IMG/VR virus record: IMGVR_UViG_3300042887_000598
Coordinates: 5,921 to 69,920 of that record
Length of the DNA: 64,000 bases
Reading direction: 5' to 3' (one strand)
Source of the DNA: a virus
In this document: positions 1-64,000 of the stretch, piece after piece
Layout: the number at the start of each line of letters is the position of its first letter
How positions within the stretch are numbered: position 1 is the first letter of the stretch
The notes under the pieces: generated by a model
Seen by the model: the letters and a program-made list of their open reading frames with translations, nothing else
What the model was told of the DNA's origin: nothing
The model's database searches: none
Made by a program: the position numbers and the translations under genes

Positions 1-2
1 CA

Positions 3-386
3 ACTCTTGATCGTATAGACAACAACGGCCCGTACTCTCCTGATAACTGCCGCTGGGCAACGCGAGATGAGCAGGCAAACAACAAGCGCAACAACCACTG
101 GATAACTGCAAGCGGCAAGACCCAGACTATGGCTCAGTGGGCAAAAGAGCTGGGGTGCAATCCAAGCAACATCATCTACCGTCTCCGAACTGGAATGTCG
201 CCAGAGGAGGCTGTTACCAAGCCGATTGCAGACCGTCCAAACTCCAAGCTCACCGAAGATGATGCGCGGTATGTCAAAGAGAACTATCCTGTGCTGACTT
301 CAAGTCAGCTTGCAGTTAAACTTGGCGTAAGCAAGAAAACAGTGCTCAACATCATCCACGGCAAAACTTTTAGGGATGTGCAATGA
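3..386 (+). CDS. HNH homing endonuclease with C-terminal HTH (5'-truncated at window edge)
   Basis: The frame is open from base 3: [29 protein letters not shown] (HNH-type DRIDNxGxYxPxNCRW motif), continuing into ORF 129..386. Confidence 0.85.
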
Positions 387-565
387 TTAAGATTGACTTT
401 GAATTTGACACACCTCATGGCGTATTTCGGGACGCCTTGCACCTGCCTGACGACCACGGCATGACTGACGAGCAGATTGATGCTATGAAACAGCAGCGCG
501 TGGACAACTGGATCGCCATCGTAACTGCTCCTCCGGTAGAAGAAACTCCTCCAACTGAGGAGTAA
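383..565 (+). CDS. small hypothetical protein, tail module
   Basis: 60-aa ORF, ATGA overlap with upstream stop, followed by GAGGAG RBS of the next gene. Confidence 0.7.
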
Positions 566-567
566 AC

Positions 568-3500
568 ATGGATCGCTTCTGGGTTGGCGGAACTGGCACT
601 TGGAATACAAGCAGCACTACAAACTGGTCTGCTACCTCTGGCGGGGGTGGCGGTGCGTCTGTCCCTACAGCGGCTGACTCAGTATTTTTTGACCAAGCAG
701 GGACGTACACTGTCACCATGACGGGCGGATTGACCTGTCTTGACTTTACGGTGTCAGCGGGTACAGTTACATTTAGTGGCACGGGCACACCAACTATTAG
801 CGGATCAATGTCGCTTATTACGGGTACTCTTTGGCCTGCAACTGGATTTATTACATTTAACGCTACAACTACCGGAAAAACCGTTACAACAAATGGCGTA
901 TCATTTGCAGGATATATTATTTTTAATGGTATTGGTGGGTATTGGACTCTTGGTAGTTCTTTAACATCAACAAGTTCAACCGCTTTTCAAATAGGCGGCG
1001 GTACATTTGATACTGGAGGATATGCTTTAACTGTTTTTAACATAAACCTATCTTTTGCTGCAAACACAAGAGCAATTAAATTAAATAATTCGACAGTTAC
1101 ACTTACTGGCTCTGGTTCTGCTGTATTTTTATCCGCAGGCTCCAACACACTAACATTTGATGCTGGAACATCTCAAATAAACATAACCGCAGCTGGCAAC
1201 ATTGCAAACAACAGCACCTCTCCTGCAATAACATTAAATTTTTATAATGTTGCATTTACATCTACGGCAGCAGGTACTCGGTCTATCAGCGGCACAAACA
1301 CATTCAACAACCTGTCCGTTACCGGGCCTGCATCCGCTGGCCTAGTTACAGTCACCTTTGACTCCCGTCAAACCATCAACGGCACACTGTCCACCACAGG
1401 CACAGCAGGTAACAGGCGCGTATTCTTTGCATCAGCCACTTACGGCATCTCGACTGACCTCGTGGTCAACTCTGCCCCAAGCCTGACAGACGCAGACTTC
1501 CGTGGCCTGTACGTCCGCGGCACAGCAGCCCCTATCAGCGGAACACGCATCGGCAATCGCGGTGAGTGCAGGGGCATCACGTTCAGTACGCCTAAGACGG
1601 TGTATTGGAACTTGGCGGGCGTTCAGAGTTGGACCGCCAATGCTTGGGCAACCACACCAACAGGCACGCCGTCCACAGATAACTTTCCACTCCCACAAGA
1701 CACCGCTACGTTTACAAACGCAGGGTCAGTAACCGGAAACATTTCTCTTGGTGCTGTGATTGGTAGCATTGATATGTCTGGTCGCACAAGCGCCATGACG
1801 CTTGCTTTGTCGACTGCTACAGTTTACGGAAACTGGGCAAACGGATCGGGAACTACGCTAACAAACGCCGTAACGCTCACCTTCTCTGGCGGCACTACCC
1901 AAACCATCACCAGCGCAGGAAGAACCTTTTCATGCGGCATCACCATCGACACCTACGGCGGCACAGTACAGCTTGCTGATGCGTTAAACATTGGGTCGCA
2001 GTCTTTGACGGTGACAAACGGTACGTTTGCTACGGCGGGGTATGCGGTAACTGCTGGGGCTTTGTCGTCCAACAACAGCAACGTCAGGACTATTACGCTC
2101 GGGTCGAGTACGGTTTCAATTATTCAATTTGGTGTTGCGTTTGGAACTGCAACAAACCTTACTTTTAATGCCGGAACCTCCACCATTGACCTTTCAGGAG
2201 TTGGATCAGGGATTGCTGTTGGAGCAGGACTTACTTTCTATAATGTTAATTTTAGTTATACCGCTAGCACTGGAACTTCGCACAGTATTGCTGCAAGTGG
2301 AGCATCGTGCATTTTTAATAATATAACGGTAACTACGGCGCCCAGTGCAGGTATAAAAACAATCTCAATCGGTGTAAATCAAACCATCACCGGAACTTTG
2401 ACTGTCGCAGGCGCTTCCGCAGTCCGGCGCATCTTCTTGCGTTCAGACACCATCGGCACTCCGCGCACCCTGACTGTCAACGCCATCTCTGCCACTGACT
2501 GCGACTTTTGTGACATTAACCTTGCCGGGACTGCATCAGGCGCATCGCCTACACGCGCAGGTAACTGCGGCGGCAACACAGGCATCACGTTCCCCGCACC
2601 CAAAACCGTTTACTGGAACCTTGCTGGCACGCAAAACTGGAGTGCTACGGCTTGGGCTACAGGGTCTGGTGGTACACCTGCCATCAACAACTTCCCGCTG
2701 GCTCAAGACACTGCGGTGTTTGACAATGCGGGTTCTGCTGACACTGTAACCATTAATGCTGTATGGAACATTGGCACGTTTGACGCTTCACTGCGTACCA
2801 GTGCAATGACGCTAACAATTAGTTCTTCTTGTGTAACCTATGGCGACTGGAAGTTTGGCACAGGCGTTACATCGGCTGTCACGGCAACACTTGAATTTAC
2901 TAAAAACGGTACTCAAACAATAACCAGTAATGGCGTCCAATTTGGCTGCTCGTTAACAATAAACAACCCATTTGGAAACGTACAGCTTGCTGATGCTTTG
3001 CTGTTGGAATCGACAAAAGGTATAGTTCTTGCAAGAGGCACGTTTGATGCTGTCACTTATAACGTGACAACAGGGCTGTTTAGCAATGGTTCTACAGCAA
3101 ACACTTTGCGGATGGGGTCTGGCACTTGGACTTTATCTGGTACAGGTGCTGTGTGGAATTGCGCTACTGCACCGACACTTATCGCCAGCACATCTACGAT
3201 AGTTCTTTCTAACACATCAACAACCACAAGAACTTTTGCTGGCGGCGGTCTTTACTACAACAAGCTGACAATTGGCGGCACAACGGGAATATCAACTTTA
3301 CTGCTTCAGGGCAGCAACACATTTGGCGAACTTGCATCTACAAAAACAGTAGCGCACACAATTTTATTTGATTCCGGCTCAACCAATACTTTTGGCAAAT
3401 GGTCCATCACTGGAACCGCTGGTAACGTAGTCACCCTTAACTCAAATGCCGCAACCATAGCCTATAATTTTTCTATCGCAGGACCCGCTAACAGCGGCAT

Positions 3501-6500
3501 TGATTACCTGTCTGTTCGAGATTGCCTTGTTTCCGCCACAAGCCCCGGCGAGTTTTACGTTGGCGCAAACAGCACGAACGTATCCAACAACACTCGCGTT
3601 GTTTTTACAGCTACCCCTGCACCTCGCACACTGTATTGGGTAGGCGGCACAGGCAATTGGTCATCCACAACCAAGTGGGACACAACATCTGGTGGTGGTG
3701 GTGGAGCAGCTATCCCCACATCTTTGGATGCGGTCAACTTTAATTCGCTTTCCAACGCCACAGCCTACACAGCCACAATTGACGCTGGTGTAACGCTTGC
3801 CCGATGCGCCTCGTTCACAATGGCTGGCCCGTTAACTGGCAACGTGACCTTTGCTGGCACTGTGGGTATTGCCTTCCACGGCAACGTGAGTTTTGCTGCT
3901 ACGGGTATTACTCGGACGTACAACGGCTCAATGCAGTGGGCTGGCAACAGCAGTTACACGTTTAATACTGGTGGAAATTTGTTTTCTGGGTCTGCGGTTA
4001 ACGTTATTGGTATTGGAGCAACGTGGACACTTGCTAATTCTATATTTTTAGCTGGGAATATCTTAACAATTACTTATGGAACATTTGACACCTCCACCAG
4101 TAATTACCAAATAACCACAGGAAGATTAGATTCTGCAAATCGTAATATAAGGTCTATTTTATTAAACGGCTCAACAATTATTTCTGCTGCGCTAGGCGGC
4201 ACAACAATTCAGCTTGCTATTACTACAAATTTAACATTTAATGCGGGGACATCAACTTTTTCTTTGCAAAACGGCCTCGCAGCTATTAGTTCTGGCGGTT
4301 TGACTTTTAACAACGTCAGCTTTACTAGCACATCAGCATCAGGCATCACCATTACGGGTGCAAACACATTTAACACACTGTCGTTTGCTGGCCGCACATC
4401 TGTCGGCATTACACCTGTCACATTCAGTGCTGACCAAACCATCAGCACACTGACGCTGAACGCTGGAACAGCATCTGCCTACCGCACGTTCTTGGCATCT
4501 GACACCATCGGCACAACCAGAACATTGACGGTTGGCACTCTGACTGCTGGCGCTGCTGACATTGACTTCCGCGACATTACCATTGCTGGCGCTGCTGCAC
4601 CGATCTCAGGCACTCGGTTTGGTGACGCCAAAGGTAACAGCGGGATTACGTTCCCTGCGGCTAAGACTGTTTATTGGGCTTTGGCAACCAGCAACAACTG
4701 GGGAAGCACTGGATCAGGTTCGTGGTCTGCAACAAACGGCGGCTCGGCAGCGGCGGATCAGTTTCCTCTGGCACAAGACACGGCGTTTATACCGTTTGCC
4801 AGACCCAACAACAACCAAACCATCACAGTCAACGCCAACTACAACATTGGCACACTTGACATGAACGAGCGCAACGGCAGTGCGCTGGTGACGCTGGCGA
4901 CAGGTACAACTTTATCAACAGTTTACGGAAACTGGGTTAACGGCACAGGGACTACGCTGACAGGTGCAAATTTACTAACTTTTGCTGGGCGCGGCACTCA
5001 AACAATTACCAGTGCCGGTAGGACATTTACTCAATTTATTAGTGTGCAAAGTCCGGGCGGTAATGTTTTATTGGGGGATGCTTTATTATGCGACGGCTCT
5101 GGCACTTCACTTCGCGTTAACGCAGGGACTTTTAATGCTAACGGTTATAACGTAACACTTTCTAGTGGCGGTTTTTCGCTTTCAGTTGTTTCTACGGGCA
5201 GCAGAAATGTTAATGTTGGCTCTGGAACATGGGTGCTAGCAGGATCATCTTTTATATGGGACGCAACTGCATTGATTGGAATTACCGTAACAGGCACAGG
5301 CACGATCAATTTAACCTCTGCATCCGCCAAAACATTTTCTGGCGGCAGCATCTCTTACTCCGGCATCACCCTCAACCAAGGCGGCGCAGGTACGTTGACC
5401 ATTTCTGGCAACAATACCTTCAAGACCATCACCAACACCTACAGTGCTACAGGTGCAACAACCATTGCTTTGGGTGCTACAACGCAGACTCTGACGCAAC
5501 CTTGGACAGCAACAGGCGAAGCAGGACGGGTACTGACCATCAGCGGCACATCCGCAGCATCTCCCGGCATTTTGAGGTTTACCGGAGCAGGTCAAGCAGC
5601 CAACGTAGACTATCTGGCAATCAACAACGTCAGGGCATACAATTTGACAGACACTTGGTATGCTGGAGCCAATTCCACCAACGGCGGGACGTTAGGTTGG
5701 TACTTCATTGCCGCAGGCGGTACGGTTTACGCCGTCACCATCACCGAAACCGGAACAGGCACAGACAGCATTACGGCCAGCATAACTTTGCTTGGTTCAG
5801 TCTCAGAAACCGGAACCGGTACAGATTCCTTCTCTGCTGGTTTGGCGTACACCGGAGACATTACAGAGTCAGGCACTGTTACTGATGAAGTGTCTGCCAG
5901 ATTCCTCTTCCTTGGGGCTATCAGCGAAAACGCTACAGGCGAAGACCTTACAGCGGCCATCATGACCGCGCTTGGCAACATCTCTGAGACAGCCACCGGT
6001 ACGGACACGGACAGCGCCAATTTGACGGTAACACCAGCCGTAAGCGAGACCGCAACAGGAACCGACACCGAAAGCGCAAGACTGAGCGCAAACTCAAACA
6101 TCAGCGAAACAGCCACCGCAACGGACTCAGTGGCGGCTTTGGCAAGGCTCTTGGCTGCTGTTTCAGAGGCTGCAACTGCCACCGACCTCACAGACTCAAT
6201 CAAGGGCCTGTTTGCTTACATCGTTGAGTCAGCCAGCATCACTGACGCCCTGAACGCACCGGGCAGCACATACAACCCCTCCTTGAGCGAGACCGCTACA
6301 ACCACCGACAGCATCTCTGCGTTGGCCCGTTTTGCCGTTCAGGTTACAGAGTCGGCCAGCATCACCGATGCAACCGCTGCGTTTAAAGCTTACTTGGCCG
6401 CAATACTGGAGGCTGCTTCCGGCTCAGACGCCGTTTCTCCCCGTTACATTGCCAACCCAGCCATCAGCGAGACGGCCACGGGCGCAGACACAGACGCCGC

Positions 6501-7488
6501 AGCTTTCACTGCACGCTCCTCAGTTTCCGAAACGGCTGCTGGTACGGAGACTGTTTCCTCCCTCAGAACCCTGCGGCCAAGCATTGTTGAGACAGCGACA
6601 GCAACCGATACAGATTCAGCCAGATACAGCACCAACCCCGCCATTTCCGAGGCCGCATCCGGTGCAGACATCCCCAGCGCGGCAGCCACATTCCAGTCGC
6701 AGGTCACAGAAACTTCCGTAGCCCAAGACATTGTGCGCGGGTTCATGGTGGCGGCTGTACAGGTTTCGGAATCTGCCACCGGGTCGGATCAGATCAGCGC
6801 CCTCCGAGCTCTTGCTGCTGCGGTTGTGGAGACCGTGTCTGGCTCGGACGCAGTGTCAGCCAAGGCAGTCTTCCGGGGTATCTTGCAAGAGATCGCCACC
6901 CTGACAGACTCCGTTAATGCTCCGGGGTCCACCTACTCAGCACCGGTTATTGAGCTGGCAACGCTTCAAGACGCGGTACGGGCAGCAGCTACATTCCCCA
7001 CCGCCGTCATAGAAGCGGCCACCGGAACCGAGATCAACAGCGCAGCGTTTACACCGCTTGTCAGGATCGTCGAGACCGCAACCATCACAGACGTTGCGTC
7101 AGCCTTGGCTGCTTTCGCTGCACGGACGGCGGAGTCGGCCAACATCACCGACGAAGTGTCGCCTCCCGGCTCGATATACAACCCTGTGGTGCTGGCAGTT
7201 GCCCAACTTTTGGATCAGGTCAGCCCTGCTGGAAGCATCTACAACGCTCCGGTTCTGGAGTCGGCCACGATTGCGGACTCCCTGATTGGCGGGTTCCTGT
7301 GGAACCTGATCGATGATTCCCAAACGCCCGACTGGGGCGACATCAGCAACATACAGGCGGTATCGTGGGTTGTGGTAGCTGACAACCAGACCCCGAACTG
7401 GCAAAATGTCGGCAATACTCAAGGCACCGGGTGGACGCAGGTTAACACTGACGACGATCCAGACTGGCAATTAATATCCGCACCGTAA
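568..7488 (+). CDS. giant (2306 aa) Thr/Gly/Ser-rich tail fibre / adhesin-like virion protein
   Basis: Repeated modules starting YWVGGTG.W or TVYWNLAG..W with NFPLxQDTA; C-terminal ~600 aa of SETATxTD-type repeats; strong RBS. Confidence 0.8.
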   Translation: MDRFWVGGTGTWNTSSTTNWSATSGGGGGASVPTAADSVFFDQAGTYTVTMTGGLTCLDFTVSAGTVTFSGTGTPTISGSMSLITGTLWPATGFITFNATTTGKTVTTNGVSFAGYIIFNGIGGYWTLGSSLTSTSSTAFQIGGGTFDTGGYALTVFNINLSFAANTRAIKLNNSTVTLTGSGSAVFLSAGSNTLTFDAGTSQINITAAGNIANNSTSPAITLNFYNVAFTSTAAGTRSISGTNTFNNLSVTGPASAGLVTVTFDSRQTINGTLSTTGTAGNRRVFFASATYGISTDLVVNSAPSLTDADFRGLYVRGTAAPISGTRIGNRGECRGITFSTPKTVYWNLAGVQSWTANAWATTPTGTPSTDNFPLPQDTATFTNAGSVTGNISLGAVIGSIDMSGRTSAMTLALSTATVYGNWANGSGTTLTNAVTLTFSGGTTQTITSAGRTFSCGITIDTYGGTVQLADALNIGSQSLTVTNGTFATAGYAVTAGALSSNNSNVRTITLGSSTVSIIQFGVAFGTATNLTFNAGTSTIDLSGVGSGIAVGAGLTFYNVNFSYTASTGTSHSIAASGASCIFNNITVTTAPSAGIKTISIGVNQTITGTLTVAGASAVRRIFLRSDTIGTPRTLTVNAISATDCDFCDINLAGTASGASPTRAGNCGGNTGITFPAPKTVYWNLAGTQNWSATAWATGSGGTPAINNFPLAQDTAVFDNAGSADTVTINAVWNIGTFDASLRTSAMTLTISSSCVTYGDWKFGTGVTSAVTATLEFTKNGTQTITSNGVQFGCSLTINNPFGNVQLADALLLESTKGIVLARGTFDAVTYNVTTGLFSNGSTANTLRMGSGTWTLSGTGAVWNCATAPTLIASTSTIVLSNTSTTTRTFAGGGLYYNKLTIGGTTGISTLLLQGSNTFGELASTKTVAHTILFDSGSTNTFGKWSITGTAGNVVTLNSNAATIAYNFSIAGPANSGIDYLSVRDCLVSATSPGEFYVGANSTNVSNNTRVVFTATPAPRTLYWVGGTGNWSSTTKWDTTSGGGGGAAIPTSLDAVNFNSLSNATAYTATIDAGVTLARCASFTMAGPLTGNVTFAGTVGIAFHGNVSFAATGITRTYNGSMQWAGNSSYTFNTGGNLFSGSAVNVIGIGATWTLANSIFLAGNILTITYGTFDTSTSNYQITTGRLDSANRNIRSILLNGSTIISAALGGTTIQLAITTNLTFNAGTSTFSLQNGLAAISSGGLTFNNVSFTSTSASGITITGANTFNTLSFAGRTSVGITPVTFSADQTISTLTLNAGTASAYRTFLASDTIGTTRTLTVGTLTAGAADIDFRDITIAGAAAPISGTRFGDAKGNSGITFPAAKTVYWALATSNNWGSTGSGSWSATNGGSAAADQFPLAQDTAFIPFARPNNNQTITVNANYNIGTLDMNERNGSALVTLATGTTLSTVYGNWVNGTGTTLTGANLLTFAGRGTQTITSAGRTFTQFISVQSPGGNVLLGDALLCDGSGTSLRVNAGTFNANGYNVTLSSGGFSLSVVSTGSRNVNVGSGTWVLAGSSFIWDATALIGITVTGTGTINLTSASAKTFSGGSISYSGITLNQGGAGTLTISGNNTFKTITNTYSATGATTIALGATTQTLTQPWTATGEAGRVLTISGTSAASPGILRFTGAGQAANVDYLAINNVRAYNLTDTWYAGANSTNGGTLGWYFIAAGGTVYAVTITETGTGTDSITASITLLGSVSETGTGTDSFSAGLAYTGDITESGTVTDEVSARFLFLGAISENATGEDLTAAIMTALGNISETATGTDTDSANLTVTPAVSETATGTDTESARLSANSNISETATATDSVAALARLLAAVSEAATATDLTDSIKGLFAYIVESASITDALNAPGSTYNPSLSETATTTDSISALARFAVQVTESASITDATAAFKAYLAAILEAASGSDAVSPRYIANPAISETATGADTDAAAFTARSSVSETAAGTETVSSLRTLRPSIVETATATDTDSARYSTNPAISEAASGADIPSAAATFQSQVTETSVAQDIVRGFMVAAVQVSESATGSDQISALRALAAAVVETVSGSDAVSAKAVFRGILQEIATLTDSVNAPGSTYSAPVIELATLQDAVRAAATFPTAVIEAATGTEINSAAFTPLVRIVETATITDVASALAAFAARTAESANITDEVSPPGSIYNPVVLAVAQLLDQVSPAGSIYNAPVLESATIADSLIGGFLWNLIDDSQTPDWGDISNIQAVSWVVVADNQTPNWQNVGNTQGTGWTQVNTDDDPDWQLISAP

Positions 7489-7497
7489 GGAACACGT

Positions 7498-9405
7498 ATG
7501 ACAACAGGAAATACAACGCTGCTTGGTCTGGCTCTGCCAGTTGAAGGCGAGCTTGATGGCACATGGGGTGATGTTGTCAACGACTCGATTACCTCGCTGC
7601 TGGACTCCGCCATAGCGGGCACGACCACTCTGAGTGCGGATGCAGACGTTACCCTAACTACCACGGCCCTTGCAGCCAACCAAGCTCGTCAAGCGATTAT
7701 CTTGTGGAACCCGGCTTCGGGCACAGTGACCCGCAACATCACAGCTCCTGCGCAGTCTAAGATTTACACGGTGATTAACGCTTCGGGCGGAACGCAGTCC
7801 ATTGTTTTCCGTGGCGCAGGTCCAACGACAGGTGTAACCATTGTCAAGGGCGAGTCTGCTGTTGTTGCATGGAATGGCTCTGACTTTATAAAAGTCAGTT
7901 CGACTGGCGGCGCAGGTACTTTCACGAACCTGACCGTCACGGGCAACCTGACTGTCAACTCTCTGACCAACACTCGCGTACCCTACGCTTCGACTTCTGG
8001 CTTGCTGGTTGACTCCGCCAACATGACCTTCAATGGCACCCGCCTGACGGTTGCTGACCTTGCTGACTCTGGCCTGACCTCGGGTCGCGTGACATACGCA
8101 AGCACTGGCGGTGCGTTGGTGGATTCTGCAAACTTGACGTTTGACGGGACGACGCTGACCGCAAACGCTCTGACCACCACTTCCACAGTCACGATCAACG
8201 GCGGCACAGCCAACGGCGTGGCCTACCTCAATGGCTCCAAAGTTCTGACCACTGGGTCTGCGCTGACGTTTGATGGGACGACTCTTGGTATCTACAACGG
8301 CACTGCTGACGCGCAGCGGTTAAATCTTGGTACATCTGGAACAAACGCAGTTATTCAAGCAACACGGGCGTCTGGAACAGTGCCAAATATGATTTTCCAA
8401 ATTGACGCTGCCGAACAAATGCGCCTGACCAGCACAGGTCTGGGTATTGGGACGAGTTCGCCGGGGTACAAGCTGGATGTGAGTGTTGGAACAAACACAA
8501 TTGCACAGCAATGGCAGGGGGCGGGTACAAACTTCACCTTGCGCTTGAAATCTGGCAACGGCGCAACCCCTTCATCCTCAGTGTACCGCCTGTACATGGA
8601 TTACTTGAACGGCACTGCAACAAACAGCTACATTGATTTCTACCGTGGTAGCGGTGGTGCTGATGGGTACTTGGTTTTTGGTGCTTCTGGCGCTGACAAA
8701 ATGACTCTCGACTCCTCCGGCAACCTCGGTATTGGGACGAGTTCGCCTTCTGCAAAACTGCAAGTGGCAAATGGCAACATTTTGCTATCAAACGCCTACT
8801 ACCTTTCCGCACGGAACAACGCCAACACTTTGTCGATCAGCTTGATTGGTCGAAACACCAGCGATCAGGTTTTGATTGACCCAGATGGCTACGGCACGCT
8901 GATCGGTGCTGGCGGTGCGTTGAATTTGAATAGCGCAGGCAACCTCGGCTTGGGGGTTACTCCGAGTGGCTCTTGGGAACCTACTGTTAAAGCAATTCAA
9001 ATCTCCAATGCAGGCCAATATATTGCCAGTGGTTCCACTACTTTTAGCGGAGCAAACCAGTTTTGGTTGGGTAACAACGGGTATTTAAACAGTTCAGGAC
9101 AATGGATTTACTTGCGTTCTGTAGGCGCTTCTCAGTACAGGCAGTTTGACAACGAACACGCTTGGTTCACCGCCCCCTCCGGCACAGCAGGCAACGCTAT
9201 TAGCTTTACTCAGGCGTTAACCCTCACGGCGGCGGCAAACCTGTTGCTTGGTGGTACATCTGACCCCGGTGGTGCTTCTGTTTTGTATATTGCGAATGGG
9301 ACTGTCCCCGGAACACCTTCAGGTGGCGGCGTTATCTACGTAGAAGCTGGCGCTTTGAAATACAAAGGAAGTTCTGGCACAGTAACAACATTGGGGGCTG
9401 CATGA
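7498..9405 (+). CDS. tail fibre protein
   Basis: N-terminal [16 protein letters not shown] anchor; repeated [10 protein letters not shown]-type fibre motifs. Confidence 0.8.
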
Positions 9406-9887
9406 TTACCCAACAAGACGTAGCAGACTGCTTTGAGTACCGTGACGGGTACTTGTATTGGAAAGGCGTAAGTCATCCAAACAAACAGCACATGATGGAC
9501 AAACCTGCTGGCTCAATCCACAAGACGGGCTATCGGCATATTACATGGCGTGGCAAGGTTCAAAAGGCTCACCGCTTGATCTTTATGCTGCATCACGGCT
9601 ATCTACCACCAGAGGTTGACCACATCAATGGCGACCGTGCTGATAACCGCATTGAGAATCTACGACCAGCTACACGCAGCGAAAACCAATGCAACCGCAA
9701 CGCCTTGGCAAGCAACACATCAGGTTACCCCGGTGTGTCTTGGCATAAGGCCAGCAAAGCATGGCTTGTGCGTGTGATGAAAAACGGCAAGTCACATCTG
9801 ATTGGCTACTTCAAAGACTTGGAGTTAGCTGGACTTGTCGCAACCGAAGCACGCTCTTTGTATCACGGCGCTTACGCCAAATCTTAA
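9402..9887 (+). CDS. HNH homing endonuclease with AP2-like C-terminal domain
   Basis: AHRLIF...[23 protein letters not shown] then [10 protein letters not shown]. Confidence 0.9.
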
Positions 9888-9905
9888 CCCCCGAAAGGAC
9901 TTATC

Positions 9906-10211
9906 ATGACTACATACAACTGGACAATCACACAGACCAACTACGAAGTCTCCAACGGCTTCATCACCACAGCACACTGGACCGCTTCTGCTACTGATGG
10001 CGAGTACACGGCATCCATCTATTCGACCTGCTCATGGGCTGATGGCACTCCTACGGTTCCATACGCTGATGTGACCATGCAAGAAGTGCTGGACTGGTGC
10101 TGGGCATCGGGCGTTGACAAAGCCGCCACTGAAGCTTCTCTGGCCCAAAACATCGAGTTGCAAAAGAACCCTGTGACCGCTACTGGTACGCCTTGGGCCG
10201 CTGCGGCATAA
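9906..10211 (+). CDS. hypothetical protein (tail-fibre associated)
   Basis: 101-aa ORF with AAGGA RBS; position after the fibre genes. Confidence 0.7.
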   Translation: MTTYNWTITQTNYEVSNGFITTAHWTASATDGEYTASIYSTCSWADGTPTVPYADVTMQEVLDWCWASGVDKAATEASLAQNIELQKNPVTATGTPWAAAA

Positions 10212-10264
10212 TTGCCTCCGGGGTTACGGCGCTGCCCCTTATCAGCGACTGCGTGGAGAAACAC

Positions 10265-10441
10265 ATGAACGAGCAAAATATTACCCTGTCCTTGAACTTG
10301 GTCAACGGCGTACTGCAGTACCTCGGTACACGCCCCTACGGTGAGGTCTTCCAACTGGTGCAAGCCATTCAGGAGCAGGCCATCCCGCAGATCAAAGTTC
10401 CTGAAGTCGCTGAGCCAGAAGCCGCTGGCGGCACGGACTAA
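10265..10441 (+). CDS. hypothetical protein
   Basis: ATG at 10265 after GGAGA RBS (MNEQNITLSL...). Confidence 0.6.
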   Translation: MNEQNITLSLNLVNGVLQYLGTRPYGEVFQLVQAIQEQAIPQIKVPEVAEPEAAGGTD

Positions 10442-10540
10442 GATGCGAGACTGGCTGTTGTCGTTTATAGCGGCAGCAGCCATCGTGTCAGGGGTCATCT
10501 TGCTCGTCAGGATGGCCCTTTTTGCTTTTAGGTAGTACTT

Positions 10541-10987
10541 ATGTTGGCAGAAATTGCAGCAGCGAACGCGGCGTTTGCAGTGATCAAAAGTGCTCTGGCC
10601 AACGGCAAGGAGCTGCACCAGCTCGGCTCACGGGTCTTTGATTACTTCGACAGCAAGGCCAAGATTCAAGAATCTGCCAACAAGAAGGGTGGCAGCTCAG
10701 ACCTTGAAGAATTCATGGCGCTGGAGCAGTTGCGCAAGCAGGAAGAAGAATTACGGGAGCGCATGGTTTACGCTGGCAGACCGGGTATGTGGAATGACTG
10801 GATCAAGTTCCAAGCCCAAGCAGCAAGGCAGCGTAGAGAAGCCAAAGAAGCTGCTGCCCGTGAAGCAGCAAGGCGCAGACAACAGCTTGAGAACTTAGCA
10901 GAGTACATCGCCATTGGTGTGGCGGTCATTGTCTTGGCGGGGCTACTTGTCGGTGGCATCGCCCTCTACATGAAGCATTTGCGATGA
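10541..10987 (+). CDS. membrane-anchored coiled-coil protein (lysis region)
   Basis: 148 aa with C-terminal hydrophobic helix IAIGVAVIVLAGLLVGGIALY. Confidence 0.7.
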   Translation: MLAEIAAANAAFAVIKSALANGKELHQLGSRVFDYFDSKAKIQESANKKGGSSDLEEFMALEQLRKQEEELRERMVYAGRPGMWNDWIKFQAQAARQRREAKEAAAREAARRRQQLENLAEYIAIGVAVIVLAGLLVGGIALYMKHLR

Positions 10988-11601
10988 GCGAAGAAAAGCC
11001 AAACGCCAATACAACGCTTGACAAGGTGCTGTCTTATGTAGACTCGCCATTTAAGCTGTTTGCCATCCTTGTAATGGGCATTGTGGCCTTTGCAGGGTAC
11101 TTTCTCTGGGAGAACCAAGAGTTCATGCGGGATGCCTACAAGGAATCCCAGAAGCTGCCAGAGATCAACACCTCAAGAGCAGATGATGTAGGCTCGATGC
11201 TGATGAAGAAAACCGGGGCCACAGTTGTCGCGGTGTTCAAAGTCAACCCTTTGTTCAATAGCCGGGTGCTGTACCGGGCGTATACCAAGGACGGCAGGGA
11301 CAAGACGATTGAAGATATTGATGTGGGTCTGTTCAGCCAGAACGCATCCAACAATGCGGATGTTGTGCGGCTGATGTCCAACGAGCTTCCTTGCGGGGAA
11401 TACCGCTACGCTCAAAGTGAGGTGGGCCTGTGGTACTTGGAAAAAGGCGTGGCATACACCTGCCGGGTGAGCATTCCGCCGGACAGCTACAGGTTTGTGG
11501 GGCAGGTTACGGTGGGCTGGACAGAGCCCCCACAAGACCTCCAACAAGTAAAATTCATGCTGGAAATTGCCAGCGCAATGCTAACCAAAAGGGGTAACTG
11601 A
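10984..11601 (+). CDS. membrane protein, lysis region
   Basis: N-terminal TM helix LFAILVMGIVAFAGYFLW; coupled to both neighbours. Confidence 0.65.
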   Translation: MSEEKPNANTTLDKVLSYVDSPFKLFAILVMGIVAFAGYFLWENQEFMRDAYKESQKLPEINTSRADDVGSMLMKKTGATVVAVFKVNPLFNSRVLYRAYTKDGRDKTIEDIDVGLFSQNASNNADVVRLMSNELPCGEYRYAQSEVGLWYLEKGVAYTCRVSIPPDSYRFVGQVTVGWTEPPQDLQQVKFMLEIASAMLTKRGN

Positions 11602-12104
11602 TGCTTTCACTCATTTCAACTCTCGGGGGTCTGCTGATCTCCGGCCTGCCCAAGCTGCTGGAGTACTTCCAGAACAAGGCCGATCAGAAACACGAGCTGG
11701 CGCTGGCCCAGATGCAGACCGAGCGTGAACTACAACTGGCTGCTGCTGGTTTTGCCGCGCAAGCCAAGATCGAAGAAATCCGCACCGAGCAGGTGGCAAT
11801 GCAGACCGAAGCGCAAATGACTGAAGCGGCGCTGGAGCATGACGCCAAGGTTCTGGAGAAGGCCTCCGTATGGGTTTCCAACTACGTGGGCACAGTGCGC
11901 CCCACAGTGACCTACATCTTCGTGTTTGAGTTGGTCGCCATCAACGTGTTTATGTGCGCCTACCTGTGGAACAACCCCCAACTGATTCAGAGCATGGATG
12001 ATGTGATCCGCTACTCTGACATCCTGTTTTCCAGCGACGAAATGGCTATGCTTGGGGGAATTTTAGGCTTTTGGTTCGGGTCACGGACTTGGAGCAAGAA
12101 GTGA
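11601..12104 (+). CDS. putative holin (3TM-holin-like)
   Basis: VRPTVTY motif, TM helices, C-terminal ILGFWFGSR; directly upstream of lysozyme. Confidence 0.7.
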   Translation: MLSLISTLGGLLISGLPKLLEYFQNKADQKHELALAQMQTERELQLAAAGFAAQAKIEEIRTEQVAMQTEAQMTEAALEHDAKVLEKASVWVSNYVGTVRPTVTYIFVFELVAINVFMCAYLWNNPQLIQSMDDVIRYSDILFSSDEMAMLGGILGFWFGSRTWSKK

Positions 12105-12607
12105 AACTGAGCAAGGCGGGCGAAGACCTGATGCACAAGTACGAGGGCTTTCGCTCTCGGCCATATCTTTGCCCAGCTCACATCTGGACGATTGGCTACG
12201 GCCACGTCCTGTACCAAGAACAGATCAGGCTGCCTGTGGTGCGCGTGGAGGGTAAGACCATTCCCATGATTCGCAAAGAGATGCCCCTGAAACCGGAGGA
12301 CAATCGTGTCTGGACGAAAGCAGAGATCGACCAATTATTCCGTGAGGACGTCGCAACTTTTGAACGTGGTGTTCTACGACTTGTTCCCGGCGTGGTTGGC
12401 CGTCAAGGCAGCTTTGACGCTCTGGTCTCTATAAGTTTTAACTTCGGGCTGGGCAACTTGCAACGCAGCACCATCCGCATGAAAGCCAACAGGGGGGATT
12501 GGGAAGGCGCAGCCGAGGCGTTCCGTGCTTGGACCAAGGGCGGCGGCAAAGTCCTGCCGGGTTTGGTCAAGCGCCGGGAAGCAGAGATTGCGCTGTTCCT
12601 AAGTTAA
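12101..12607 (+). CDS. endolysin, GH24 (T4/P21-like) lysozyme
   Basis: EG.RSRPYLCPAHIWTIGYGH, FDALVSISFNFG, GLVKRREAE; probable GTG start at 12101. Confidence 0.92.
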   Translation: MKLSKAGEDLMHKYEGFRSRPYLCPAHIWTIGYGHVLYQEQIRLPVVRVEGKTIPMIRKEMPLKPEDNRVWTKAEIDQLFREDVATFERGVLRLVPGVVGRQGSFDALVSISFNFGLGNLQRSTIRMKANRGDWEGAAEAFRAWTKGGGKVLPGLVKRREAEIALFLS

Positions 12608-12638
12608 GTGCGAAAATGTCGCAAAACTAAGGTGACCC

Positions 12639-14546
12639 ATGCCCCTGAAGTCCATAATCTTTCGCCCCGGTGTAAACCGAGAGCAAACCCGCTACGCCGC
12701 CGAAGCAATCGGCGCGGTGACTGCAACTACGCAGGTTGCAGGGGGTTGGTACGAATCCGAAAAAGTCCGCTTTCGCTCTGGCATGCCCGAGAAAATTGGG
12801 GGATGGCAGCGCATTTCTTCAAGCATATTCCTTGGTGTGTGCCGGTCGCTGTGGAACTGGGTGACACTGGGTGCGTTAAACCTTGTGGGCGTTGGGACAA
12901 ACTTGAAGTTTTACATTGAGCGTGGTGGTGCGTATTACGACATTACCCCCATTCGGGACACTGTTACCCTCACAAACCCTTTTACCGCCACCAACGGTTC
13001 ACCAATTATTACCGTCGCAGATGCGGCCCACGGCTGCGTGACCGGGGACTTTGTGACCTACAGCGGAGCTACAGGCTTGGGCGGCAACATAACCGCCGCA
13101 GTGCTTAACAAAGAGCATCAAATCACCGTAGTGAACTTAAACGTTTACACGATCACTGTTAATGTCAATGCCAATGCTACCGATGTATCAGGCTCCCCCG
13201 GCGGTGGCACGGTAACGGCTGCGTATCAAATTAATGTCGGCCCTGAGTATCAAGTTCCAGTTACAGGCTGGGGTGCTGGCACTTGGGGTTCTGGTCCTTG
13301 GGGAACTGGTACAACTTCTATAGCCAGCTTGCGTTTATGGAGTCAGATTAATTTTGGCGAGGATTTAATCTTTGCGCCTCGTGATGGGCAAATTTACTAC
13401 TGGGACGCCACCACGGGAATTGGAACTCGCGGTGTGTTGTTGTCGTCTTTGGGTGGCGCATCGGATGTTCCGACTGTGCAAAAGTTTATTTTCGTCTCGG
13501 ACATCAGCCGATTTGTTTTTGCTTTTGGTTGCAATGAACTTGGCAGTGCGGTTCAAAACCCCATGTTGATTCGTTGGTCAGATCAGGAGTCGGCTGCAGA
13601 TTGGACGCCTTCAGCCACAAGTCAAGCTGGCGGCATTCAGTTGTCTGACGGGTCTGAGTTGGTAACTTGCTTGCAAACTCGACAGGAAATTGTAGTTTGG
13701 ACCGATTCTGCCCTGTATTCAATCCAATACGTGGGCGTGCCTGCTGTGTGGAGCACCCAGCTTCTGGCAAGTAACATTTCCATATACGGCCCAAACGCCA
13801 AAGCAGTGGCCTCCGGTGTGATTTACTGGATGGGCGTGGACAAGTTCTACAAGTACGACGGTCGCACTCAGACCCTGCGCTGCGATCTGCGCCAGTACAT
13901 CTTCAGCGACATCAATCAGCTACAGAATGAGCAAGTGTTTGCCAGCACCAATGAAGGCTTTAATGAGGTCTGGTGGTTCTACTGCTCCGCTGGTAGCAAC
14001 GTGGTGAATAAGTACGTGGTGTACAACTACGCAGAGGACATCTGGTACTACGGCACGATGGGCCGCACAGCATGGCTGGACTCTGGCTTGCGCGACTACC
14101 CGCTGGCTGCAACGTACACGCGCAACTTGGTTAACCACGAGCAAGGTGTGGATGACAATGAAACGGGAACTGCTCTGCCTATTGCGGCATCAATTGGCTC
14201 GTCTGAGTTTGATATTGATGACGGCCACAACTTTGGCTTTATTTGGCGCGTACTGCCTGACATAACCTTCCGCAATTCCACTGGCGAACTGACTCCTCAA
14301 TGCACCATGACGTTGATCCCAATGAGGAATTCTGGTTCTGGATTTACAACCCCAGCCTCCACAAACAACACCAGTTCCGCACAGATTCAGCGCATTGCCA
14401 CGGCTCCGATTGAAGAGTTTACGGGGCAGGTGTACATTCGGGTGCGAGGCAGGCAGCTTATTTTTAAGGTGGATTCAAATCGACTTGGTACGACGTGGCA
14501 GCTTGGCGTGCCTCGGATTGACCTCAAAAAAGATGGCATGAGGTAA
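12639..14546 (+). CDS. tail hub / packaged-DNA stabilization protein (P22 gp10-like)
   Basis: 635-aa beta-rich protein with IRWSDQE motif; position typical of podoviruses. Confidence 0.65.
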   Translation: MPLKSIIFRPGVNREQTRYAAEAIGAVTATTQVAGGWYESEKVRFRSGMPEKIGGWQRISSSIFLGVCRSLWNWVTLGALNLVGVGTNLKFYIERGGAYYDITPIRDTVTLTNPFTATNGSPIITVADAAHGCVTGDFVTYSGATGLGGNITAAVLNKEHQITVVNLNVYTITVNVNANATDVSGSPGGGTVTAAYQINVGPEYQVPVTGWGAGTWGSGPWGTGTTSIASLRLWSQINFGEDLIFAPRDGQIYYWDATTGIGTRGVLLSSLGGASDVPTVQKFIFVSDISRFVFAFGCNELGSAVQNPMLIRWSDQESAADWTPSATSQAGGIQLSDGSELVTCLQTRQEIVVWTDSALYSIQYVGVPAVWSTQLLASNISIYGPNAKAVASGVIYWMGVDKFYKYDGRTQTLRCDLRQYIFSDINQLQNEQVFASTNEGFNEVWWFYCSAGSNVVNKYVVYNYAEDIWYYGTMGRTAWLDSGLRDYPLAATYTRNLVNHEQGVDDNETGTALPIAASIGSSEFDIDDGHNFGFIWRVLPDITFRNSTGELTPQCTMTLIPMRNSGSGFTTPASTNNTSSAQIQRIATAPIEEFTGQVYIRVRGRQLIFKVDSNRLGTTWQLGVPRIDLKKDGMR

Positions 14547-14549
14547 TCA

Positions 14550-15935
14550 ATGACTTTAATTGTTACCTCCGATTTTGAGCTGCAGAAGATAGCTCCGCCG
14601 TCTTTGCCTCTGGCTACCAATGAATACTCTCAGGCGTACCAAGACCAACTTAACAACGTCTTGCGGTTGTACTTCAACCGCTTGCAAAGCATATTGGGGC
14701 AACTCGTGGCATCAGATACATCCGTTCCAATTTCATTCCCGCCAACCGCTCTGGATGCTTTTGGTCGCCAACGTGTAAGCCAGCCTTACACCTTGTTTGA
14801 CAGCCAGCAACGCTACGCTGCCGACAACCAGTTCGATACCAGCACAGCCAACGGAGGATCAACCACATTCTTGACCAACGAGTCCTCGGTGCAGATGTCG
14901 GTAGCGGCCACCACCAACTCGCAGGCTGTGCGCCAGTCCTTCCGCTCCATGTCGTACCAACCGGGCAAGGGATTGTTGGTGCTTGCAACCTTTGCAATGA
15001 ACACGCCCACGGCTAACATCCGCCAGCGGGTGGGTTACTTCAACACGCAGAACGGGGTGTTCTTTCAGGCCAACGGCACAACGCTGTCAATGGTGCTGCG
15101 TTCCAACTCGCTGCCCACACCCGGCACTCCCAGCGACGTTCGGACCATAAACCAAGCCGATTGGAACGGCGACAAGCTGAACGGCACAGGGCCATCAGGG
15201 TTAACCCTTGATCCAAGCAAGACGCAGATTTTTTGGTGCGATTTTGAATGGCTGGGCGTCGGCTCGGTGCGTACAGGCTTTGTGATTAACGGCCAGTACA
15301 TCATCTGCCACACCTTCAACAACGCCAACGACATCAGCTCGGTCTACATGACCACTGCCATCTTGCCGGTGCGTTATGAGATCACAAACCTGTCCAACCT
15401 CGTCACGGCCAGCATGAAACAGATTTGCTCGACCGTGATGTCTGAGGGTGGCTACGAGCAGTACTCCCCAAGCCATTTGGCGCGGCGCACCACCAAGCTG
15501 ACCAACATTCAACTGACGTTTAAACCCATCGTGTCGATCCGTTTGGCGTCTACAGCGCTGGGCGCAGTGGTGGTTCCGGGTAGGATGCAGGTGCTGCCAA
15601 TCACAAGCCAGAGCTACGAGGTGGCGCTGTTCTTTAACTCGACCCTGACGGGCGCATCTTGGGCTGCTGTGGATACGGATGCCAACGTGGAGTTTGACAC
15701 CTCTGCCACGGCCATGACAGGCGGCACGCTGGTTCAAACGGACTACGTGACAGCAAGCGGCTCGGGCGGCCAACAGCCGCTGGTTGACCCCTCCGGGTAC
15801 AACTGGGCTCTTCAGTTAGGCGTTTCCTTGGCTGGAGCCAGCGATGTGTTGACGCTTGCCATCCGCACAGTGGATTCCGCAACCCCTGCGGGCGACTGCT
15901 ACGGCACAATCGCCTTCTGGGACTTGACGCAATAA
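14550..15935 (+). CDS. virion tail protein (needle/spike-like N-terminus plus beta-sandwich domain)
   Basis: N-terminal PPSLPLAxxEY...QLNNVLRLYFNRL helix followed by a DAFGRQRVSQPYTLFD domain. Confidence 0.6.
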   Translation: MTLIVTSDFELQKIAPPSLPLATNEYSQAYQDQLNNVLRLYFNRLQSILGQLVASDTSVPISFPPTALDAFGRQRVSQPYTLFDSQQRYAADNQFDTSTANGGSTTFLTNESSVQMSVAATTNSQAVRQSFRSMSYQPGKGLLVLATFAMNTPTANIRQRVGYFNTQNGVFFQANGTTLSMVLRSNSLPTPGTPSDVRTINQADWNGDKLNGTGPSGLTLDPSKTQIFWCDFEWLGVGSVRTGFVINGQYIICHTFNNANDISSVYMTTAILPVRYEITNLSNLVTASMKQICSTVMSEGGYEQYSPSHLARRTTKLTNIQLTFKPIVSIRLASTALGAVVVPGRMQVLPITSQSYEVALFFNSTLTGASWAAVDTDANVEFDTSATAMTGGTLVQTDYVTASGSGGQQPLVDPSGYNWALQLGVSLAGASDVLTLAIRTVDSATPAGDCYGTIAFWDLTQ

Positions 15936-15944
15936 GGATACGAC

Positions 15945-16067
15945 ATGACGCTTAAAGAAATTCTTGCGATTGACGCACTAACCCCGACATTTGGCGCTAC
16001 CGTGGTTGGTGGCGGAGCAGTGGCCGTACCCGTATATTCAGATGGCACTAACTGGAAAGTTGGCTAA
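15945..16067 (+). CDS. 40-aa mini-ORF, possible relic tail-protein C-terminal domain
   Basis: AAGGA RBS; MTLKEILAIDALTPTFGATVVGGGAVAVPVYSDGTNWKVG; below ORF-track cutoff. Confidence 0.55.
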   Translation: MTLKEILAIDALTPTFGATVVGGGAVAVPVYSDGTNWKVG

Positions 16068-16084
16068 GCCAATAAGGAAAATAT

Positions 16085-19000
16085 ATGTCCACCTCTGAAA
16101 CTTTTAAGAACATATTTGGTCGAGACCCAACAAGCCAAGAGTTAAACGAACTGCGCGGCAGATACGGGGATTCGATTGAGCCGGGTGAGTTTCAGCAATT
16201 TGTTCTGGACAAGCGCGATGTAAACGTTGGCTGGGGCGTTCCCAAAACTAAGCCTGTTACGCCTGTGTATGGCACCCGGACGGCGTATGACCCTGAATAC
16301 GGGCCGTATCAGGAAAGATATGTAACTGGATACACAGACGAGAGCGGAAATGCAGTAGACCAAAGCTCACTTATAGCGATAGACGATTCGGGATGGGAAG
16401 AGGCACCCGGCTCTCGTTATAGATACGAAATGCCAATTGACCAACCATCGTACTCCAGCCTTAACGGAGTTGTTGGCAAACTGACCAGCCAGATTTTAAG
16501 CCAAGGTACAACGGGCAGGTGGGGCGGCGAAGGTTATGGTTCCGCTCAAAAGAGTGCAGCAGACATGGCCCTGCTGCTTACTGCTGCTGGCCTTACCGAC
16601 ATCAATCAGTTTGGTATGGTTCCAGATTACAGACCTGTTCAAGAAATTGGCAGAGCATATAACGGCCAAGAAGTTTTTCAAGTTAGTGACGAGTACAGCG
16701 TTTATCCTGCTATTAGGCAGCCTGATGGTGGGACGGATGAAAACGGCTACCCCACCTTTAGATATATTCCAGTTCCAAGCGGTGCCAAGACTGAGCCTTT
16801 GTACGGTTTAACTGGAGCTGGTGACCCCACGCCGGTAGATCAGTCGAAAGTCAAAAACGTAAACGGCCAGATGGTAGCGGAAGTTGGGACAACCTACGGC
16901 AACAAGGCTACCGGTCAGGCCATCAACCCTTACTACGATAAGGCGTCTGGCAACACTTGGAGTGGCACTTTTGCGGGAGAAGGGTCAACCGCCTACAAGG
17001 TTCAATTCCAGCCTGACGGCACGCCGATCTTCTACAGCCAGTACGGCGGGTCAAGCAATGACTTAGCCAATATCCTTGGCGACAACAAAATATTGAACAT
17101 CGCTGCAAACGTAGCTGCTGCAACATTTGGCGGGCCTGCTGGGGTTGCTGCGTTGCAGTTGGCCCAAGGTCGCGATGCTGACGACGCGCTCAAAGCTGCT
17201 GCACTTACATACATTGGCAATGAGGTCTCTTCTGCGGTCACTGGCTCCAAGGAGATTGTGGATGCACTCGGCAAGACTGGTGCGCAAGTTGCAGGCAACA
17301 CCGCTGCAGCCATTGCGACAGGGCAGGACCCTGAGAAAGCCCTGCTGGCCTCTTTGATTCAAGCTGCGCCCATTGAGCTTGGAAAGCAGTTCCCTGACTT
17401 TGCAAAACTGCCACGCGCAGCTCAAGAAGCAGCAGTTGCGGCCACAGTTGATTTGATGAAGACCGGAGGCGACAACCTTGAGCAGGCTGCTATTCTTGGG
17501 ATGTCCAGAGGTGCAACCGATTACGCCCTTGGTCAGATTGATGAGTTCAAGGACCTGCGCCCAGCGCAGCAGGAGATTGTTCGCACCCGAGTCAGCAATG
17601 TGCTTGGCGGCGAGAGCCTGAGCACGCAGGCTCTTCAGGGTGCAATCAGCCTTGGGCGAGAGGCGGCCAAGAACGAAACCAAGACAGGCGGCGTAACCAA
17701 TCGCGTTGTGGACGAAGCCATCCCGCAAGGAGGGGTTGAGCAGAAACTTGCTGATGCAGGACTGACTCAGGATCTGACTCCCGAGGAACGAGATCAACTG
17801 CTTGCAGATTTGGGGATTGCGGCCCCACCAACTCCGGGTCCGGGGACGCAATATGCGCAGGCCCTTCCAGTTCCCATCTCGGACGCCGGGGGTGGTGCTG
17901 CTGCGGTACAGCGGCTTGGCTCAGGGTTTGCGGCCAACGATCCAAGGTTTGTCGCAATTGCTAACAAAGCGCCGAGTTTGCGTGCTGCGTTTGATGAGTA
18001 CACAAACACATATGGCTTTGGGTCTGGCGGCGATGCGTCGTATCTAAATGAGCTGCAAACCGCTATGCAAGACCCTGCCGCCAGTGCAGAAGACAAGGCA
18101 TTGTTTGAGTCCGAAATTAACAAGCTTTTGGCAAAAAACCCCACGTTGGCGCCCTACGCCGCTCAGGAGCCGCTTGCCCTTGACCCTTCCGTAATTGACT
18201 TTGGGGAGGTAACAGTTTCGGGTAAGAAGATGACGCCCGAAGAGAAGGCGGCGTTTGACAATCTGAGCCCAAAGGAAACAACTCCAGAAGTTCCGCTATT
18301 TCCTGATTTCATTTCGGAAAAGCTGCTGGAGCAAAACAATAAGCAGAGCGATCTGGATTTTTTAAAGAGCATCGTAAACCCGCCGGTCACTCCCCCAGTC
18401 ACGCCACCCGTTACGCCGCCGGTTACACCTCCGGTCACACCACCCGTGACTCCGCCGGTCACACCAACCACAGCCAATGTCACACCTCAAGAGGTGGAGA
18501 AGATCGTCAGTGATGCACTGAAAGCCAACCCCGGCTTGACTGCGGATAATGTTCAAAAGATTGTGCTGGATGCCATTGCAACAGTGCCGAACCTCACCGC
18601 AGATCAGGTAAAGAACATTGTTGGAGCAGAGGTAGCCAAGATTCCTGTTGGCGCAAGTCCGCAAGATGTTCAAAATGCTGTGATTGCCAGTGCCGCAACC
18701 CAAAACGCAGCAACTGCGCAGGCGATTGCTGACGCCAAAATAGAGCTTGCAAAAGAGATTCAAGCCGCCAAAGATATTGGCCTCCAAGGCGATGCCGCCC
18801 TGCAAGCTGGTCTTAATAGCCTGTCCACAAAGATGGGCATCAACCAAACAGACCTACTTAATAAACTAAACGCCACCGAGGGAACGCTGCGCAGCGAATT
18901 CTCAACAGGTATTGGCAATGTGGCTGGTCAGGTCGGAGACTTGAGTGGTCAGGTTGGTAATTTGAGTGGTCAAGTTGCAGGTTTTGAGGGGCAGCTTACA

Positions 19001-19525
19001 GCGCAGGGCAAGAGTTTTGCAGATCAACTCGTGCGCCAAGGCATGGATTACACAACGGCCTTGCGAACCGCAATTGATGCTCAGTCTGCTTTGTTTGGAA
19101 CCCAAATTGGCGGAGTGCAAGCAGAGATTGCCGCCAATGAAGCTCGACGCATAGCCGACCAACAAGCCGCCGCATCCGCTGCTGAGGCTCAACGTCAGGC
19201 CGACCAAAGAGTAGCCGCAGAACGTGATCGCCAAGCAAACATTCGCGACGTTAGAAGTCGTGCGCAGACGAGAACGCAAGACGTGATGCAGCAGCTTGAG
19301 TCCATGCAAAGGGCGGGTTTGGCTCCGCAACCTGTGCCGCTGGTCGAATCCAGCGCTGGTTTTGATTTGTCGGACCCACTTAACACTGGGTTCTTCAGTG
19401 GATTCCAGAACAAAAAAGCGCAGCAAAATCAGCAGCCAACGACTAAAATCGCCGCAGGTGGGTACATTGACGACCTACTGGCGGGGGACATGACGGCAGA
19501 TGACCTGCTGAACCTCTTACGCTAA
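16085..19525 (+). CDS. large internal virion / ejection protein
   Basis: 1146 aa, Ala/Gln-rich helical regions, PPVT linker; lies in the ejection-protein cluster. Confidence 0.65.
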   Translation: MSTSETFKNIFGRDPTSQELNELRGRYGDSIEPGEFQQFVLDKRDVNVGWGVPKTKPVTPVYGTRTAYDPEYGPYQERYVTGYTDESGNAVDQSSLIAIDDSGWEEAPGSRYRYEMPIDQPSYSSLNGVVGKLTSQILSQGTTGRWGGEGYGSAQKSAADMALLLTAAGLTDINQFGMVPDYRPVQEIGRAYNGQEVFQVSDEYSVYPAIRQPDGGTDENGYPTFRYIPVPSGAKTEPLYGLTGAGDPTPVDQSKVKNVNGQMVAEVGTTYGNKATGQAINPYYDKASGNTWSGTFAGEGSTAYKVQFQPDGTPIFYSQYGGSSNDLANILGDNKILNIAANVAAATFGGPAGVAALQLAQGRDADDALKAAALTYIGNEVSSAVTGSKEIVDALGKTGAQVAGNTAAAIATGQDPEKALLASLIQAAPIELGKQFPDFAKLPRAAQEAAVAATVDLMKTGGDNLEQAAILGMSRGATDYALGQIDEFKDLRPAQQEIVRTRVSNVLGGESLSTQALQGAISLGREAAKNETKTGGVTNRVVDEAIPQGGVEQKLADAGLTQDLTPEERDQLLADLGIAAPPTPGPGTQYAQALPVPISDAGGGAAAVQRLGSGFAANDPRFVAIANKAPSLRAAFDEYTNTYGFGSGGDASYLNELQTAMQDPAASAEDKALFESEINKLLAKNPTLAPYAAQEPLALDPSVIDFGEVTVSGKKMTPEEKAAFDNLSPKETTPEVPLFPDFISEKLLEQNNKQSDLDFLKSIVNPPVTPPVTPPVTPPVTPPVTPPVTPPVTPTTANVTPQEVEKIVSDALKANPGLTADNVQKIVLDAIATVPNLTADQVKNIVGAEVAKIPVGASPQDVQNAVIASAATQNAATAQAIADAKIELAKEIQAAKDIGLQGDAALQAGLNSLSTKMGINQTDLLNKLNATEGTLRSEFSTGIGNVAGQVGDLSGQVGNLSGQVAGFEGQLTAQGKSFADQLVRQGMDYTTALRTAIDAQSALFGTQIGGVQAEIAANEARRIADQQAAASAAEAQRQADQRVAAERDRQANIRDVRSRAQTRTQDVMQQLESMQRAGLAPQPVPLVESSAGFDLSDPLNTGFFSGFQNKKAQQNQQPTTKIAAGGYIDDLLAGDMTADDLLNLLR
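18380..18463 (+). repeat. coding tandem repeat (PPVT)x7, 12-bp unit with synonymous variation
   Basis: ccgccggtcact cccccagtcacg ccacccgttacg ... Confidence 0.9.
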
Positions 19526-19535
19526 AGGAACCGAG

Positions 19536-21488
19536 ATGGACGACTACGACTACTACGACTTTGGGTACGGCGACGAATACATCTACCAACCGGGCGATGA
19601 GGATTACAGCTATACACCCACTTACGATTCGGACTTTGAAAGCCCGTATGACAACTTTGATTACGGCGGATCTCCCGGTGCGGTAGACGCTGGCTCGGGT
19701 AACAAAGTCATCCAATACGATGACGGCTCCTCCATAACCATTGGCCCCGATGGCGCTCCAATTGCAACCACCGATAGCCCTGATGCGGTTGGAAACTCCG
19801 CTGCATTTAATAGAGCGCTTGCTTGGACATCAAAAAATCTTGGACCAAACGGAGTCAGGGCTCTTCAGGCTGCAATGAAAAGCCCCGGTGCAACTTTAGG
19901 TACTGCGCTTGCCGGTATCAAAATGATGACCGGCGGAAACGCTGTTCAAACTGGCGGCTACAGCAAGCCAATCCCAAAGTTTGAGGCGGTGCGCGAGCAG
20001 GTTCAGTACAACGACCCAAACCGCGTTCCCGGTTCCGCTGGTCGCCAGTATTTCACTGACACTCGGTACGTTCCACAGGGCAATGCAGAGGCTCTGGCTG
20101 CTGCCAAAGTCGCATCTGCAGAGCAAGCTGCCGGCCTGCAAGCTGCTGCACGAGCCACACCAGCACCAGCACCCAACCCCTACGCTGGCAAGATGAACTT
20201 GGCCTACGCACAACAGCGTCCAGCACCAACTTCCGGTGAGGGTCTCCCACAAATCCCAACTCAACTTAACGCACAAGGCGGTATTGGTATGGCTGAAGGC
20301 GGCATAGCAGATGCGGGTCGTTACCTGCAAGGAGAGACAGATGGAATGGCTGACAAAATTCCAAGTAGCATTGATGGCGAGCAACCTGCTGCGCTCAGTC
20401 ACGGAGAGTTTGTCATTCCGGCTGACGTGGTTTCTCATCTGGGCAACGGTAACTCTGATGCTGGCGCTCAAAAGCTATATGAGATGATGGATCGAATCCG
20501 TCAGGCTCGCACAGGAACAAAAGAGCAGGGCAAGGAAATCAACCCTGACGAGTTCACCATGGGTGGACTGGCTGCTGCTTACGCTGGCGGCGGATCAGTG
20601 CAGAAGTTCAACACTGGAAACCTTGTAACGGCATCGGCTCCAGCCACGCCTGCAGCTCCAACTCCTTCTGCGAGTGGAGTTGTTCCATACGGAAGCTCGG
20701 CCTCTTCGCAGTTGTCCCCTTGGGCTGGAGACTACGTCACCAACTACCTTGGTCAAGGCGCCGCCGCTGCTGCTGCACCATACCAAGCGTACACGGGCCC
20801 ACTGACTGCTGGAGCATCAGACCTTCAGCAGCAGGCCTTTGCTGGATCGAGTGAGATGGCTGCGGCTGGATACACGCCGGGTCAGTTCACCGGTTCGTTC
20901 TCTCCGCAAATGGCCCAGCAGTACATGAACCCGTACATTCAGGCTGCACTCGATCCTCAGTTGAAAGAGCTCAAGCGCCAATCTGACATCGCTCGTCTGG
21001 ATGATGCTGCACGTCTAACCAAAGCTGGCGCGTTTGGCGGTAGCCGTCAGGCCATCATGGAATCCGAGGGCCGTCGCAACCTGCTGGACAAACAAGCTGG
21101 ATTGCTGGGAACCGGTTACAAGACTGCCTACGATGTGGGTCAGCAGCAGTTTGCCAAAGACCGTGGCGAAGAAGAAGCGTCGCGTCAGTTTGGTGCAAAC
21201 TTCGGCCTCAGGAGTCTTGATCAACTGTCCGGTCTTGGCGCAACTCAGCGCGGCATTACATCCGAAGGATTGGCTGCTGACAAGGCGCAGTTTGAAGAGC
21301 AGCGTGACTTTATGTACAAGATGCCGCAGTACCAGAAAGACCTGCTGCAGGGTCTTCCAATCACAACGACTGCGACTACCAGCAACACTACCGAGTTGGG
21401 AAGAATTGCATCCGGTCTGGCCGACCTGCAAGACTTGTACAAGAAGCTGTCAAATCTTGGCGTAACACCCGCAGCACCTAAGCCGTAA
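19536..21488 (+). CDS. internal virion / DNA ejection (pilot-like) protein
   Basis: ADKIPxxIDGEQPAALSHGEFVIPADVVS.LGNG motif; YMNPYIQAAL and AGAFGGSRQAI motifs. Confidence 0.65.
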   Translation: MDDYDYYDFGYGDEYIYQPGDEDYSYTPTYDSDFESPYDNFDYGGSPGAVDAGSGNKVIQYDDGSSITIGPDGAPIATTDSPDAVGNSAAFNRALAWTSKNLGPNGVRALQAAMKSPGATLGTALAGIKMMTGGNAVQTGGYSKPIPKFEAVREQVQYNDPNRVPGSAGRQYFTDTRYVPQGNAEALAAAKVASAEQAAGLQAAARATPAPAPNPYAGKMNLAYAQQRPAPTSGEGLPQIPTQLNAQGGIGMAEGGIADAGRYLQGETDGMADKIPSSIDGEQPAALSHGEFVIPADVVSHLGNGNSDAGAQKLYEMMDRIRQARTGTKEQGKEINPDEFTMGGLAAAYAGGGSVQKFNTGNLVTASAPATPAAPTPSASGVVPYGSSASSQLSPWAGDYVTNYLGQGAAAAAAPYQAYTGPLTAGASDLQQQAFAGSSEMAAAGYTPGQFTGSFSPQMAQQYMNPYIQAALDPQLKELKRQSDIARLDDAARLTKAGAFGGSRQAIMESEGRRNLLDKQAGLLGTGYKTAYDVGQQQFAKDRGEEEASRQFGANFGLRSLDQLSGLGATQRGITSEGLAADKAQFEEQRDFMYKMPQYQKDLLQGLPITTTATTSNTTELGRIASGLADLQDLYKKLSNLGVTPAAPKP

Positions 21489-21497
21489 GGAAAAAAT

Positions 21498-23264
21498 ATG
21501 AACCTCGTACAGATTAACGAACGCCTGAAAGACCTGCCTATGCAGGTGGTGCAGCAGTACGCTAACGGTATGAACCCCGAGGTGCCTCCTTACTTGGCAC
21601 TGGGTGAACTGCAACGCCGTGAACTGTCGCAAAAGCAAATGGCTACTGCGCAGGGTGCGGCACAAGGCCCACAGCCAAGCGTCAAAGAGCAGGTCGAGCA
21701 GAAGGCTGGACTGATGGCTCTTCAGCAGATGCAGCAGCAACAGATGGCTCAGCAGATGGCCCAGCCTCGCGGCCCCATGTCTGTGCCTGCTGGCGTTCCT
21801 CAGCCCGAGCCACAGCCAGAGGCCATGATGGCTAGTGGCGGCTTGGCTTCCATCCCGGTGCGTTCGGACATGTTTGAGTACGCCGGTGGTGGCATTGTTG
21901 CTTTTCAATCTGGCGGTGACGTTGATGCCGCTCGGCAGGGCGCAAAGGCGGCTCGCGATAAATTAATGTCCTACGGTTTGGCTCAGCGCAAAAACGATCC
22001 CGAAGGTTTTGAAGAAGCAAAGAAGGCGGTTGAGGTTGCAGCCAGCAGACTAAGAGAGGCGGAGGCTGGCTACGCAAAAGAAATGAGCGCATCCGGCATG
22101 GATCGACCGGTTCAGGTTAGCGGGATGCCGCAAAGAACCCTTCAAACCACTGCTCCGATAGAGCAGGCGTCTTTGCGGAAGATGGATGCTCAGATGGCGC
22201 CCGCCGGGTTGCCCGGTGCCTCGCGCTCTGCCGCGCCTCCAGCGCCACGTCCACCGATGCCCCGGCCTCCTGCTGCTGCACCTGCCGCGCCACAAACCGG
22301 ACTGCCCGGTGCCGCTGCTGCCATGACTCCACAAGACGAAGTGGCAAAGCTGGCATTGGAGTCTGTTCGCGAGAAAGCCAAAGCCTTGACTCCAGAAGAG
22401 GCTATGGCGCAAGAGGGTAAGTTTGCATCTCAGTACGGCTTGGACAAGAAGTTTGGCGAAGAAGAGCGTGGCTTGCTGGCCTTGATGAGGCAGCGTCAGG
22501 CAGAGCAGGCTAAGGGACGTCCTATGGCTGAGCTTGGCGCCACTCTGCGCGGCTTTGGTCAGGGCTACGGCGGTGCCAGCGCTGCAGGCGAGCGTGCATC
22601 CCGCGAGACCTACGACATGGACATGGCAAACCAGCGTGAGATGCTCAACGCCATCAACGCCATCAACAAGGAAAACCTTGCTACAGGTAAGGCGCGTTAC
22701 GCATCAAGCGGCAGTCTGTTTGGTGAAAGCCAAAAGAGTGCAGCAACAGCCAACCAGCAACGCACTCAGACCTTGGGTCAAATGCGCGGCCAAGACATCA
22801 CCGCTGACACGGCTGAAAAAGGCCGCTTGACACAAATGCAGATTGCTAAGTTGCAGGCCGCAACCGCCAATCGCCCAAGTGAAGCCGAGCGCATCGAAAC
22901 CAATTACAGAAGCATGGTTGCCAAGGGTCAGGTAGCCGAGGCCGATGCTTATCTGGAGCGTATCGCCAAAATTAAGGGCGGTGCTGGCACCGCTGGAGTC
23001 GGAGCTGATAACGCTCAGACAAGAAAGCTGCGTGACGCGGTAAAAGACATTGACTCCCGACTTGAGTTCATGGACCCCAAGGCTCCTGAGTTTAAAACCT
23101 TGCAGGCTCAGCGCGACAGATTGTCAAAACTGATTATTGATCGGGCTATTGGAGAGGCTGGCGCTACTGCCGCTGGTGGGCCTAAAATCGGAGAAGTGCA
23201 GCAAGGCTTCCGATTCAAAGGCGGCAATCCTGCTGATCAATCCAATTGGGAAAAGGTGAAATGA
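21498..23264 (+). CDS. internal virion / ejection protein
   Basis: 588 aa, Gln/Ala/Pro-rich; C-terminal GFRFKGGNPADQSNWEKV. Confidence 0.6.
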   Translation: MNLVQINERLKDLPMQVVQQYANGMNPEVPPYLALGELQRRELSQKQMATAQGAAQGPQPSVKEQVEQKAGLMALQQMQQQQMAQQMAQPRGPMSVPAGVPQPEPQPEAMMASGGLASIPVRSDMFEYAGGGIVAFQSGGDVDAARQGAKAARDKLMSYGLAQRKNDPEGFEEAKKAVEVAASRLREAEAGYAKEMSASGMDRPVQVSGMPQRTLQTTAPIEQASLRKMDAQMAPAGLPGASRSAAPPAPRPPMPRPPAAAPAAPQTGLPGAAAAMTPQDEVAKLALESVREKAKALTPEEAMAQEGKFASQYGLDKKFGEEERGLLALMRQRQAEQAKGRPMAELGATLRGFGQGYGGASAAGERASRETYDMDMANQREMLNAINAINKENLATGKARYASSGSLFGESQKSAATANQQRTQTLGQMRGQDITADTAEKGRLTQMQIAKLQAATANRPSEAERIETNYRSMVAKGQVAEADAYLERIAKIKGGAGTAGVGADNAQTRKLRDAVKDIDSRLEFMDPKAPEFKTLQAQRDRLSKLIIDRAIGEAGATAAGGPKIGEVQQGFRFKGGNPADQSNWEKVK

Positions 23265-23265
23265 C

Positions 23266-26200
23266 ATGAGCGGACCATGGGAAAAATATCAAACTGGACC
23301 ATGGACCAAATACGCAGAGTCTGCCACCCAAGAAATTGCTGCGCCAGAACGTAAGTCCACCATCGGAAGTGAACTTGTCCGTGGTGGCAAGCAGTTGGTC
23401 TCCTCTATCCGCACTGGCGCTGGCGCTCTGACTGGTTCTCCCGAAGAAGCTGCTCTTGCTGGCGTTGCTCGCAGTCGTGCGATTGGCGAGGAAGCTGGCG
23501 AAGGCGCATCTTTTGAGGCTGTGAAGAAGGCTTACCAAGAGCGAGGCCTGCTGTCTGCCGCTGGCGAAGTGGCTGGTCAGATTCCCCGCGCTTTGGCGGG
23601 TCAGGTTCCGCAGTTGGCTGCAATGGCTGGAACTGCAAAGCTGGGCGCTATGGCTGGCGCTCCGCTTGGTCCTGTGGGCGCTATTGGTGGCGGCATTCTG
23701 GGGGCGGGCGCATCCCTGCTGCCTCAGTTCTTTGGCTCCAATATTGAGCGTCAGGCTGCCGAGCAGTTGGCAAGAGACGAGCAGGTCAAGATTGACCGTG
23801 GTGCCGCTGGCGCTGCGGCTGCCGGTCAGGCTGCGATTGAGGGTGCTGGTACGGCGTTTGTGTTGGGCAAGCGAATTGTCAAGGGCGTACTTGGTGTGGC
23901 AGATGACGCGGCCCTTGCAAGCGCCAAGGCTCAGCAGGCCATGACTAAAGCTGCCGAGCGCTCACTTGCTGCTGCGGCTGGTCGTGGCATTGCCAAAGGC
24001 GCTGCTGTTGAGATTCCTGTGGAGATTGCACAGAGCGTGCTCGAGCGTGCTCAGGCTGGCTTGGATGTCACATCCCCAGAGGCGTTGTCTGAGTACGGCG
24101 AAGTGGCATATCAGGCTGGTCTGGTTGGCGGCGCTATCGGCGCTGGCGCTGGCCCGGTGGATACGGCCATGGCACGTCAGGGCGTCAAGGCTCGCACTGC
24201 TTTTGAAGAGGCTGAAGCGAAGCGTTTGGCTGATGCCGAGCGTGCTCGACTTGAAGCTGAAGCTGCTGAGAGAGCCAAGATTCCTCCGTTGGCGCTTGGC
24301 GGTGAGGGCGCATTCACCCCTGTGGTTTTGCCTGATGGCTCGGTCGCCATGACCCGCGAGGAGCTGGCGCAGTACGAAGAGCAGCAGTTCCAGAAGAAGT
24401 ACGCAGCGCAAGCGGCTGACAAGAAACCAACACTGGCGCTTGGTGTTGGAGAGCCGTTCAAGCCTGTTGTGTTTCCTGATGGTTCGGTGGCAACCACACC
24501 TGAAGAGGTTGCCGCGTACGAGAAGCAGCAGTTTGAAGGCAAGTACAAGCCTCAACCCGTTCCACCTAAGCCCGTGTTTCAAGAGGAGCCTGTTGGCAAA
24601 TCCATTACCGGAACCAAGCCGCGCCTTGAGGCAAGACCTGCTGGCGGCGAGTTGGCCGGCATTATCTCTGGTCGCAGGGAGGCTGAAGAGGCGAAGGCTG
24701 AGATTCCTTTGGCTGATGATTATGCTTTCCTCCAGCGCGAGAAGCAGCGCCTATTGCAAGAGCCAAGCACCCCACAGATCAAGCAATTGATCCAACGGAT
24801 TGATGCTCGCATGGGTGAAGTTCTTACTCAGGACATTGAGCGCCAACGCGCAGAGGCTGAGGCTAAAAAGAGGCGCGAGCGGGCCGATGCAGAAGCCGCG
24901 AAGACCAGCGTGTTTGGGCGGGATGAATTGCCCCCAGTTGAGCGCCGTGAAGATGTTGTTGGTCAAGAGGCTTTGGCCAATCTGCAGGCAAAAGAAACTC
25001 CTGCTGAGATGACAGACTTTGAGTTGGCTCGCGCCAAGACTGTTCCACGCAAGCAGCCAAGACCAACCACCGAAGAAGATACGATTGCTGCTGAGCAAGA
25101 GAAGGAACTCAGAACCCTTCAAGCGGAGCGCAACAAGATCAAAGGCGGAGGAAATCTGTACCGCGCTCTTGAAGGTCAGCTCAACGCTTCTGAGGTCAAT
25201 GACATTTCTCCTGACATAAAGAAGCTCTACGGCAAGGGGTTCAAGCCTCTTGTCCGTCCCGGCGGTCAGGGCACAGACATATCCGAGCTTGTTGATGATG
25301 GCCTGCTCAACAACTTCTTGCCTGATGCAATGAAGAAGGGTGCTGAGAATTACGACGTGCAAGAGTCAGCCGAGTACATCAAGAACAAGTTGCGCACCAA
25401 GGATACAAGGGCTGAGGTATCCACCAAAAGAACTCGCGAGCTAGATGAAAAGATTTCGTATCTGAGTAACGTGGTGGGTGAGCGTGAGAGGGTTGCTAAA
25501 ACCCTTGCTGAGATCGAACCCGGCGAAGCTGCGACTATCGAGCGTGCTGTTGGCGATCAGGCTGTGGTCGAGACCACCGATCAAATCCGTTACAAGCGGG
25601 CCACTGGCAAGGTTGGCATCGGCAAGCAGGCTGTGCAGGACACCGTTGACGCAGTGAAGTCGCGCTGGGCCAATGCGCCCGAGGTGGTGGTTGCCGAGAA
25701 CATGGATGATCCAGCCATCCCGCAAGAGGTGCGTGACCACAACAAGGAAGCCATCGCCAAGGGCGCAAAGGGCAGTCCGCAGGGCTTCTACTACAAGGGC
25801 AAGGCATACGTCATCGCTGACTCCATTGGATCAACCAATGATGCTGTCGAGGCCTTGATGCACGAGGCTCTGGGTCACTTCGGCCTGCGTGGTGTGTTCG
25901 GCTCCAAGATGGAGGCTGTGCTGCGCGATGTGGTCAAGAATCGCCGCGCCGAGGTGGAGGCAAAAGCTAAGCAGTATGGCCTTGATCCAAAGAGCGACAA
26001 GGACATGCTTGAGGCTGCGGAAGAAGTGCTGGCTGTTATGGCTCAGACCAAACCCGGCCTGCCGTTCGTTAAGCGTGCCATCGCCATCATCCGCAACTTC
26101 CTGCGTGACCTCGGCTTTGACATCAAGATGTCCGATGCCGACATCATCCAGAAGTACATCCTGCCTGCTCGCGCTTTTGTGGAGAGTGGCAAGGGTCGAA

Positions 26201-29200
26201 CTGTTGAGGGTGGTGTTTCTGCTATGCGTGGGCAGCCCGCCCCAAGCTGGGTGCCGGAAAAAATCTGGAGACTGCATGAGCTTATGCAGCGTGCCGACGA
26301 CGAGGCTGAGGGTCGCGTTCCCTTGCGAGAAAGTGAGCAAGGTAAAGTGCCAACTTCTGGTGCCCTCAAGCGAAACCAAACAATGACTTTCCGACGCTTA
26401 AATGCTGCGGTTGATGAGTATGTTGGCGGCGATTATCAGAAGTCGATGGACTTGATGACTCGCATGAATGAAGAGTCAAACCGTCGGGCAGATGAGGTTG
26501 AGAGCAGGCCTGCCGCTATGCGTGGCGAGGCTCCAAAGACTGGCCGAGCCACCGAGGCATTTGACCGCTGGTTTGGCAACAGCAAGGTGGTGGATGAGAG
26601 TGGAAATCCTCTGGTGGTTTCTCACATCACCAAGGTCAAGGGCATCAATGTATTCGATCCAAATTACAAGACCGAGCTATCGAGCATGGGCTTTCATTTT
26701 GGGAGTAAAGACCAAGCTGAGTTTCGTGGCAAGCAGTACGACTTTAAGTCCAAGGGTGAGCCGGAGGTTGGTCAGTATTACCTGTCAATAAAGAACCCAC
26801 TGCGTGTTTCTCACATGGCGTCTTATGCCCCAGATCATCTTGCTGACCAGATGATGGATATGGGTGTGTTGGATGAAGATGCATACGCCGACATCCAATC
26901 AGAAGCAAAGTATGACTCGGTTGAAACGGGTGATCGACTTGTCAACATTCTCAAAGACCAAGGTTATGACGGTCTTGTGTATGAAAACGAGAAGGAGGGC
27001 GAGGGCGATTCTTTCGTGCCCTTTGAACCCACTCAAATCAAATCCGCCACCGGAAACATCGGCACCTACGATCCAAAAAATGCCGACATCCGCTACAGCC
27101 GCCAGAACATCAAAGGCCAGCCCATTCTCGCGCAGTGGACCACGCCCACAGACACCAAGCTGTACGGTGATACCAACAAGGACGACATCATCTATTCTTT
27201 GCAGAACAAGATGATCGACACCAAGCGCGTGGTGGACGCCATTTCCGCGACCGCTGGCAAGATCATGGCGAAGTGGAATCCGTACCTGCAAGAAGAGCTT
27301 TTCCACGGTCGCACCGCGAAGCAGACTGGTGACTTTCTCAAGAAAGAATTGCGCCCTCTCATGCAAGATATGAGCGCCCGTGGCGTGAACATCAAGGACT
27401 TCGAGGAGTACCTGCACAACCGTCATGCCGAGGATTACAACAAGCACGTAGCCAAGATCAACCCGAATATGCCCGATGGCGGCTCCGGCATTGATACCGC
27501 CGATGCTCGCGCTTACCTCAAGAGCTTGACGCCGCAGCAGAAGGCCGACTTTGAGGCGCTTGCCAAGCGGATGGATGCCATCAACAAGGGTACTCGTGAA
27601 GTGCTGGTTGAGGGCGGGCTTGAAACCCGCGATCTGATTAACCAGTGGGAGAAGACGTTTCCCTTTTACGTGCCGCTCAAGCGTGATGACTTGGATTATG
27701 CCTACACCGCTGGCGGCATGGGCACTGGTCAGGGCTTCGATGTGCGCGGCAACTTCAGCCGCCGTGCGACAGGCTCCGAGCGCAATGTCGTTGACATCTT
27801 GGCCAACACCGCCATGCAGCGAGAGCGTGCCATCATCAAGGCCGAGAAGAACCGTGTGGCTCAGGCCATGTTTGGCTTGGCCGTGCAAAGCCCCAACCCA
27901 GACTTCTGGCTGCCGATTGATCCGATGGCGGAGGTCGATCCTGCTGCTGCGCAAGACCTGCTGAGCTTCGGCTTGTCGCAGCAAGACTTGGACTTCCTAA
28001 TGAAGGAGCCACGTCAGAAGGCCGTGGACAAGAACAGTGGTCAAGTGGTTGAGCGCATCAATGCCACGCTGCGTAACAACGAGAACGTAATGTCGATGCG
28101 CTTCAATGGGCGTGATCGGTACGTGTTCTTCAACCCAAACAATCCTCGCTCAAAGAGGATGATCTCATCCCTCAAGAACTTGGATGCCGATCAGCTTGGC
28201 TACATCCTCGGGAACCTGTCAAAGGTCACCCGCTGGTTTGCTTCGGTCAACACGCAGTACAACCCGATCTTCGGTGCGTACAACTTCTTGCGCGACGTAC
28301 AAGGCGCTGCGCTGCAGTTGAGCGACACACCCCTTGCCAAGGACAGAAAGGCTGTTGTAAGTGGCACTCTGCCAGCCCTGAAGGGCATTTACTCCGCCTT
28401 GCGTGCTGAGCGCGATGGTCAAGTGGTGAACACCCCGTGGGCCAAACTGTGGAATGAGTTCCAAGAAGAGGGTGGGCAGACTGGTTTCCGTGATCAGTTC
28501 AGCCGTTCGCAGGAGCGTGCAGAGGCTCTTGAGAAAGAGCTGAAGATGGTCACCGAAGGAAAGCTGAAGTCTGCTGGCCGCGCAACGCTTGACTGGTTGA
28601 GCGACTACAACGACTCGATGGAAAACGCTGTTCGCCTGTCTGCCTACAAGGCGGCGTTGGATCGCGGCATCAACAAGCAGGAGGCTGCATCCATCGCCAA
28701 GAACCTGACAGTGAACTTCAACCGCAAGGGCCAGATCGCTGTTCAGGCTGGCGCGTTGTACGCCTTCTTCAACGCCGCTGTGCAGGGTACGACTCGCTTG
28801 GCTCAGACCCTGCGTGGCCCTGCCGGCAAGAAGATCATGGCTGGCGGCTTGCTGCTTGGCACGATGCAGGCTGCGCTGCTGGCCGCTGCCGGGTTCGATG
28901 ACGAGGAGCCACCAGAGTTTGTGCGTGAGCGGAACTTGATCCTGCCTATCGGTGGCGATAAGTACCTGACATTCCCCATGCCTCTGGGCTACCACGTCAT
29001 CCCAAGCACAAGCCGCATCATCACCGAGTGGGCGCTGTCTGGATTCAAGGACACAGGGGACCGCATCGCTTCGCTGACTGGCATGTTCCTTGAGGCATTC
29101 AACCCCATCGGTAACGCAGGCTGGTCCGCTCAGACCTTGGCCCCGACCTTTGCAGACCCCATCGTGGCGCTCACGGAGAACCGCGACTGGACTGGAAAGC

Positions 29201-29805
29201 CGATTGCCAAAAAGGATTTTGCAAACACCGATCCAACACCGGGCTACACGCGGGCCAAGGACACGGCAAGCTGGTTCTCTACGCAGTTGGCAAAGTTTTT
29301 GAATTACGCATCTGATGGAACCGAATTCCAGCCGGGCGTCCTGAGTCCAACTCCAGATCAGATCGACTACCTGATTGGTCAGGTGACTGGCGGTATTGGT
29401 CGAGAGCTTTTAAAGGCCGAGCAGACCATTACAAAGACTGCGACTGGTGAAGAGCTGCCGCCTTACAAGATTCCTGTGGTTGGCCGTTTCTATGGTGAGA
29501 CCAAGAGCTCTGCTGCTGAGTCCAATAGGTTCTACAAAAACTTGACCGAGTTAAACAAACTGGAAAACGAGATCAAAGGTCGTCGCGAAAAAAGGCAACC
29601 GATTGGGGATTTCCTCAAAGAAAACCCAGAGGCTCGTCTTGCACCAATGGCGCGAAAGACGCAGGAGGATATCCAGAAGCTACGCAAGCGCAAAGAGCAA
29701 CTGCTTGAGCGTGACGCGCCTCGTGAGTCAATCAAGCAGGTTGAGCTCATGATGACCAAGAAGATGCAGGCCTTCAATGCTCGGGTCGAGGCTGCAAAGG
29801 AGTGA
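23266..29805 (+). CDS. large polyvalent virion protein (zincin-like HExxxH peptidase, ART-like domain, LPD38-like C-terminus)
   Basis: 2179 aa; LMHEALGHFGL; FDRWFGNSKVVDESGNPLVV...GYDG...FEPTQIKSATGNIGTYD; C-terminal TVNFNRKG...LYAFFNA...NRDWTGKPI. Confidence 0.75.
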   Translation: MSGPWEKYQTGPWTKYAESATQEIAAPERKSTIGSELVRGGKQLVSSIRTGAGALTGSPEEAALAGVARSRAIGEEAGEGASFEAVKKAYQERGLLSAAGEVAGQIPRALAGQVPQLAAMAGTAKLGAMAGAPLGPVGAIGGGILGAGASLLPQFFGSNIERQAAEQLARDEQVKIDRGAAGAAAAGQAAIEGAGTAFVLGKRIVKGVLGVADDAALASAKAQQAMTKAAERSLAAAAGRGIAKGAAVEIPVEIAQSVLERAQAGLDVTSPEALSEYGEVAYQAGLVGGAIGAGAGPVDTAMARQGVKARTAFEEAEAKRLADAERARLEAEAAERAKIPPLALGGEGAFTPVVLPDGSVAMTREELAQYEEQQFQKKYAAQAADKKPTLALGVGEPFKPVVFPDGSVATTPEEVAAYEKQQFEGKYKPQPVPPKPVFQEEPVGKSITGTKPRLEARPAGGELAGIISGRREAEEAKAEIPLADDYAFLQREKQRLLQEPSTPQIKQLIQRIDARMGEVLTQDIERQRAEAEAKKRRERADAEAAKTSVFGRDELPPVERREDVVGQEALANLQAKETPAEMTDFELARAKTVPRKQPRPTTEEDTIAAEQEKELRTLQAERNKIKGGGNLYRALEGQLNASEVNDISPDIKKLYGKGFKPLVRPGGQGTDISELVDDGLLNNFLPDAMKKGAENYDVQESAEYIKNKLRTKDTRAEVSTKRTRELDEKISYLSNVVGERERVAKTLAEIEPGEAATIERAVGDQAVVETTDQIRYKRATGKVGIGKQAVQDTVDAVKSRWANAPEVVVAENMDDPAIPQEVRDHNKEAIAKGAKGSPQGFYYKGKAYVIADSIGSTNDAVEALMHEALGHFGLRGVFGSKMEAVLRDVVKNRRAEVEAKAKQYGLDPKSDKDMLEAAEEVLAVMAQTKPGLPFVKRAIAIIRNFLRDLGFDIKMSDADIIQKYILPARAFVESGKGRTVEGGVSAMRGQPAPSWVPEKIWRLHELMQRADDEAEGRVPLRESEQGKVPTSGALKRNQTMTFRRLNAAVDEYVGGDYQKSMDLMTRMNEESNRRADEVESRPAAMRGEAPKTGRATEAFDRWFGNSKVVDESGNPLVVSHITKVKGINVFDPNYKTELSSMGFHFGSKDQAEFRGKQYDFKSKGEPEVGQYYLSIKNPLRVSHMASYAPDHLADQMMDMGVLDEDAYADIQSEAKYDSVETGDRLVNILKDQGYDGLVYENEKEGEGDSFVPFEPTQIKSATGNIGTYDPKNADIRYSRQNIKGQPILAQWTTPTDTKLYGDTNKDDIIYSLQNKMIDTKRVVDAISATAGKIMAKWNPYLQEELFHGRTAKQTGDFLKKELRPLMQDMSARGVNIKDFEEYLHNRHAEDYNKHVAKINPNMPDGGSGIDTADARAYLKSLTPQQKADFEALAKRMDAINKGTREVLVEGGLETRDLINQWEKTFPFYVPLKRDDLDYAYTAGGMGTGQGFDVRGNFSRRATGSERNVVDILANTAMQRERAIIKAEKNRVAQAMFGLAVQSPNPDFWLPIDPMAEVDPAAAQDLLSFGLSQQDLDFLMKEPRQKAVDKNSGQVVERINATLRNNENVMSMRFNGRDRYVFFNPNNPRSKRMISSLKNLDADQLGYILGNLSKVTRWFASVNTQYNPIFGAYNFLRDVQGAALQLSDTPLAKDRKAVVSGTLPALKGIYSALRAERDGQVVNTPWAKLWNEFQEEGGQTGFRDQFSRSQERAEALEKELKMVTEGKLKSAGRATLDWLSDYNDSMENAVRLSAYKAALDRGINKQEAASIAKNLTVNFNRKGQIAVQAGALYAFFNAAVQGTTRLAQTLRGPAGKKIMAGGLLLGTMQAALLAAAGFDDEEPPEFVRERNLILPIGGDKYLTFPMPLGYHVIPSTSRIITEWALSGFKDTGDRIASLTGMFLEAFNPIGNAGWSAQTLAPTFADPIVALTENRDWTGKPIAKKDFANTDPTPGYTRAKDTASWFSTQLAKFLNYASDGTEFQPGVLSPTPDQIDYLIGQVTGGIGRELLKAEQTITKTATGEELPPYKIPVVGRFYGETKSSAAESNRFYKNLTELNKLENEIKGRREKRQPIGDFLKENPEARLAPMARKTQEDIQKLRKRKEQLLERDAPRESIKQVELMMTKKMQAFNARVEAAKE

Positions 29806-29858
29806 TTTCTAAACTGCGCGAGAACCAAAGCGTTTTGGTTGCCGCGTGGTTTTAGTAT

Positions 29859-30134
29859 TCATTTCTCGCTAAACAGGATGCCAATAGTTTTGTTTAGCGC
29901 AGACAGCTCATCGAGCTTAAAAACAGCCCACATTCGCTTCTGACCGTGGATTCCGTTGATGCTTCCACGGTGGCAATCTGCGCACAAAGGCATGGATGTA
30001 AACCACTGCCCCTGCTCGATCTCGTGGCACTCGCTTGGGCCTGATGCCCCGCACACCACGCAGTCCATTTCCTTGATCCGCGTGATGTGCTCCCGCTCTG
30101 CAGCGGTGGGGGCCTTCTTATTTTTGCTTTGCAT
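29859..30134 (-). CDS. small Zn-binding HNH-like (Ref/DUF968-like) protein
   Basis: CVVC...ECHE...PLCADCHRG...GIHG; likely start MQSKNKK. Confidence 0.65.
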   Translation of the reverse strand: MQSKNKKAPTAAEREHITRIKEMDCVVCGASGPSECHEIEQGQWFTSMPLCADCHRGSINGIHGQKRMWAVFKLDELSALNKTIGILFSEK

Positions 30135-30465
30135 CTTGCCTGCCGATGTCAAAGCCTGACTTCAGCCAGAACTTTCGCTCCGCCCTGAGTTGCTCGATCT
30201 CCTGAATGGAGGCGATCAGAAGGTGTTTGGTGTGGCTTGTGTCCGGCAGTGCTGCCACGTTGCCCTGAAGGATTTCAACCACGTCCACGCCCTTGCTGGA
30301 GCCTTGTCGGGCCACCCATGCAAGCATCTTGTCGATGTTGTGTTTGACTGTTGTGGCTCGGGCTTGGATGTCGCGGTAGTCTTTGTGGAGCAGGCCCTTC
30401 TCAATGGCCTTGAGTTGAATCTCGGCACGCATCATGTGCGTTGACCAGTCGTCCAGTTCAATCAT
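30118..30465 (-). CDS. hypothetical protein
   Basis: 115-aa ORF in a tightly overlapping operon with AGGAG RBS. Confidence 0.65.
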   Translation of the reverse strand: MIELDDWSTHMMRAEIQLKAIEKGLLHKDYRDIQARATTVKHNIDKMLAWVARQGSSKGVDVVEILQGNVAALPDTSHTKHLLIASIQEIEQLRAERKFWLKSGFDIGRQDAKQK

Positions 30466-30686
30466 ATCGCTCTCCTTTGAAGCATCTCGTCTGCGTGGTC
30501 AAAAGCTGCTGCGTGGATGCTGGTAAAGCAATCGTCGTTTTCAATGACCGAGCGGTCCCCGTAGTGGGCCAGCAAGCCTTGCAATGCGAACGCTGCAAAG
30601 AAATCCTGCATGGTCAGATCTTGGATCGACACAGGGTCTTGCTTGGCTACGATGGCCGCGATACCGTCAGGCTTTTTTCTTGCCAT
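30462..30686 (-). CDS. hypothetical protein
   Basis: LTMQDFFAAFALQGLLA...AFDHADEML, a common small phage protein pattern. Confidence 0.7.
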   Translation of the reverse strand: MARKKPDGIAAIVAKQDPVSIQDLTMQDFFAAFALQGLLAHYGDRSVIENDDCFTSIHAAAFDHADEMLQRRAI

Positions 30687-30987
30687 TGCCGCGCCCCTTT
30701 ACGTTCTGGTTGACGATCAGTTCTTCCAAGTCATCAGAGAGAATCTTTGCAAGAGTGTCGTCGTAGTAGCTGATTGCTTTGCACAACTCCACGCCATGGA
30801 TATGCCGGATGCAGTCACGCACGCCTTTGTTGTAGCCGCCATTGAACTCGTCGTCGCCTTCAACGATCAAGGTGATGGCGTCACGCACAAGGGCTGATGC
30901 TTTGCGGTTGCCTGCGGCCTCTTTGAGTTTGTTGTACACATCCTCCGGCAGGTGTACGGAGTATGGGATTAAGCGCTTTGCTTCCAT
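30667..30987 (-). CDS. putative ribbon-helix-helix DNA-binding protein
   Basis: YSVHLPEDVYNKLKEAA...SALVRDAI pattern. Confidence 0.55.
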   Translation of the reverse strand: MEAKRLIPYSVHLPEDVYNKLKEAAGNRKASALVRDAITLIVEGDDEFNGGYNKGVRDCIRHIHGVELCKAISYYDDTLAKILSDDLEELIVNQNVKGRGNGKKKA

Positions 30988-31394
30988 GATTGGAATTCCT
31001 CGTTGATGGCCCAGAATCTCTTGGCCTTTTGTTGGTCCTCTTTCAGCTCGGTGCGTGACTCAATGTCCAACTCACCCTTGAGCCACTCAATCACGTCAGC
31101 TTCCTTCGCTTCAAAGATTTCTTCTTTCTCGTGAAGGTACTGTGCGAACTGCTTATCGCGGCACAAAATGCCTGCGGTGCGAACAGGATCGCGGTGGTAC
31201 TCCGCATCCCTGTTCATTGGTTTGTCTTCGCCGTTTAATCTCACCATGACCACCTGATACCTTGCGCCCACGAAGTCTCTGAGCAAGCGCTCGGGGGCGT
31301 CGTCGGGGTGAATGTTGAGTGTCAACACCAGCCCCGTCTTGTCTTGCTTCATGGCGATCTTAACGGCCTCGAATTGAAGCGTTTGGATGGTCAT
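30969..31394 (-). CDS. hypothetical protein
   Basis: 141-aa ORF; AGILCRDKQFAQYL...IESRTEL. Confidence 0.65.
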   Translation of the reverse strand: MTIQTLQFEAVKIAMKQDKTGLVLTLNIHPDDAPERLLRDFVGARYQVVMVRLNGEDKPMNRDAEYHRDPVRTAGILCRDKQFAQYLHEKEEIFEAKEADVIEWLKGELDIESRTELKEDQQKAKRFWAINEEFQSWKQSA

Positions 31395-31396
31395 GG

Positions 31397-31798
31397 TCAG
31401 TACGACTTCCCGCCAGACTGCGCACGGTTCTCGATCTTGTGATCAGCACGGCTTTGGTTGTAGGCCATCTTCTCTGCAATGGCTCCAGCCAAGTCCATCT
31501 GATACGCGCCAGCCATGTCAAAGATTCGGATGACTGCATCGGCCAACTCCACTTCGCGCATCTTGCGGTGCGGCAGCTTGTCGTCCATCAGGTCTTTGCG
31601 ATCACCCTCCATTGCTTCGCTGATCTCGCTATGCACGAGGCACAGTTTGCTGCTGAAGCAGTAGGGGTTTTCGGTAATGCTTGCGCCAGTCTTCGGGTCG
31701 ATCCACCACCCGGCAGCCTTTGCTGCTTGGTGGCACTCGTACTGCAGGATGTCCGCTGCTGTTGTGATGGAGTCCATGTCAATTTCAAACTTGTGCAT
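31397..31798 (-). CDS. MazG-like NTP pyrophosphohydrolase
   Basis: LVHSEISEAMEG...EVELADAVIRIFD...KMAYN..R. Confidence 0.85.
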   Translation of the reverse strand: MHKFEIDMDSITTAADILQYECHQAAKAAGWWIDPKTGASITENPYCFSSKLCLVHSEISEAMEGDRKDLMDDKLPHRKMREVELADAVIRIFDMAGAYQMDLAGAIAEKMAYNQSRADHKIENRAQSGGKSY

Positions 31799-31806
31799 AG
31801 CTCACC

Positions 31807-32280
31807 TCATTCATATTTTGGTTTGTTGTGTCTATGCCATTCTTTGTGGCACTTTTCACACAACCATCTAACGTCGAGTGGTTTTGTGTAGTCATCGTGG
31901 TGTCCTTCAATTTTTTCTGTTGATCCACAAACGGAGCAATTGCTTGTTCGGATTAGCTTGCCATCACGAATTGCGTTACCTGTGATGACATGGGCTGCAT
32001 ATCTCATTGGGTATCTTTCGTGATAGGCCTTGATTCCTCGGCGGTGCGCCTCTTTTCCTTGCTCTGTTTTTGCGTACTCTTTTCTTGCCCTGATTCGATG
32101 CGGTTGATTGGATCGCAGCTTGTCGTAGGCTTGAATTTTTTCCAGATTTGCCTCTCGGTGTTTTGTCACTCTTGACTTAACGCATTCGATGCACTTGTTG
32201 AGGTGCCCGTCTGCCATTTTTGAGTGTTTGTAAAAATCAGAGAGGGGCTTCTCTGCGTTGCACTCTCGACATACCTTCAT
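31807..32280 (-). CDS. HNH-type endonuclease / Zn-finger protein
   Basis: CREC...CIEC N-terminus; CSVC...EGHHDDYTKPLDVRWLCEKCHKEWH. Confidence 0.75.
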   Translation of the reverse strand: MKVCRECNAEKPLSDFYKHSKMADGHLNKCIECVKSRVTKHREANLEKIQAYDKLRSNQPHRIRARKEYAKTEQGKEAHRRGIKAYHERYPMRYAAHVITGNAIRDGKLIRTSNCSVCGSTEKIEGHHDDYTKPLDVRWLCEKCHKEWHRHNKPKYE

Positions 32281-32318
32281 GATTGCTCCTTAAAACGGTA
32301 TGCAAAGAGTATACCATT

Positions 32319-32708
32319 CTAAAATGGCACGTCGTCGCTCATGTCATCAATATCTGCCTGTGCTGGAGTGGGTGCTTGGCGGCGCTCTTCCTGCGGCTCG
32401 GATTCCTTGCGCCCACCTTGCAGCGCAATCTCGCTCACACGCACGTCCATCGACTTGCGCTTGTTGCCTTCTTTGTCTTGCCATTCGCGCTCAGTGATGG
32501 TGCCGACCACGGTGACAGACTGACCTTTGGTGAGGTACTGAGACAGCGCCTCAGCACGCTTACCGAATAGAGAGCAGTTCCACCAGATTGTGGGCTTGTC
32601 ACGACCTTGGCTGTCGGCCACAGAGAAGCTGCAGATGGGGTCGCCGTTGTTCAGGTATTTGATTTCAGCGTCACGGCCCAAGCCGCCAGCGATGGTGATT
32701 ACGTTCAT
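32319..32708 (-). CDS. ssb: single-stranded DNA-binding protein
   Basis: GGLGRDAEIKY, WWNCSLFGKRAE, YLTKGQSVTVVG, acidic tail ending DDVPF. Confidence 0.93.
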   Translation of the reverse strand: MNVITIAGGLGRDAEIKYLNNGDPICSFSVADSQGRDKPTIWWNCSLFGKRAEALSQYLTKGQSVTVVGTITEREWQDKEGNKRKSMDVRVSEIALQGGRKESEPQEERRQAPTPAQADIDDMSDDVPF

Positions 32709-33406
32709 GCTTGCTCCTTGAATTTGTTGCGTGCTGTTTTGAATTCTTCCATGAGAGCGTCGTATGCAGAGCTACCCGGCTCCGCCTTCATGCGGTCATA
32801 GACGTTCTTGTTGGTTCTAAACAAACTCATGACCTCGGCCTCTGCGGTGCATTGCTCAAGACCCAACTTGGTTGCGTCCATCACGATGCTGGCCCAGTCT
32901 GCAAACTCACCTTGTGGCTCAATTGAAACCTTGAGTTGCCATGGGCCCTCCTTGCCTTCAATCTTGGCTGGAGGCGGCGATGCCTTGGCTGGTACAGCGG
33001 GTTGCGCTACCGGCTTTGCTGGTACTGCCTTGGGCTTAGCTGCGCTGTTGCCGTCATCGTCCTCGGGGGCTATGCCGCAGGCAGTCATTAGGCTGTATCG
33101 CCTCGCGTATGTCAACGCGCTGCCGTAGCCTTGTGCGTCATGCTTTGTAGCAGGGACGTGCAGCTTGCCGCTGCTGATCTGCTCGCCAGAGGAGTGGATA
33201 AAGATGGTCTCCACGATCACGCCGTTGTCGCACTCGTGCGTTGGCTGCATCATGAAGATGTCGTTGTTGTTCAGCGCATCAATGACAGCTTCAACGCAAG
33301 CAGACAGGTCTGCATAGCGGCTACGGAATGCCGGATTGGTGCTGGTCTTGAGTGCAGGGCCAAACTCTTTCTGAGCCTTGACCAGTGCTGATGCGATTTC
33401 TTTCAT
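32705..33406 (-). CDS. ERF-family single-strand annealing protein
   Basis: ALVKAQ...NPAFRSRYADL...QGYGSALTYARRYSL...GIAPEDDDGN; likely start MKEIASAL. Confidence 0.9.
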   Translation of the reverse strand: MKEIASALVKAQKEFGPALKTSTNPAFRSRYADLSACVEAVIDALNNNDIFMMQPTHECDNGVIVETIFIHSSGEQISSGKLHVPATKHDAQGYGSALTYARRYSLMTACGIAPEDDDGNSAAKPKAVPAKPVAQPAVPAKASPPPAKIEGKEGPWQLKVSIEPQGEFADWASIVMDATKLGLEQCTAEAEVMSLFRTNKNVYDRMKAEPGSSAYDALMEEFKTARNKFKEQA

Positions 33407-33597
33407 CGTGCTTCCTTGTGTTGTTGGTTCTTGGGGTGGAGTAGCCATTTGTCACCGAGCAACTCAATGGACCTCAGGCGCTTCTCTTCGTTGCGACCTC
33501 GGATGTATTCAATCAGCTCGGGGGTTACTGGCCCGTGCATTGGGTCAGCACTGATTGGGTTGACGTCAAACGTCTGGAAAAAATCTTTAACTTTCAT
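33403..33597 (-). CDS. hypothetical protein
   Basis: 64-aa ORF with GGAGG RBS, coupled to ERF. Confidence 0.6.
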   Translation of the reverse strand: MKVKDFFQTFDVNPISADPMHGPVTPELIEYIRGRNEEKRLRSIELLGDKWLLHPKNQQHKEAR

Positions 33598-33815
33598 GCT
33601 GCCTCCTTAGCTGCTTTGCGGTCTGCCCAACTCTTCTTCATGCGCTCAGATGCTGCCACTCTATTTGCATCCGTCCAGACGCGGCTGTTGCGCTTTTTTC
33701 TCACGAATGGCTGCGGTTTTTCTTTTGCAATCAAAATAAAAAGGTCTCTAACTTCTGCCTGCAATCTGCGGATAGCAAGTTGCATTTCATTTTTTTCTGC
33801 GCGTGAAATGAACAT
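33594..33815 (-). CDS. hypothetical basic protein
   Basis: 73-aa ORF with AGGAG RBS. Confidence 0.55.
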   Translation of the reverse strand: MFISRAEKNEMQLAIRRLQAEVRDLFILIAKEKPQPFVRKKRNSRVWTDANRVAASERMKKSWADRKAAKEAA

Positions 33816-33827
33816 GATGCGCTCCTT

Positions 33828-34040
33828 TTATACGTCGAGCTCAGACTGGGCTGTTTCGCCGTAGGTCTCGACCTTGACGCCGTTGCTCAGTGCTTGGACC
33901 AGATCATCTTGCGATGCGACCTTGGCGCTGAATGCAGACTTGGCTACGTGCGTGATGGCTTGTGATGCCACTGTCGCTTTGACCAAACGTGTTGCGCCAT
34001 CAGTGCTAGTGACAATGTAGATGCGGGTTGATGTTGCCAT
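33828..34040 (-). CDS. hypothetical protein
   Basis: 70-aa ORF with GGAGA RBS. Confidence 0.65.
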   Translation of the reverse strand: MATSTRIYIVTSTDGATRLVKATVASQAITHVAKSAFSAKVASQDDLVQALSNGVKVETYGETAQSELDV

Positions 34041-34945
34041 TAGATTTCTCCTTGAGTTGGCTTGGTTGAAAGATACTTTTTATGCTGCGAACAAAATGCA
34101 GCGACTTGGCAAAACCCTTCGCAGCGTGTGCGTGCGCCGGGCCTGTGCTCGATGAGGAAGGTTTCACCCTTCTTTGCTTTTTCGTTGGCCTGAGCCAGTG
34201 CGCGTTCGGCGTCTTCTCGTTTCTCGTGGACGCTCTTAGCCCTGACTCCGCCATCCTTTTTCACAGCAAAGTATTCAGGCTTCTCCCACATCTCTTCTGG
34301 CGTGCATTCCGCGACATCACTGCCCACCTCAATGTCGAAGAAGGCTGACTCCTGCAAGTGGATGCGCTGCTTGATGTATTCGTCTTGGCGCTCCACCGGC
34401 CACAGAGGGATGTCGATCACCACGATGGGTGCCTTGGGGTATCCCTCGCGTCCAGTGTCGCGGCGTGCCCAGTCACGGACGATGGCAACGATCTGCAGCT
34501 TCTTGACTGTCACGCCCTTGGCCTTGTGCAGCAAGTAAGCGTAGCAGTTCAACTGGTTGTGCCAATCTTGCTTTTCATTCATGACGGTCCATGCACCAAC
34601 AGTTTTATAGTCCGACAAAACAACGCCATCCTCATGCACCTCTTGCAGATCAATTGCACCAGAGATGTTCATGCCGCCAATTTGGATGTGTATGCGCTCT
34701 TCAACAATGTGGTTTTCATCCTTACCGTGCTCAAGAATGTTATGGATGGCTGTTCCAAAAATTGACCAAACCATGTCCGAAGAATCTTCTTCCAGTTCGT
34801 CCCAGTGCCTTCTTTTTAGCTGGACAATTCTTGGGCTCGTCATAAGCTCCGTGACTGACAAGTTTGCTTTCCCTTTTGAATATTGCGGCCTTTTTAGGAC
34901 ATTCAAAATTGTTTCTGGAAGCCCGTGTTTATTGGTCAACTTCAT
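34040..34945 (-). CDS. PD-(D/E)XK (Cas4/RecB-like) exonuclease
   Basis: SVTEL..PR, GTAIH..LE, ISGAIDL...DYKT, QLNCY, C-terminal RC..FC.VA.FC; in an operon with ERF and SSB. Confidence 0.85.
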   Translation of the reverse strand: MKLTNKHGLPETILNVLKRPQYSKGKANLSVTELMTSPRIVQLKRRHWDELEEDSSDMVWSIFGTAIHNILEHGKDENHIVEERIHIQIGGMNISGAIDLQEVHEDGVVLSDYKTVGAWTVMNEKQDWHNQLNCYAYLLHKAKGVTVKKLQIVAIVRDWARRDTGREGYPKAPIVVIDIPLWPVERQDEYIKQRIHLQESAFFDIEVGSDVAECTPEEMWEKPEYFAVKKDGGVRAKSVHEKREDAERALAQANEKAKKGETFLIEHRPGARTRCEGFCQVAAFCSQHKKYLSTKPTQGEI

Positions 34946-35639
34946 CTTTTTTCTCCTTCTGTTTTGCCAAAAACGCCAGCCTTGATTGGCGCATTTTTTC
35001 TCTTGCCTCCGGGGTGTATCTGTACCCTGTTTTTGACCAAGATAGCTTTGTTCTCATCGTCTCTGATTTTGGTTTTCCCATGTGAGCTTTTGAAAGTTTT
35101 TCTTTGTGCTCATCTGTGAGCTTCACGCCCTTTTTTGAGGCAATCATTTTTGCCATTGCTTCCGGGTTTACGCTAACGTGCTTCGCCATCATTGCTGCCT
35201 TTACGTGACTCAGCATTGGCCTGCCCTTGTTTGGCGACGGCTTACCGAACAGAGGATGGTTTTCCCCTTTCATGCGTTCGGAAATTTTTTTCCTAAATTC
35301 TGGAGATTGGCTTTGCTGCCTAATTCGCGCAACATGCTTTTCGTATTGCTCTGGCGGCATTTTCCTTCCAGAGTTTCCCTCGCCTCCGTTCGTCATATTG
35401 GTAAGGCGGCACCCCATGTCTTTGAAGCATAAGATCAAAAATTTCTCATGCTCAAATGCCTCTTGCTCGGTGTTCCACCCTGCGCAAATCTCAACAACTT
35501 TTCCATGCTTGTTTGCAACGCTCTTCCAAAAATTGCTTCGACCGGACGCGGTCCTTGCTCGCGTAATGCTTCCTTTGCCGACATAAAAAACAGAGCCGTC
35601 ATCCGCCTGACGATGGATGTATGTGTAGAAGAGTTTCAT
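34929..35639 (-). CDS. GIY-YIG homing endonuclease with NUMOD3 repeats
   Basis: YTYIHR...FYVGKG, LTNMTNGGEG, HPLFGK, EHKEKLSKAHMGK; likely start MKLFYTY. Confidence 0.85.
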   Translation of the reverse strand: MKLFYTYIHRQADDGSVFYVGKGSITRARTASGRSNFWKSVANKHGKVVEICAGWNTEQEAFEHEKFLILCFKDMGCRLTNMTNGGEGNSGRKMPPEQYEKHVARIRQQSQSPEFRKKISERMKGENHPLFGKPSPNKGRPMLSHVKAAMMAKHVSVNPEAMAKMIASKKGVKLTDEHKEKLSKAHMGKPKSETMRTKLSWSKTGYRYTPEAREKMRQSRLAFLAKQKEKKDEVDQ

Positions 35640-36001
35640 TTTGCTCTTCCCATTTCTGCTGCTGCGCGGACGATGGCTAGGCGGGTTGCGGCGTAAGGGT
35701 TTTTTCCGTGCGGCACTACACACCGCATTTGATGCTGGATTTCATTTAAGTAAAAAACGACAGCCTCTTTACCGACTTCCGTGTATCCCCGGCTAACAAT
35801 CAAATCCAACCTCACCGCCAGTCGTAGCGCATCGCCATCGTCTGTGAGGGGGTCAAACCATCTTCTAGGCCATTCATCTGCTTTTGTCATGAAGCCAATA
35901 AATCGGTTATCACCTTGCTTGGTTACGTTGTCTATCTGCATGGGGATGATTTCAACGCCAGCCGCCTTTGCAGCCAGTTCCAATAGTTCTTTGTCAGTCA
36001 T
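35636..36001 (-). CDS. conserved phage hypothetical protein
   Basis: ELLELAAKAAG...FDPLTDDGDALRLAV...ATRLAIVRAAAEMG. Confidence 0.75.
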   Translation of the reverse strand: MTDKELLELAAKAAGVEIIPMQIDNVTKQGDNRFIGFMTKADEWPRRWFDPLTDDGDALRLAVRLDLIVSRGYTEVGKEAVVFYLNEIQHQMRCVVPHGKNPYAATRLAIVRAAAEMGRAK

Positions 36002-36234
36002 CCTTCACGCTCCATCGCCATGGTCTGCTTGTGTACTGCCATGAACAGGCTCACTACGTCGTGCAAGCTCATGCCCATTGCGGATGTGTATTGCGACAGC
36101 ATGATGGCTACTGCGGTGGCTGCTGTGCCGCCAGTGTGGTCTGCGTCGTCAAGGATCAGTGGACCAAACTTGTTGGAAATCTGAATCGCTCTGACAAGAA
36201 TTGCTATCTCGTCTTTTCTTTCGTCTTCAGTCAT
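35998..36234 (-). CDS. hypothetical protein
   Basis: 78-aa ORF with GGAGG RBS, overlapping both neighbours. Confidence 0.6.
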   Translation of the reverse strand: MTEDERKDEIAILVRAIQISNKFGPLILDDADHTGGTAATAVAIMLSQYTSAMGMSLHDVVSLFMAVHKQTMAMEREG

Positions 36235-36706
36235 TGCTTCCTCCTAATGCGTTTTGAAGCTCTTTGTTCTTCACCTTCATCATTCCGGCGAGCATGGAAA
36301 TCTTTGCTTGCGCATCTGCGTTCTTTGCCCTGCCGGAGTCAGTCAACATCTCTGTCTTTGTGAAGCTGACGGACATGGCCATCTTCTTCATCTCACGACC
36401 GATTGCCTTGATGCCAGTGTCCACCGCGTACTGGGTCTGAGACTCCGGCTCAATGATCACGTAAGAGCCTTTGTTGTCGGACGCCAAGAGCATGCAGTGC
36501 GCTGTCAACAAGATGTCCTTAATCTCTGATGTGCATTGCAAGAGCTCGAGGTCATGCCGACGGACATCCTCAATACTCTCCGGTGGCTTCACATTGCAAA
36601 GCTCGGCGATGCGCTTTCTGCTGATGGTGCTACCGTAGGTGATGCCCTCATCAATCAGAACCTTGACGGCCTGCTTCCAAGCCGGGAACAGTGTTGTCTC
36701 TTGCAT
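36227..36706 (-). CDS. partner protein of the RAMP-like gene (possible winged-helix plus coiled coil)
   Basis: 159 aa; start overlaps the RAMP-like stop (TGATG); YGSTISRKRIAELC...NKGSYVII. Confidence 0.7.
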   Translation of the reverse strand: MQETTLFPAWKQAVKVLIDEGITYGSTISRKRIAELCNVKPPESIEDVRRHDLELLQCTSEIKDILLTAHCMLLASDNKGSYVIIEPESQTQYAVDTGIKAIGREMKKMAMSVSFTKTEMLTDSGRAKNADAQAKISMLAGMMKVKNKELQNALGGSND

Positions 36707-37275
36707 CAGACGAACTCCACATTGAAGCGGCCAAAACGTGGGCGATAGTCACCCAAACCAATGAGAGCTCCAGCATCTTGCACGGCCTTCTTCACCTCGT
36801 TGATGTTGACCACTTCCTCGTTGACAACGATGGTTGCGTTCAGTGACCACTTGCGCAGGATGGGGCGGTAGCGCATGATCTTTGCCATGCCAACCTTGAC
36901 GCCACGGCAGTCAACGTGCTCTGGGTCATTCCAAAGTTGCTCAGGTGTTTTCTTTTCGTAGCCTGTGAATACAAGATCATCCTCCAGCACCTGCACGCCT
37001 TGCTTGAACTTCACGCCGAGCTTTTGCATCTTGGCTGCGGCGATCAGGCACGCATCAAGGTTTTGTGCTGGCAAGAAGAAGCCAACATCCTTGCGCCAGT
37101 AGCAGCCGCCGATGAACTCACTGCGTGCGATGGCGGTGTGGTCGTCGTCTGTTTTCTTGCGTTTGCTGGTCAGCTCTTTGTGAGCCTTGGCAAGTGGGTC
37201 GAGCGGGTTTGCGAAACGGTCCGAGTGCATGAGCAAAGGGGCCTTACCTGTCAGTTGAACTGCGATTGTTTTCAT
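36706..37275 (-). CDS. stand-alone Cas7/RAMP-like RNA-binding protein (Vipr-like effector)
   Basis: 189 aa from ATG 37275 (AAGGAAAAC RBS). N-terminal strand VQLTGKAPLLMH; FLPAQNLDACL resembles RAMP IPGSSLKG; C-terminal Gly-rich loop IGLGDYRPRFGRF. Motif-level recognition only. Confidence 0.75.
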   Translation of the reverse strand: MKTIAVQLTGKAPLLMHSDRFANPLDPLAKAHKELTSKRKKTDDDHTAIARSEFIGGCYWRKDVGFFLPAQNLDACLIAAAKMQKLGVKFKQGVQVLEDDLVFTGYEKKTPEQLWNDPEHVDCRGVKVGMAKIMRYRPILRKWSLNATIVVNEEVVNINEVKKAVQDAGALIGLGDYRPRFGRFNVEFV

Positions 37276-37295
37276 GATGTTTTCCTTGGTTAATT

Positions 37296-37862
37296 GATGC
37301 ACGCTTTGCATCGAGATGACACCTCATTGAAGTGTCATAACGCTACATCAGCCCTCGCCGCGCCACTCCCGGCCTTTCCGTTTCACGCCGTGCCTTGCCA
37401 GTTGGTGTTGCCACCGAGGTGAGCTCTCATTGAAAACTCACGACGCTGTAAACAGCCCATACCGCGCCGGTCCTTTGCCCGCCCAGCCTGACCTGTGCTT
37501 GCCGATCCTCTTGGTGTTGCCACCGAAATAGTTCCTCACCGAAGAACCATCACGCTGTTAACAGCCCAAGCCGCGCCTCTCCAATCCTTGCCTCTCCGGG
37601 TCTCGCCCATGCTCTGCACGTCTTGCCTTTGCGGTCCAGTGCTCGGATAGCACTCAGAAAGATTTCTCCTTCTGGCTGTTATCAGCCCTAGCCAGTCCCG
37701 ACCTCGCCATGCCTTTCCTAGTCACGCTACGCAATGCCGTATGGTGTTACCACCGAAATGACTTCTTCTCAAAAGCCATCCCACTGTTAACAGCCCCTGT
37801 CATGCCGTTCCCTTGCAAACCCGGCCTAGCCTAGGCCAGAGAATCAATTATCAGGTAGGTTG
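37296..37862 (-). ncRNA. array of five putative guide RNAs: (triplet+NN)n pentamer tracts separated by three-hairpin linkers (VIPR-like)
   Basis: No ORF >=60 aa in 37312-37812. Five tracts with strict 5-nt period (37355-37399, 37459-37508, 37568-37637, 37689-37738, 37797-37833), each ending GGGCTG on the minus strand; GGTG-GNAA-CACC hairpin in three linkers. Confidence 0.85.
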
Positions 37863-37868
37863 GACTCG

Positions 37869-37898
37869 ATTGTATCTGCTATATATCAGGTTCGTCAA
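37869..37898 (-). promoter_or_regulatory. sigma70-type promoter for the array and RAMP operon
   Basis: Minus strand TTGACG (37898-37893), 18 nt, TACAAT (37874-37869). A divergent TACAAT at 37906-37911 lies in an ATTGTATC/GATACAAT inverted repeat. Confidence 0.65.
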
Positions 37899-37945
37899 CA
37901 GCCGATACAATATATTTTCAAATTATTTTCATAAGGACAAACCCT

Positions 37946-38230
37946 ATGAGACGAGCCGCCCGAAGAGACGACAACGAGCAGGAGATCATCAAGGCCATGC
38001 GTGCCGAGGGTGCGTATGTGAAGGTGATCAATGACGAAGGGCTGTTTGACTTGCTGGTGAGCCACCGTGGCGAGACTTTGCTGGTCGAGGTGAAGGACGG
38101 CTCGAAGCCACCATCGGCCAGACGGCTGACGGAGGCGGAGCAGAAGTTCCATGACGAGTGGCCGGGATCAGACCTGTACATCGTGAACAGTGTGGAAGAG
38201 GCCATTGCCCTGCTGCGCACTTGCGGCTAA
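37946..38230 (+). CDS. VRR-NUC / Holliday-junction-resolvase-like PD-(D/E)XK nuclease
   Basis: RAARRDDNEQEI...FDLLV...LVEVKDGSK...LTEAEQKF. Confidence 0.8.
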   Translation: MRRAARRDDNEQEIIKAMRAEGAYVKVINDEGLFDLLVSHRGETLLVEVKDGSKPPSARRLTEAEQKFHDEWPGSDLYIVNSVEEAIALLRTCG

Positions 38231-38270
38231 ACTACAGGCGGATTTCATGGCGGTTCTCCTTGATGAACTT

Positions 38271-38300
38271 ACCCCCACCTCAGACGTGGGGGTTTCTTTC
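38271..38300 (+). terminator. rho-independent terminator
   Basis: ACCCCCAC-ctcagac-GTGGGGGT followed by TTCTTTC. Confidence 0.6.
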
Positions 38301-38302
38301 AG

Positions 38303-38372
38303 GGCCATCACGCATGAGGATTGTCCTCTGGGAATTCCCGGAGGCCCGGAACAGTCTTCAGTCGTGATGGTC
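38303..38372 (+). ncRNA. structured RNA resembling the c4-2 motif
   Basis: ggccatcacgcatgaggattgt...acagtcttcagtcgtgatggtc nested stems; family assignment from memory of the consensus. Confidence 0.45.
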
Positions 38373-38458
38373 AAGCGCAACACTCGCGTCGGACTGGGGG
38401 TTCTCGGTTGCCATCAACCCTCTTGCACGCCAGCGGACTTCTTTGATATACTGGAGGC

Positions 38459-38586
38459 GCTAGGTGTGGAAACCAAGCAAGCAATCAAAGCCATCAGGCC
38501 AGACTCCGACCCCGAATGGGGTAGCGCACCGCCCATAAAGCGGAGTGTTTTTCCACCGGGGTCTGACTTGATGGCTTTTTTGTTTT
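38459..38586 (+). promoter_or_regulatory. long hairpin plus U-tract (attenuator-like; possible C4 target leader)
   Basis: aaagccatcaggccagactccg pairs with cggggtctgacttgatggcttt, then TTTTGTTTT; upstream GTGGAAA is complementary to internal TTTCCAC. Confidence 0.5.
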
Positions 38587-38724
38587 GTGTTCTTGAAGAT
38601 GGTGAATGCGCAGGCTGATGCGCAAGGTGAAATTGCTGTACGGGTTGTCGGAAACGCCGGTCACACAGGCTAGTAATCGCACAGCACGCCGGAGATCAGC
38701 ACCGGCCACCATCTTCAAGAACAC
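38587..38724 (+). ncRNA. C4-like antisense RNA (P1/P7 c4 family)
   Basis: 18-bp perfect closing stem (38587-38604 / 38707-38724) enclosing aatgcgcaggctgatgcgc and gccggagatcagcaccggc hairpins, matching the c4 pattern as I recall it. Confidence 0.65.
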
Positions 38725-39011
38725 TCTCCACACCAAGCCGTCAGGGCGCGTTAGCTGATGGTCTGCATGGACTGAACCCAAGAAACACCGGCGCTGGTAC
38801 ACCCCCAGTCAGCCGTCCAGCCTGTCAGCGAGGGACTGGGTAAGCCGGAGTGGCAAGTGGTGAGACAAACACTCCGACGACGAATCGCTGCCTCATGGGT
38901 TTGCTGGGAGAGCACTGCGCGTGCCCTCTGGGCAGGGAGTGAACAGCCTTGGCTATCACCCTTGGGGACCTGTGGCCTGAAATTTTTTGAGCTGACAGAA
39001 TTTTTGGCCGT

Positions 39012-39034
39012 AAAAAAACCCGTACTGTGACGGG
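39012..39034 (-). terminator. rho-independent terminator of the minus-strand small-gene operon
   Basis: Plus strand AAAAAAA-CCCGT-actgtg-ACGGG, i.e. hairpin plus U7 on the minus strand. Confidence 0.7.
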
Positions 39035-39047
39035 CTTCTCGGGCGGC

Positions 39048-39239
39048 TCAGTCCTCTAGCCCGAGCATGTGAACCCCTCGTCGCACGGCGGTCAGTACTT
39101 GCTCTAGGTTGCCATTACTGAGAATCAGCGGCTCCCTGATGTGCAGGGTGCAACAGTGCGCGTCCTCCATGCTGAGGGAGAACAGAACCTGCTTGTCCGT
39201 GTCTACGGCCTCGATGCGGGTTGGGTATACGTCGATCAT
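39048..39239 (-). CDS. hypothetical protein
   Basis: 63-aa ORF with GAGGAG RBS. Confidence 0.6.
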   Translation of the reverse strand: MIDVYPTRIEAVDTDKQVLFSLSMEDAHCCTLHIREPLILSNGNLEQVLTAVRRGVHMLGLED

Positions 39240-39421
39240 GCTATCTCCTCTATGCGTACTCTGACGCGGATTGGTTGAGCTGTTACGCCACTAGTCTTCT
39301 CGACCCTCACGGCAACTGCGGAGGCGTCTACTCTCTTCGTGTACAGAAACGGAACTCCGTTATGGCTGCGAAAGTTGCGGCCTCTGAGCTTGATAGCCCA
39401 TGCCTTGAAGTCTTTCTTCAT
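39236..39421 (-). CDS. hypothetical protein
   Basis: Start MKKDFKAW at 39421, ATGA overlap. Confidence 0.6.
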   Translation of the reverse strand: MKKDFKAWAIKLRGRNFRSHNGVPFLYTKRVDASAVAVRVEKTSGVTAQPIRVRVRIEEIA

Positions 39422-39681
39422 GTGTTCCCCCTTGCTCGGATGGCTTTGGCACACCAGTCACCGTCAGATAAGAAGTGGTCTTCGCACAATCCAGCACACG
39501 CCTCACGTTCCCCAAGAATCATGGTGTGGGCACGCTCCATCCATTTGTCACGCTCATCAGCACGGACAAGGGCTTCAAAGGCTTTGAGGTCTTCAAGAAC
39601 AGCTTGAACGTGTTCTTCCGAATACGCATCACGGAAATCAACAAGTCCAGCCTCACGGGCCATGTCTATCGTGTCTCTCAT
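39418..39681 (-). CDS. hypothetical protein
   Basis: DMAREAG...FEALVRADER...EREACA...AKAIRARG, a common phage small-protein pattern. Confidence 0.7.
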   Translation of the reverse strand: MRDTIDMAREAGLVDFRDAYSEEHVQAVLEDLKAFEALVRADERDKWMERAHTMILGEREACAGLCEDHFLSDGDWCAKAIRARGNT

Positions 39682-39920
39682 GCTGTCCTCTCAATACAAA
39701 CAAGGTATCGAATGTCGCCAGCCTTTGATCCGACTGCTGTGAACAACTGGGTCGTGAACTCTTTGCCAGCAAGCTCCTTTGGTCTACGGCTTTTTGGCGT
39801 ATTTACTGTTCGCATAACATTGGCGTAGTTGTCCAAGTCGGTTTCAATGTAATTGCGATATCCGATTTCCTGCATTGACGCAAGAAAAGTGTTCCAAGAA
39901 ATCTTATGCATTGTTGTCAT
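39678..39920 (-). CDS. hypothetical protein
   Basis: Start MTTMHKISW at 39920 after GGAGAAG RBS. Confidence 0.55.
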   Translation of the reverse strand: MTTMHKISWNTFLASMQEIGYRNYIETDLDNYANVMRTVNTPKSRRPKELAGKEFTTQLFTAVGSKAGDIRYLVCIERTA

Positions 39921-40306
39921 GTGTTCTTCTCCTTGAGTTTGGCTTCGATGGCTCGGGCGACTTCTGTAAAAGACAGCATTGCCGCACCAAGCGGAACACA
40001 AGCTTTTTCAATCTCCTCATCCGTCAGCCCAACCCATTGCCGCTGTGCTGCGGGTGGGGTGGTGTAAACGGGGCCAATCTTTTGATGCCGTGGGTTGTTC
40101 TTCTCAAAACCCCACTCGACTTGCTGAACATCGACAACCGTAGTCAGGCCCGTTTCCTCGTGCTGAAACAGGTAGCCAAAAGGCTCCTGCACAGGTGCTG
40201 GCTGCGAAGGCAAGCTGTGATACTCATGCGGCCCCGGCCCCCAGTCCTCTCGCACAGGCTCATAGTCCAGCCCCAACTCACGTTTAGATTCTGGAAAATT
40301 GTCCAT
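39917..40306 (-). CDS. hypothetical modular protein
   Basis: APVQEP...PVYTTPP...WVGLTDEE...IEAKLKEKNT. Confidence 0.6.
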   Translation of the reverse strand: MDNFPESKRELGLDYEPVREDWGPGPHEYHSLPSQPAPVQEPFGYLFQHEETGLTTVVDVQQVEWGFEKNNPRHQKIGPVYTTPPAAQRQWVGLTDEEIEKACVPLGAAMLSFTEVARAIEAKLKEKNT

Positions 40307-40772
40307 GAAGTTCTCCTGATGCCTTGGTGTATGCCGAATGTGCTTCTTCAGCAGTACTGAAATAACCCAAACATTTTTGCTTGCCAAGCACTCGAATATT
40401 GGCAATGAATTTTTTATCTCTTTTATGAAAAATTACACCCTTAAAACCCAACTTGTTATTTGCTTGAACACCCCTATTCATGCCATTTGTTGAATGTGTT
40501 GCTGGGCGTAAGTTTTCAATTCTGTTGTCGCTTTTATTGCAGTTAATGTGGTCAAGCTGTTCAGGCAAATTTCCATAAACATACAACCAAGCCAATCTAT
40601 GAGCCTGATGTATTTTTTGAAAAATTTTGATGCGGACATACCCACGTGAATTTATGGTTCCCGCTTTATCCCAAGACTTCATTTTTGGTGTGCATACTTT
40701 GCGCCAATAAAAATCACCCGTTTCTTTGTCGTACCAAAGAAATTCTTTAAGTGCTTCTTGTGTAATTTCCAT
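40284..40772 (-). CDS. HNH homing endonuclease with AP2 domain
   Basis: AHRLAWLY...[17 protein letters not shown]...LGYFSTAEEAH; AT-rich relative to flanks. Confidence 0.9.
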   Translation of the reverse strand: MEITQEALKEFLWYDKETGDFYWRKVCTPKMKSWDKAGTINSRGYVRIKIFQKIHQAHRLAWLYVYGNLPEQLDHINCNKSDNRIENLRPATHSTNGMNRGVQANNKLGFKGVIFHKRDKKFIANIRVLGKQKCLGYFSTAEEAHSAYTKASGELHGQFSRI

Positions 40773-40774
40773 GA

Positions 40775-41131
40775 TTACTCCTGATTTTGGTCGTAAGTTA
40801 ACCCGAGTTCTCTGGCGTTCTCTGCCTTCTTGTCGAGGGCTTGCTCCACTGCGCGGCCAGCATCGTAGCCATAGTTCCAGCCCATCTCAACCAGATCGAA
40901 TTGGTCTTCGCTGTAATGCTCGGTGCGGGGAACGCCATGCTCCAGCACGTTGCCACTCTTCCACTGCTCAAAGGTTTTGTAAATCATTGCGTTCTCCTGC
41001 ACAGGTGCTGAACTGGCTTGCTTAATGGCGGTGATGGCTACCTTGGCTCTGTCAGATTGCCATTGGCTGTTGTTGCTCCATTCGATTTCACCTAACGCCT
41101 CCAGCGCCAAGGCGAGTGCTTCGTCTTTCAT
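40775..41131 (-). CDS. hypothetical modular protein
   Basis: MKDEALALALEAL...APVQE...DKKAENARELGL. Confidence 0.65.
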   Translation of the reverse strand: MKDEALALALEALGEIEWSNNSQWQSDRAKVAITAIKQASSAPVQENAMIYKTFEQWKSGNVLEHGVPRTEHYSEDQFDLVEMGWNYGYDAGRAVEQALDKKAENARELGLTYDQNQE

Positions 41132-41403
41132 GTGTTCTTCTCCAAAAGCTGCTTCACTTGCTCGTACACGCCGTTCCTTGCGGTGTTGTCAGCTTCCAGC
41201 TTGTCCCATCCTGCGTAGCGCATCTCGTTTTCGCAGTGTTGAAACAACACATACATCTCACGCAAGCAGTCTGCCGATTTGCCGTGCAAGGGCCACTGCA
41301 TCGTCTTCTCCAACATGGCGGCAAGGCGCAAAGGCTTTGGCAGTTGTCCCACGCGCAACAGCTCTTGCGTTGCGTCTTCGGTTGTGTATTGGTCATTGTT
41401 CAT
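41128..41403 (-). CDS. hypothetical protein
   Basis: 91-aa ORF in an overlapping operon. Confidence 0.6.
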   Translation of the reverse strand: MNNDQYTTEDATQELLRVGQLPKPLRLAAMLEKTMQWPLHGKSADCLREMYVLFQHCENEMRYAGWDKLEADNTARNGVYEQVKQLLEKNT

Positions 41404-41674
41404 TGGTTTTCTCCTTCAATTTTGCTTCTGCTGTTTTGGCTCGTTCGGCCCACTCGTGAATTGCTTCAATGTGTGCGGCGTGTAACGTGCATTGCTGCAC
41501 CTGCTCCTCGCCTTTCCACCTGCAACTGCATGGCTTAAAGACTGGCTCCTGCACAGGTGCTGCAAGGACTTGCTTGATGGCGTCACGCTCACGTTGATAA
41601 GCGTTGTCATTGCCTTTGTCGGCCTCATACTCCAACGCCTCCAGCGCTAATTCGAGTGCTTCGTCTTTGGTCAT
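41393..41674 (-). CDS. hypothetical modular protein
   Basis: MTKDEALELALEAL...APVQEP...AEAKLKEK; GGAGG RBS. Confidence 0.6.
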   Translation of the reverse strand: MTKDEALELALEALEYEADKGNDNAYQRERDAIKQVLAAPVQEPVFKPCSCRWKGEEQVQQCTLHAAHIEAIHEWAERAKTAEAKLKEKTNEQ

Positions 41675-41765
41675 AATACCTCCATCAGCCAAAAGATACC
41701 TGTCCAGAACCACCACCAAACGGTGAGCATTCCGACCCCGGCCAAGATCAAAAGTAGTTTCTCTT

Positions 41766-42092
41766 TCATAGCGATTGCCCCTTCTCCTTACACGGCCACG
41801 TTGCACGTAGCAACTCCAAAATCAAACCGTCCGCAGCCAAGTGCCGCCGAGCAGGTGATCGCTCCAAATACAGCTTCGTCATGTCTACCAGTTGCCCAGC
41901 ATTGACAGAAGCAGGAGTGCAAACCAATGCCCACTGCAACGTATCTGCCACCCCCGTCACATACCCAATTGCATTCATCTGCTCCATCTGGGAGCTGCTG
42001 GTGATCTGCTCGTACAACTTATTCCCAGTCTTGAACTGCGCATGAGCCGAACAAGACAGCAGCAATCCAACAAAAAGTATTTTTGATTTCAT
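41766..42092 (-). CDS. secreted Rap1a/Tai-like immunity-family protein
   Basis: Signal peptide ending SAHA; TGNKLYEQ, GYVTGVAD, VCTP, YLERSPARRHLAA, C-terminal WPC. Confidence 0.7.
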   Translation of the reverse strand: MKSKILFVGLLLSCSAHAQFKTGNKLYEQITSSSQMEQMNAIGYVTGVADTLQWALVCTPASVNAGQLVDMTKLYLERSPARRHLAADGLILELLRATWPCKEKGQSL

Positions 42093-42179
42093 TTTTTCTC
42101 CTTGGCAACCACCACTGTGGAAGTTGCGGCTTCAGTCTACATCAACTTGTACCAGACAGCAATAGGGTAAACATACCTG

Positions 42180-42207
42180 TTGCAACAAATATTGTTTAGT
42201 GTAGAAT
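42180..42207 (+). promoter_or_regulatory. putative sigma70 promoter of the replication operon
   Basis: TTGCAA, 16 nt, TAGAAT in a divergent intergenic region. Confidence 0.4.
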
Positions 42208-42228
42208 TGTGCAGACAATTAGAGAGGA

Positions 42229-42693
42229 GTGTATGTGAGGAAGAGAACAAGGCGCAAGATTTACGACACAACGATGTGCCCTGTCACCCATGCCATTGTG
42301 GGGGCCAGCGTCACTGATGACGAGAGCTTGGATTACCTGAGAAAGATAGAGAACGACAGTTACGAGGCATTCAGAACTGGCAAAGCGACCAAGCGGGATT
42401 GGAACAACATCAACGTGGTTGCAAGGCACGCTGAGTCCATGGCAGCCGCCAACATCGGGCCGGAGGTCATGGTGGTGGTGAAGATTGCAGAGATGCACCT
42501 TTTGGAGGCCAAGGAGAGGTTCGAGCGGATCGGGAAGATGGGCACCACGGGCCTTGGCTTGAAGGCCATGAAGGAGCTTTTGGAATACCACGAGCTTCAG
42601 AGGACGGCGGTATCGCGCAGCGTGTTCGAGAGTCACATCAAGCGCATCACGGACATGATCAAAAGCAAGTCACCCAAGATCAAGTTTTTATAG
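42229..42693 (+). CDS. hypothetical protein
   Basis: 154-aa ORF with GAGGAG RBS. Confidence 0.65.
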   Translation: MYVRKRTRRKIYDTTMCPVTHAIVGASVTDDESLDYLRKIENDSYEAFRTGKATKRDWNNINVVARHAESMAAANIGPEVMVVVKIAEMHLLEAKERFERIGKMGTTGLGLKAMKELLEYHELQRTAVSRSVFESHIKRITDMIKSKSPKIKFL

Positions 42694-43023
42694 GAGGGCA
42701 AATGGGAAGAGAGCAAAAACCGGAGGCGATCAAAAAGGTCGCCAGCGTTTGGGACTACAAAGACAGGCCCAGCATCATGGCGAAGGATCAAACCCTGCGC
42801 CGCTCACAGTCAGCAACCAAAGGTCGTGTAATGCACGGCGATTTACCTGTAAACATGTGGTTTTTTAAGGAGAAGAAATGAACGAAGCACGAGAAAAGTT
42901 TGAGGCCATATTGGTCGCAAAAGGCAAGAGCAAGCCCGACTGGGACGGCCAGAAGTACGACAACATCAACATCCAGACCTACTGGCGCTGGTTTCTTTTG
43001 GGATGGACTATGAAGGACGGCAA

Positions 43024-43848
43024 ATGAACAAGGTAATGAACATCGGCGCTCTCGTGATGGACGAGCGCTTGCAATCCAGAACAGAGATCAACGAGGAGAC
43101 GGTATCGGACTACGCAGATGCTATTGGCACCGGCGCTGAGTTCCCTGCGGTGCTGGTCTATTTCGATGGCATCAACTACTACCTCACGGACGGCTACCAC
43201 CGAGTGCTCGCGCATAAGCGTGCGCAGAAGGTATCCATCCTGTGTGATGTAGTCCACGGCACCATGCGCGATGCCATCTTGCACTCCACTGGGGTTAATG
43301 CAAAGCACGGCATGCGGCGCACATACGCAGACAAGCGCAAGGCTGTGATGACCTTGCTCGATGACTTCGAGTGGAGCGACTGGAGCAATGCAGAGATCGC
43401 ACGGCGCTGCGGTGTGTCGGCACCTTTTGTAGCCAGCCTGAGAGACAGCGGTGGCGCGACAGAAGTTAAGTACAAAACCCCGAGCGGCAACGTAGCGACC
43501 AAAGCAAAAGCACCCGGTCGTCAGGCAAAAGAAAAAGAGCCGGAGCTCAAGGGCCCCGAGATAATTCCAGAGCAGCACGAGCAGGGCGATCAGAACCAAG
43601 AGGCCATCGACATGCTGTTGGCTGAGAACGAAGAGCTGAAGGCGCGTGTGGCAGTTGTGGCAATGGACGGCACACCCGAAGAAAAGCAAGCAGCCACAGA
43701 CATGATCAACGAGTTGCGTGAAGAGCTGCGCATCACCAAGATCGAGCTGAACGCAGTCAAGCAAAGCCGTGATCAGTATCAATCAGAAAATAGCCAGTTA
43801 AAAAAGCAAGTGATGTCGATGCAGCGTCAACTCAAGAAAGCTGCGTGA
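43024..43848 (+). CDS. ParB/Srx-like N-terminal domain protein with HTH and coiled coil
   Basis: LQSR..I.EETV..YA...FPAVLV...LTDGYHRVLA; WSNAEIARRCGVS. Confidence 0.75.
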   Translation: MNKVMNIGALVMDERLQSRTEINEETVSDYADAIGTGAEFPAVLVYFDGINYYLTDGYHRVLAHKRAQKVSILCDVVHGTMRDAILHSTGVNAKHGMRRTYADKRKAVMTLLDDFEWSDWSNAEIARRCGVSAPFVASLRDSGGATEVKYKTPSGNVATKAKAPGRQAKEKEPELKGPEIIPEQHEQGDQNQEAIDMLLAENEELKARVAVVAMDGTPEEKQAATDMINELREELRITKIELNAVKQSRDQYQSENSQLKKQVMSMQRQLKKAA

Positions 43849-43896
43849 TCATTGCCCAAGCCAGCGGGCATGTGTGCTGGCAGTTGGAGAAACCAA

Positions 43897-46311
43897 ATGA
43901 GTTTGCAATTACGAGGGTATCAGCTTGATACATTGGACGGCTTGAGGCGAGGCTTTGCCGCGGGGTACAAGGCCCAAATGCTTTATAGCCCGACTGGTGG
44001 CGGCAAGACTGAGATGGCAATCGCCTTGCTCGATGCCACCAAGAAGAAGGGCAACCGAGCAGCGATGATTTTGGACCGCATCATCTTGTGCGACCAGACA
44101 AGCCAGCGCCTTGAGAAGTACGACATCGACCACGGTGTCTTGCAGTCAGGTCACTGGCGGTACAGGCCATACGAGAACATCCAAGTGTGCAGCGCTCAGA
44201 CGCTGGAGAAGCGCGGCTCTTTTCCCGGCCTTACGCTGATGATCGTTGATGAGGCGCACGCCATGCGCAGACAGACCATCGAGTTCATAAAGAACAATCC
44301 AGACATCAAGGTCATTGGTCTGAGTGCATCACCCTTCACAAAAGGGCTGGGCAACGTGTATGAGAGTGTTGTCAGCACGGTCACGACCAAAGAGCTGGTG
44401 GACCAGAAGGTGCTCTGCCCTCTGCGTGTGTTCGTCGCCAAAGAGATCGACATGACTGGTGCCAAGAAGGTTGCCGGCGAGTGGAGTCAGGCCGAGTCAA
44501 CCAAGCGCGGCATGCAGATCACTGGTGACATCGTGTCCGAGTGGATCAAAAAGACGCACGAGATATTTGGTCGCCCTCGCAAGACGATCATCTTCTGTTC
44601 TGGCGTGGAGCACGGCGCCGACCTGTCCAAGAAGTTTGCAGAGCAAGGCTACAACTTCATCAGCATTTCCTACAAGGATGAGGACGAGTTCAAGCGCGAG
44701 GTTATTGAGGACTTCAGCAAGCCAGACACGGAGATTCATGGCCTGATCGCCACGGACATCCTGACCAAGGGGTTTGATGTGCCTGATGTGATGATCGGCG
44801 TGAGCGCTCGCCCGTTCAGCAAGTCACTGTCCTCTCACGTCCAGCAGATGGGCCGCGTGATGCGTGGCTATCCCGACAAGGAGTTTGCGGTGTGGCTGTG
44901 CTTGGCAAAAGGAAGCCTTGTTTTGACAGACTCTGGTCTTGTTCCGATTGACAAAGTAAAGATGACCCATAAAATATGGGATGGAACTAACTTTGTAACT
45001 CACGGTGGGGCAATTTGCAATGGAATCCAAGAAGTCATCACGTACCAAGGTCTTACGGCGACCGCAGGACACCTTGTCCACACTGCCGAAGGTTGGCGCA
45101 CCTTTGGGGAGTGTGCCAGCCAACAAATCAGAATCACACAGACCGGATTTGGTGGGCAAGCGATACGGCTCGGTGATGATTTACGACCCACAAGTTTTTT
45201 GGTTGGGCGCACGGCAAAGAAGATTCATTCACGTCTTGTGCGAGTGCGTGACTTGTGGGTACAGAAATTTAATCAGCCTTCAAAATCTACAAACGGGAAA
45301 GACGAAGGGTTGCAGGGCTTGCAATCAACCAGATGTGTCGTACCCGATGTGGCTTTACAACAGAGTTCAGGGAATGCGTGCTCGATGCTGCTCTCCGGCG
45401 TGCGATCAGTACCCGGCGTACGGCGGTCGCGGAGTGGAGTTCAGGTTCTCTGGCGTCAAGCAGGGTACGCTTTGGATTATGGAAAATCTTGGGCTTCCAA
45501 AGTTTTCGTCTACCTCGGATCGCTCGCGCATTCAGTTGGACAGAATAGACCCGAATGGGCATTACGAGCCGGGCAATCTTCGTTGGCTTTCTGTGGAATT
45601 GAACCAGCAAAACAAAAGGGGGAACCAGTCTGTCGCTCGGATGCACAAGTTCAGGATGGATCACCCGGAAATTCGATACTCAGACAGCACGTTGAAGCGT
45701 TTCTTTTGGGCTGGCATGACGGCGGAAGAGATTGTGGAAAGGTACAGCAAACCCTCGGTAAAGCCGAAAGGGAAGTATGGGACATACTCGACGCCGGACC
45801 CCACAATCGCTTCACTTGTGAGGGACTCCTAGTCCACAACTGTCATTCCGGCAACTACCTGCGGTTCCGAGAGGACTGGGAGGAGATTTACAACAACGGC
45901 GTGCATGAGCTGGACGACGGCAAAGAGAAGGCCAAGAAAGAAAAGACCGAGAAGGAAAAGGAAGCTGCCAAGTGCCCCAAGTGTGGACACCTATGGGCTG
46001 GCGGGTCGGACACTTGCATTCACTGCGGATACACCCGCGAGAAGCGCAGCATGGTGGAGTCAGTGCCGGGAGAAATGGAGGAGCTGCGAGCAGCAGCCAC
46101 TCGGGAAAGCAAGCAAGACTGGTACAGCATGTGCCAGTACATGGTCAAGTACCACGGATGGAGCACAGGCAGAGCAGCCCACACCTACAAGGACAAGTTT
46201 GGCGTCTGGCCCAAGGGTCTGGCGGAAACGCCGAAAGCCCCGAGCATAGAGTTTGATAAGGCGGTGAAGGCCGCTCTGATTCGTTACCTCAAAGGAAAGG
46301 GAAAGAGATGA
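43897..46311 (+). CDS. superfamily 2 (DEAH) helicase with intein and C-terminal Zn finger
   Basis: SPTGGGKT, IVDEAH, LSASP, LTKGFDVPD, QQMGRVMR, CPKC..CIHC; ATG 43897 after GGAGA RBS. Confidence 0.92.
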   Translation: MSLQLRGYQLDTLDGLRRGFAAGYKAQMLYSPTGGGKTEMAIALLDATKKKGNRAAMILDRIILCDQTSQRLEKYDIDHGVLQSGHWRYRPYENIQVCSAQTLEKRGSFPGLTLMIVDEAHAMRRQTIEFIKNNPDIKVIGLSASPFTKGLGNVYESVVSTVTTKELVDQKVLCPLRVFVAKEIDMTGAKKVAGEWSQAESTKRGMQITGDIVSEWIKKTHEIFGRPRKTIIFCSGVEHGADLSKKFAEQGYNFISISYKDEDEFKREVIEDFSKPDTEIHGLIATDILTKGFDVPDVMIGVSARPFSKSLSSHVQQMGRVMRGYPDKEFAVWLCLAKGSLVLTDSGLVPIDKVKMTHKIWDGTNFVTHGGAICNGIQEVITYQGLTATAGHLVHTAEGWRTFGECASQQIRITQTGFGGQAIRLGDDLRPTSFLVGRTAKKIHSRLVRVRDLWVQKFNQPSKSTNGKDEGLQGLQSTRCVVPDVALQQSSGNACSMLLSGVRSVPGVRRSRSGVQVLWRQAGYALDYGKSWASKVFVYLGSLAHSVGQNRPEWALRAGQSSLAFCGIEPAKQKGEPVCRSDAQVQDGSPGNSILRQHVEAFLLGWHDGGRDCGKVQQTLGKAEREVWDILDAGPHNRFTCEGLLVHNCHSGNYLRFREDWEEIYNNGVHELDDGKEKAKKEKTEKEKEAAKCPKCGHLWAGGSDTCIHCGYTREKRSMVESVPGEMEELRAAATRESKQDWYSMCQYMVKYHGWSTGRAAHTYKDKFGVWPKGLAETPKAPSIEFDKAVKAALIRYLKGKGKR
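44899..45840 (+). mobile_element. intein (314 aa) in the helicase
   Basis: Starts CLAKGSLVLT, block B ATAGHLV, ends EVWDI...NRFTCEGLLVHN followed by +1 Cys; removal restores AVWL/CHSGNYLRF. Confidence 0.92.
45020..45832 (+). CDS. HNH endonuclease nested in the +1 frame inside the intein
   Basis: DLVGKRYG...CECVTCG...GCRAC...MRARC...YPAYGGRGV...LDRIDPNGHYEPGNLRW; exact start uncertain. Confidence 0.85.
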   Translation: MESKKSSRTKVLRRPQDTLSTLPKVGAPLGSVPANKSESHRPDLVGKRYGSVMIYDPQVFWLGARQRRFIHVLCECVTCGYRNLISLQNLQTGKTKGCRACNQPDVSYPMWLYNRVQGMRARCCSPACDQYPAYGGRGVEFRFSGVKQGTLWIMENLGLPKFSSTSDRSRIQLDRIDPNGHYEPGNLRWLSVELNQQNKRGNQSVARMHKFRMDHPEIRYSDSTLKRFFWAGMTAEEIVERYSKPSVKPKGKYGTYSTPDPTIASLVRDS

Positions 46312-46505
46312 GCTACGGCTGTTGGAATCGCACCTCCTTCAAGGAGTTCCTCAAGGTCCAGTCTGGATGGCTGGGCGGTAAGCGAGTGGACACCACCGTC
46401 GATTTCAGGATGGCGCGTGACTGTCAGTACACCAAGACAGAGCTGGGCCGCAAGGATGAGCGCTGCGTTGGCTGCAAGTGGAGGATGCCAGATGCACCTG
46501 CTTGA
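46308..46505 (+). CDS. small Cys-rich hypothetical protein
   Basis: YGCWNR...DCQY...RCVGCKW; ATGA overlap with helicase stop. Confidence 0.65.
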   Translation: MSYGCWNRTSFKEFLKVQSGWLGGKRVDTTVDFRMARDCQYTKTELGRKDERCVGCKWRMPDAPA

Positions 46506-47319
46506 CTTCTGCCGAATCCACGGCGTGATCGTAGACCGTGAGCCACCCATCGGTGTGTGGAAGCGCTACCCCACGCAGGATAAGCCAACGCACCGCAACG
46601 GAGCTGTGAAGTACATGGGCACGCATGCATTCATCCAGAACCACGCCACCATGACAGAGATCGAGGTTTGGCATGCCGAGGGTGATTCAGCGATGGACCC
46701 CAACAAGGCACGCAAGGCTGTCGAGGCTGCTGCGCGTGACATTCGCGAGAAGCAGCAAGAGGCCGCTCGCAAGGCCGCATCAATCCTGAACCAGTGCCAG
46801 ATTGGCTTTCACCCTTATCTCGAGCGCAAAGGCTTCAAGGAAGAGCAGGGCAACGTGTGGAAGACCGATGACGGGCTGCTGCTTGTCATCCCCATGCGAG
46901 TGGGCCACCACCTTGTCGGATGTCAGATCATCAGGGAGGACGGCGAGAAGAAGTTCTTGTTCGGTCAGCGCACATCTGGCGCTTACTTCTGCTTCGACAA
47001 CAAGGGGCCGAACATCTTGTGCGAGGGCTACGCCACGGCGCTGTCGATACGCGCAGCCATGAAGGCATTGAAGCGACGCTACACCCTGTACACCTGCTTC
47101 AGCGCAGGCAACATGAAGAAGGTGGCAGCCACCCTGCCGAACGGTTTTGTCGTAGCGGACAACGACCTCTCGCGCACGGGGCAGAACACTGCGGAGGCCA
47201 TCGGCTGGCCGTATTTCATGAGCGAAGCGGTCGGCGACTTCAACGACCTGCATCAATCAACCAGTCTATTCAAGTGCTCACAGGCACTCGACAAAATGTT
47301 TCGCAAGGAGAGGGCATGA
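46492..47319 (+). CDS. TOPRIM-domain primase
   Basis: HPYLERKG, LVIPMR, QII..DGEKKF, LCEGYATALS, FSAGN, VADND, DFND. Confidence 0.88.
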   Translation: MHLLDFCRIHGVIVDREPPIGVWKRYPTQDKPTHRNGAVKYMGTHAFIQNHATMTEIEVWHAEGDSAMDPNKARKAVEAAARDIREKQQEAARKAASILNQCQIGFHPYLERKGFKEEQGNVWKTDDGLLLVIPMRVGHHLVGCQIIREDGEKKFLFGQRTSGAYFCFDNKGPNILCEGYATALSIRAAMKALKRRYTLYTCFSAGNMKKVAATLPNGFVVADNDLSRTGQNTAEAIGWPYFMSEAVGDFNDLHQSTSLFKCSQALDKMFRKERA

Positions 47320-47651
47320 ACATCACGCAAACCGTTTCGCTATTCAAGGCGCTGCTCGAGGGCCCGCTCAGCCGCAAAGACCTAGCTCGCAAGACGAACA
47401 CTTGCCCCAAGTCTGCCGGCAGGTTTCTCACTGAGATGAAAGCGCAGGGCCTGATCTATGTGATCGGCTACACCAATGAAAGCGATGGCCGCAACAGGGT
47501 GAAGGTGTATGCGCTTGGCGAGGGGGAGGATGCGCTGCCGGTGCGCGTGACAACGCAAGAGGAGAGGAGCCGCAAGAGCTATCTCAAGAGAAAGGAAAAG
47601 ATGTACACCCCGAGAACCACCTTTGTCGGTGGCGTAAGTCTGTGGCAGTGA
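47316..47651 (+). CDS. winged-HTH-like protein
   Basis: Start MNITQ at 47316; LSRKDLARKT...FLTEMKAQGLIYV. Confidence 0.6.
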   Translation: MNITQTVSLFKALLEGPLSRKDLARKTNTCPKSAGRFLTEMKAQGLIYVIGYTNESDGRNRVKVYALGEGEDALPVRVTTQEERSRKSYLKRKEKMYTPRTTFVGGVSLWQ

Positions 47652-47870
47652 TCACTGAAAGTTTTTGCAGTATGTAAGAGGCTGGACGGCCAGTCGGTCA
47701 GGGTGATCGAGCGAGGCCAGTTCCAGCTTCTGCATGATTTCAAAGCCGATGTCGTAGGCGTTCGGTCCTGTGCCTACGGCTTCGGCCATGACGGAGACAC
47801 GGCCATCCTCACCTTCAATCAGATGGATTGAGAACAGCGTTTTCTTTGAGCTCTTTGATGGCAATAACAC
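47652..47870 (-). CDS. hypothetical protein
   Basis: 72-aa ORF convergent on the replication operon; start uncertain. Confidence 0.45.
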   Translation of the reverse strand: MLLPSKSSKKTLFSIHLIEGEDGRVSVMAEAVGTGPNAYDIGFEIMQKLELASLDHPDRLAVQPLTYCKNFQ

Positions 47871-48196
47871 GGGTTTCCTTTAGGTCTTGCCCATCATAGA
47901 CCAATGCCGTGTCATTCACCATACGCAGGGCATCAAGGCGGGTAGCTGCCTCGAAATCAAGCTGAAAGCGCACGGCCCTGTCGATGGTTACGCGGTAGGT
48001 AGGCATATCAAAACCAAGCCAAGATGACAACGAACACCACGGCCAGCACGACAAACCAAAGCGCAAGCCCACGGTCTGATATAGGCTCACGGTGTGTAGG
48101 AATGGGTTTGGCGGGTCCGGTGTATCTCATGGCATCTTCCTCTCAAGCATTACTTCTGCAGCCAGTTTGCACTGGTCAATGGTTAATTGGTCAGCC

Positions 48197-48368
48197 TCTG
48201 TCTCGCAAGCACGGATTAGGCGCAAGGCTTCTGTGTATGCGGCAGGGGTGGTGGCTCGTGCGCCCAGCATATAGGCGCGGGTCAATGGGTGGTTTTGGTT
48301 TGGCATCTGTCTCGCAATCAAAAAATCGGCATCTGTCTCGCAATCACTCCGGGGCATCTGTCTCGCAA
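48197..48368. repeat. direct repeats of GGCATCTGTCTCGCAA
   Basis: Exact 16-mers at 48302, 48328 and 48353; 12-nt core TCTGTCTCGCAA also at 48197. Confidence 0.85.
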
Positions 48369-48484
48369 GCATCACCACGGGGCGGGCGGCGCGGCGTCAC
48401 GGGCTCGGCGCTCGTACTCGCGCACCTGCTCCGGCGTCCACGGTATCGGGCCGCCGGGCGGGGGGAAGGGCCACGGCTGCGGCG

Positions 48485-48667
48485 TCATGCTGTCCGGGCC
48501 TCCTGCCTGCCTCGTTCGATTAGGTGGCGGGCTTCGGTCTGGTCGTGCGGCTTTTCTGCTTCCAGTAGGGTGCGAATTATCTGGCTCGCTGCGGCTACTT
48601 GCGCGGGCGTGCGAGCTCGTTCGTATCTGTGCCCAGCGTTGATATAGGCGGCTTCGGTGTGTGTCAT
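48485..48667 (-). CDS. hypothetical protein
   Basis: 60-aa ORF with AAAGG RBS. Confidence 0.55.
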   Translation of the reverse strand: MTHTEAAYINAGHRYERARTPAQVAAASQIIRTLLEAEKPHDQTEARHLIERGRQEARTA

Positions 48668-48893
48668 GCTTTGACCTTTTCAGGGTGCATGATCAAACCC
48701 TTCAAATAGGGGATTGTCCGGCCTGTCATGTCCGACAATTCCCGAAGGGTCAGATTTAAATGGCTGTCGTAATACTCGACAATCTCGGCGGGTGTGCTGT
48801 TGTAGTTTGGCTGGTGGTCTTCCATGTTGCTGGCTCCTGTTGTTGGGACAATTCCCGCTCTTGCACCCTGTCACGGCGCAAGCGCTGGCGCTG

Positions 48894-49571
48894 TCAGGCT
48901 GCGGCTATTGGGATAACCCGGCGGGCGGTGCGGTCGGCTTGCTTGGCTTTGCTGCCATGGGCTCTAAACCCGATGATCTGGCGGCGGTCGGCTCGTTGGC
49001 ACAATGCACAAATGGCGCATGTCATGTATTCGGTGGTTTGAGCGGGGCAAACCAGCACCGGGCGCCCTTCGGGTGTCTTGCTGTGCTTCGGGGTGTCTAT
49101 GGGGACAATAACGGCGACTGGTAGGCCATGGGCGGCGAGTCGGTCGGCGTGGCCCACATCATCGGCGCTGAGATTCACGGTAAAGCCCCAAGCGGTTGCG
49201 GCTTTGGCCCATTTGATAGCCTCGGCGCTGTGCTTGTGCGTGTAGGTGAAACCTGATCGGCCTCGGTTGGCTTTCACAATTTGCCCGAGTGCGTATGCGT
49301 CCACCTGTTCACCGTCTCCGGGTAAGTCACCCGCTACATTGTGGCGCCAGAGTTGACCCTTTGGGAGTCGGTTGATTGCCTTAACCAGTCCCTCCAAGTC
49401 GGTGCCCCTGCTTGGCACTTTGTCCCAATTCAGGCGGGTGTAAAAATCCTCGGCATAGCATGCGCTGCGGTACTGCGGGCAGGATGGCGGGCAGGATTCG
49501 CGGCTGGTGTATGTCTGCGGGATTGGTCCGGTCTTGCTGTTTTTGCTGGCTTGAATAAAGTGGTAGCGCAT
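48894..49571 (-). CDS. conserved phage protein with CxxxC...CYA motif (Fe-S or Zn-binding candidate)
   Basis: NSKTGPIP...SCPPSCP....CYAE, WRHNVAGD, FTYTH, CPAQ....CAICALC, IGFRAHG. Confidence 0.7.
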   Translation of the reverse strand: MRYHFIQASKNSKTGPIPQTYTSRESCPPSCPQYRSACYAEDFYTRLNWDKVPSRGTDLEGLVKAINRLPKGQLWRHNVAGDLPGDGEQVDAYALGQIVKANRGRSGFTYTHKHSAEAIKWAKAATAWGFTVNLSADDVGHADRLAAHGLPVAVIVPIDTPKHSKTPEGRPVLVCPAQTTEYMTCAICALCQRADRRQIIGFRAHGSKAKQADRTARRVIPIAAA

Positions 49572-49577
49572 GGCGGT

Positions 49578-49766
49578 TTACTCCTGTGTTTCGTGGCTGT
49601 ATTGCAGCTCGTCGGCGGCTTTTTGGCGCATCCATTGGTCGGCGGTCGGGTCTTTCAAAACCCGAAGGGCGAAGGCTATTGCATCATCAAGCGGCATTGG
49701 CACCGGGTCGCTGTCACTGTCGGGGTGTGGGAGTGCGGGGTTCATGGTGAAGTGTTGGCGGTTCAT
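49578..49766 (-). CDS. hypothetical protein
   Basis: 62-aa ORF with AAGGAG RBS. Confidence 0.55.
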   Translation of the reverse strand: MNRQHFTMNPALPHPDSDSDPVPMPLDDAIAFALRVLKDPTADQWMRQKAADELQYSHETQE

Positions 49767-49778
49767 GCTGTCGGCTCC

Positions 49779-50141
49779 TTAGTGGGTCTGGCGTGCTTTG
49801 ACTGTCATGCGGGTGGATGGTTCGCCCGTCTTGGTGTATGCGCGGATAAGTTGCGGGCTGGCCTTTAGGCGCTTGGCGATGGCTTGCCAGTCTGTGAGGG
49901 TCTTTCCGGCGCATTGGGCGAAGTTGACCCGGTAGAGCTGGCCTTCTATGTCGGCGAGTCCGGCATCTTCTAAGTCGGTGCGGAGCTGGTCGGCCTTGCG
50001 TTTCATGTCGGCGATGGCTGCGTGAAGCTGGCCCAGCTCGTCAACCTTGGCGGCGAGTGCTGCGGCTGCGGTGACTGCTGTGCTGTGGCGTGCTGGCATA
50101 AGGGCTGCGGCTGCGAGTGTTTGAAGGTCTTGGGGTTTCAT
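49779..50141 (-). CDS. hypothetical protein
   Basis: VDELGQLHAAIADMK...EGQLYRV...DWQAIA. Confidence 0.65.
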   Translation of the reverse strand: MKPQDLQTLAAAALMPARHSTAVTAAAALAAKVDELGQLHAAIADMKRKADQLRTDLEDAGLADIEGQLYRVNFAQCAGKTLTDWQAIAKRLKASPQLIRAYTKTGEPSTRMTVKARQTH

Positions 50142-50163
50142 GGTGTGTTGTTCCTGTGGTGGT

Positions 50164-50367
50164 TTACTGGTGGGGGCCGTTGCTGCGGGTTTCGTCTGTG
50201 GCGAATTGTTCGTAAATGTCGGTGCATTCCCAATCAGCGTCGCCGTCGTCGTAGTCGCTGATTTGTAACTCTAGCCAAGCTGCGTCCTCGGCTTGCTCTT
50301 TGGTTTCAGCGTCAACGTATATGGTGACGTAGCTGGTGCGCTTTAATTCAACTGCAAACTGTTTCAT
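50164..50367 (-). CDS. hypothetical protein
   Basis: YVTIYVDAETKEQAEDAA pattern; AGGAG RBS. Confidence 0.6.
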   Translation of the reverse strand: MKQFAVELKRTSYVTIYVDAETKEQAEDAAWLELQISDYDDGDADWECTDIYEQFATDETRSNGPHQ

Positions 50368-50825
50368 GGTTTAGGCTCCTTTGGTTGTGGTGGCTGCGAC
50401 AAACTTTCCCCGGCGGGTCACTGTGGCGCGGTCGTAGCAGTGAGCCCATTGCAGGGCGTTCTTGAGCGTGAGCGAGTGGTGCACCTTGTCGAATCCGTGG
50501 CCTTGGGTCTGGTAACCGAAGGTTCGGGCGATGATGGTGCGGATATGGTCGGCTGTGGTCATGTGGTGGGCTCCGTTTGTGCCCGGCGCTGTGGCCGGGC
50601 GGGGTTGGTCAATATCCTTCGGCGAAGTCTTCAAGGCTGGTCACCAGTCCGTCAAAGTCTTCATCCGGGCCGAGTAGGTCGGCGAGTGTGTGGACAATCT
50701 CGCGGGGATATTCCTCGCACAGTGTTTCGAGATAGTCGGCGCGGTCGGTGTAGCCGTTGTTTGTGTATGCGTTTTTCATGGTGTGGGCTCCAGTTGGTGC
50801 CCGGTGGTTAGCCGGGCGGGTTGGT

Positions 50826-51011
50826 TTAAGCGTCGGCGTTCATCTCGTCGTAAAAGTCGGCGAGCGTTTCGTATGGGACACCCTCGGCGCTGGCGGCTTT
50901 AAAGCAAGCGTCCGGAAATTCCCACTCATTGCGCATGAGGTGGCGCATGCGGTCGTAAGCGCGGTGCAAGGGTGTGTTGGTGAAACGGTGTGTGTCTGCT
51001 TTGCGTGTCAT
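50826..51011 (-). CDS. hypothetical protein (probably first gene of the early operon)
   Basis: 61-aa ORF with AGGAG RBS. Confidence 0.55.
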   Translation of the reverse strand: MTRKADTHRFTNTPLHRAYDRMRHLMRNEWEFPDACFKAASAEGVPYETLADFYDEMNADA

Positions 51012-51345
51012 GTCGTCTGCTCCTGTGTGTTAGGTTGTAGGCTGTTCTGCCTGTTGTGTATTTTGCCTGATTGTTTGATGTCGTCAACGAGTATTTTTTA
51101 ATCGCGTTCGGGGTTTCGATTGTTTTTACCAATGAGCGAAGCGGTGCAGTTCTGGGGCTGCTCAGAGGGAAAAGCCTGTAAGGGGTTGACCTGCTGCCGG
51201 TGTCTGCTGCCCGGCTTGTCTGTGGGCTGGTGAGCGGCTGCGGGGTGTGTTGGCTCGGTGGTGTCGGTGAGGGTGTGAGCGTGTCGCGGGGCGTGTTTAA
51301 AGCGAAGCGTTGCAGTGCTCTCATTGTTCCCCTAATATCGCACCC

Positions 51346-52095
51346 ATGAAAGAACAACCCGCACCCCGTAAGTTAACTAAGGCCCAGATACGTGAAGGGC
51401 TCGACTCTGTGCCCGTCTCCCATATCTTGGGCAAGTCGGTTACCCGCGAGCTCACCCCAAAACAGCGAGCATTTGCGCTCGAAGTCGCGAAGGGTTCAAC
51501 GGGTGCGGCTGCGTATCGGAAAGCGTACAACACCAAGGCGCTGCCGAAGACACAAGGGAACCAAGCGCACAAGCTCAGGGCCCGGCCCGACATAAGCGCG
51601 GAGATAGAAGCTTATGAGCTGGCTTTAGAGGGGGCGAAACATCGAAACCCTGCAGCCTTGCGTGAACTCGTCATCCAAAGTCTGGTCAAAGTGATCATCG
51701 ACCCCGAGGCAAAACCCGGTCAGATCACGGCGGCTGCTAAGGTGCTCGGCACAGTCACCGAAGTGGCTGCATTCACTGAGCGCAAGGAAGTCAGAACGAT
51801 CACCAGCTCAGAGGATGCACGCGCCGCGATCATGGCACAGCTCAAGCAACTGAGCAATGCAAGCGCCGAGGATGCTCACGTCATTGATGCTCAGGCCGAT
51901 GACCTGATGCGCGAATTGGCTGGAGACGTGACCCACCCGCCCCCGACCACCCCGAACGAGGAAAAGGAGTCCCACGCTAAGACGCATACTATTCCACAAG
52001 AACAAACAGCAGACCCCCTCGATTCCGAAATTTCCCCCGACGAGACCCCACCCCCCTCCACCGAGGAGACCCCCCCGTCATTGCCTGAAACATGA
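51346..52095 (+). CDS. terS: terminase small subunit
   Basis: LTPKQRAFA.EVAKG....AAYRKAY...; upstream of the large subunit. Confidence 0.75.
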   Translation: MKEQPAPRKLTKAQIREGLDSVPVSHILGKSVTRELTPKQRAFALEVAKGSTGAAAYRKAYNTKALPKTQGNQAHKLRARPDISAEIEAYELALEGAKHRNPAALRELVIQSLVKVIIDPEAKPGQITAAAKVLGTVTEVAAFTERKEVRTITSSEDARAAIMAQLKQLSNASAEDAHVIDAQADDLMRELAGDVTHPPPTTPNEEKESHAKTHTIPQEQTADPLDSEISPDETPPPSTEETPPSLPET

Positions 52096-52177
52096 CCCCG
52101 GGGGGTATATTGCTTAAAAAATAGGCAATCCCTCTAAAAAACTGAATGATGCAATTAGTTCTAGTTGAAAATGTCAG

Positions 52178-52528
52178 ATGAATAAGAAAACAACGCGGCA
52201 ACCAAAACGCTTTGATTGCCGAAAAAAAGTTATCCACAGGGACATGAAGATTCGGCGTAGCGATCCTACGAGGGATGAGTGTATGGAGGCGGGTATGAGT
52301 CCGGCGCAGAAGGAAGTTTTTATGGTGATTGATGCGTGGTGGGAGAGGTATGGGTTCTCGCCGACGTTGAGGGATATTGCGTATGTCCGTGGCAAGATGG
52401 GGATGGGCTCGACGAAGAGGATTGTGGACAGGTTGGCTGAGCTTGGGGTGATTAAGAAGATTGACGGGGTGGGGAGGACGATTCGCCCGGCGTATATCAA
52501 TTTCAAGCACTTGAAGGAACTTGAATGA
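52178..52528 (+). CDS. LexA-type DNA-binding domain protein
   Basis: MSPAQKEVF..I...W...GFSPTLRDIA......ST...VDRL...G; no peptidase domain; start uncertain. Confidence 0.75.
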   Translation: MNKKTTRQPKRFDCRKKVIHRDMKIRRSDPTRDECMEAGMSPAQKEVFMVIDAWWERYGFSPTLRDIAYVRGKMGMGSTKRIVDRLAELGVIKKIDGVGRTIRPAYINFKHLKELE

Positions 52529-54036
52529 ATAACCTTGAGGCGTTGGTTGCGCAGTTGCCCGTGCATGAGCAGGAGAAGCTTTTGGAGCAGGTGGCTGAGT
52601 ACAAGGCTGCGGTGGAGCGGGAGAAGTGTCAGGCGTCCTTCATGGCTTTTGTCAAAAAGATGTGGCCGGGGTTTATTCACGGAAGACATCATGCGGTCGT
52701 GGCTAAAGCGTTTGAGGACATCGCCTCGGGGAAATTGAAGAGGTTGGCGATCTCGATGCCGCCGCGTCACACGAAGTCTGAGTTTGGCTCGTACATGCTA
52801 CCTGCTTGGTTCTTGGGTAAGTTTCCTGATAAGAAGGTGATGCAGGCGTCGAACACTGGCGAACTGGCCGTTGGATTTGGACGGAAGGTTCGTAACTTGG
52901 TGATGAGCGAGCAGTACCACGAGGTGTTTCCGAGTACGAATATTCGGCAGGATTCCAAATCTGCTGGCCGCTGGGCTGTCAATGACGTTGGAGAGTACTT
53001 CGCTATTGGTGTTGGCGGCACCATGACTGGCCGGGGAGCCGATCTGGTGATCATTGACGACCCTCATACTGAAGGGGAAGCTACCCTAGCGGCGCACGAC
53101 CCCTCTATATATGACAAGGCGTACGAGTGGTACACGTCAGGTCCGCGTCAGCGTCTTCAGCCGAACGGGGCGATCATTATCATTGCCACGCGCTGGAGCG
53201 AGAATGATCTCATTGGCCGTGTTTTGAAAGATGCCGGGGAGAGAGGTAAGGGGGACGAGTGGCGCGTGATTGAGTTTCCGGCGATCCTGCCTTCGGGTAA
53301 TCCCTTATGGCCTGAGTTCTGGTCACTGGAACTGCTTGAGGCTTTGAAGGAAGAACTGCCTCCAGCGAAGTGGAATGCTCAGTACCAGCAAGCGCCCACG
53401 GGCGAAGAGGGCGCTATTGTTAAGCGGGACTGGTGGAAGATTTGGGAGAGAGATGACCCGCCGAGGTGCGAGTTCATCATCCAAGCATGGGATACGGCGT
53501 TTACAAAAAACGAGCGGTCCGACTTTTCTGCCTGTACCACTTGGGGTGTGTTCTATTTGGATGAGGACGCGAACAATGCGAACATTATCTTGCTGGATGC
53601 TTTCCAAAAGCGGATGGAGTTTCCTGAGCTTAAGGAAAAAGCTCGGGCGCACTATTTAGAGTGGGAGCCGGACGACTGCATCATTGAAGCCAAGGCCGCA
53701 GGCGCGTCGTTGATTCAGGAATTGAACCAGCAGGCTGATATTTTTATCAGGGGGTACACCCCAAGCCGGGGGACACGTCAGCAGTCGAACGACAAGATTG
53801 CCCGGATGAACACGGTTTCTGCTATTTTTCAAGCTGGCAAGGTGTGGGCGCCGGATACTCGTTGGGCCAGAGAGGTGATCGACCAGATGGCTGCATTTCC
53901 TAACGCGGCCCACGACGACTTGGCTGACACGGCTGTTATGGCTATCACCAGATTTCGACAAGGCGGGTTCTTAAGACTAGAATCCGACGAGCAGGACGAA
54001 CCTTTGTCCTTCCGGCGCAAGGCCGCATTCTATTAG
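52525..54036 (+). CDS. terL: terminase large subunit
   Basis: MPPRHTKSE, TGRGADLVIIDDP, TRW..DLIG, QYQQAP, QAWDTA, FPNAAHDDLAD. Confidence 0.95.
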   Translation: MNNLEALVAQLPVHEQEKLLEQVAEYKAAVEREKCQASFMAFVKKMWPGFIHGRHHAVVAKAFEDIASGKLKRLAISMPPRHTKSEFGSYMLPAWFLGKFPDKKVMQASNTGELAVGFGRKVRNLVMSEQYHEVFPSTNIRQDSKSAGRWAVNDVGEYFAIGVGGTMTGRGADLVIIDDPHTEGEATLAAHDPSIYDKAYEWYTSGPRQRLQPNGAIIIIATRWSENDLIGRVLKDAGERGKGDEWRVIEFPAILPSGNPLWPEFWSLELLEALKEELPPAKWNAQYQQAPTGEEGAIVKRDWWKIWERDDPPRCEFIIQAWDTAFTKNERSDFSACTTWGVFYLDEDANNANIILLDAFQKRMEFPELKEKARAHYLEWEPDDCIIEAKAAGASLIQELNQQADIFIRGYTPSRGTRQQSNDKIARMNTVSAIFQAGKVWAPDTRWAREVIDQMAAFPNAAHDDLADTAVMAITRFRQGGFLRLESDEQDEPLSFRRKAAFY

Positions 54037-54044
54037 GATCAAAT

Positions 54045-56627
54045 ATGGCAACGAGCAGCATGGTTTCGTCCCTCGCACAAGCTCCAAATGGCTTGGATTT
54101 TTCTGACATCGTGGAAGATGACACGCCTGCGGTGGAGATCATCATTGAAAACCCGGACGACGTCATTATTGGCATCGACGGCGTGGCTATTGACCTGATG
54201 CCAGAGGACGATGGACCGGCTTTTGACGCCAACTTGGCTGAATTTATGGACGAGGGTGAGCTTGAGAAGCTTGGCTCCGACTTGGTTGGCGAGGTTGAGT
54301 CGGATATTGCCTCTAGAAAAGACTGGGTGGAGATGTACGTCAAGGGTCTTGAGGTTCTTGGCATGAAATACGAGGAGCGAACCGAGCCTTGGACCGGTGC
54401 TTGTGGTGTTTTTTCAACACTGTTGACCGAAGCCGCTGTTCGATTCCAGTCCGAGACCATCATTGAGACTTTTCCAGCTCAAGGTCCTGTCAAAACGCAG
54501 ATCATTGGAGCCATTGACAAGCTCAAAGAGGACGCAGCCGAGCGAGTTCGTACTGATATGAACTTCCAGTTGGTCGATGGTATGCCTGAGTACCGCCCAG
54601 AGCACGAGCGCATGCTGTTTAACTTGGGTTTGGCGGGTTCCGCCTTCAAGAAAGTGTATTTTGATCCCGGTTTGGGACGCCAAATTTCGATCTTCTGTCC
54701 TGCCGAAGACATCGTCATCCCTTATGGCTCTTCTGGCGCCCGTTCTGCTGAGCGTGTTACCCATGTGATGCGCAAAACAAAGAACGATGTGAAGAAGCTG
54801 CAGGTCGCTGGTTTCTATCGTGATGTCGAGCTGGGCGAGCCGGTCATGATCCACAACGACGTGGAGAAAAAGAAGGCCGAAGAGCAGGGCTACTCCGTTA
54901 CCGATGACGAGCGCTACCAGTTCCTTGAGATTCAAGTGGACTACGACATGCCCGGCTACGAAGACGAGGATGGCATTGCTCTTCCTTACATCGTGACCAT
55001 CGACAAAGGGACCAACAAGGTTCTGTCGGTGTACCGTAACTGGAACGAGAGCGATCCCAAGAAGCTCAAGCGCCAGCACTTCGTTCAGTACGACTACGTC
55101 CCGGGCTTTGGTGCTTATGGCTTTGGCTACATCCACCTGATTGGTGGTTACGCCCGCGCCGGCACATCTTTGATTCGCCAGTTGGTTGATGCTGGCACTT
55201 TGTCCAACTTGCCCGGCGGTTTGAAGTCGCGTGGCCTGCGGATCAAGGGAGATGACACTCCAATTGCTCCGGGCGAGTGGCGCGATGTGGATGTTCCCGG
55301 CGGCACAGTGCACGACAACATCATGCCGCTGCCATACAAAGAGCCATCTATGGTTCTTGCTGGTCTTTTGGACAAGATCACAGAAGAAGGCCGTCGCCTT
55401 GGCTCCATCGCTGACATGAACATCAGCGACATGAGCGCCAATTCTCCAGTGGGAACCACACTGGCTTTGCTTGAGCGTCAACTCAAGACCATGAGCGCGG
55501 TCCAAGCTCGTGTCCACTACTCTATGAAGCAGGAATTTAAACTGCTCAAGGACATCATCCGCGACAACACCCCAAGCGAATACGAGTACGAGCCACAGGG
55601 CGGCGACCGCATGGCTAAGCGGGAAGACTACGACATGGTGGAAGTCATTCCAGTGTCGGACCCTAACAGCTCCACGATGGCTCAACGGATCATGCAGTAC
55701 CAAGCTGTGATTCAGTTGGCCTCGCAGGCTCCTCAAATCTATGACCTGCCGCAGTTGCACCGTCAAATGATTGAAGTTCTGGGAATCAAGAATGCAGACA
55801 AACTTGTCCCGATTGAAGACGACATGAAGCCGCGTGACCCAGTCAGCGAGAACATGGCGTTCTTGAATGGAAAGCCCACAAAGGCGTTTATCTATCAAGA
55901 CCACGATGCACACATTGCTGTTCACATGGCTTTGATGCAAGACCCTTTGATGGCCGCGCAGATTGGTCAGAACCCACAAGCTCAGAAGATGATGGCCGAA
56001 ATTCAGGCTCACGTTGCAGAGCACTTGGCCTTTGCTTACCGCAAGAAAGTTGAAGAGCAGTTGGGCGTACCAATGCCCAAGCCAGACGAAGATTTGCCAG
56101 AAGATGTTGAAGTGCAGTTGTCACGTTTGGTGGCTCAAGCATCACAGCAAGTGCTGGCACAGAGCAAGGGTCAGGCCGCGCAACAACAAGCTCAGCAGAT
56201 GGCGCAAGACCCAATGGTGCAGATGCAACAAGCTGAGTTGCAGATCAAGCAGCAAGAGGTTGAGATCAAGAAGATGAAAGCCCAAGGCGATCTGCAAATT
56301 CGCGCAGAAGAGTTGGGACTCAAGGCTCAAGACTCTGCTCAAAAATCTGGGCAAGACCCCATGATGGCAGCGCAAAGAATGCAGATGGAAATTTCCCAGA
56401 TGCAAGAATCTCACGCCATGGAAATGGCGGCAAAGCAACAGGCCTTGCAGCAAGCTCAAGCTCAAGCCCAACAACAGATGGCTCAAGGACAACAGCAAGC
56501 TGCATTACAGCAAGCACAAGTCCAACAAAAAATGGCGCACGGCGGTCAGGTTCACGCGCAAAAACTGAACCACGCCGAGCGTGCTTTTCAACAACCAAAA
56601 CCGACTGCTAAATCGTCGGAGAACTAA
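54045..56627 (+). CDS. portal protein with Gln-rich C-terminal extension
   Basis: 860 aa directly after terL; LAGSAFKKVY, RQLVDAGTLSNLPGG. Confidence 0.85.
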   Translation: MATSSMVSSLAQAPNGLDFSDIVEDDTPAVEIIIENPDDVIIGIDGVAIDLMPEDDGPAFDANLAEFMDEGELEKLGSDLVGEVESDIASRKDWVEMYVKGLEVLGMKYEERTEPWTGACGVFSTLLTEAAVRFQSETIIETFPAQGPVKTQIIGAIDKLKEDAAERVRTDMNFQLVDGMPEYRPEHERMLFNLGLAGSAFKKVYFDPGLGRQISIFCPAEDIVIPYGSSGARSAERVTHVMRKTKNDVKKLQVAGFYRDVELGEPVMIHNDVEKKKAEEQGYSVTDDERYQFLEIQVDYDMPGYEDEDGIALPYIVTIDKGTNKVLSVYRNWNESDPKKLKRQHFVQYDYVPGFGAYGFGYIHLIGGYARAGTSLIRQLVDAGTLSNLPGGLKSRGLRIKGDDTPIAPGEWRDVDVPGGTVHDNIMPLPYKEPSMVLAGLLDKITEEGRRLGSIADMNISDMSANSPVGTTLALLERQLKTMSAVQARVHYSMKQEFKLLKDIIRDNTPSEYEYEPQGGDRMAKREDYDMVEVIPVSDPNSSTMAQRIMQYQAVIQLASQAPQIYDLPQLHRQMIEVLGIKNADKLVPIEDDMKPRDPVSENMAFLNGKPTKAFIYQDHDAHIAVHMALMQDPLMAAQIGQNPQAQKMMAEIQAHVAEHLAFAYRKKVEEQLGVPMPKPDEDLPEDVEVQLSRLVAQASQQVLAQSKGQAAQQQAQQMAQDPMVQMQQAELQIKQQEVEIKKMKAQGDLQIRAEELGLKAQDSAQKSGQDPMMAAQRMQMEISQMQESHAMEMAAKQQALQQAQAQAQQQMAQGQQQAALQQAQVQQKMAHGGQVHAQKLNHAERAFQQPKPTAKSSEN

Positions 56628-56635
56628 GAGGATAA

Positions 56636-56833
56636 ATGGACACCCAAACATTGGAGCTTCTCAACAAAAAAATTGAGGAGCATGTCAAAAGTCATTCAGA
56701 GGCTTTGGTGGGCGGACAGTCGAAAGACTATGCCGCTTACAAAGAGTTGTGCGGAGTCATCCGAGGTCTCCAGACCGCACAGCGTGAAATTGGTGACCTC
56801 GTGCGTAAACTGAAAGACGACAATGACGACTAA
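56636..56833 (+). CDS. hypothetical protein (head module)
   Basis: 65 aa; DYAAYKELCGVIRGL. Confidence 0.7.
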   Translation: MDTQTLELLNKKIEEHVKSHSEALVGGQSKDYAAYKELCGVIRGLQTAQREIGDLVRKLKDDNDD

Positions 56834-57224
56834 CTTTGATGTTCAGGCGGTGGACCTGTCTGGCCTACTCAACAAAACTGTTGAAGATAAGGCCTCGCAG
56901 ATTCCAGACCCAAAAACCTACCATCTTCTGTGCATGCTCCCAGAAGCCAAGGAAGAGTACGAGGGCGGCTTGCTCAAAGCCAGCCAGACGATGCAGTTTG
57001 AAGAGCTGCTATCACCCGTGCTGTTCGTGGCGAAGATGGGGCCAGATGCATTCAAGGATGAAAAACGCTTCCCAAGCGGCCCAAGCTGCAAGGTGGGCGA
57101 CTTTGTAATCGTAAGGCCCAACACCGGAACGCGAATGAAAATTCACGGCACCGAGTGGCGGATTATTAACGATGATTCTGTCGAAGCTGTGGTTGAAGAC
57201 CCACGCGGCATTCAGCGCGTTTAA
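56823..57224 (+). CDS. GroES-like co-chaperonin
   Basis: GGLL...VAKMGPDAF...CKVGDFVIV...GT...HG.EWRIINDDSVEAVV. Confidence 0.8.
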   Translation: MTTNFDVQAVDLSGLLNKTVEDKASQIPDPKTYHLLCMLPEAKEEYEGGLLKASQTMQFEELLSPVLFVAKMGPDAFKDEKRFPSGPSCKVGDFVIVRPNTGTRMKIHGTEWRIINDDSVEAVVEDPRGIQRV

Positions 57225-57233
57225 GGAGCAATC

Positions 57234-58190
57234 ATGGCAGAACTCGATAAAACCGAATTCACCTTCCCCGACGAGGTGGAGGAAAAACAATCTCGCGCTG
57301 ATTCAAAGGTCGTAGAGGCCGAGCCAGAAGTTGAGATTGTTGACGATACTCCGGAGCAAGACCGTGGCCGCACGCCGATGGAAGACCCTCCAAGGGACGT
57401 AAGCGACGAAGAGCTTGCAAAGTACGACGAGGGTGTGCGCAAGCGCATTCAGCACTTCACCAAGGGCTACCACGAAGAACGCAGAGCCAAAGAAGCGGCC
57501 TTGCGCGAGCGAGAGGAAGCTGTGCGACTGGCCCAGCAGGTTGTCGAAGAGAACAAAAAACTTAAAGGCTCCCTGCACCAAGGCCAAAGCGCTCTTCTTG
57601 AACAAGCCAAGAAGGTTGTGGCTAACGAGATGGAGCAGGCCAAGCGCCGCTTTAAGGAAGCCTACGAAAGTGGAGACGCCGAAGCTCTAACCGCTGCTCA
57701 AGAAGAGATGACAGCGGTGAAGATGAAAGCCGAGCGCGTTAATAATTTTCGGCCAACACCTGTACAAAACGACGAAAAACAGGTACAAATACCTACCGCT
57801 GAACCAGTTCTGCCCAAACTTGATGCGAAAACTCAGGAATGGACAGAGAAAAATACATGGTTCGGCACTGACGACGAAATGACCAGCTTTGCATTGGGAT
57901 TCCACAACAAGCTGGCTAAATCTGGAATCACGCCGTCATCGAAGGAATACTACGAGCGCATCGACGCTCGTATGAGACAGGTCTTTCCGGATGCATTCGA
58001 GTCCGGTGAGGTCGAAGTTTCGGAGGATGCGACTCCTTCTCCGAAGAAATCGAATGTTGTTGCACCAGCGACACGCAGCACAGCGCCTAAAAAAATCGTG
58101 CTGACAAAGACGCAGGTGGAACTCGCTAAGCGGTTGGGACTGACAAATGAGCAGTACGCCCGTGCAGTTGCGGCAGAAATGAGGAAATGA
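57234..58190 (+). CDS. capsid scaffolding protein
   Basis: Acidic N-terminus, long coiled coil, C-terminal LTKTQVELAKRLGLT.EQYA. Confidence 0.7.
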   Translation: MAELDKTEFTFPDEVEEKQSRADSKVVEAEPEVEIVDDTPEQDRGRTPMEDPPRDVSDEELAKYDEGVRKRIQHFTKGYHEERRAKEAALREREEAVRLAQQVVEENKKLKGSLHQGQSALLEQAKKVVANEMEQAKRRFKEAYESGDAEALTAAQEEMTAVKMKAERVNNFRPTPVQNDEKQVQIPTAEPVLPKLDAKTQEWTEKNTWFGTDDEMTSFALGFHNKLAKSGITPSSKEYYERIDARMRQVFPDAFESGEVEVSEDATPSPKKSNVVAPATRSTAPKKIVLTKTQVELAKRLGLTNEQYARAVAAEMRK

Positions 58191-58654
58191 AAATGGCTAA
58201 AACAGAACTTGACAACCGCGAGCCTCGTGCTCTGCAAATGCGTGACTCTACCGAGCGTCCAAAAAAATGGATGCCACCCCAGCTTTTGCCTGATCCGACA
58301 CCGGAGCCGGGTTACGCTTACCGCTGGATTCGGATTGCCACGCTTGGCAAGGATGATGCCATGAACATTTCCGGCAAATGGCGAGAGGGCTGGGAACCCG
58401 TTAAGGCATCAGATCACCCAGAGATTCGCTTGTTCAGTGGTGGCAAAAACCATTACGAGGACAGCATCGAGGTTGGTGGCTTGTTGCTTTGCAAAACACC
58501 TGTGGAGTTTACTGAGCAGCGGAATGCGTATTACGCCCAACAGGCAGAAGCGCAAATGCAATCAGTGGACAACACCTACATGCGTGAAAATGATCCTCGT
58601 ATGCCGCTTTTTAAAGAGCGGAGCACGAAGGTTACTTTCGGCAAAGGCACTTAA
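58187..58654 (+). CDS. conserved head-module protein
   Basis: WMPPQLLP...YRWIR...REGWEPV...GGLLLCK. Confidence 0.7.
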   Translation: MKMAKTELDNREPRALQMRDSTERPKKWMPPQLLPDPTPEPGYAYRWIRIATLGKDDAMNISGKWREGWEPVKASDHPEIRLFSGGKNHYEDSIEVGGLLLCKTPVEFTEQRNAYYAQQAEAQMQSVDNTYMRENDPRMPLFKERSTKVTFGKGT

Positions 58655-58672
58655 CTTTTTTGGAGTCTCAAA

Positions 58673-59269
58673 ATGACTTATCCCGCTGTTACAGCACCAT
58701 ACGGCCTTCAGCCTGTCAATCGTATTGACGGCATGGCTTATGCTGGTGCAATCCGTCAGATTCCCGTAGCTGCTGGCTTCGGCACCGCCATTTTTGATGG
58801 CGATACCGTGGTCATCAACAGCGACGGTTTTCTTGTTAAATCCACCACAACCGACTCCGGCAACATTGTTGGCGTGTGTCTCGGCGGACAGTACGTAAAC
58901 TCGAGCGGCCAAACCGTTCAAGGTCAGTTCATCCCCGCTTTGGCATCTACTGCAAGCAACCTTGCTTTGGCTTACGTTGTTGATGACCCAATGGCTTTGT
59001 TCAAGGTTGCTGTTGTGACCTCTGGTACAACTATGGGCACCGCTGGTCGTACTGTTGTTGGCTCGAACCTCCCATTGGTTCTGAACGCCGGCAGCACCAC
59101 CACTGGTAACTCTGCCTTTGCCGTCACTTTGACTGGCGCTGGCACAACTGCCACCATCCCTGTGCGCGTAATCGACGTGGTTCCTGAAACCGCTACTGGT
59201 GCTGACGCATTCCGTGAACTGTTGGTGAAAATCAACACTCACCAATACAACAACACCACTGGTGTCTAA
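58673..59269 (+). CDS. putative head decoration/cement protein
   Basis: APYGLQPV...AIFDGD...VVDDP; directly upstream of the major capsid gene. Confidence 0.6.
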   Translation: MTYPAVTAPYGLQPVNRIDGMAYAGAIRQIPVAAGFGTAIFDGDTVVINSDGFLVKSTTTDSGNIVGVCLGGQYVNSSGQTVQGQFIPALASTASNLALAYVVDDPMALFKVAVVTSGTTMGTAGRTVVGSNLPLVLNAGSTTTGNSAFAVTLTGAGTTATIPVRVIDVVPETATGADAFRELLVKINTHQYNNTTGV

Positions 59270-59279
59270 GGAGTAAATC

Positions 59280-60185
59280 ATGGCTATTTCACGCGCACAA
59301 CTGCTGAAAGAACTCCTCCCCGGCTTGAACGCTTTGTTCGGTTTGGAGTACGCTAAATACGGCGAGCAGCACAAGGAAATCTACGAGACCGAAACTTCTG
59401 AGCGTAGCTTTGAAGAAGAAGTTAAGTTGTCCGGCTTCTCCGCAGCTCCTGTCAAAAACGAAGGCGCAGCCATCGCTTATGACAATGCTCAGGAAGCTTT
59501 CACCGCTCGCTACACCCACGAGACCATCGCTTTGGGCTTCTCCATCACTGAAGAAGCTATCGAAGACAACCTGTATGACAGCTTGTCCAGCCGATACACC
59601 AAAGCTCTGGCCCGTGGTATGGCTTACACCAAGCAGGTTAAAGCTGCTGCAATCCTGAACACCGGTTTCACCGGCCCCACCTATGGTGACGGCGTGACCT
59701 TGTTCTCGACTGCACACCCACTGATCTCTGGTGGCGTCAACAGCAACCGTCCTGCCACAGCAGCCGACTTGAACGAGACTTCGTTGGAAAACGCCGTCAT
59801 TCAAATCGCAGCTTGGACAGACGAACGTGGCCTGTTGATCGCAGCTAAGCCAAAGAAGCTGGTGGTTCCTCCATCGCTGCAATTCGTTGCAACTCGCTTG
59901 TTGGAAACTGAGCTCCGCGTTGGCACTGCCGACAACGACATCAACGCCATCAAGAACAACGGTTCCATCCCCGGTGGTTACACAGTCAACAACTTCTTGA
60001 CTGACACCAACGCTTGGTTCCTGTTGACTGATGTGCCTAACGGTCTGAAGCACTTCGTCCGCTCGCCTTTGGCGAACTCTATGGACGGCGACTTCGACAC
60101 CGGCAACGTGCGTTACAAGGCCCGTGAGCGTTACAGCTTCGGCGTCTCTGACCCACTGGGCGTGTTCGGTTCTCCCGGCGCTTAA
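59280..60185 (+). CDS. major capsid protein
   Basis: MAISRAQLLKELLPGLNALFGLEY...DFDTGNVRYKARERYSFG; biased codon use; followed by a terminator. Confidence 0.9.
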   Translation: MAISRAQLLKELLPGLNALFGLEYAKYGEQHKEIYETETSERSFEEEVKLSGFSAAPVKNEGAAIAYDNAQEAFTARYTHETIALGFSITEEAIEDNLYDSLSSRYTKALARGMAYTKQVKAAAILNTGFTGPTYGDGVTLFSTAHPLISGGVNSNRPATAADLNETSLENAVIQIAAWTDERGLLIAAKPKKLVVPPSLQFVATRLLETELRVGTADNDINAIKNNGSIPGGYTVNNFLTDTNAWFLLTDVPNGLKHFVRSPLANSMDGDFDTGNVRYKARERYSFGVSDPLGVFGSPGA

Positions 60186-60202
60186 TCCTTCGGGATTATT
60201 TG

Positions 60203-60231
60203 AAAAGGCCCCTTGTGGGGCCTTTTCTTTT
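60203..60231 (+). terminator. rho-independent terminator after the capsid gene
   Basis: AAAAGGCCCC-ttgt-GGGGCCTTTT followed by CTTTT. Confidence 0.85.
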
Positions 60232-60250
60232 GCTGTATATTTTGTTTAAA

Positions 60251-60323
60251 CCCGGACTATCCGGCGTATCTGACGGCTCCGGGCCGACGTCATGCAGACA
60301 GATACGCCTTAACCGCATGAGGA
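60251..60323 (+). ncRNA. putative multi-pseudoknot leader RNA
   Basis: Three interleaved perfect helices (6, 10 and 6 bp); the last overlaps the GAGGA RBS. Confidence 0.45.
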
Positions 60324-60330
60324 AATTATC

Positions 60331-60864
60331 ATGGCTCAGACTACTTTCCAAGGCCCAGTCCGTTCTTTGGCTGGCTTCTATACCCAAGGCCCCGCTTCCG
60401 TGGTGAACTTGGCTAACGGCACCAACACAGTGACTCTGGATGTCGCCTCTTACGCTGGCAAGACTATCCGTACCAATGACGCTACATTGGTTATCACGCT
60501 GCCCACCATCAACACATCAGCCAACTCTGTGACTTCTGGCCCCGGCCAAGACCCCAACACAGCGAACAACGTGGGCACCAGCTACACGTTCGTGATTGAG
60601 ACTGCTGCTACTGCGTGGGCCTTGAAAACTGACGGCACCGACAAATTTGTTGGCTCCATGATCATGGTTGACACCGATAGCTCCGGCGCAGTGACGGCTT
60701 TTGCCCCTAGCGCAACCAATGATGTTATCAACTTGGACGGCTCGACCACTGGCGGCATTGCTGGCTCAACCATCACTGTTACCGTGTTGGCTGCCAACAA
60801 GTACATGGTCACTGGCGTGCTGTTGGCCTCTGGCTCTGTTGTCACGCCTTTTGCTGACGCTTAA
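60331..60864 (+). CDS. virion structural protein (head fibre/decoration-like)
   Basis: MAQTTFQGPVRS N-terminus; Thr/Gly-rich beta protein ending TPFADA. Confidence 0.65.
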   Translation: MAQTTFQGPVRSLAGFYTQGPASVVNLANGTNTVTLDVASYAGKTIRTNDATLVITLPTINTSANSVTSGPGQDPNTANNVGTSYTFVIETAATAWALKTDGTDKFVGSMIMVDTDSSGAVTAFAPSATNDVINLDGSTTGGIAGSTITVTVLAANKYMVTGVLLASGSVVTPFADA

Positions 60865-60906
60865 TCAACTCAGGGGCTCCGGCCCCTGTTTTACAGGAGA
60901 TTGATT

Positions 60907-61197
60907 ATGGCAATGCAAGGCGATGTATCGTCAACGCACCGGAACTCAACCGGCACAGTTTATGCCGGTCGAACACGGGTTAAAGGTTTTTCAATTTGCG
61001 CAGTAGCCAGTCAAACTGGCACTTTGCTTTTGAGAAACGGCGGAGCTTCTGGACCAGTGTTGATTGAGATTGACATTCCGTCTAACTCAAACCCCAACTC
61101 GTTTTATGTGGCAATTCCGCAGCAAGGCGTTTTGTTTACAACAGACGTCTATGCCACAATCACCAACATTGCATCAGTGACGGTGTTTTATGGCTGA
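60907..61197 (+). CDS. small virion protein
   Basis: GRTRVKG...IPQQGVLF...VTVFYG; AGGAG RBS. Confidence 0.65.
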   Translation: MAMQGDVSSTHRNSTGTVYAGRTRVKGFSICAVASQTGTLLLRNGGASGPVLIEIDIPSNSNPNSFYVAIPQQGVLFTTDVYATITNIASVTVFYG

Positions 61198-61939
61198 AGA
61201 GACACGCCCAATGGATGTTGCAGGTCGCAAATTGATGATTGCGATCCCTGCCTACGACGGCAAGTTGAACATCAAGACTTCGTTTGCCTTGGCCGATTTA
61301 GTGGTCAAAGCTTCGCAGTTTGGTGTTCAAGTGCAACTGTCGCATCTGTCGGGCTGCTCTCTGATCACCAAGGCCAGAAACGTTCTGGTCGCAAACTTTC
61401 TAGAGTCGGACTGCACGGACTTTTTGTTCGTCGATGCCGACATCGTGGTGGACGCAGAGTCTGTGCTTCGCCTGTTGGCGCTGAGCACCGGCAAGGACAT
61501 CACAGCCGGGATGTACACCCGCCGCGCAGAAGATCGCAAGTTCTTCTTGGACATCTATATTGACGAAGCCAACACGCTTGAGTTTGACCAGCACGGCATG
61601 CTGCGGGTCGAGAACGTGGCTACAGGCTTCATGATGATTCAGCGCCATGTGCTGGAGAAGATGGTCGCCTCGCACCCCGAGTGGACGTACTTCAACGACT
61701 TCTACAATCGCAACGAGAGCGCCTTGTTTGACTTTGAGTTGCACAATGGGCAGTACGTTGGCGAGGACTACACCTTCTGCAAACGCGCACGCGCAGATGG
61801 TTTCACGGTCTTTGTTGACCCAGAGATCACCTTGCCGCACGTTGGTTCTCAAGAGTACCACCGCAGCTTCAAAGAGTCCGTGTTGATGCCGCTGATCGAG
61901 CAGCACTGCACACCCAAACTGAAAGTCGTCAATGGCTAA
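61190..61939 (+). CDS. GT-A fold glycosyltransferase-like protein
   Basis: IAIPAY, SLITKARN, FLFVDADI (DxD), ATGFMMI.R, GEDYTFC, LPHVG. Confidence 0.75.
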   Translation: MAEETRPMDVAGRKLMIAIPAYDGKLNIKTSFALADLVVKASQFGVQVQLSHLSGCSLITKARNVLVANFLESDCTDFLFVDADIVVDAESVLRLLALSTGKDITAGMYTRRAEDRKFFLDIYIDEANTLEFDQHGMLRVENVATGFMMIQRHVLEKMVASHPEWTYFNDFYNRNESALFDFELHNGQYVGEDYTFCKRARADGFTVFVDPEITLPHVGSQEYHRSFKESVLMPLIEQHCTPKLKVVNG

Positions 61940-62186
61940 GAAGACCCCATCACTTGCAGTCGGTCGTGGCGAGAAGTTGCCCGTCTCCAAGGGAGCTGGG
62001 TTGACAGCTAAGGGCCGCGCCGTGTACAACAAAGCGACCGGCAGCAACCTCAAAGCCCCCCAACCCCAAGGCGGTAAGCGCAAGGACTCGTTCTGCGCAC
62101 GCATGTCAGGTATGCCCGGTCCGATGAAAGACGAAAAGGGAAAGCCCACCCGCAAGGCGGCTTCTCTTGCAAGGTGGAAGTGCTGA
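61932..62186 (+). CDS. small basic protein
   Basis: GLTAKGRA.YN..TGSNLKAP...SFCARM...RWKC. Confidence 0.7.
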   Translation: MAKKTPSLAVGRGEKLPVSKGAGLTAKGRAVYNKATGSNLKAPQPQGGKRKDSFCARMSGMPGPMKDEKGKPTRKAASLARWKC

Positions 62187-62187
62187 T

Positions 62188-62436
62188 ATGGAACTGATGG
62201 CTTGGAACGTACTGCTGTCGTTTACTTCGGCTGCATTGCTATTTTGGGTGAAGGTGTCTCACGACGAGGTAAAGCGCGTCAGCATCTTGCTGAGCAAGAC
62301 CCGCGAAGAGAACGCCGAAAAGTATGTGACCAAAGCTGATGTGCATAGCGACATCAATCGTGTTCTGGCTCGACTGGATCGTCTTGAGGGCAAGATTGAT
62401 GACTTTATGAAGGAGCAGCGCAGTGCCCTCAGTTAG
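62188..62436 (+). CDS. TM plus coiled-coil small protein
   Basis: LLSKTREE...YVTK...RLDRLEGKID. Confidence 0.65.
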   Translation: MELMAWNVLLSFTSAALLFWVKVSHDEVKRVSILLSKTREENAEKYVTKADVHSDINRVLARLDRLEGKIDDFMKEQRSALS

Positions 62437-62776
62437 CAAGAAGCAACACAATTTTATGGCGGCGGTTGCAAATAACCCAGCCTTTGCCAAAAAGACAGGC
62501 GTCCCACAATCTGTGGGCAAAGAGTTCTCCAACGCGGACAAGGGCCGCAAATTTTCTAAAGGTGGCGATATGAAAAACGAAATGATGAGCAAGCTCAAAG
62601 CACACGCAGCCAAACCTGCCTCTAAAGCCCACAAAGGCTTGAAAGCCGGTGGCTCTGTTGGTACAACCAAGATGGGTGCAGTCCGCACTGCTGCTCCAAG
62701 CAAAGACGGCATTGCATCCAAGGGTAAGACCAAGGGCACAATGGTCAAAATGGCACGCGGCGGTAAAGCCTGCTAA
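62423..62776 (+). CDS. small basic protein with GG motifs
   Basis: MPSVSKKQHNFMAAVA; FSKGG, LKAGG, MARGG. Confidence 0.7.
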   Translation: MPSVSKKQHNFMAAVANNPAFAKKTGVPQSVGKEFSNADKGRKFSKGGDMKNEMMSKLKAHAAKPASKAHKGLKAGGSVGTTKMGAVRTAAPSKDGIASKGKTKGTMVKMARGGKAC

Positions 62777-62785
62777 GGAGTTGAT

Positions 62786-62974
62786 ATGAGTCCAGCAGAA
62801 AAAGAAGCTCGCCAGATGATGGCGGACAAAAAAGCAGCGGAAGCCGCCGAGAAAGCCTACAACGCAGCCAGCAAAACGCCTCCAGCGCCAGCGGTTCGAA
62901 AGGCTAAGGGCGGCAGCGTTACTCGTGCTGACGGTTGCGTTAGCAAGGGCCACACTCGCGGCAAGATGGTGTAA
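62786..62974 (+). CDS. small basic protein
   Basis: KAKGGSVTRADG...KGHTRGKMV; AAGGAG RBS. Confidence 0.65.
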   Translation: MSPAEKEARQMMADKKAAEAAEKAYNAASKTPPAPAVRKAKGGSVTRADGCVSKGHTRGKMV

Positions 62975-62977
62975 GCC

Positions 62978-63226
62978 ATGAGAGCCAGCCGTGGCATGGG
63001 CGCCATACTCCCCTCCAAGATGCCTTCCGGCAAGCGTAAAGCTCGCCGGGATAACACCGACTTCACACAATACGCTGAAGGCGGCGAGGTGGGTTTGTAC
63101 GCCAACATTAACGCCAAGAAAAAGCGCATAGCCGCTGGTTCTGGTGAGAAAATGCGCAAACCCGGCACTGCTGGCGCACCAACTGCGCAGGCATTTATCC
63201 AGTCGGCCAAGACCGCAAAGAAGTAA
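62978..63226 (+). CDS. small basic protein
   Basis: MRASRGMG; YAEGGEVGLYANINAK. Confidence 0.65.
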   Translation: MRASRGMGAILPSKMPSGKRKARRDNTDFTQYAEGGEVGLYANINAKKKRIAAGSGEKMRKPGTAGAPTAQAFIQSAKTAKK

Positions 63227-63229
63227 ATC

Positions 63230-63934
63230 ATGGCAACATCAAACACCACTGCGTTCAACATGGACCTCACGGAGATCGTGGAGGAAGCGTTTGAACGCGC
63301 TGGTGGTGAGTTGCGCACTGGTTACGACCTGCGGACAGCCAGCCGGTCTTTGAACTTGATGTTCTCGCAGTGGGCCAACAAAGGCCTGAACATGTTTACG
63401 TATGAGCAGGGGCTGATCAATTTAATCCCCGGCCAAGCAACGTACAACCTTCCTGCTGACACGGTAGACCTTCTGGAGCACGTCATCCGCACGGGCGCTG
63501 GAAACTCCTCAACCCAAGCAGACCTGACCATTACCCGGATCAGCGTCTCCACCTACGCCACAATTCCAAACAAGCTGCAGCAAGCTCGTCCGATTCAGGT
63601 GTGGATTGAGCGTTTGACCGATGCGCCGCGTATTACTGTGTGGCCCGTACCAGACAACTCACAGCCGTATGTGTTTGTGTATTGGCGTCTGCGCCGCATC
63701 CAAGATGCTGGCACTGGTGTAAACACAATGGACATGCCTTTCCGCTTCTATGAGGCGATGACGGCTGGCTTGGCTTACCACCTTGCCTTGAAGATTCCCG
63801 GATCAATGGATCGTCTGCCAATCTTGAAGCAGCAGTACGACGAAGCGTGGGACCTTGCCTCTTCCGAAGACCGCGAGAAGGCTTCTGTCAGGTTTGTCCC
63901 GCGTCCAATGCATATTGGAAACGGTGGCTACTAA
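63230..63934 (+). CDS. putative head-tail adaptor
   Basis: EIVEEAFERAG...TASRSLNL...WAN.G...IPNK...RP...WPVPD...GLAYHLA. Confidence 0.65.
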   Translation: MATSNTTAFNMDLTEIVEEAFERAGGELRTGYDLRTASRSLNLMFSQWANKGLNMFTYEQGLINLIPGQATYNLPADTVDLLEHVIRTGAGNSSTQADLTITRISVSTYATIPNKLQQARPIQVWIERLTDAPRITVWPVPDNSQPYVFVYWRLRRIQDAGTGVNTMDMPFRFYEAMTAGLAYHLALKIPGSMDRLPILKQQYDEAWDLASSEDREKASVRFVPRPMHIGNGGY

Positions 63935-64000
63935 TGTCAAACCGGTTTGCAGCGGGTCACAGAGCGATTGCCATGTGCGACCGCTGTGGTCAGCAATTCA
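63934..64000 (+). CDS. CxxC-containing protein (3'-truncated)
   Basis: MSNRFAAGHRAIAMCDRCGQQF; TAATG overlap with the upstream stop. Confidence 0.55.
   Translation, partial: MSNRFAAGHRAIAMCDRCGQQF

Follow-up and report, generated by a model that had tools for sequence, protein, structure and literature searches.

VIPR is a CRISPR-like DNA-silencing system that was first described in preprints of 2026. According to the accessible text of these, it combines a phage-encoded minimal RAMP protein (Vipr), a vap gene and RNAs of about 100 nt (vrRNAs), each with 9–16 YNNGG repeats and, after these, a 3′ tail that is structured and conserved (10.64898/2026.04.26.720920). In the type II system of Escherichia phage SUSP1, Vipr protomers are reported to assemble into a helical, right-handed filament on the vrRNA, and a cryo-EM structure has a pseudoknot in the tail capping the RNA at its 3′ end (10.64898/2026.04.26.720927). 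DNA targeting by SUSP1 is described in the 2026 preprints as depending on the NN dinucleotides, with a skip of one base. A model of the tail itself was made by hand, using five sequences of the SUSP1 clade (10.64898/2026.04.26.720920), and, in what is accessible of the published work, these five sequences and one cryo-EM complex are the basis for its structure. RNAs that share a tail have been treated as competent for Vipr complex formation (10.64898/2026.10.15.759431, as far as its text is accessible).

The window analysed here, a stretch of 64 000 nt from a virus record of 69.9 kb (IMG/VR IMGVR_UViG_3300042887_000598), includes a minus-strand region, bases 37839–37296, made up of five units, each consisting of a G-rich tract and a three-hairpin tail (Table 1). 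The preliminary description of this DNA had noted three hairpins after every tract. All 15 were found on the minus strand between bases 37796 and 37296, and the loop and stem sequences quoted there all match. The tract period is 5 nt and not 6 nt (YNNGG, phased from the 3′ end of the tract). Successive units start 108, 121, 109 and 104 nt apart, and base 37687 is common to the coordinates of the vrRNA2 tract and vrRNA2 hairpin 1. Tandem Repeats Finder found nothing in the array because the units are too dissimilar, and comparison of the array with phage records at the DNA level returned no match. When the whole genome was scanned for YNNGG tracts, the five minus-strand tracts and one weak plus-strand run were detected, and none were detected in five shuffled genomes. 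The plus-strand run, a GG-periodic sequence at bases 50503–50542, has no tail and apparently lies in coding sequence, and was therefore treated as a chance occurrence.

Table 1. Features of the array and the adjacent genes (window coordinates)
Feature	Coordinates	Strand	Details
Putative sigma70-like promoter	37869..37898	minus	TTGACG-18 nt-TACAAT; upstream of array
vrRNA1 repeat tract	37795..37839	minus	about 9 YNNGG units
vrRNA1 tail	37743..37794	minus	covariance-model match, 69.5 bits
vrRNA1 hairpin 1	37794-37783	minus	
vrRNA1 hairpin 2	37781-37756	minus	GAGA loop
vrRNA1 hairpin 3	37754-37743	minus	GUAA loop
vrRNA2 repeat tract	37687..37741	minus	11 units
vrRNA2 tail	37639..37687	minus	divergent; 15.1 bits with model R1
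vrRNA2 hairpin 1	37687-37674	minus	
vrRNA2 hairpin 2	37673-37656	minus	
vrRNA2 hairpin 3	37653-37639	minus	
vrRNA3 repeat tract	37566..37635	minus	about 14 units, part degenerate
vrRNA3 tail	37513..37565	minus	78.7 bits
vrRNA3 hairpin 1	37565-37554	minus	
vrRNA3 hairpin 2	37551-37527	minus	
vrRNA3 hairpin 3	37524-37513	minus	GCAA loop
vrRNA4 repeat tract	37457..37511	minus	11 units
vrRNA4 tail	37404..37456	minus	79.6 bits
vrRNA4 hairpin 1	37456-37445	minus	
vrRNA4 hairpin 2	37441-37419	minus	
vrRNA4 hairpin 3	37415-37404	minus	GCAA loop
vrRNA5 repeat tract	37353..37402	minus	10 units
vrRNA5 tail	37296..37352	minus	gene-proximal subtype; 65 bits
vrRNA5 hairpin 1	37352-37342	minus	3-nt loop
vrRNA5 hairpin 2	37338-37316	minus	
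vrRNA5 hairpin 3	37312-37296	minus	6-bp stem
vipr gene	36706..37275	minus	189 aa, RAMP/Cas7-like; phrog_4652, E 6e-67
vap1-like accessory gene	36227..36706	minus	159 aa; phrog_5926, E 3.6e-16

A phmmer search of the PDB with the 189-aa protein encoded beside the array returned chain 36pp_D, annotated as 'SUSP1 Vipr protein' (E 1.4e-44, residues 1–188), and the family to which it was assigned, phrog_4652, is one of unknown function. Homologues of this protein were found in 130 phage records, which include Felixounaviruses, the Pseudomonas phages Medea1 and LESphi2, and Gordonia and Mycobacterium phages. The identity with the Felixounavirus homologues is 39% over 100% of the length. An AlphaFold2 model built with 20 homologues had a pLDDT of 90.2, and the best Foldseek matches to this model were Csm3/Cas7 subunits of type III and type VII CRISPR complexes (E 1e-5, TM about 0.5). 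The 159-aa vap1-like open reading frame overlaps the vipr stop codon, and its product is weakly similar (24% identity, E 6e-6) to that of the gene following vipr in the Felixounavirus Shigella phage Z31. The locus thus resembles that of SUSP1 in having a homologous Vipr together with a vap1-like gene, and the tails resemble the SUSP1 vrRNA tail in starting directly after the last YNNGG repeat and in being conserved beside a hypervariable guide tract. Since a Vipr homologue, a vap-like gene, YNNGG tracts and structured tails, four features of a type II VIPR system, were all found, we interpret the locus as a phage VIPR system of this type and the hairpin 'linkers' as structured tails at the 3′ ends of its five vrRNAs, with a probability of roughly 0.8.

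In the mechanism that we propose, a promoter at about 37898–37869 would drive a minus-strand transcript containing the five units, followed by vipr and the vap1-like gene. Each unit would have its hypervariable YNNGG tract as the guide and, behind it, a tail about 55 nt long, and Vipr, a minimal Cas7-like RAMP, would polymerise along the repeats with one protomer for each pentamer. Counting from the last GG, the tail would fold into hairpin 1, with a GCUG/CAGC stem, hairpin 2, with 9–11 bp that are variable in sequence except for a conserved U·G and U-A step below the loop, and hairpin 3, with a stem of GGUG/CACC or GAUGCA/UGCAUC. It would terminate the filament at the RNA's 3′ end and mark the unit boundary where cleavage of the precursor yields RNAs about 100 nt long.

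The folding of the tails was examined in the window. Each is about 55 nt long and begins immediately 3′ of the last GG. The five tails have folding energies of −21.6 to −24.4 kcal/mol (z −3.2 to −5.4), equalled by only 0–2 of 200 shuffled sequences, and the z value for the whole array is −4.1. The complementary strand of the tails gave −6.7 to −18.3 kcal/mol (z −0.4 to −3.6). Among the four window tails that could be aligned, 6 of the 17 base pairs had changed on both sides while 100% of the cells in the alignment remained paired; when the partners were slid by 1–3 columns, 36–63% of cells paired. The vrRNA2 tail, for which three hairpins are the minimum-energy fold, stands apart, with no full-length match in related loci and no match at E≤0.01 to the second covariance model described below.

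The relatives available for comparison were 7 genome loci and 48 viral loci encoding Vipr relatives with 46–97% identity. In 53 of these 55 loci YNNGG tracts flank the vipr homologue, and in the other two the gene lies at the edge of the contig. A covariance model (R1) was built from four window tails and the three-hairpin structure. With a cut-off of E≤1, its matches numbered 162 and came from 58 sources; 115 were on the vipr strand, and 78 of these were unique. The sense matches scored about 60–80 bits and antisense copies at most 38 bits. In an alignment of the 78 best R1 matches (A5, 52 distinct sequences), 99.0% of cells were paired and 11 of 17 pairs had changed on both sides. None of 500 shuffles reached the observed score, and with slid partners 35–58% of cells were paired. 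A second model (R2) gave high-scoring matches in 30 of 59 sources, and the alignment made from these (A6, 86 matches, 60 distinct) was 98.6% paired. The preliminary description had suggested a covariance-model search over homologous arrays as a check, and in A6 covariation was found at 12 of the 17 pairs.

The three hairpins contribute unequally to this signal. Hairpin 2 had changed on both sides at 9 of 9 pairs in A6, with up to six pair types at a position. In hairpin 1 this was true of one of four pairs, the closing pair, which is A-U in place of G-C in five sequences, and in hairpin 3 of two of four, the second pair being A-U in place of G-C in 15. Most pairs of hairpins 1 and 3 are invariant in both A5 and A6, and covariation is seen at just one or two pairs in each because the rest never vary. 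The junctions (GG followed by GCUG, CAGCG and YCGGUG) are also conserved in sequence. The earlier view that structure and not sequence is conserved therefore applies to hairpin 2 and to hairpin 3 in its outer part; in hairpin 1 and at the base of hairpin 3, as at the junctions, the sequence is conserved as well. A possible extension of hairpin 2 through the junctions was also considered and rejected, as the outer G-C is invariant (60 of 60) and so uninformative, and pairing at the two inner positions is limited to about 60% of cases.

As alignments made with a covariance model are biased towards the structure of that model, the pairs were counted again after the unique tails had been aligned with MAFFT without regard to structure. 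This alignment held 77 of the 78, the one omitted being a truncated match of 36 nt. Hairpin 2 was 94.6% paired in this control with 8 of 9 pairs covarying. The control covers hairpins 1 and 2 well and hairpin 3 in its short form only, with 76.6% paired. RNAalifold recovered hairpin 2 independently from the MAFFT alignment, and the seven highest-ranking column pairs in a mutual-information scan were all hairpin 2 pairs. Outside the three helices, high mutual information and a high paired fraction did not occur together in any column pair, which leaves a pseudoknot without covariation support here. Together with the 37 distinct tails of a second class described below, the covariation in 60 distinct tails bears out the earlier statement that selection acts on RNA structure.

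Inverted repeats that are short, rich in G+C and located in non-coding DNA could also be DNA-level or transcription signals, such as a terminator, an attenuator, an operator palindrome or REP-like elements, and not functional parts of an RNA. This is highly improbable. No terminator-like site was found on the minus strand between 36600 and 38300, in 53 of the 55 related loci the hairpins occur together with YNNGG tracts and a vipr gene, and the scores of sense matches to the model are about twice those of antisense matches. One position of hairpin 2 is U·G in 52 of the 60 distinct tails in A6. Read on the other strand, this pair would become an A-C mismatch, and the structure is therefore assigned to the minus-strand RNA. 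The conserved U·G pairs and the large difference in folding energy between the strands, which contradict a DNA-level signal, both place the structure in that RNA.

The energies do not by themselves lead to three hairpins. Folded alone, the tails of units 1, 3, 4 and 5 favour a rod by 1–5 kcal/mol, so the three-hairpin fold rests on the covariation and not on energy. In this rod, hairpin 2 forms the tip, and GGGCUG and CAGCG of hairpin 1 pair with CGGUG and CACC of hairpin 3. Each tail might be one such extended rod or might switch between rod and three hairpins. The rod is the minimum-energy fold in units 1, 3 and 4, RNAalifold applied to the MAFFT alignment gives hairpin 2 together with the inner closing helix of the rod, and compatibility with its pairs is nearly perfect (100% for the four inner pairs in 52 distinct tails and 97.5% for the four outer pairs in 60). 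However, none of the eight rod pairs has changed on both sides, and at column pair 6–91 five sequences are incompatible with the rod, these being the ones with the compensated change of G-C to A-U in hairpin 1. Column 93 is U in 21 cases; in 15 of them A is its partner within hairpin 3, and the rod would demand G·U in all 21. Unit 2 folds as three hairpins, the rod of unit 5 uses a different register, and the second-class tails retain hairpin 1 without a hairpin 3 strand that could be its rod partner. We consider a rod, constant or alternating, to be improbable and strongly prefer the three-hairpin fold. The near-perfect compatibility with the rod could reflect a switch between the precursor and the assembled state.

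A second class of tail was found at internal positions in the arrays of many relatives with 70–80% identical Vipr, where it is mixed with the three-hairpin class within the same arrays. In this class, the loop of hairpin 1 is of the GNRA type, and hairpin 2 is long, with a CGA/UCG closing helix and the same U·G and U-A step at its apex; the tail ends in a single-stranded AGUGUU, and there is no hairpin 3. From 83 unique windows anchored on a motif, 40 of these tails were chosen with the help of two short motifs, and the windows left out lay mostly outside vrRNA arrays and appeared to be chance matches to a short motif. In a MAFFT alignment of the 40 (37 distinct), 97.6% of cells paired and 6 of 16 pairs covaried. 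The latter include two of the four pairs of hairpin 1, the first of which is A-U in 22 tails, G-C in 12 and G·U in 3. As these relatives have tails without hairpin 3, it is not essential for Vipr loading in general.

The tail of unit 5 belongs to a further subtype, with a 3-nt loop in hairpin 1 and a hairpin 3 of GAUGCA/UGCAUC or GAUACA/UGUAUC, which differ by a covarying pair. This subtype adjoins vipr in all 12 of the relatives' arrays inspected. The replacement of hairpin 3 described earlier for the last unit thus reflects a subtype that is conserved and specific to this position. The tails and tracts also differ in their distribution. Four of the five window tails had full-length matches, in 4–13 related loci, and none of the five tracts had a full-length match in a related locus, even where Vipr was 95–97% identical. 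The same was seen in a metatranscriptome contig of 1436 nt from wastewater that represents a relative of about 92% identity, in which vipr and the tails match and the tracts differ. It is one of the contigs from four wastewater runs in which small shares of the stretch were found, as contigs only, and the runs may contain DNA.

The vrRNA tail of the SUSP1 clade is shorter, about 40 nt, with a hairpin and a pseudoknot according to the accessible text (10.64898/2026.04.26.720920), in contrast to the approximately 55 nt and three hairpins found here. The repeats here are GGC-rich, and those of the Felixounavirus/SUSP1 type are GGT-rich. The tails of phage Z31 fit the hairpin-pseudoknot description when examined by eye, and R2 had no match at E≤0.01 in a Felixounavirus locus (L003). 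A SUSP1-type pseudoknot tail was therefore rejected for the window, given the three separate helices, the lack of any pseudoknot-like covarying pair and the silence of R2 in that locus. The VIPR system of a Pseudomonas fulva prophage is, in the available description, also of type II, with GGY/NN vrRNAs in arrays. The three-hairpin model matched all three tails of LESphi2 and two tails of Medea1, both Pseudomonas phages, and for this reason the P. fulva type may also have a three-hairpin tail. In the cryo-EM complex from P. fulva, a 3′ marker like the SUSP1 pseudoknot was absent (10.64898/2026.04.26.720927).

Four kinds of tail were thus seen among homologues of the Vipr family: the three-hairpin kind, found in this phage and the Pseudomonas phages; the two-hairpin kind; the published hairpin-pseudoknot kind, found in Felixounaviruses; and a kind like the top half of a tRNA. 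The last was noticed in Gordonia and Mycobacterium phages, whose tails resemble the top half of a tRNA in outline. ARAGORN and Rfam made no call on these actinophage tails, and a full-text search of the literature for vrRNA together with tRNA-like found nothing. Such tails could recruit the tRNA-processing enzymes of the host. It is possible, if somewhat doubtful, that vrRNA tails are interchangeable 3′ end modules and not one Vipr-specific handle. If so, Vipr would read only hairpin 1, at the junction, and the conserved step of hairpin 2, and the remainder of the tail would set processing, stability or the end of the filament, lineage by lineage.

The preliminary description had proposed that the hairpins are processing or end-capping signals that delimit a filament. 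Capping agrees with what has been published for SUSP1, and the position of the three-hairpin tail and its homology suggest that it too caps the filament. Processing is plausible only, though we infer that the tail may direct it or mark the unit boundary. The distances of 104–121 nt between units are compatible with the published vrRNAs of about 100 nt. The site at 37898–37869 is the only promoter-like site in the region 36600–38300, where it is flanked by a 12-nt inverted repeat (37869–37880 and 37900–37911). Because there is one promoter, no terminator-like site on the minus strand and a spacing near the published RNA size, the vrRNA units are probably cut from a single precursor.

Two other kinds of system provide parallels for such a boundary. 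The guide RNAs of class 1 CRISPR systems carry a conserved handle, often a hairpin, that flanks the variable guide, marks the processing unit and bounds the Cas7 filament. The proteins have a related fold, as seen in the matches to Csm3/Cas7. In contrast to class 1 CRISPR, the guide here is a pentamer repeat and the handle would be three hairpins, and published VIPR systems, as far as they are described in the accessible text, read their targets by way of dinucleotides separated by gaps. A search of the neighbouring genes recognised none that was Cas6-like. VIPR types I and V have arrays interspersed with hammerhead ribozymes, and there also a structured RNA between guides sets the unit boundaries; those modules are described as self-cleaving (10.64898/2026.04.26.720920, accessible text), whereas on the minus strand of this array no Rfam family, hammerheads included, was matched at E≤10.

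The last tail lies close to vipr, and it had been suggested that this could allow autoregulation. Vipr bound to an unprocessed vrRNA5 and its tail would then hinder the entry of ribosomes 20 nt downstream. The gene-proximal tail is a distinct conserved subtype that always lies beside the ribosome site in relatives (matches at about 2420–2481), and a single promoter is common to the array and vipr. However, hairpin 3 of this tail stops at base 37296, and the ATG at 37275 follows after 20 nt. The AAGGAA site is not overlapped by the hairpin and, like the ATG, sits in an unpaired A-rich leader. Further, in four related loci (L001, L006, L008 and L057) tracts lie downstream of vipr, so the proximity of tail and gene is not general. 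A regulatory role for the last tail in vipr translation is accordingly considered unlikely.

The guides were also compared with possible targets using the published one-skip rule. In the genome that carries the locus, the best scores did not exceed those of shuffled guides, and across the related loci, too, all five guides stayed at or below the level of the shuffled ones. The search for guides 1–3 covered the genome itself and the related loci. For guides 4 and 5, exact patterns had no match in viral contigs, and there was none in five related phage records. Allowing up to three mismatches, they gave three matches in five MAG genomes, the same number as the control, and with up to two mismatches two matches in 401 genomes of one family versus five for the control.

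The VIPR system and its structured capping tail are already in print. No account of the three-hairpin tail, of arrays with two tail classes or of a covariation model for the branch with GGC-rich repeats was found in the accessible published text, and the supplements to 10.64898/2026.04.26.720920 may hold tails of the P. fulva type. The general picture of the VIPR mechanism is unchanged, and the present work is a modest addition concerning the anatomy of the tail. What is added, from this locus and 55 relatives, is a covariation-backed tail fold for the GGC-repeat branch. Its common features are that hairpin 1 adjoins the last GG, that the U·G and U-A step of hairpin 2 is fixed and that the junction is UCGGUG or UCGAGUG; hairpin 3 is optional in relatives. 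These features would be of use in annotating vrRNAs, in designing a minimal guide scaffold and in choosing mutations.

Two classes of vrRNA tail, the usual three-hairpin form and a second class consisting of hairpin 1 and a long hairpin 2 with no hairpin 3, were found together in the same arrays of related loci encoding Vipr homologues (L026–L045 and L050), each of which carries a single vipr gene. The tail adjoining vipr was of the three-hairpin subtype in all 12 of the relatives' arrays listed.

Departures from the usual arrangement were seen in three relatives. The last unit before vipr lacked the usual tail in L046 (approximately 2450–2500) and L047 (approximately 2440–2500), and in L046 this unit contained a hairpin 1-like stem with a stretch of T residues after it, an arrangement resembling a terminator or attenuator. 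In L043, the covariance model matched a three-hairpin tail at 834–893 on the minus strand of the locus (31.6 bits, E 1.7e-5), on the opposite strand to vipr, approximately 1.6 kb upstream of it and apart from the main array. This match may represent a separate or inverted vrRNA.

In the window, the inverted repeat surrounding the array promoter (37869–37911) looks like an operator. The sole further 5-nt GG-periodic run in the 69.9-kb genome, at 50503–50542 on the plus strand, is without a tail, apparently lies inside a coding sequence of the opposite strand and is probably due to chance. Neighbouring features and the variant tails are listed in the table.

Features of the window and of related loci
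Feature	Location	Strand	Remarks
12-nt inverted repeat	window 37869–37880 / 37900–37911	minus	92% complementary; brackets array promoter
94-aa ORF	window 37946–38230	plus	divergently transcribed; weak endonuclease match (phrog_93, E 8.7e-5)
NUMOD3 homing-endonuclease-like ORF	window 34929–35723	minus	downstream gene
PD-(D/E)XK / Cas4-like exonuclease	window 34040–34945	minus	downstream gene
Second-class tails, without hairpin 3	L026–L045, L050 (e.g. L026 2306–2357)		share arrays with three-hairpin tails
tRNA-like tails	L064 1375–1425, 2695–2757, 2815–2875; L065 2696–2752, 2845–2895		after GGC-repeat tracts; predicted folds

Gordonia phage MakoManhole and Mycobacterium phage LittleE (loci L064 and L065) have another tail type, which follows the GGC-repeat tracts adjoining the Vipr homologue. 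The predicted folds comprise a 6-bp stem stacked on a 5–7-bp hairpin with a 7-nt UUCGANU loop, an architecture that, as modelled, is like that of the acceptor and T arms of tRNA. Neither ARAGORN nor Rfam produced a call for these tails, and a full-text literature search found no publication combining 'vrRNA' with 'tRNA-like'. The tails of these two phages might recruit tRNA-processing enzymes.

Follow-up and report, generated by a model that had tools for sequence, protein, structure and literature searches.

A phage helicase intein with a putative homing endonuclease gene nested in its +1 reading frame

Can a single stretch of DNA inside a phage helicase gene serve both as an intein and as a separate nuclease gene read in another frame? 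The question is raised by a lake-water phage represented by a 64,000-nucleotide stretch of IMG/VR virus record IMGVR_UViG_3300042887_000598 (positions 5,921 to 69,920), which is referred to here in its entirety as the window. A first-pass annotation had proposed that the helicase frame stays open through a 314-residue intein at 44899..45840, and the helicase open reading frame (ORF) was found to run through the insert without a stop, and the intein bounds were recovered at exactly these coordinates. The features of the locus, numbered by position in the window, are as follows.

43897..46311 (+), SF2 (ResIII/Helicase_C) phage helicase precursor gene, 804 codons plus stop
43897..44898 (+), N-extein of 334 amino acids, ending ...QQMGRVMRGYPDKEFAVWL, from alignment with intein-free homologues
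44899..45840 (+), class-1 intein in the helicase frame, 314 codons, Cys1 ... His313-Asn314, from its bounds, invariant residues and predicted fold
44899..45150 (+), N-terminal splicing lobe, intein residues 1-84, with Cys1 and the TxxH blocks, from the AF2 model and the substitution pattern
45004..45010 (+), GGTGGGG, resembling a Shine-Dalgarno site, placed 9 nt ahead of the nested ATG and within the intein codons His-Gly-Gly; weak in the window
45020..45832 (+), nested gene, 270 codons plus TAG, for a His-Me-finger (HNH_3-like) putative homing endonuclease, from the ORF, PHROG matches and frame-specific identity
45172..45753 (+), nested gene as read in the host frame, about 194 residues, a predicted linker between the lobes, from the AF2 model and family searches
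45245..45322 (+), zinc-ribbon-like motif CxxC...CxxC of the nested protein (Cys76, 79, 98, 101), invariant in 38/38 aligned relatives
45530..45613 (+), residues 171-198 of the nested protein, QLDRIDPNGHYEPGNLRWLSVELNQQNK, a putative beta-beta-alpha-metal core, from the AF2 model, the alignment and a weak PacI match
45754..45840 (+), C-terminal splicing lobe, intein residues 286-314, ...VWDILDAGPHNRFTCEGLLVHN, from the AF2 model and invariant residues
45841..45843 (+), +1 Cys codon, C-extein residue 1, from alignment with intein-free homologues
45841..46311 (+), C-extein of 156 amino acids plus stop, CHSGNYLRF..., from the ORF and homologue alignment

The helicase ORF as listed extends over 43852..46311 (+; 819 amino acids counted from TTG), and its start was set at ATG 43897, giving 804 amino acids, by alignment with homologues that begin MSLQLR. 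Its product matches ResIII (E 6.5e-14) and Helicase_C (E 5.3e-11) in Pfam as well as the DNA helicase family phrog_16 in PHROG (E 1.6e-68), and the C-extein terminates in a zinc-ribbon-like CPKC...CIHC segment with weak, sub-threshold zinc-ribbon matches in Pfam. A megablast search with the helicase gene against 50,697 phage records gave no match, and the nearest named record by protein is an uncultured Caudoviricetes sp. (72.8%), so that no cultured relative of this helicase type is at hand. Intein-free homologues are 488-490 amino acids long, and the predicted spliced product would measure 490. These homologues align without gaps over WL|(D/C)HxGNY, revealing exact insertion at a conserved site, and the motif directly upstream is one that we take to be helicase motif VI. 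The +1 position, noted earlier as Cys where relatives mostly have Asp, is indeed Asp in 38 and Cys in 18 of the 56 intein-free homologues among the 120 best matches.

Several lines of evidence identify the insert as a class-1 intein. The helicase frame is free of stop codons across 44899-45840, where the insert opens with CLAKGSLVLT and closes with LLVHN followed by Cys. The Cys1 nucleophile at the N-terminal junction (44899-44901), Thr55 and His58 of the block B TxxH motif (TAGH), Asp295 of block F, and the C-terminal His313 and Asn314 are invariant in 27/27 aligned relatives, and the residue following the intein is Cys at the window's site and Ser at a neighbouring site. An AF2 model of the intein assigns pLDDT values of 92-96 to the lobes (residues 1-80 and 290-314), the C-terminal lobe lying at 93-95. 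The top VIA-align match of this model is the Mtu RecA intein (2imz_A; Z 16.6, rmsd 2.5, 117 aligned), and all 30 chains with Z of at least 8 are inteins or other HINT-type domains (Hedgehog, BIL, Vint). The N- and C-terminal lobes are accordingly modelled as a HINT fold, and the host-frame middle between these confident flanks is predicted to be disordered, with a pLDDT of about 32 over intein residues 92-285. The first-pass annotation saw no endonuclease motifs in this central region, and the searches agree: the middle has no Pfam match, and the sole PHROG match of the intein stretch covers residues 24-75. A PDB sequence search with the intein profile likewise gave no matches.

Across this same region the +1 frame is open. 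Its ORF is listed as 45005..45832 (275 amino acids from GTG), and from ATG 45020 to the stop codon at 45830-45832 it comprises 270 codons, which include the motifs YGGRG and LDRIDPNGHYEPGNLRW. Because it starts 121 nt past the first base of the intein and stops 11 nt short of the last, the nested ORF overlaps both splicing regions, and its TAG spans the Leu-Val codons of the intein sequence LVHN. The earlier proposal that more than 800 bp are dual-coding is borne out by these coordinates, which give 813 nt (45020-45832) read in two frames, and by shuffling of the nested sequence.

When the nested ORF was shuffled synonymously with its protein sequence and codon usage kept, the helicase frame was open in 0/20000 shuffles and contained 12.2 stops on average. 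Shuffles of a related locus (L003), Streptococcus phage Javan113 and Gardnerella phage vB_Gva_AB1 were also open in 0/20000 cases each, with means of 9-16 stops when the window is included. A host-frame stop needs T at the wobble position of a nuclease codon that precedes an AA, AG or GA codon, and therefore an open host frame should be nearly cost-free. In the window, T is present at 0/67 such wobble positions and at 54/202 elsewhere; across the four loci the corresponding values are 0 of 64-78 and roughly 20-30%.

Frame-specific constraint, which had been suggested earlier as a dN/dS test, is evident when the window is compared with relatives of 78% DNA identity, frame-specific identity and codon-position counts standing in for a formal overlapping-frame dN/dS. 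Amino acid identity is 78-84% in the nested frame versus 39-46% in the host frame, and the nested wobble position accounts for 78-97 of 141-150 differences. In the core, the window and L003 share 84% amino acid identity in the nuclease frame versus 39% in the host frame, with 97/141 differences at the nuclease wobble. This pattern is reversed in the N lobe (nt 1-285, two stretches), where 32/49 differences between the same two sequences are at the host wobble. Selection thus switches frame within the intein, and these sequence comparisons indicate that purifying selection acts on the nested frame.

The arrangement is also recurrent. Among 80 related IMG/VR loci, which were fetched by nuclease patterns and leave nuclease-free inteins outside the sample, 75, located in helicase or DNA polymerase I genes, have a host frame (582-1115 codons) with no stop along the full match, and 71 of these 75 carry a nuclease ORF of at least 230 codons. 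The exceptions are five loci with a broken or shifted host frame and four more with a shortened nuclease ORF; free-standing or in-frame nuclease copies are absent from the 80. The intein-end pattern missed 27/82 loci, and bound-dependent counts use only matched loci. Given that 0/20000 shuffles are open and that 75/80 contigs share the layout, it reflects neither chance nor assembly error, and we regard the dual-coding layout as almost certainly real.

How the nested gene might be translated is suggested by its start region. The Shine-Dalgarno-like site in the window is weak (duplex energy -5.6 kcal/mol, 18th percentile of host-gene positions), and relatives have AAAGGAG or AAGGAGGT where the window has GGTGGGG. 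In 24/25 representatives the start codon lies at a fixed offset, which is 121 nt for the helicase type and 145 nt for the polymerase type, and the anti-SD duplex energy is among the best 5% of the host gene for 17/24 (median -8.05 versus -2.85 kcal/mol). A start at fixed offset together with a usual SD-like site points to separate translation of the nested gene from an internal start.

The nested product had been described at the outset as a clear HNH nuclease. Its nuclease-like character is upheld by matches to phrog_374 ‘HNH endonuclease’ (E 7.3e-24) and phrog_3377 (E 7e-18), an assignment that rests on PHROG family names. The qualifier ‘clear’ had to be withdrawn, since a Pfam search of the window's nested protein gave nothing above threshold and the catalytic His position, at the end of strand 1 of the core, is Arg175 (DRID) in 38/38 aligned relatives. 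The Pfam family HNH_3 matches 5/38 relatives, at best with E 0.0033, below threshold. The same Arg is present in the Jerseyvirus copy discussed below and in a free-standing copy in this genome.

An AF2 model of the nested protein (mean pLDDT 80.7) places beta strands at residues 52-86 around the zinc-ribbon-like motif, whose four Cys residues may bind zinc. The core elements are strands 171-175 and 187-191 and helix 192-197. Loop residue Tyr182 is invariant among aligned relatives, as are Asn186 and Asn198, and Asn195 is at least 90% conserved; the three Asn residues could, by analogy, position the metal and the loop. The best VIA fold match for residues 104-199 is PacI (3m7k_A; Z 5.2, rmsd 3.4, 80 aligned), a weak match that is tied with an unrelated chain, and the N-terminal beta domain (39-96) and C-terminal helical domain (199-251) reach VIA-align Z values of only 3-4. 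Foldseek with the nuclease model against the PDB gave nothing at E ≤0.001, and a PDB sequence search with the nuclease profile gave no matches.

Because an invariant Arg takes the place of the canonical catalytic His, nuclease activity would require a non-canonical mechanism. We tentatively raise the possibility that the nested protein is one of a large family of phage His-Me fingers that lack His, resemble PacI and cut via Tyr, and that it homes in lake phages today as a retargeted intein-nuclease unit. To our knowledge, the Tyr-for-His catalytic type is without report for any homing endonuclease. If this were true, intein and nuclease would form one unit that has been retargeted repeatedly, to at least three sites in the helicase and also to polymerase motif B.

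The distribution of the intein is that of a mobile element. Among the 120 best helicase homologues, 46 carry an intein at the same site and 56 are without any intein, with extein identity of up to 96%; related inteins are present at two further helicase sites and at polymerase motif B. Lake metagenome run X18, where the evidence consists of short contigs of mixed populations matched at 90% likeness, includes a contig that joins 44897 to 45850 with 10 other letters and reads WLDHAGN at a depth of 866, beside intein-bearing contigs at depths of about 1120-1158. The main intein contig of this run has 3 differences in the 903 nt covered (45003-45905), and its flanks have 25 differences in 319 and 17 in 232 (roughly 9% divergence). 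Two joints across the intein in run X1, whose shorter side is 23-25 letters, were left out of the evidence. The intein is apparently still spreading. A free-standing gene of the same nuclease family elsewhere in this genome is a possible source of the nested nuclease.

We consider it fairly probable that the locus as a whole is a two-gene selfish element, intein plus nested nuclease, residing in a phage helicase gene. In the scheme that we infer for splicing, separate translation, and the activity and target of the nuclease, the first gene would be a class-1 intein that excises after translation and joins ...AVWL to CHSGNY... to yield the 490-residue helicase. The second would be a nuclease of free-standing His-Me-finger (HNH_3-like) type that takes up, in the +1 frame, the position of the endonuclease domain of canonical inteins, and it would initiate at its own ATG 45020 behind an SD-like site that lies within intein codons. 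Ribosomes translating the helicase frame would traverse the second gene to produce a floppy linker of about 194 residues that has no conserved sequence and is lost with the intein, and host-frame selection over this gene would only bar stop codons. In co-infected cells, the nuclease would cut intein-free helicase alleles (WL-D/C-H-S/A-GNY), and repair would then copy intein and nuclease together, resulting in homing.

Other explanations must be weighed against the two-gene element. The nested protein could be real and selected but DNA-binding or co-opted rather than a homing nuclease, with the intein persisting or spreading otherwise, for example by ordinary recombination. Such a role would fit the replacement of the catalytic His by Arg in 38/38 relatives and the sequence and Foldseek searches that found no significant match to solved nucleases; moreover, Jablonska et al. 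2017 (PMC5714182) regard two groups lacking both the His and an equivalent Tyr as no longer active nucleases. We nevertheless judge it unlikely, as the beta-beta-alpha pattern is kept with Asn186, Asn198 and loop Tyr182 invariant, and PacI, the best though weak fold match, is described as active with a loop Tyr replacing His (PMC5714182). The element also bears the population signature of homing, and the intein is found at no fewer than four different target sites, always with the nested gene. A different route to the nuclease, ribosomal frameshifting from the intein frame to give a fusion with the N-extein and N lobe, draws on the weak SD-like site of the window and on the +1 ORF being open from 44999, upstream of the ATG. 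It is rendered very improbable by the fixed-offset start in 24/25 representatives and the strong SD-like site in 17/24, and by the first 28 residues of the ORF, which are predicted to be disordered and equal the +1 reading of conserved intein codons.

The shared combination of a hidden out-of-frame HNH and an open host frame in the ShiLan and Pacc40 elements (PMC11855218) could suggest instead a non-splicing insertion, in which the 314 residues would remain in the helicase as a loop, with the hidden HNH as the sole part of consequence. We give this reading very little credence because, unlike in ShiLan, the class-1 intein catalytic residues are all invariant, the ends of the insert are predicted to fold as a HINT domain (Z 16.6), and the insert follows closely on helicase motif VI, with intein-free alleles that close exactly. 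As to an assembly or sequencing frameshift that would conceal a canonical intein with an in-frame HNH, put forward in the first-pass annotation as a potential refutation, a frameshift joining the N lobe and the nuclease frame is indeed present in one related contig (L004, identical to L007). For the window, however, two compensating errors would be required, and this explanation can be set aside: 75/80 independent viral contigs have the two-frame layout, as do isolate phage genomes, host-frame stop avoidance is highly non-random, 12 runs, all marked as possible sources of this DNA, contain 97% or more of the words sampled from this stretch, and a contig from run X1 matches 44500-45954 with 0 differences. 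Among the runs listed for the stretch there is no RNA run.

The element offers a clean natural example of cheap overprinting, wherein the host frame in a +1 layout is kept open purely through wobble choice in the nested gene. The same-family free-standing copy in this genome supports the view that inteins gain nucleases through invasion by free-standing genes. Gene callers and annotators overlook such nested elements; 3/3 examined isolate-phage records with a homologous nested nuclease list one host CDS and leave the nested gene out. Because nested genes go unannotated, intein surveys misfile these elements as mini or decaying inteins and undercount homing nucleases. In the lake metagenome, the fate of empty, filled and diverged alleles could be traced within a population, and the Arg that replaces His in the active site poses a question that enzymology can test.

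Among known systems, PacI (PDB 3m7k/3ldy) is a His-Me finger without His in which a loop Tyr takes over the role (PMC5714182); the nested family has Arg for His and the invariant loop Tyr182. PacI is a restriction enzyme found outside mobile inteins and has no detectable sequence similarity to the nested protein. The ShiLan domain and Pacc40 gp60 (Arsenault et al. 2025, PMC11855218) are described as having a hidden out-of-frame HNH, a stop-free host frame and a sporadic distribution. Unlike the helicase intein, whose blocks and predicted fold are intact, they are reported to have no detectable splicing domain, and their insert is thought to be retained.

The layout itself has already been described in other phages, and the initial impression that it is only rarely reported did not hold: it was noted in 2015, and preprints of 2025 and 2026 treat it as a class. 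The 2015 case is the TerL intein of Brucella phages Tb and Pr (Perisivirus) and the HNH gene lying out of frame inside it (Tevdoradze et al. 2015, PMC4422536; NC_019446 gp07/gp08); the passages considered here do not analyse selection, start signals or polymorphism in populations. Like the helicase intein, it has a same-strand +1 nuclease gene inside the intein and an open host frame; in brucellaphage locus L088, terL spans 848..3394 and the HNH gene 1671..2357 (offset 823 = +1), and 0/20000 shuffles are open. It differs in its host gene, a terminase, and in a nuclease without detectable kinship (BLASTP E 2.2).

The DNA polymerase I motif B inteins of Streptococcus Javan prophages and Gardnerella phage vB_Gva_AB1 are members of the intein family seen here (about 29-33% identity) and share its invariant residues. 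Their nuclease is of the same family (32-34% identity), lies in the +1 frame and has a fixed start with an SD, and in many cases its stop falls inside LVHN. They differ in their site (KGKIAELA|CGYGG) and start offset (145 nt versus 121), and their records give one polymerase CDS only, leaving the inteins unannotated. The ‘intein-containing DNA polymerase precursor’ of a Jerseyvirus (Salmonella phage vB_SpuP_Spp11) has a homologous nuclease (27% identity, E 8e-15) with DRID and a host frame that is kept open (2/20000 shuffles open). There, the nuclease is in the +2 frame (offset 1418), the intein is more distant and the nested ORF is unannotated.

The class considered here is named the brucellaphage TerL type or Gosselin et al. 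class, and the helicase intein has its defining layout, with a complete out-of-frame nuclease-like ORF between the lobes and a stop-free host frame. The 2025-26 preprint on out-of-frame homing endonucleases in inteins lists polymerase, minor capsid, terminase and thymidylate synthase as host proteins; its main text is silent on start signals, and a free-standing homing endonuclease invading an intein is the proposed origin. The nuclease described there is endonuclease VII-like and in ‘frame 3’, unlike that of the helicase intein, and the host-frame middle is likewise without recognisable structure. [quoted passage not shown] It attributes this arrangement to a mini-intein having been invaded secondarily, and reports that alleles with and without the intein coexist in populations, as they do for the helicase intein.

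The superfamily 2 (SF2) helicase gene of the window is interrupted by 314 extra codons, and a second open reading frame lies in the +1 frame within this insert. The source record is 69,920 bases long, is rated 100% complete and is covered by the window over 64 kb; the metagenome runs containing the window sequence originate from lake water. The features concerned are as follows.

43852 to 46311, plus strand: helicase open reading frame, from the ORF listing
ATG at 43897, 804 codons, plus strand: SF2 helicase gene, start set by alignment with homologues
44899 to 45840, plus strand: intein insert of 314 extra codons, between ...KEFAVWL and CHSGNYLRF...
45005 to 45832, plus strand: nested +1 ORF, ATG at 45020, 270 codons, from the ORF listing
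1 to 386 (locus L086, 1537 to 2094), plus strand: free-standing gene (185 aa) belonging to the nested gene's His-less nuclease family, with a YGGRGI motif

The helicase matches Pfam ResIII (E 6.5e-14) and Helicase_C (E 5.3e-11) as well as phrog_16, 'DNA helicase' (E 1.6e-68). Directly upstream, the last base of a plus-strand gene (43003-43848) is 4 bases from the listed TTG at 43852 and about 49 bases from the likely ATG. Homologues that lack the insert are 488-490 aa long, share up to 96% identity with its flanks and join exactly at the insertion point. The insert begins with CLAKGSLVLT and ends with LLVHN, and C1, T55, H58, D295, H313 and N314 are invariant among 27 aligned relatives. An AlphaFold model built from this alignment has pLDDT values of 92-96 for residues 1-80 and 290-314, and of about 32 for the middle (residues 92-285). 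When the model minus its low-confidence stretch was compared by VIA-align with 48,161 PDB representatives, 30 chains scored Z of at least 8, every one an intein or other HINT-type domain (Hedgehog, BIL, Vint). The best match was the splicing domain of the Mtu RecA intein (Z 16.6, rmsd 2.5, 117 aligned), followed by NpuDnaB (Z 15.8) and gp41-1 (Z 15.6). A Pfam search with the host-frame middle gave no match, and the sole PHROG match of the host-frame read-through covers residues 24-75. These features identify the host-frame insert as an intein whose middle is empty. ORFs, ends and intein-free homologues all agree with the first-pass annotation, which had placed an intein at 44899-45840 with an HNH gene overlapping it in the +1 frame.

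The nested +1 ORF is a real gene under selection. Between the window and two relatives of about 78% DNA identity, amino-acid identity in the core (intein nucleotides 286-840) is 78-84% in the +1 frame versus 39-46% in the helicase frame, and 78-97 of the 141-150 nucleotide differences fall at the third position of +1-frame codons. The N-terminal splicing lobe shows the reverse, with 85-90% identity in the host frame and differences at the host wobble position. Each stretch of DNA is therefore protein-constrained in one frame, with the switch occurring inside the intein. The nested protein also yields a confident AlphaFold model with a mean pLDDT of 80.7, falling below 50 at residues 1-28 only.

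The open helicase frame across the nested gene is not due to chance. Synonymous codons were shuffled 20,000 times per sequence while the nested protein and its codon usage were held constant, with the following results.

Shuffles leaving the host frame open, and mean number of stops expected
Window: 0 of 20,000; 12.2
Locus L003: 0 of 20,000; 14.4
Streptococcus phage Javan113: 0 of 20,000; 16.1
Gardnerella phage vB_Gva_AB1: 0 of 20,000; 9.3
Jerseyvirus copy (L087): 2 of 20,000; 5.9
Brucella phage Tb (L088): 0 of 20,000; 9.95

In the +1 layout, a host-frame stop requires a wobble T in the nested gene ahead of an AA, AG or GA codon, so that the nuclease gene pays for the overlap with no more than a limited loss of synonymous codon options. 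Wobble T precedes none of the 67 such codons in the window's nested gene, versus 54 of 202 elsewhere. The main interpretation made at first pass, that of an intein with its nuclease-like gene in an overlapping +1 frame, stands.

Signals for the start and end of the nested gene are embedded in the intein itself. Among 25 representatives with known intein bounds, 24 have a start codon at a fixed distance from the first base of the intein. This distance is 145 nt for the polymerase type, whose start is ATG, and 121 nt for the helicase type, which uses ATG or GTG. Sites resembling AAAGGAG or AAGGAGGT, made of conserved intein codons, lie upstream. For these 24 representatives the median energy of the anti-Shine-Dalgarno (anti-SD) duplex is -8.05 kcal/mol versus a background mean of -2.85, and 17 rank within the best 5% of host-gene positions. 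The site in the window is weaker (GGTGGGG, -5.6 kcal/mol, 18th percentile). Judged by fixed start positions and duplex energies, production of the nested protein by internal initiation is well supported for the family, but only moderately so for the window's copy. At either end of the ORF, about 28 residues at the start and about 25 at the finish simply result from reading conserved intein codons in the +1 frame. Its TAG spans the Leu-Val codons of LVHN, and each of the 10 helicase-type loci whose bounds are known has the stop 11 nt before the intein end.

The nested protein had been called a clear HNH nuclease, a label that goes too far. Its PHROG matches are to phage families that carry an HNH endonuclease annotation (phrog_374, E 7.3e-24; phrog_3377, E 7e-18), and its motif region, QLDRIDPNGHYEPGNLRWLSVELNQQNK, is predicted to fold as strand-loop-strand-helix. 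N186 and N198 are invariant among 38 relatives. However, all 38 have Arg where the catalytic His should be, and Pfam HNH_3 matches just five of them (best E 0.0033). Foldseek and PDB sequence searches with the nested protein returned no significant match, and its best VIA match, the restriction enzyme PacI (Z 5.2, rmsd 3.4, 80 aligned), is tied by an unrelated chain. Jablonska et al. (2017, PMC5714182) describe PacI as a His-Me finger without the His that uses a loop Tyr instead, and Tyr182, in the corresponding loop, is invariant in the nested family. By analogy, we hypothesize that the family may cut by a PacI-like mechanism. The protein can be regarded as a putative HNH nuclease only with this caveat about its active site.

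Four nuclease sequences served as queries in a pattern scan of IMG/VR, which yielded 80 loci, whose host genes are helicases like that of the window or family-A DNA polymerases split between KGKIAELA and CGYGG. In 75 of the 80, an ORF of 582-1115 codons spans the whole match in the frame that runs two bases ahead of the nuclease's, which places the nuclease at +1 relative to the host; the nuclease ORF reaches at least 230 codons in 71 of these 75. None of the 80 loci fetched with these patterns carries a free-standing or in-frame nuclease. Of the five exceptions, two are frameshifted (L007, L079), two meet a stop in the host frame close to its end (L074, L075) and one is truncated where its contig ends (L082). 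Nuclease ORFs are shortened in four more (L034, L071, L083, L084), which fits decay of some copies. The same layout occurs, without annotation, in Streptococcus Javan prophages and Gardnerella phage vB_Gva_AB1 in GenBank. An assembly frameshift artefact or an unconserved ORF, either of which was named at the outset as a possible refutation, is ruled out by this recurrence across a widespread family.

Some relatives depart from the nested arrangement. Enterococcus and Bacillus phages carry more distant relatives as free-standing genes. The free-standing 185-aa gene, which begins about 171 bases upstream of the window start and is flanked by structural-looking genes, encodes a protein with 31% identity to nested residues 98-239; it is possibly the source of the nested gene or a second mobile copy. 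On the IMG/VR contig shared by L004 and L007, whose nuclease is 73% identical to that of the window, an indel at about 3180-3300 of L004 joins N-extein, N lobe and nuclease into a single 644-aa ORF, while linker, C lobe and C-extein remain in a second, overlapping 334-aa ORF. This fusion could reflect decay of the copy or an error in sequencing, or it could be an intermediate on the way to a split or in-frame form. The L079 polymerase has a similar fusion.

The 120 best helicase homologues are distributed as follows.

Insert status of 120 helicase homologues
Intein-free: 56
Window's intein at the window's site: 46
Related intein two residues downstream, between WLDH and SGNY, Ser +1: 7
Related intein after TDILTKGFD: 6
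Other, unclassified insert: 3 (Pfam PF14890 on one)
Unclassified by length: 2

The intein after TDILTKGFD also has Ser +1, and a further related site, between KKD and CLLLDFSGN, is present in L011. Related inteins at other sites of the same helicase (homologues P0082 and P0120, loci L008-L012) keep the nested layout, and the composite element seems to have been retargeted several times within about 50 helicase residues. The insert of homologue P0042 (1158 aa) carries PF05203 and that of P0090 carries PF14890, with P0085 and P0092 in the length class of P0090 (about 764 aa); the helicase seems to be an insertion hotspot used by several intein families. In the 56 intein-free alleles the +1 position (45841-45843 in the window) is Asp in 38 and Cys in 18, in line with the early observation that the window has Cys where related helicases usually have Asp. 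Cys in intein-free helicases could have been left behind when an intein was precisely lost, or it could mark a target already adapted to insertion.

Contigs from four lake metagenomes were placed on the window at 90% likeness. In one run (X18), a contig with a depth of 866 and 56 letters on its shorter side joins 44897 to 45850 with ten other letters and reads WLDHAGN, the intein-free allele; intein-bearing contigs occur alongside at depths of about 1120-1158. Over the 903 positions that the main intein contig covers (45003-45905), it has 3 differences from the window, whereas the contigs of the flanking exteins have 25 in 319 positions and 17 in 232, although linkage between intein and flank is only local in such short, mixed-population contigs. 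Of the 25 differences in the junction-spanning contig, 20 are listed, every one of them in the extein. Recent homing is expected to leave this signature, in which an almost identical intein sits beside empty alleles on a background that has diverged by roughly 9%.

An out-of-frame nuclease gene within an intein is an already published layout, and the first-pass statement that reports are rare understated this record. It was described for a brucellaphage TerL intein (Tevdoradze et al. 2015, PMC4422536), for which NC_019446 annotates both genes and where we find the HNH gene in the +1 frame, although its product is unrelated to the window's nested protein by BLASTP (E 2.2). Gosselin et al. propose that free-standing homing endonucleases invaded inteins, Arsenault et al. 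[quoted passage not shown] Our literature search, which mainly covered openly accessible journals and the main texts of preprints, turned up no paper that places this nuclease family inside a helicase or polymerase intein. The Jerseyvirus polymerase intein has a homologous nuclease (27% identity, E 8e-15), but in the +2 frame: in Salmonella phage vB_SpuP_Spp11, an unannotated 252-aa ORF (L087, 2459-3217) lies within the 'intein-containing DNA polymerase precursor'. Grouped with this phage are 155 Salmonella phage records for the hidden nuclease in this precursor, and the intein offers a tractable laboratory system for testing the nested layout. The element in the window is a further well-supported case of the published layout, with a different host gene and nuclease family, and it adds detail on the wobble-only cost of the +1 arrangement, on a start signal embedded in the intein, on an active site that lacks the His, on the use of several target sites and on the mix of alleles in one population.
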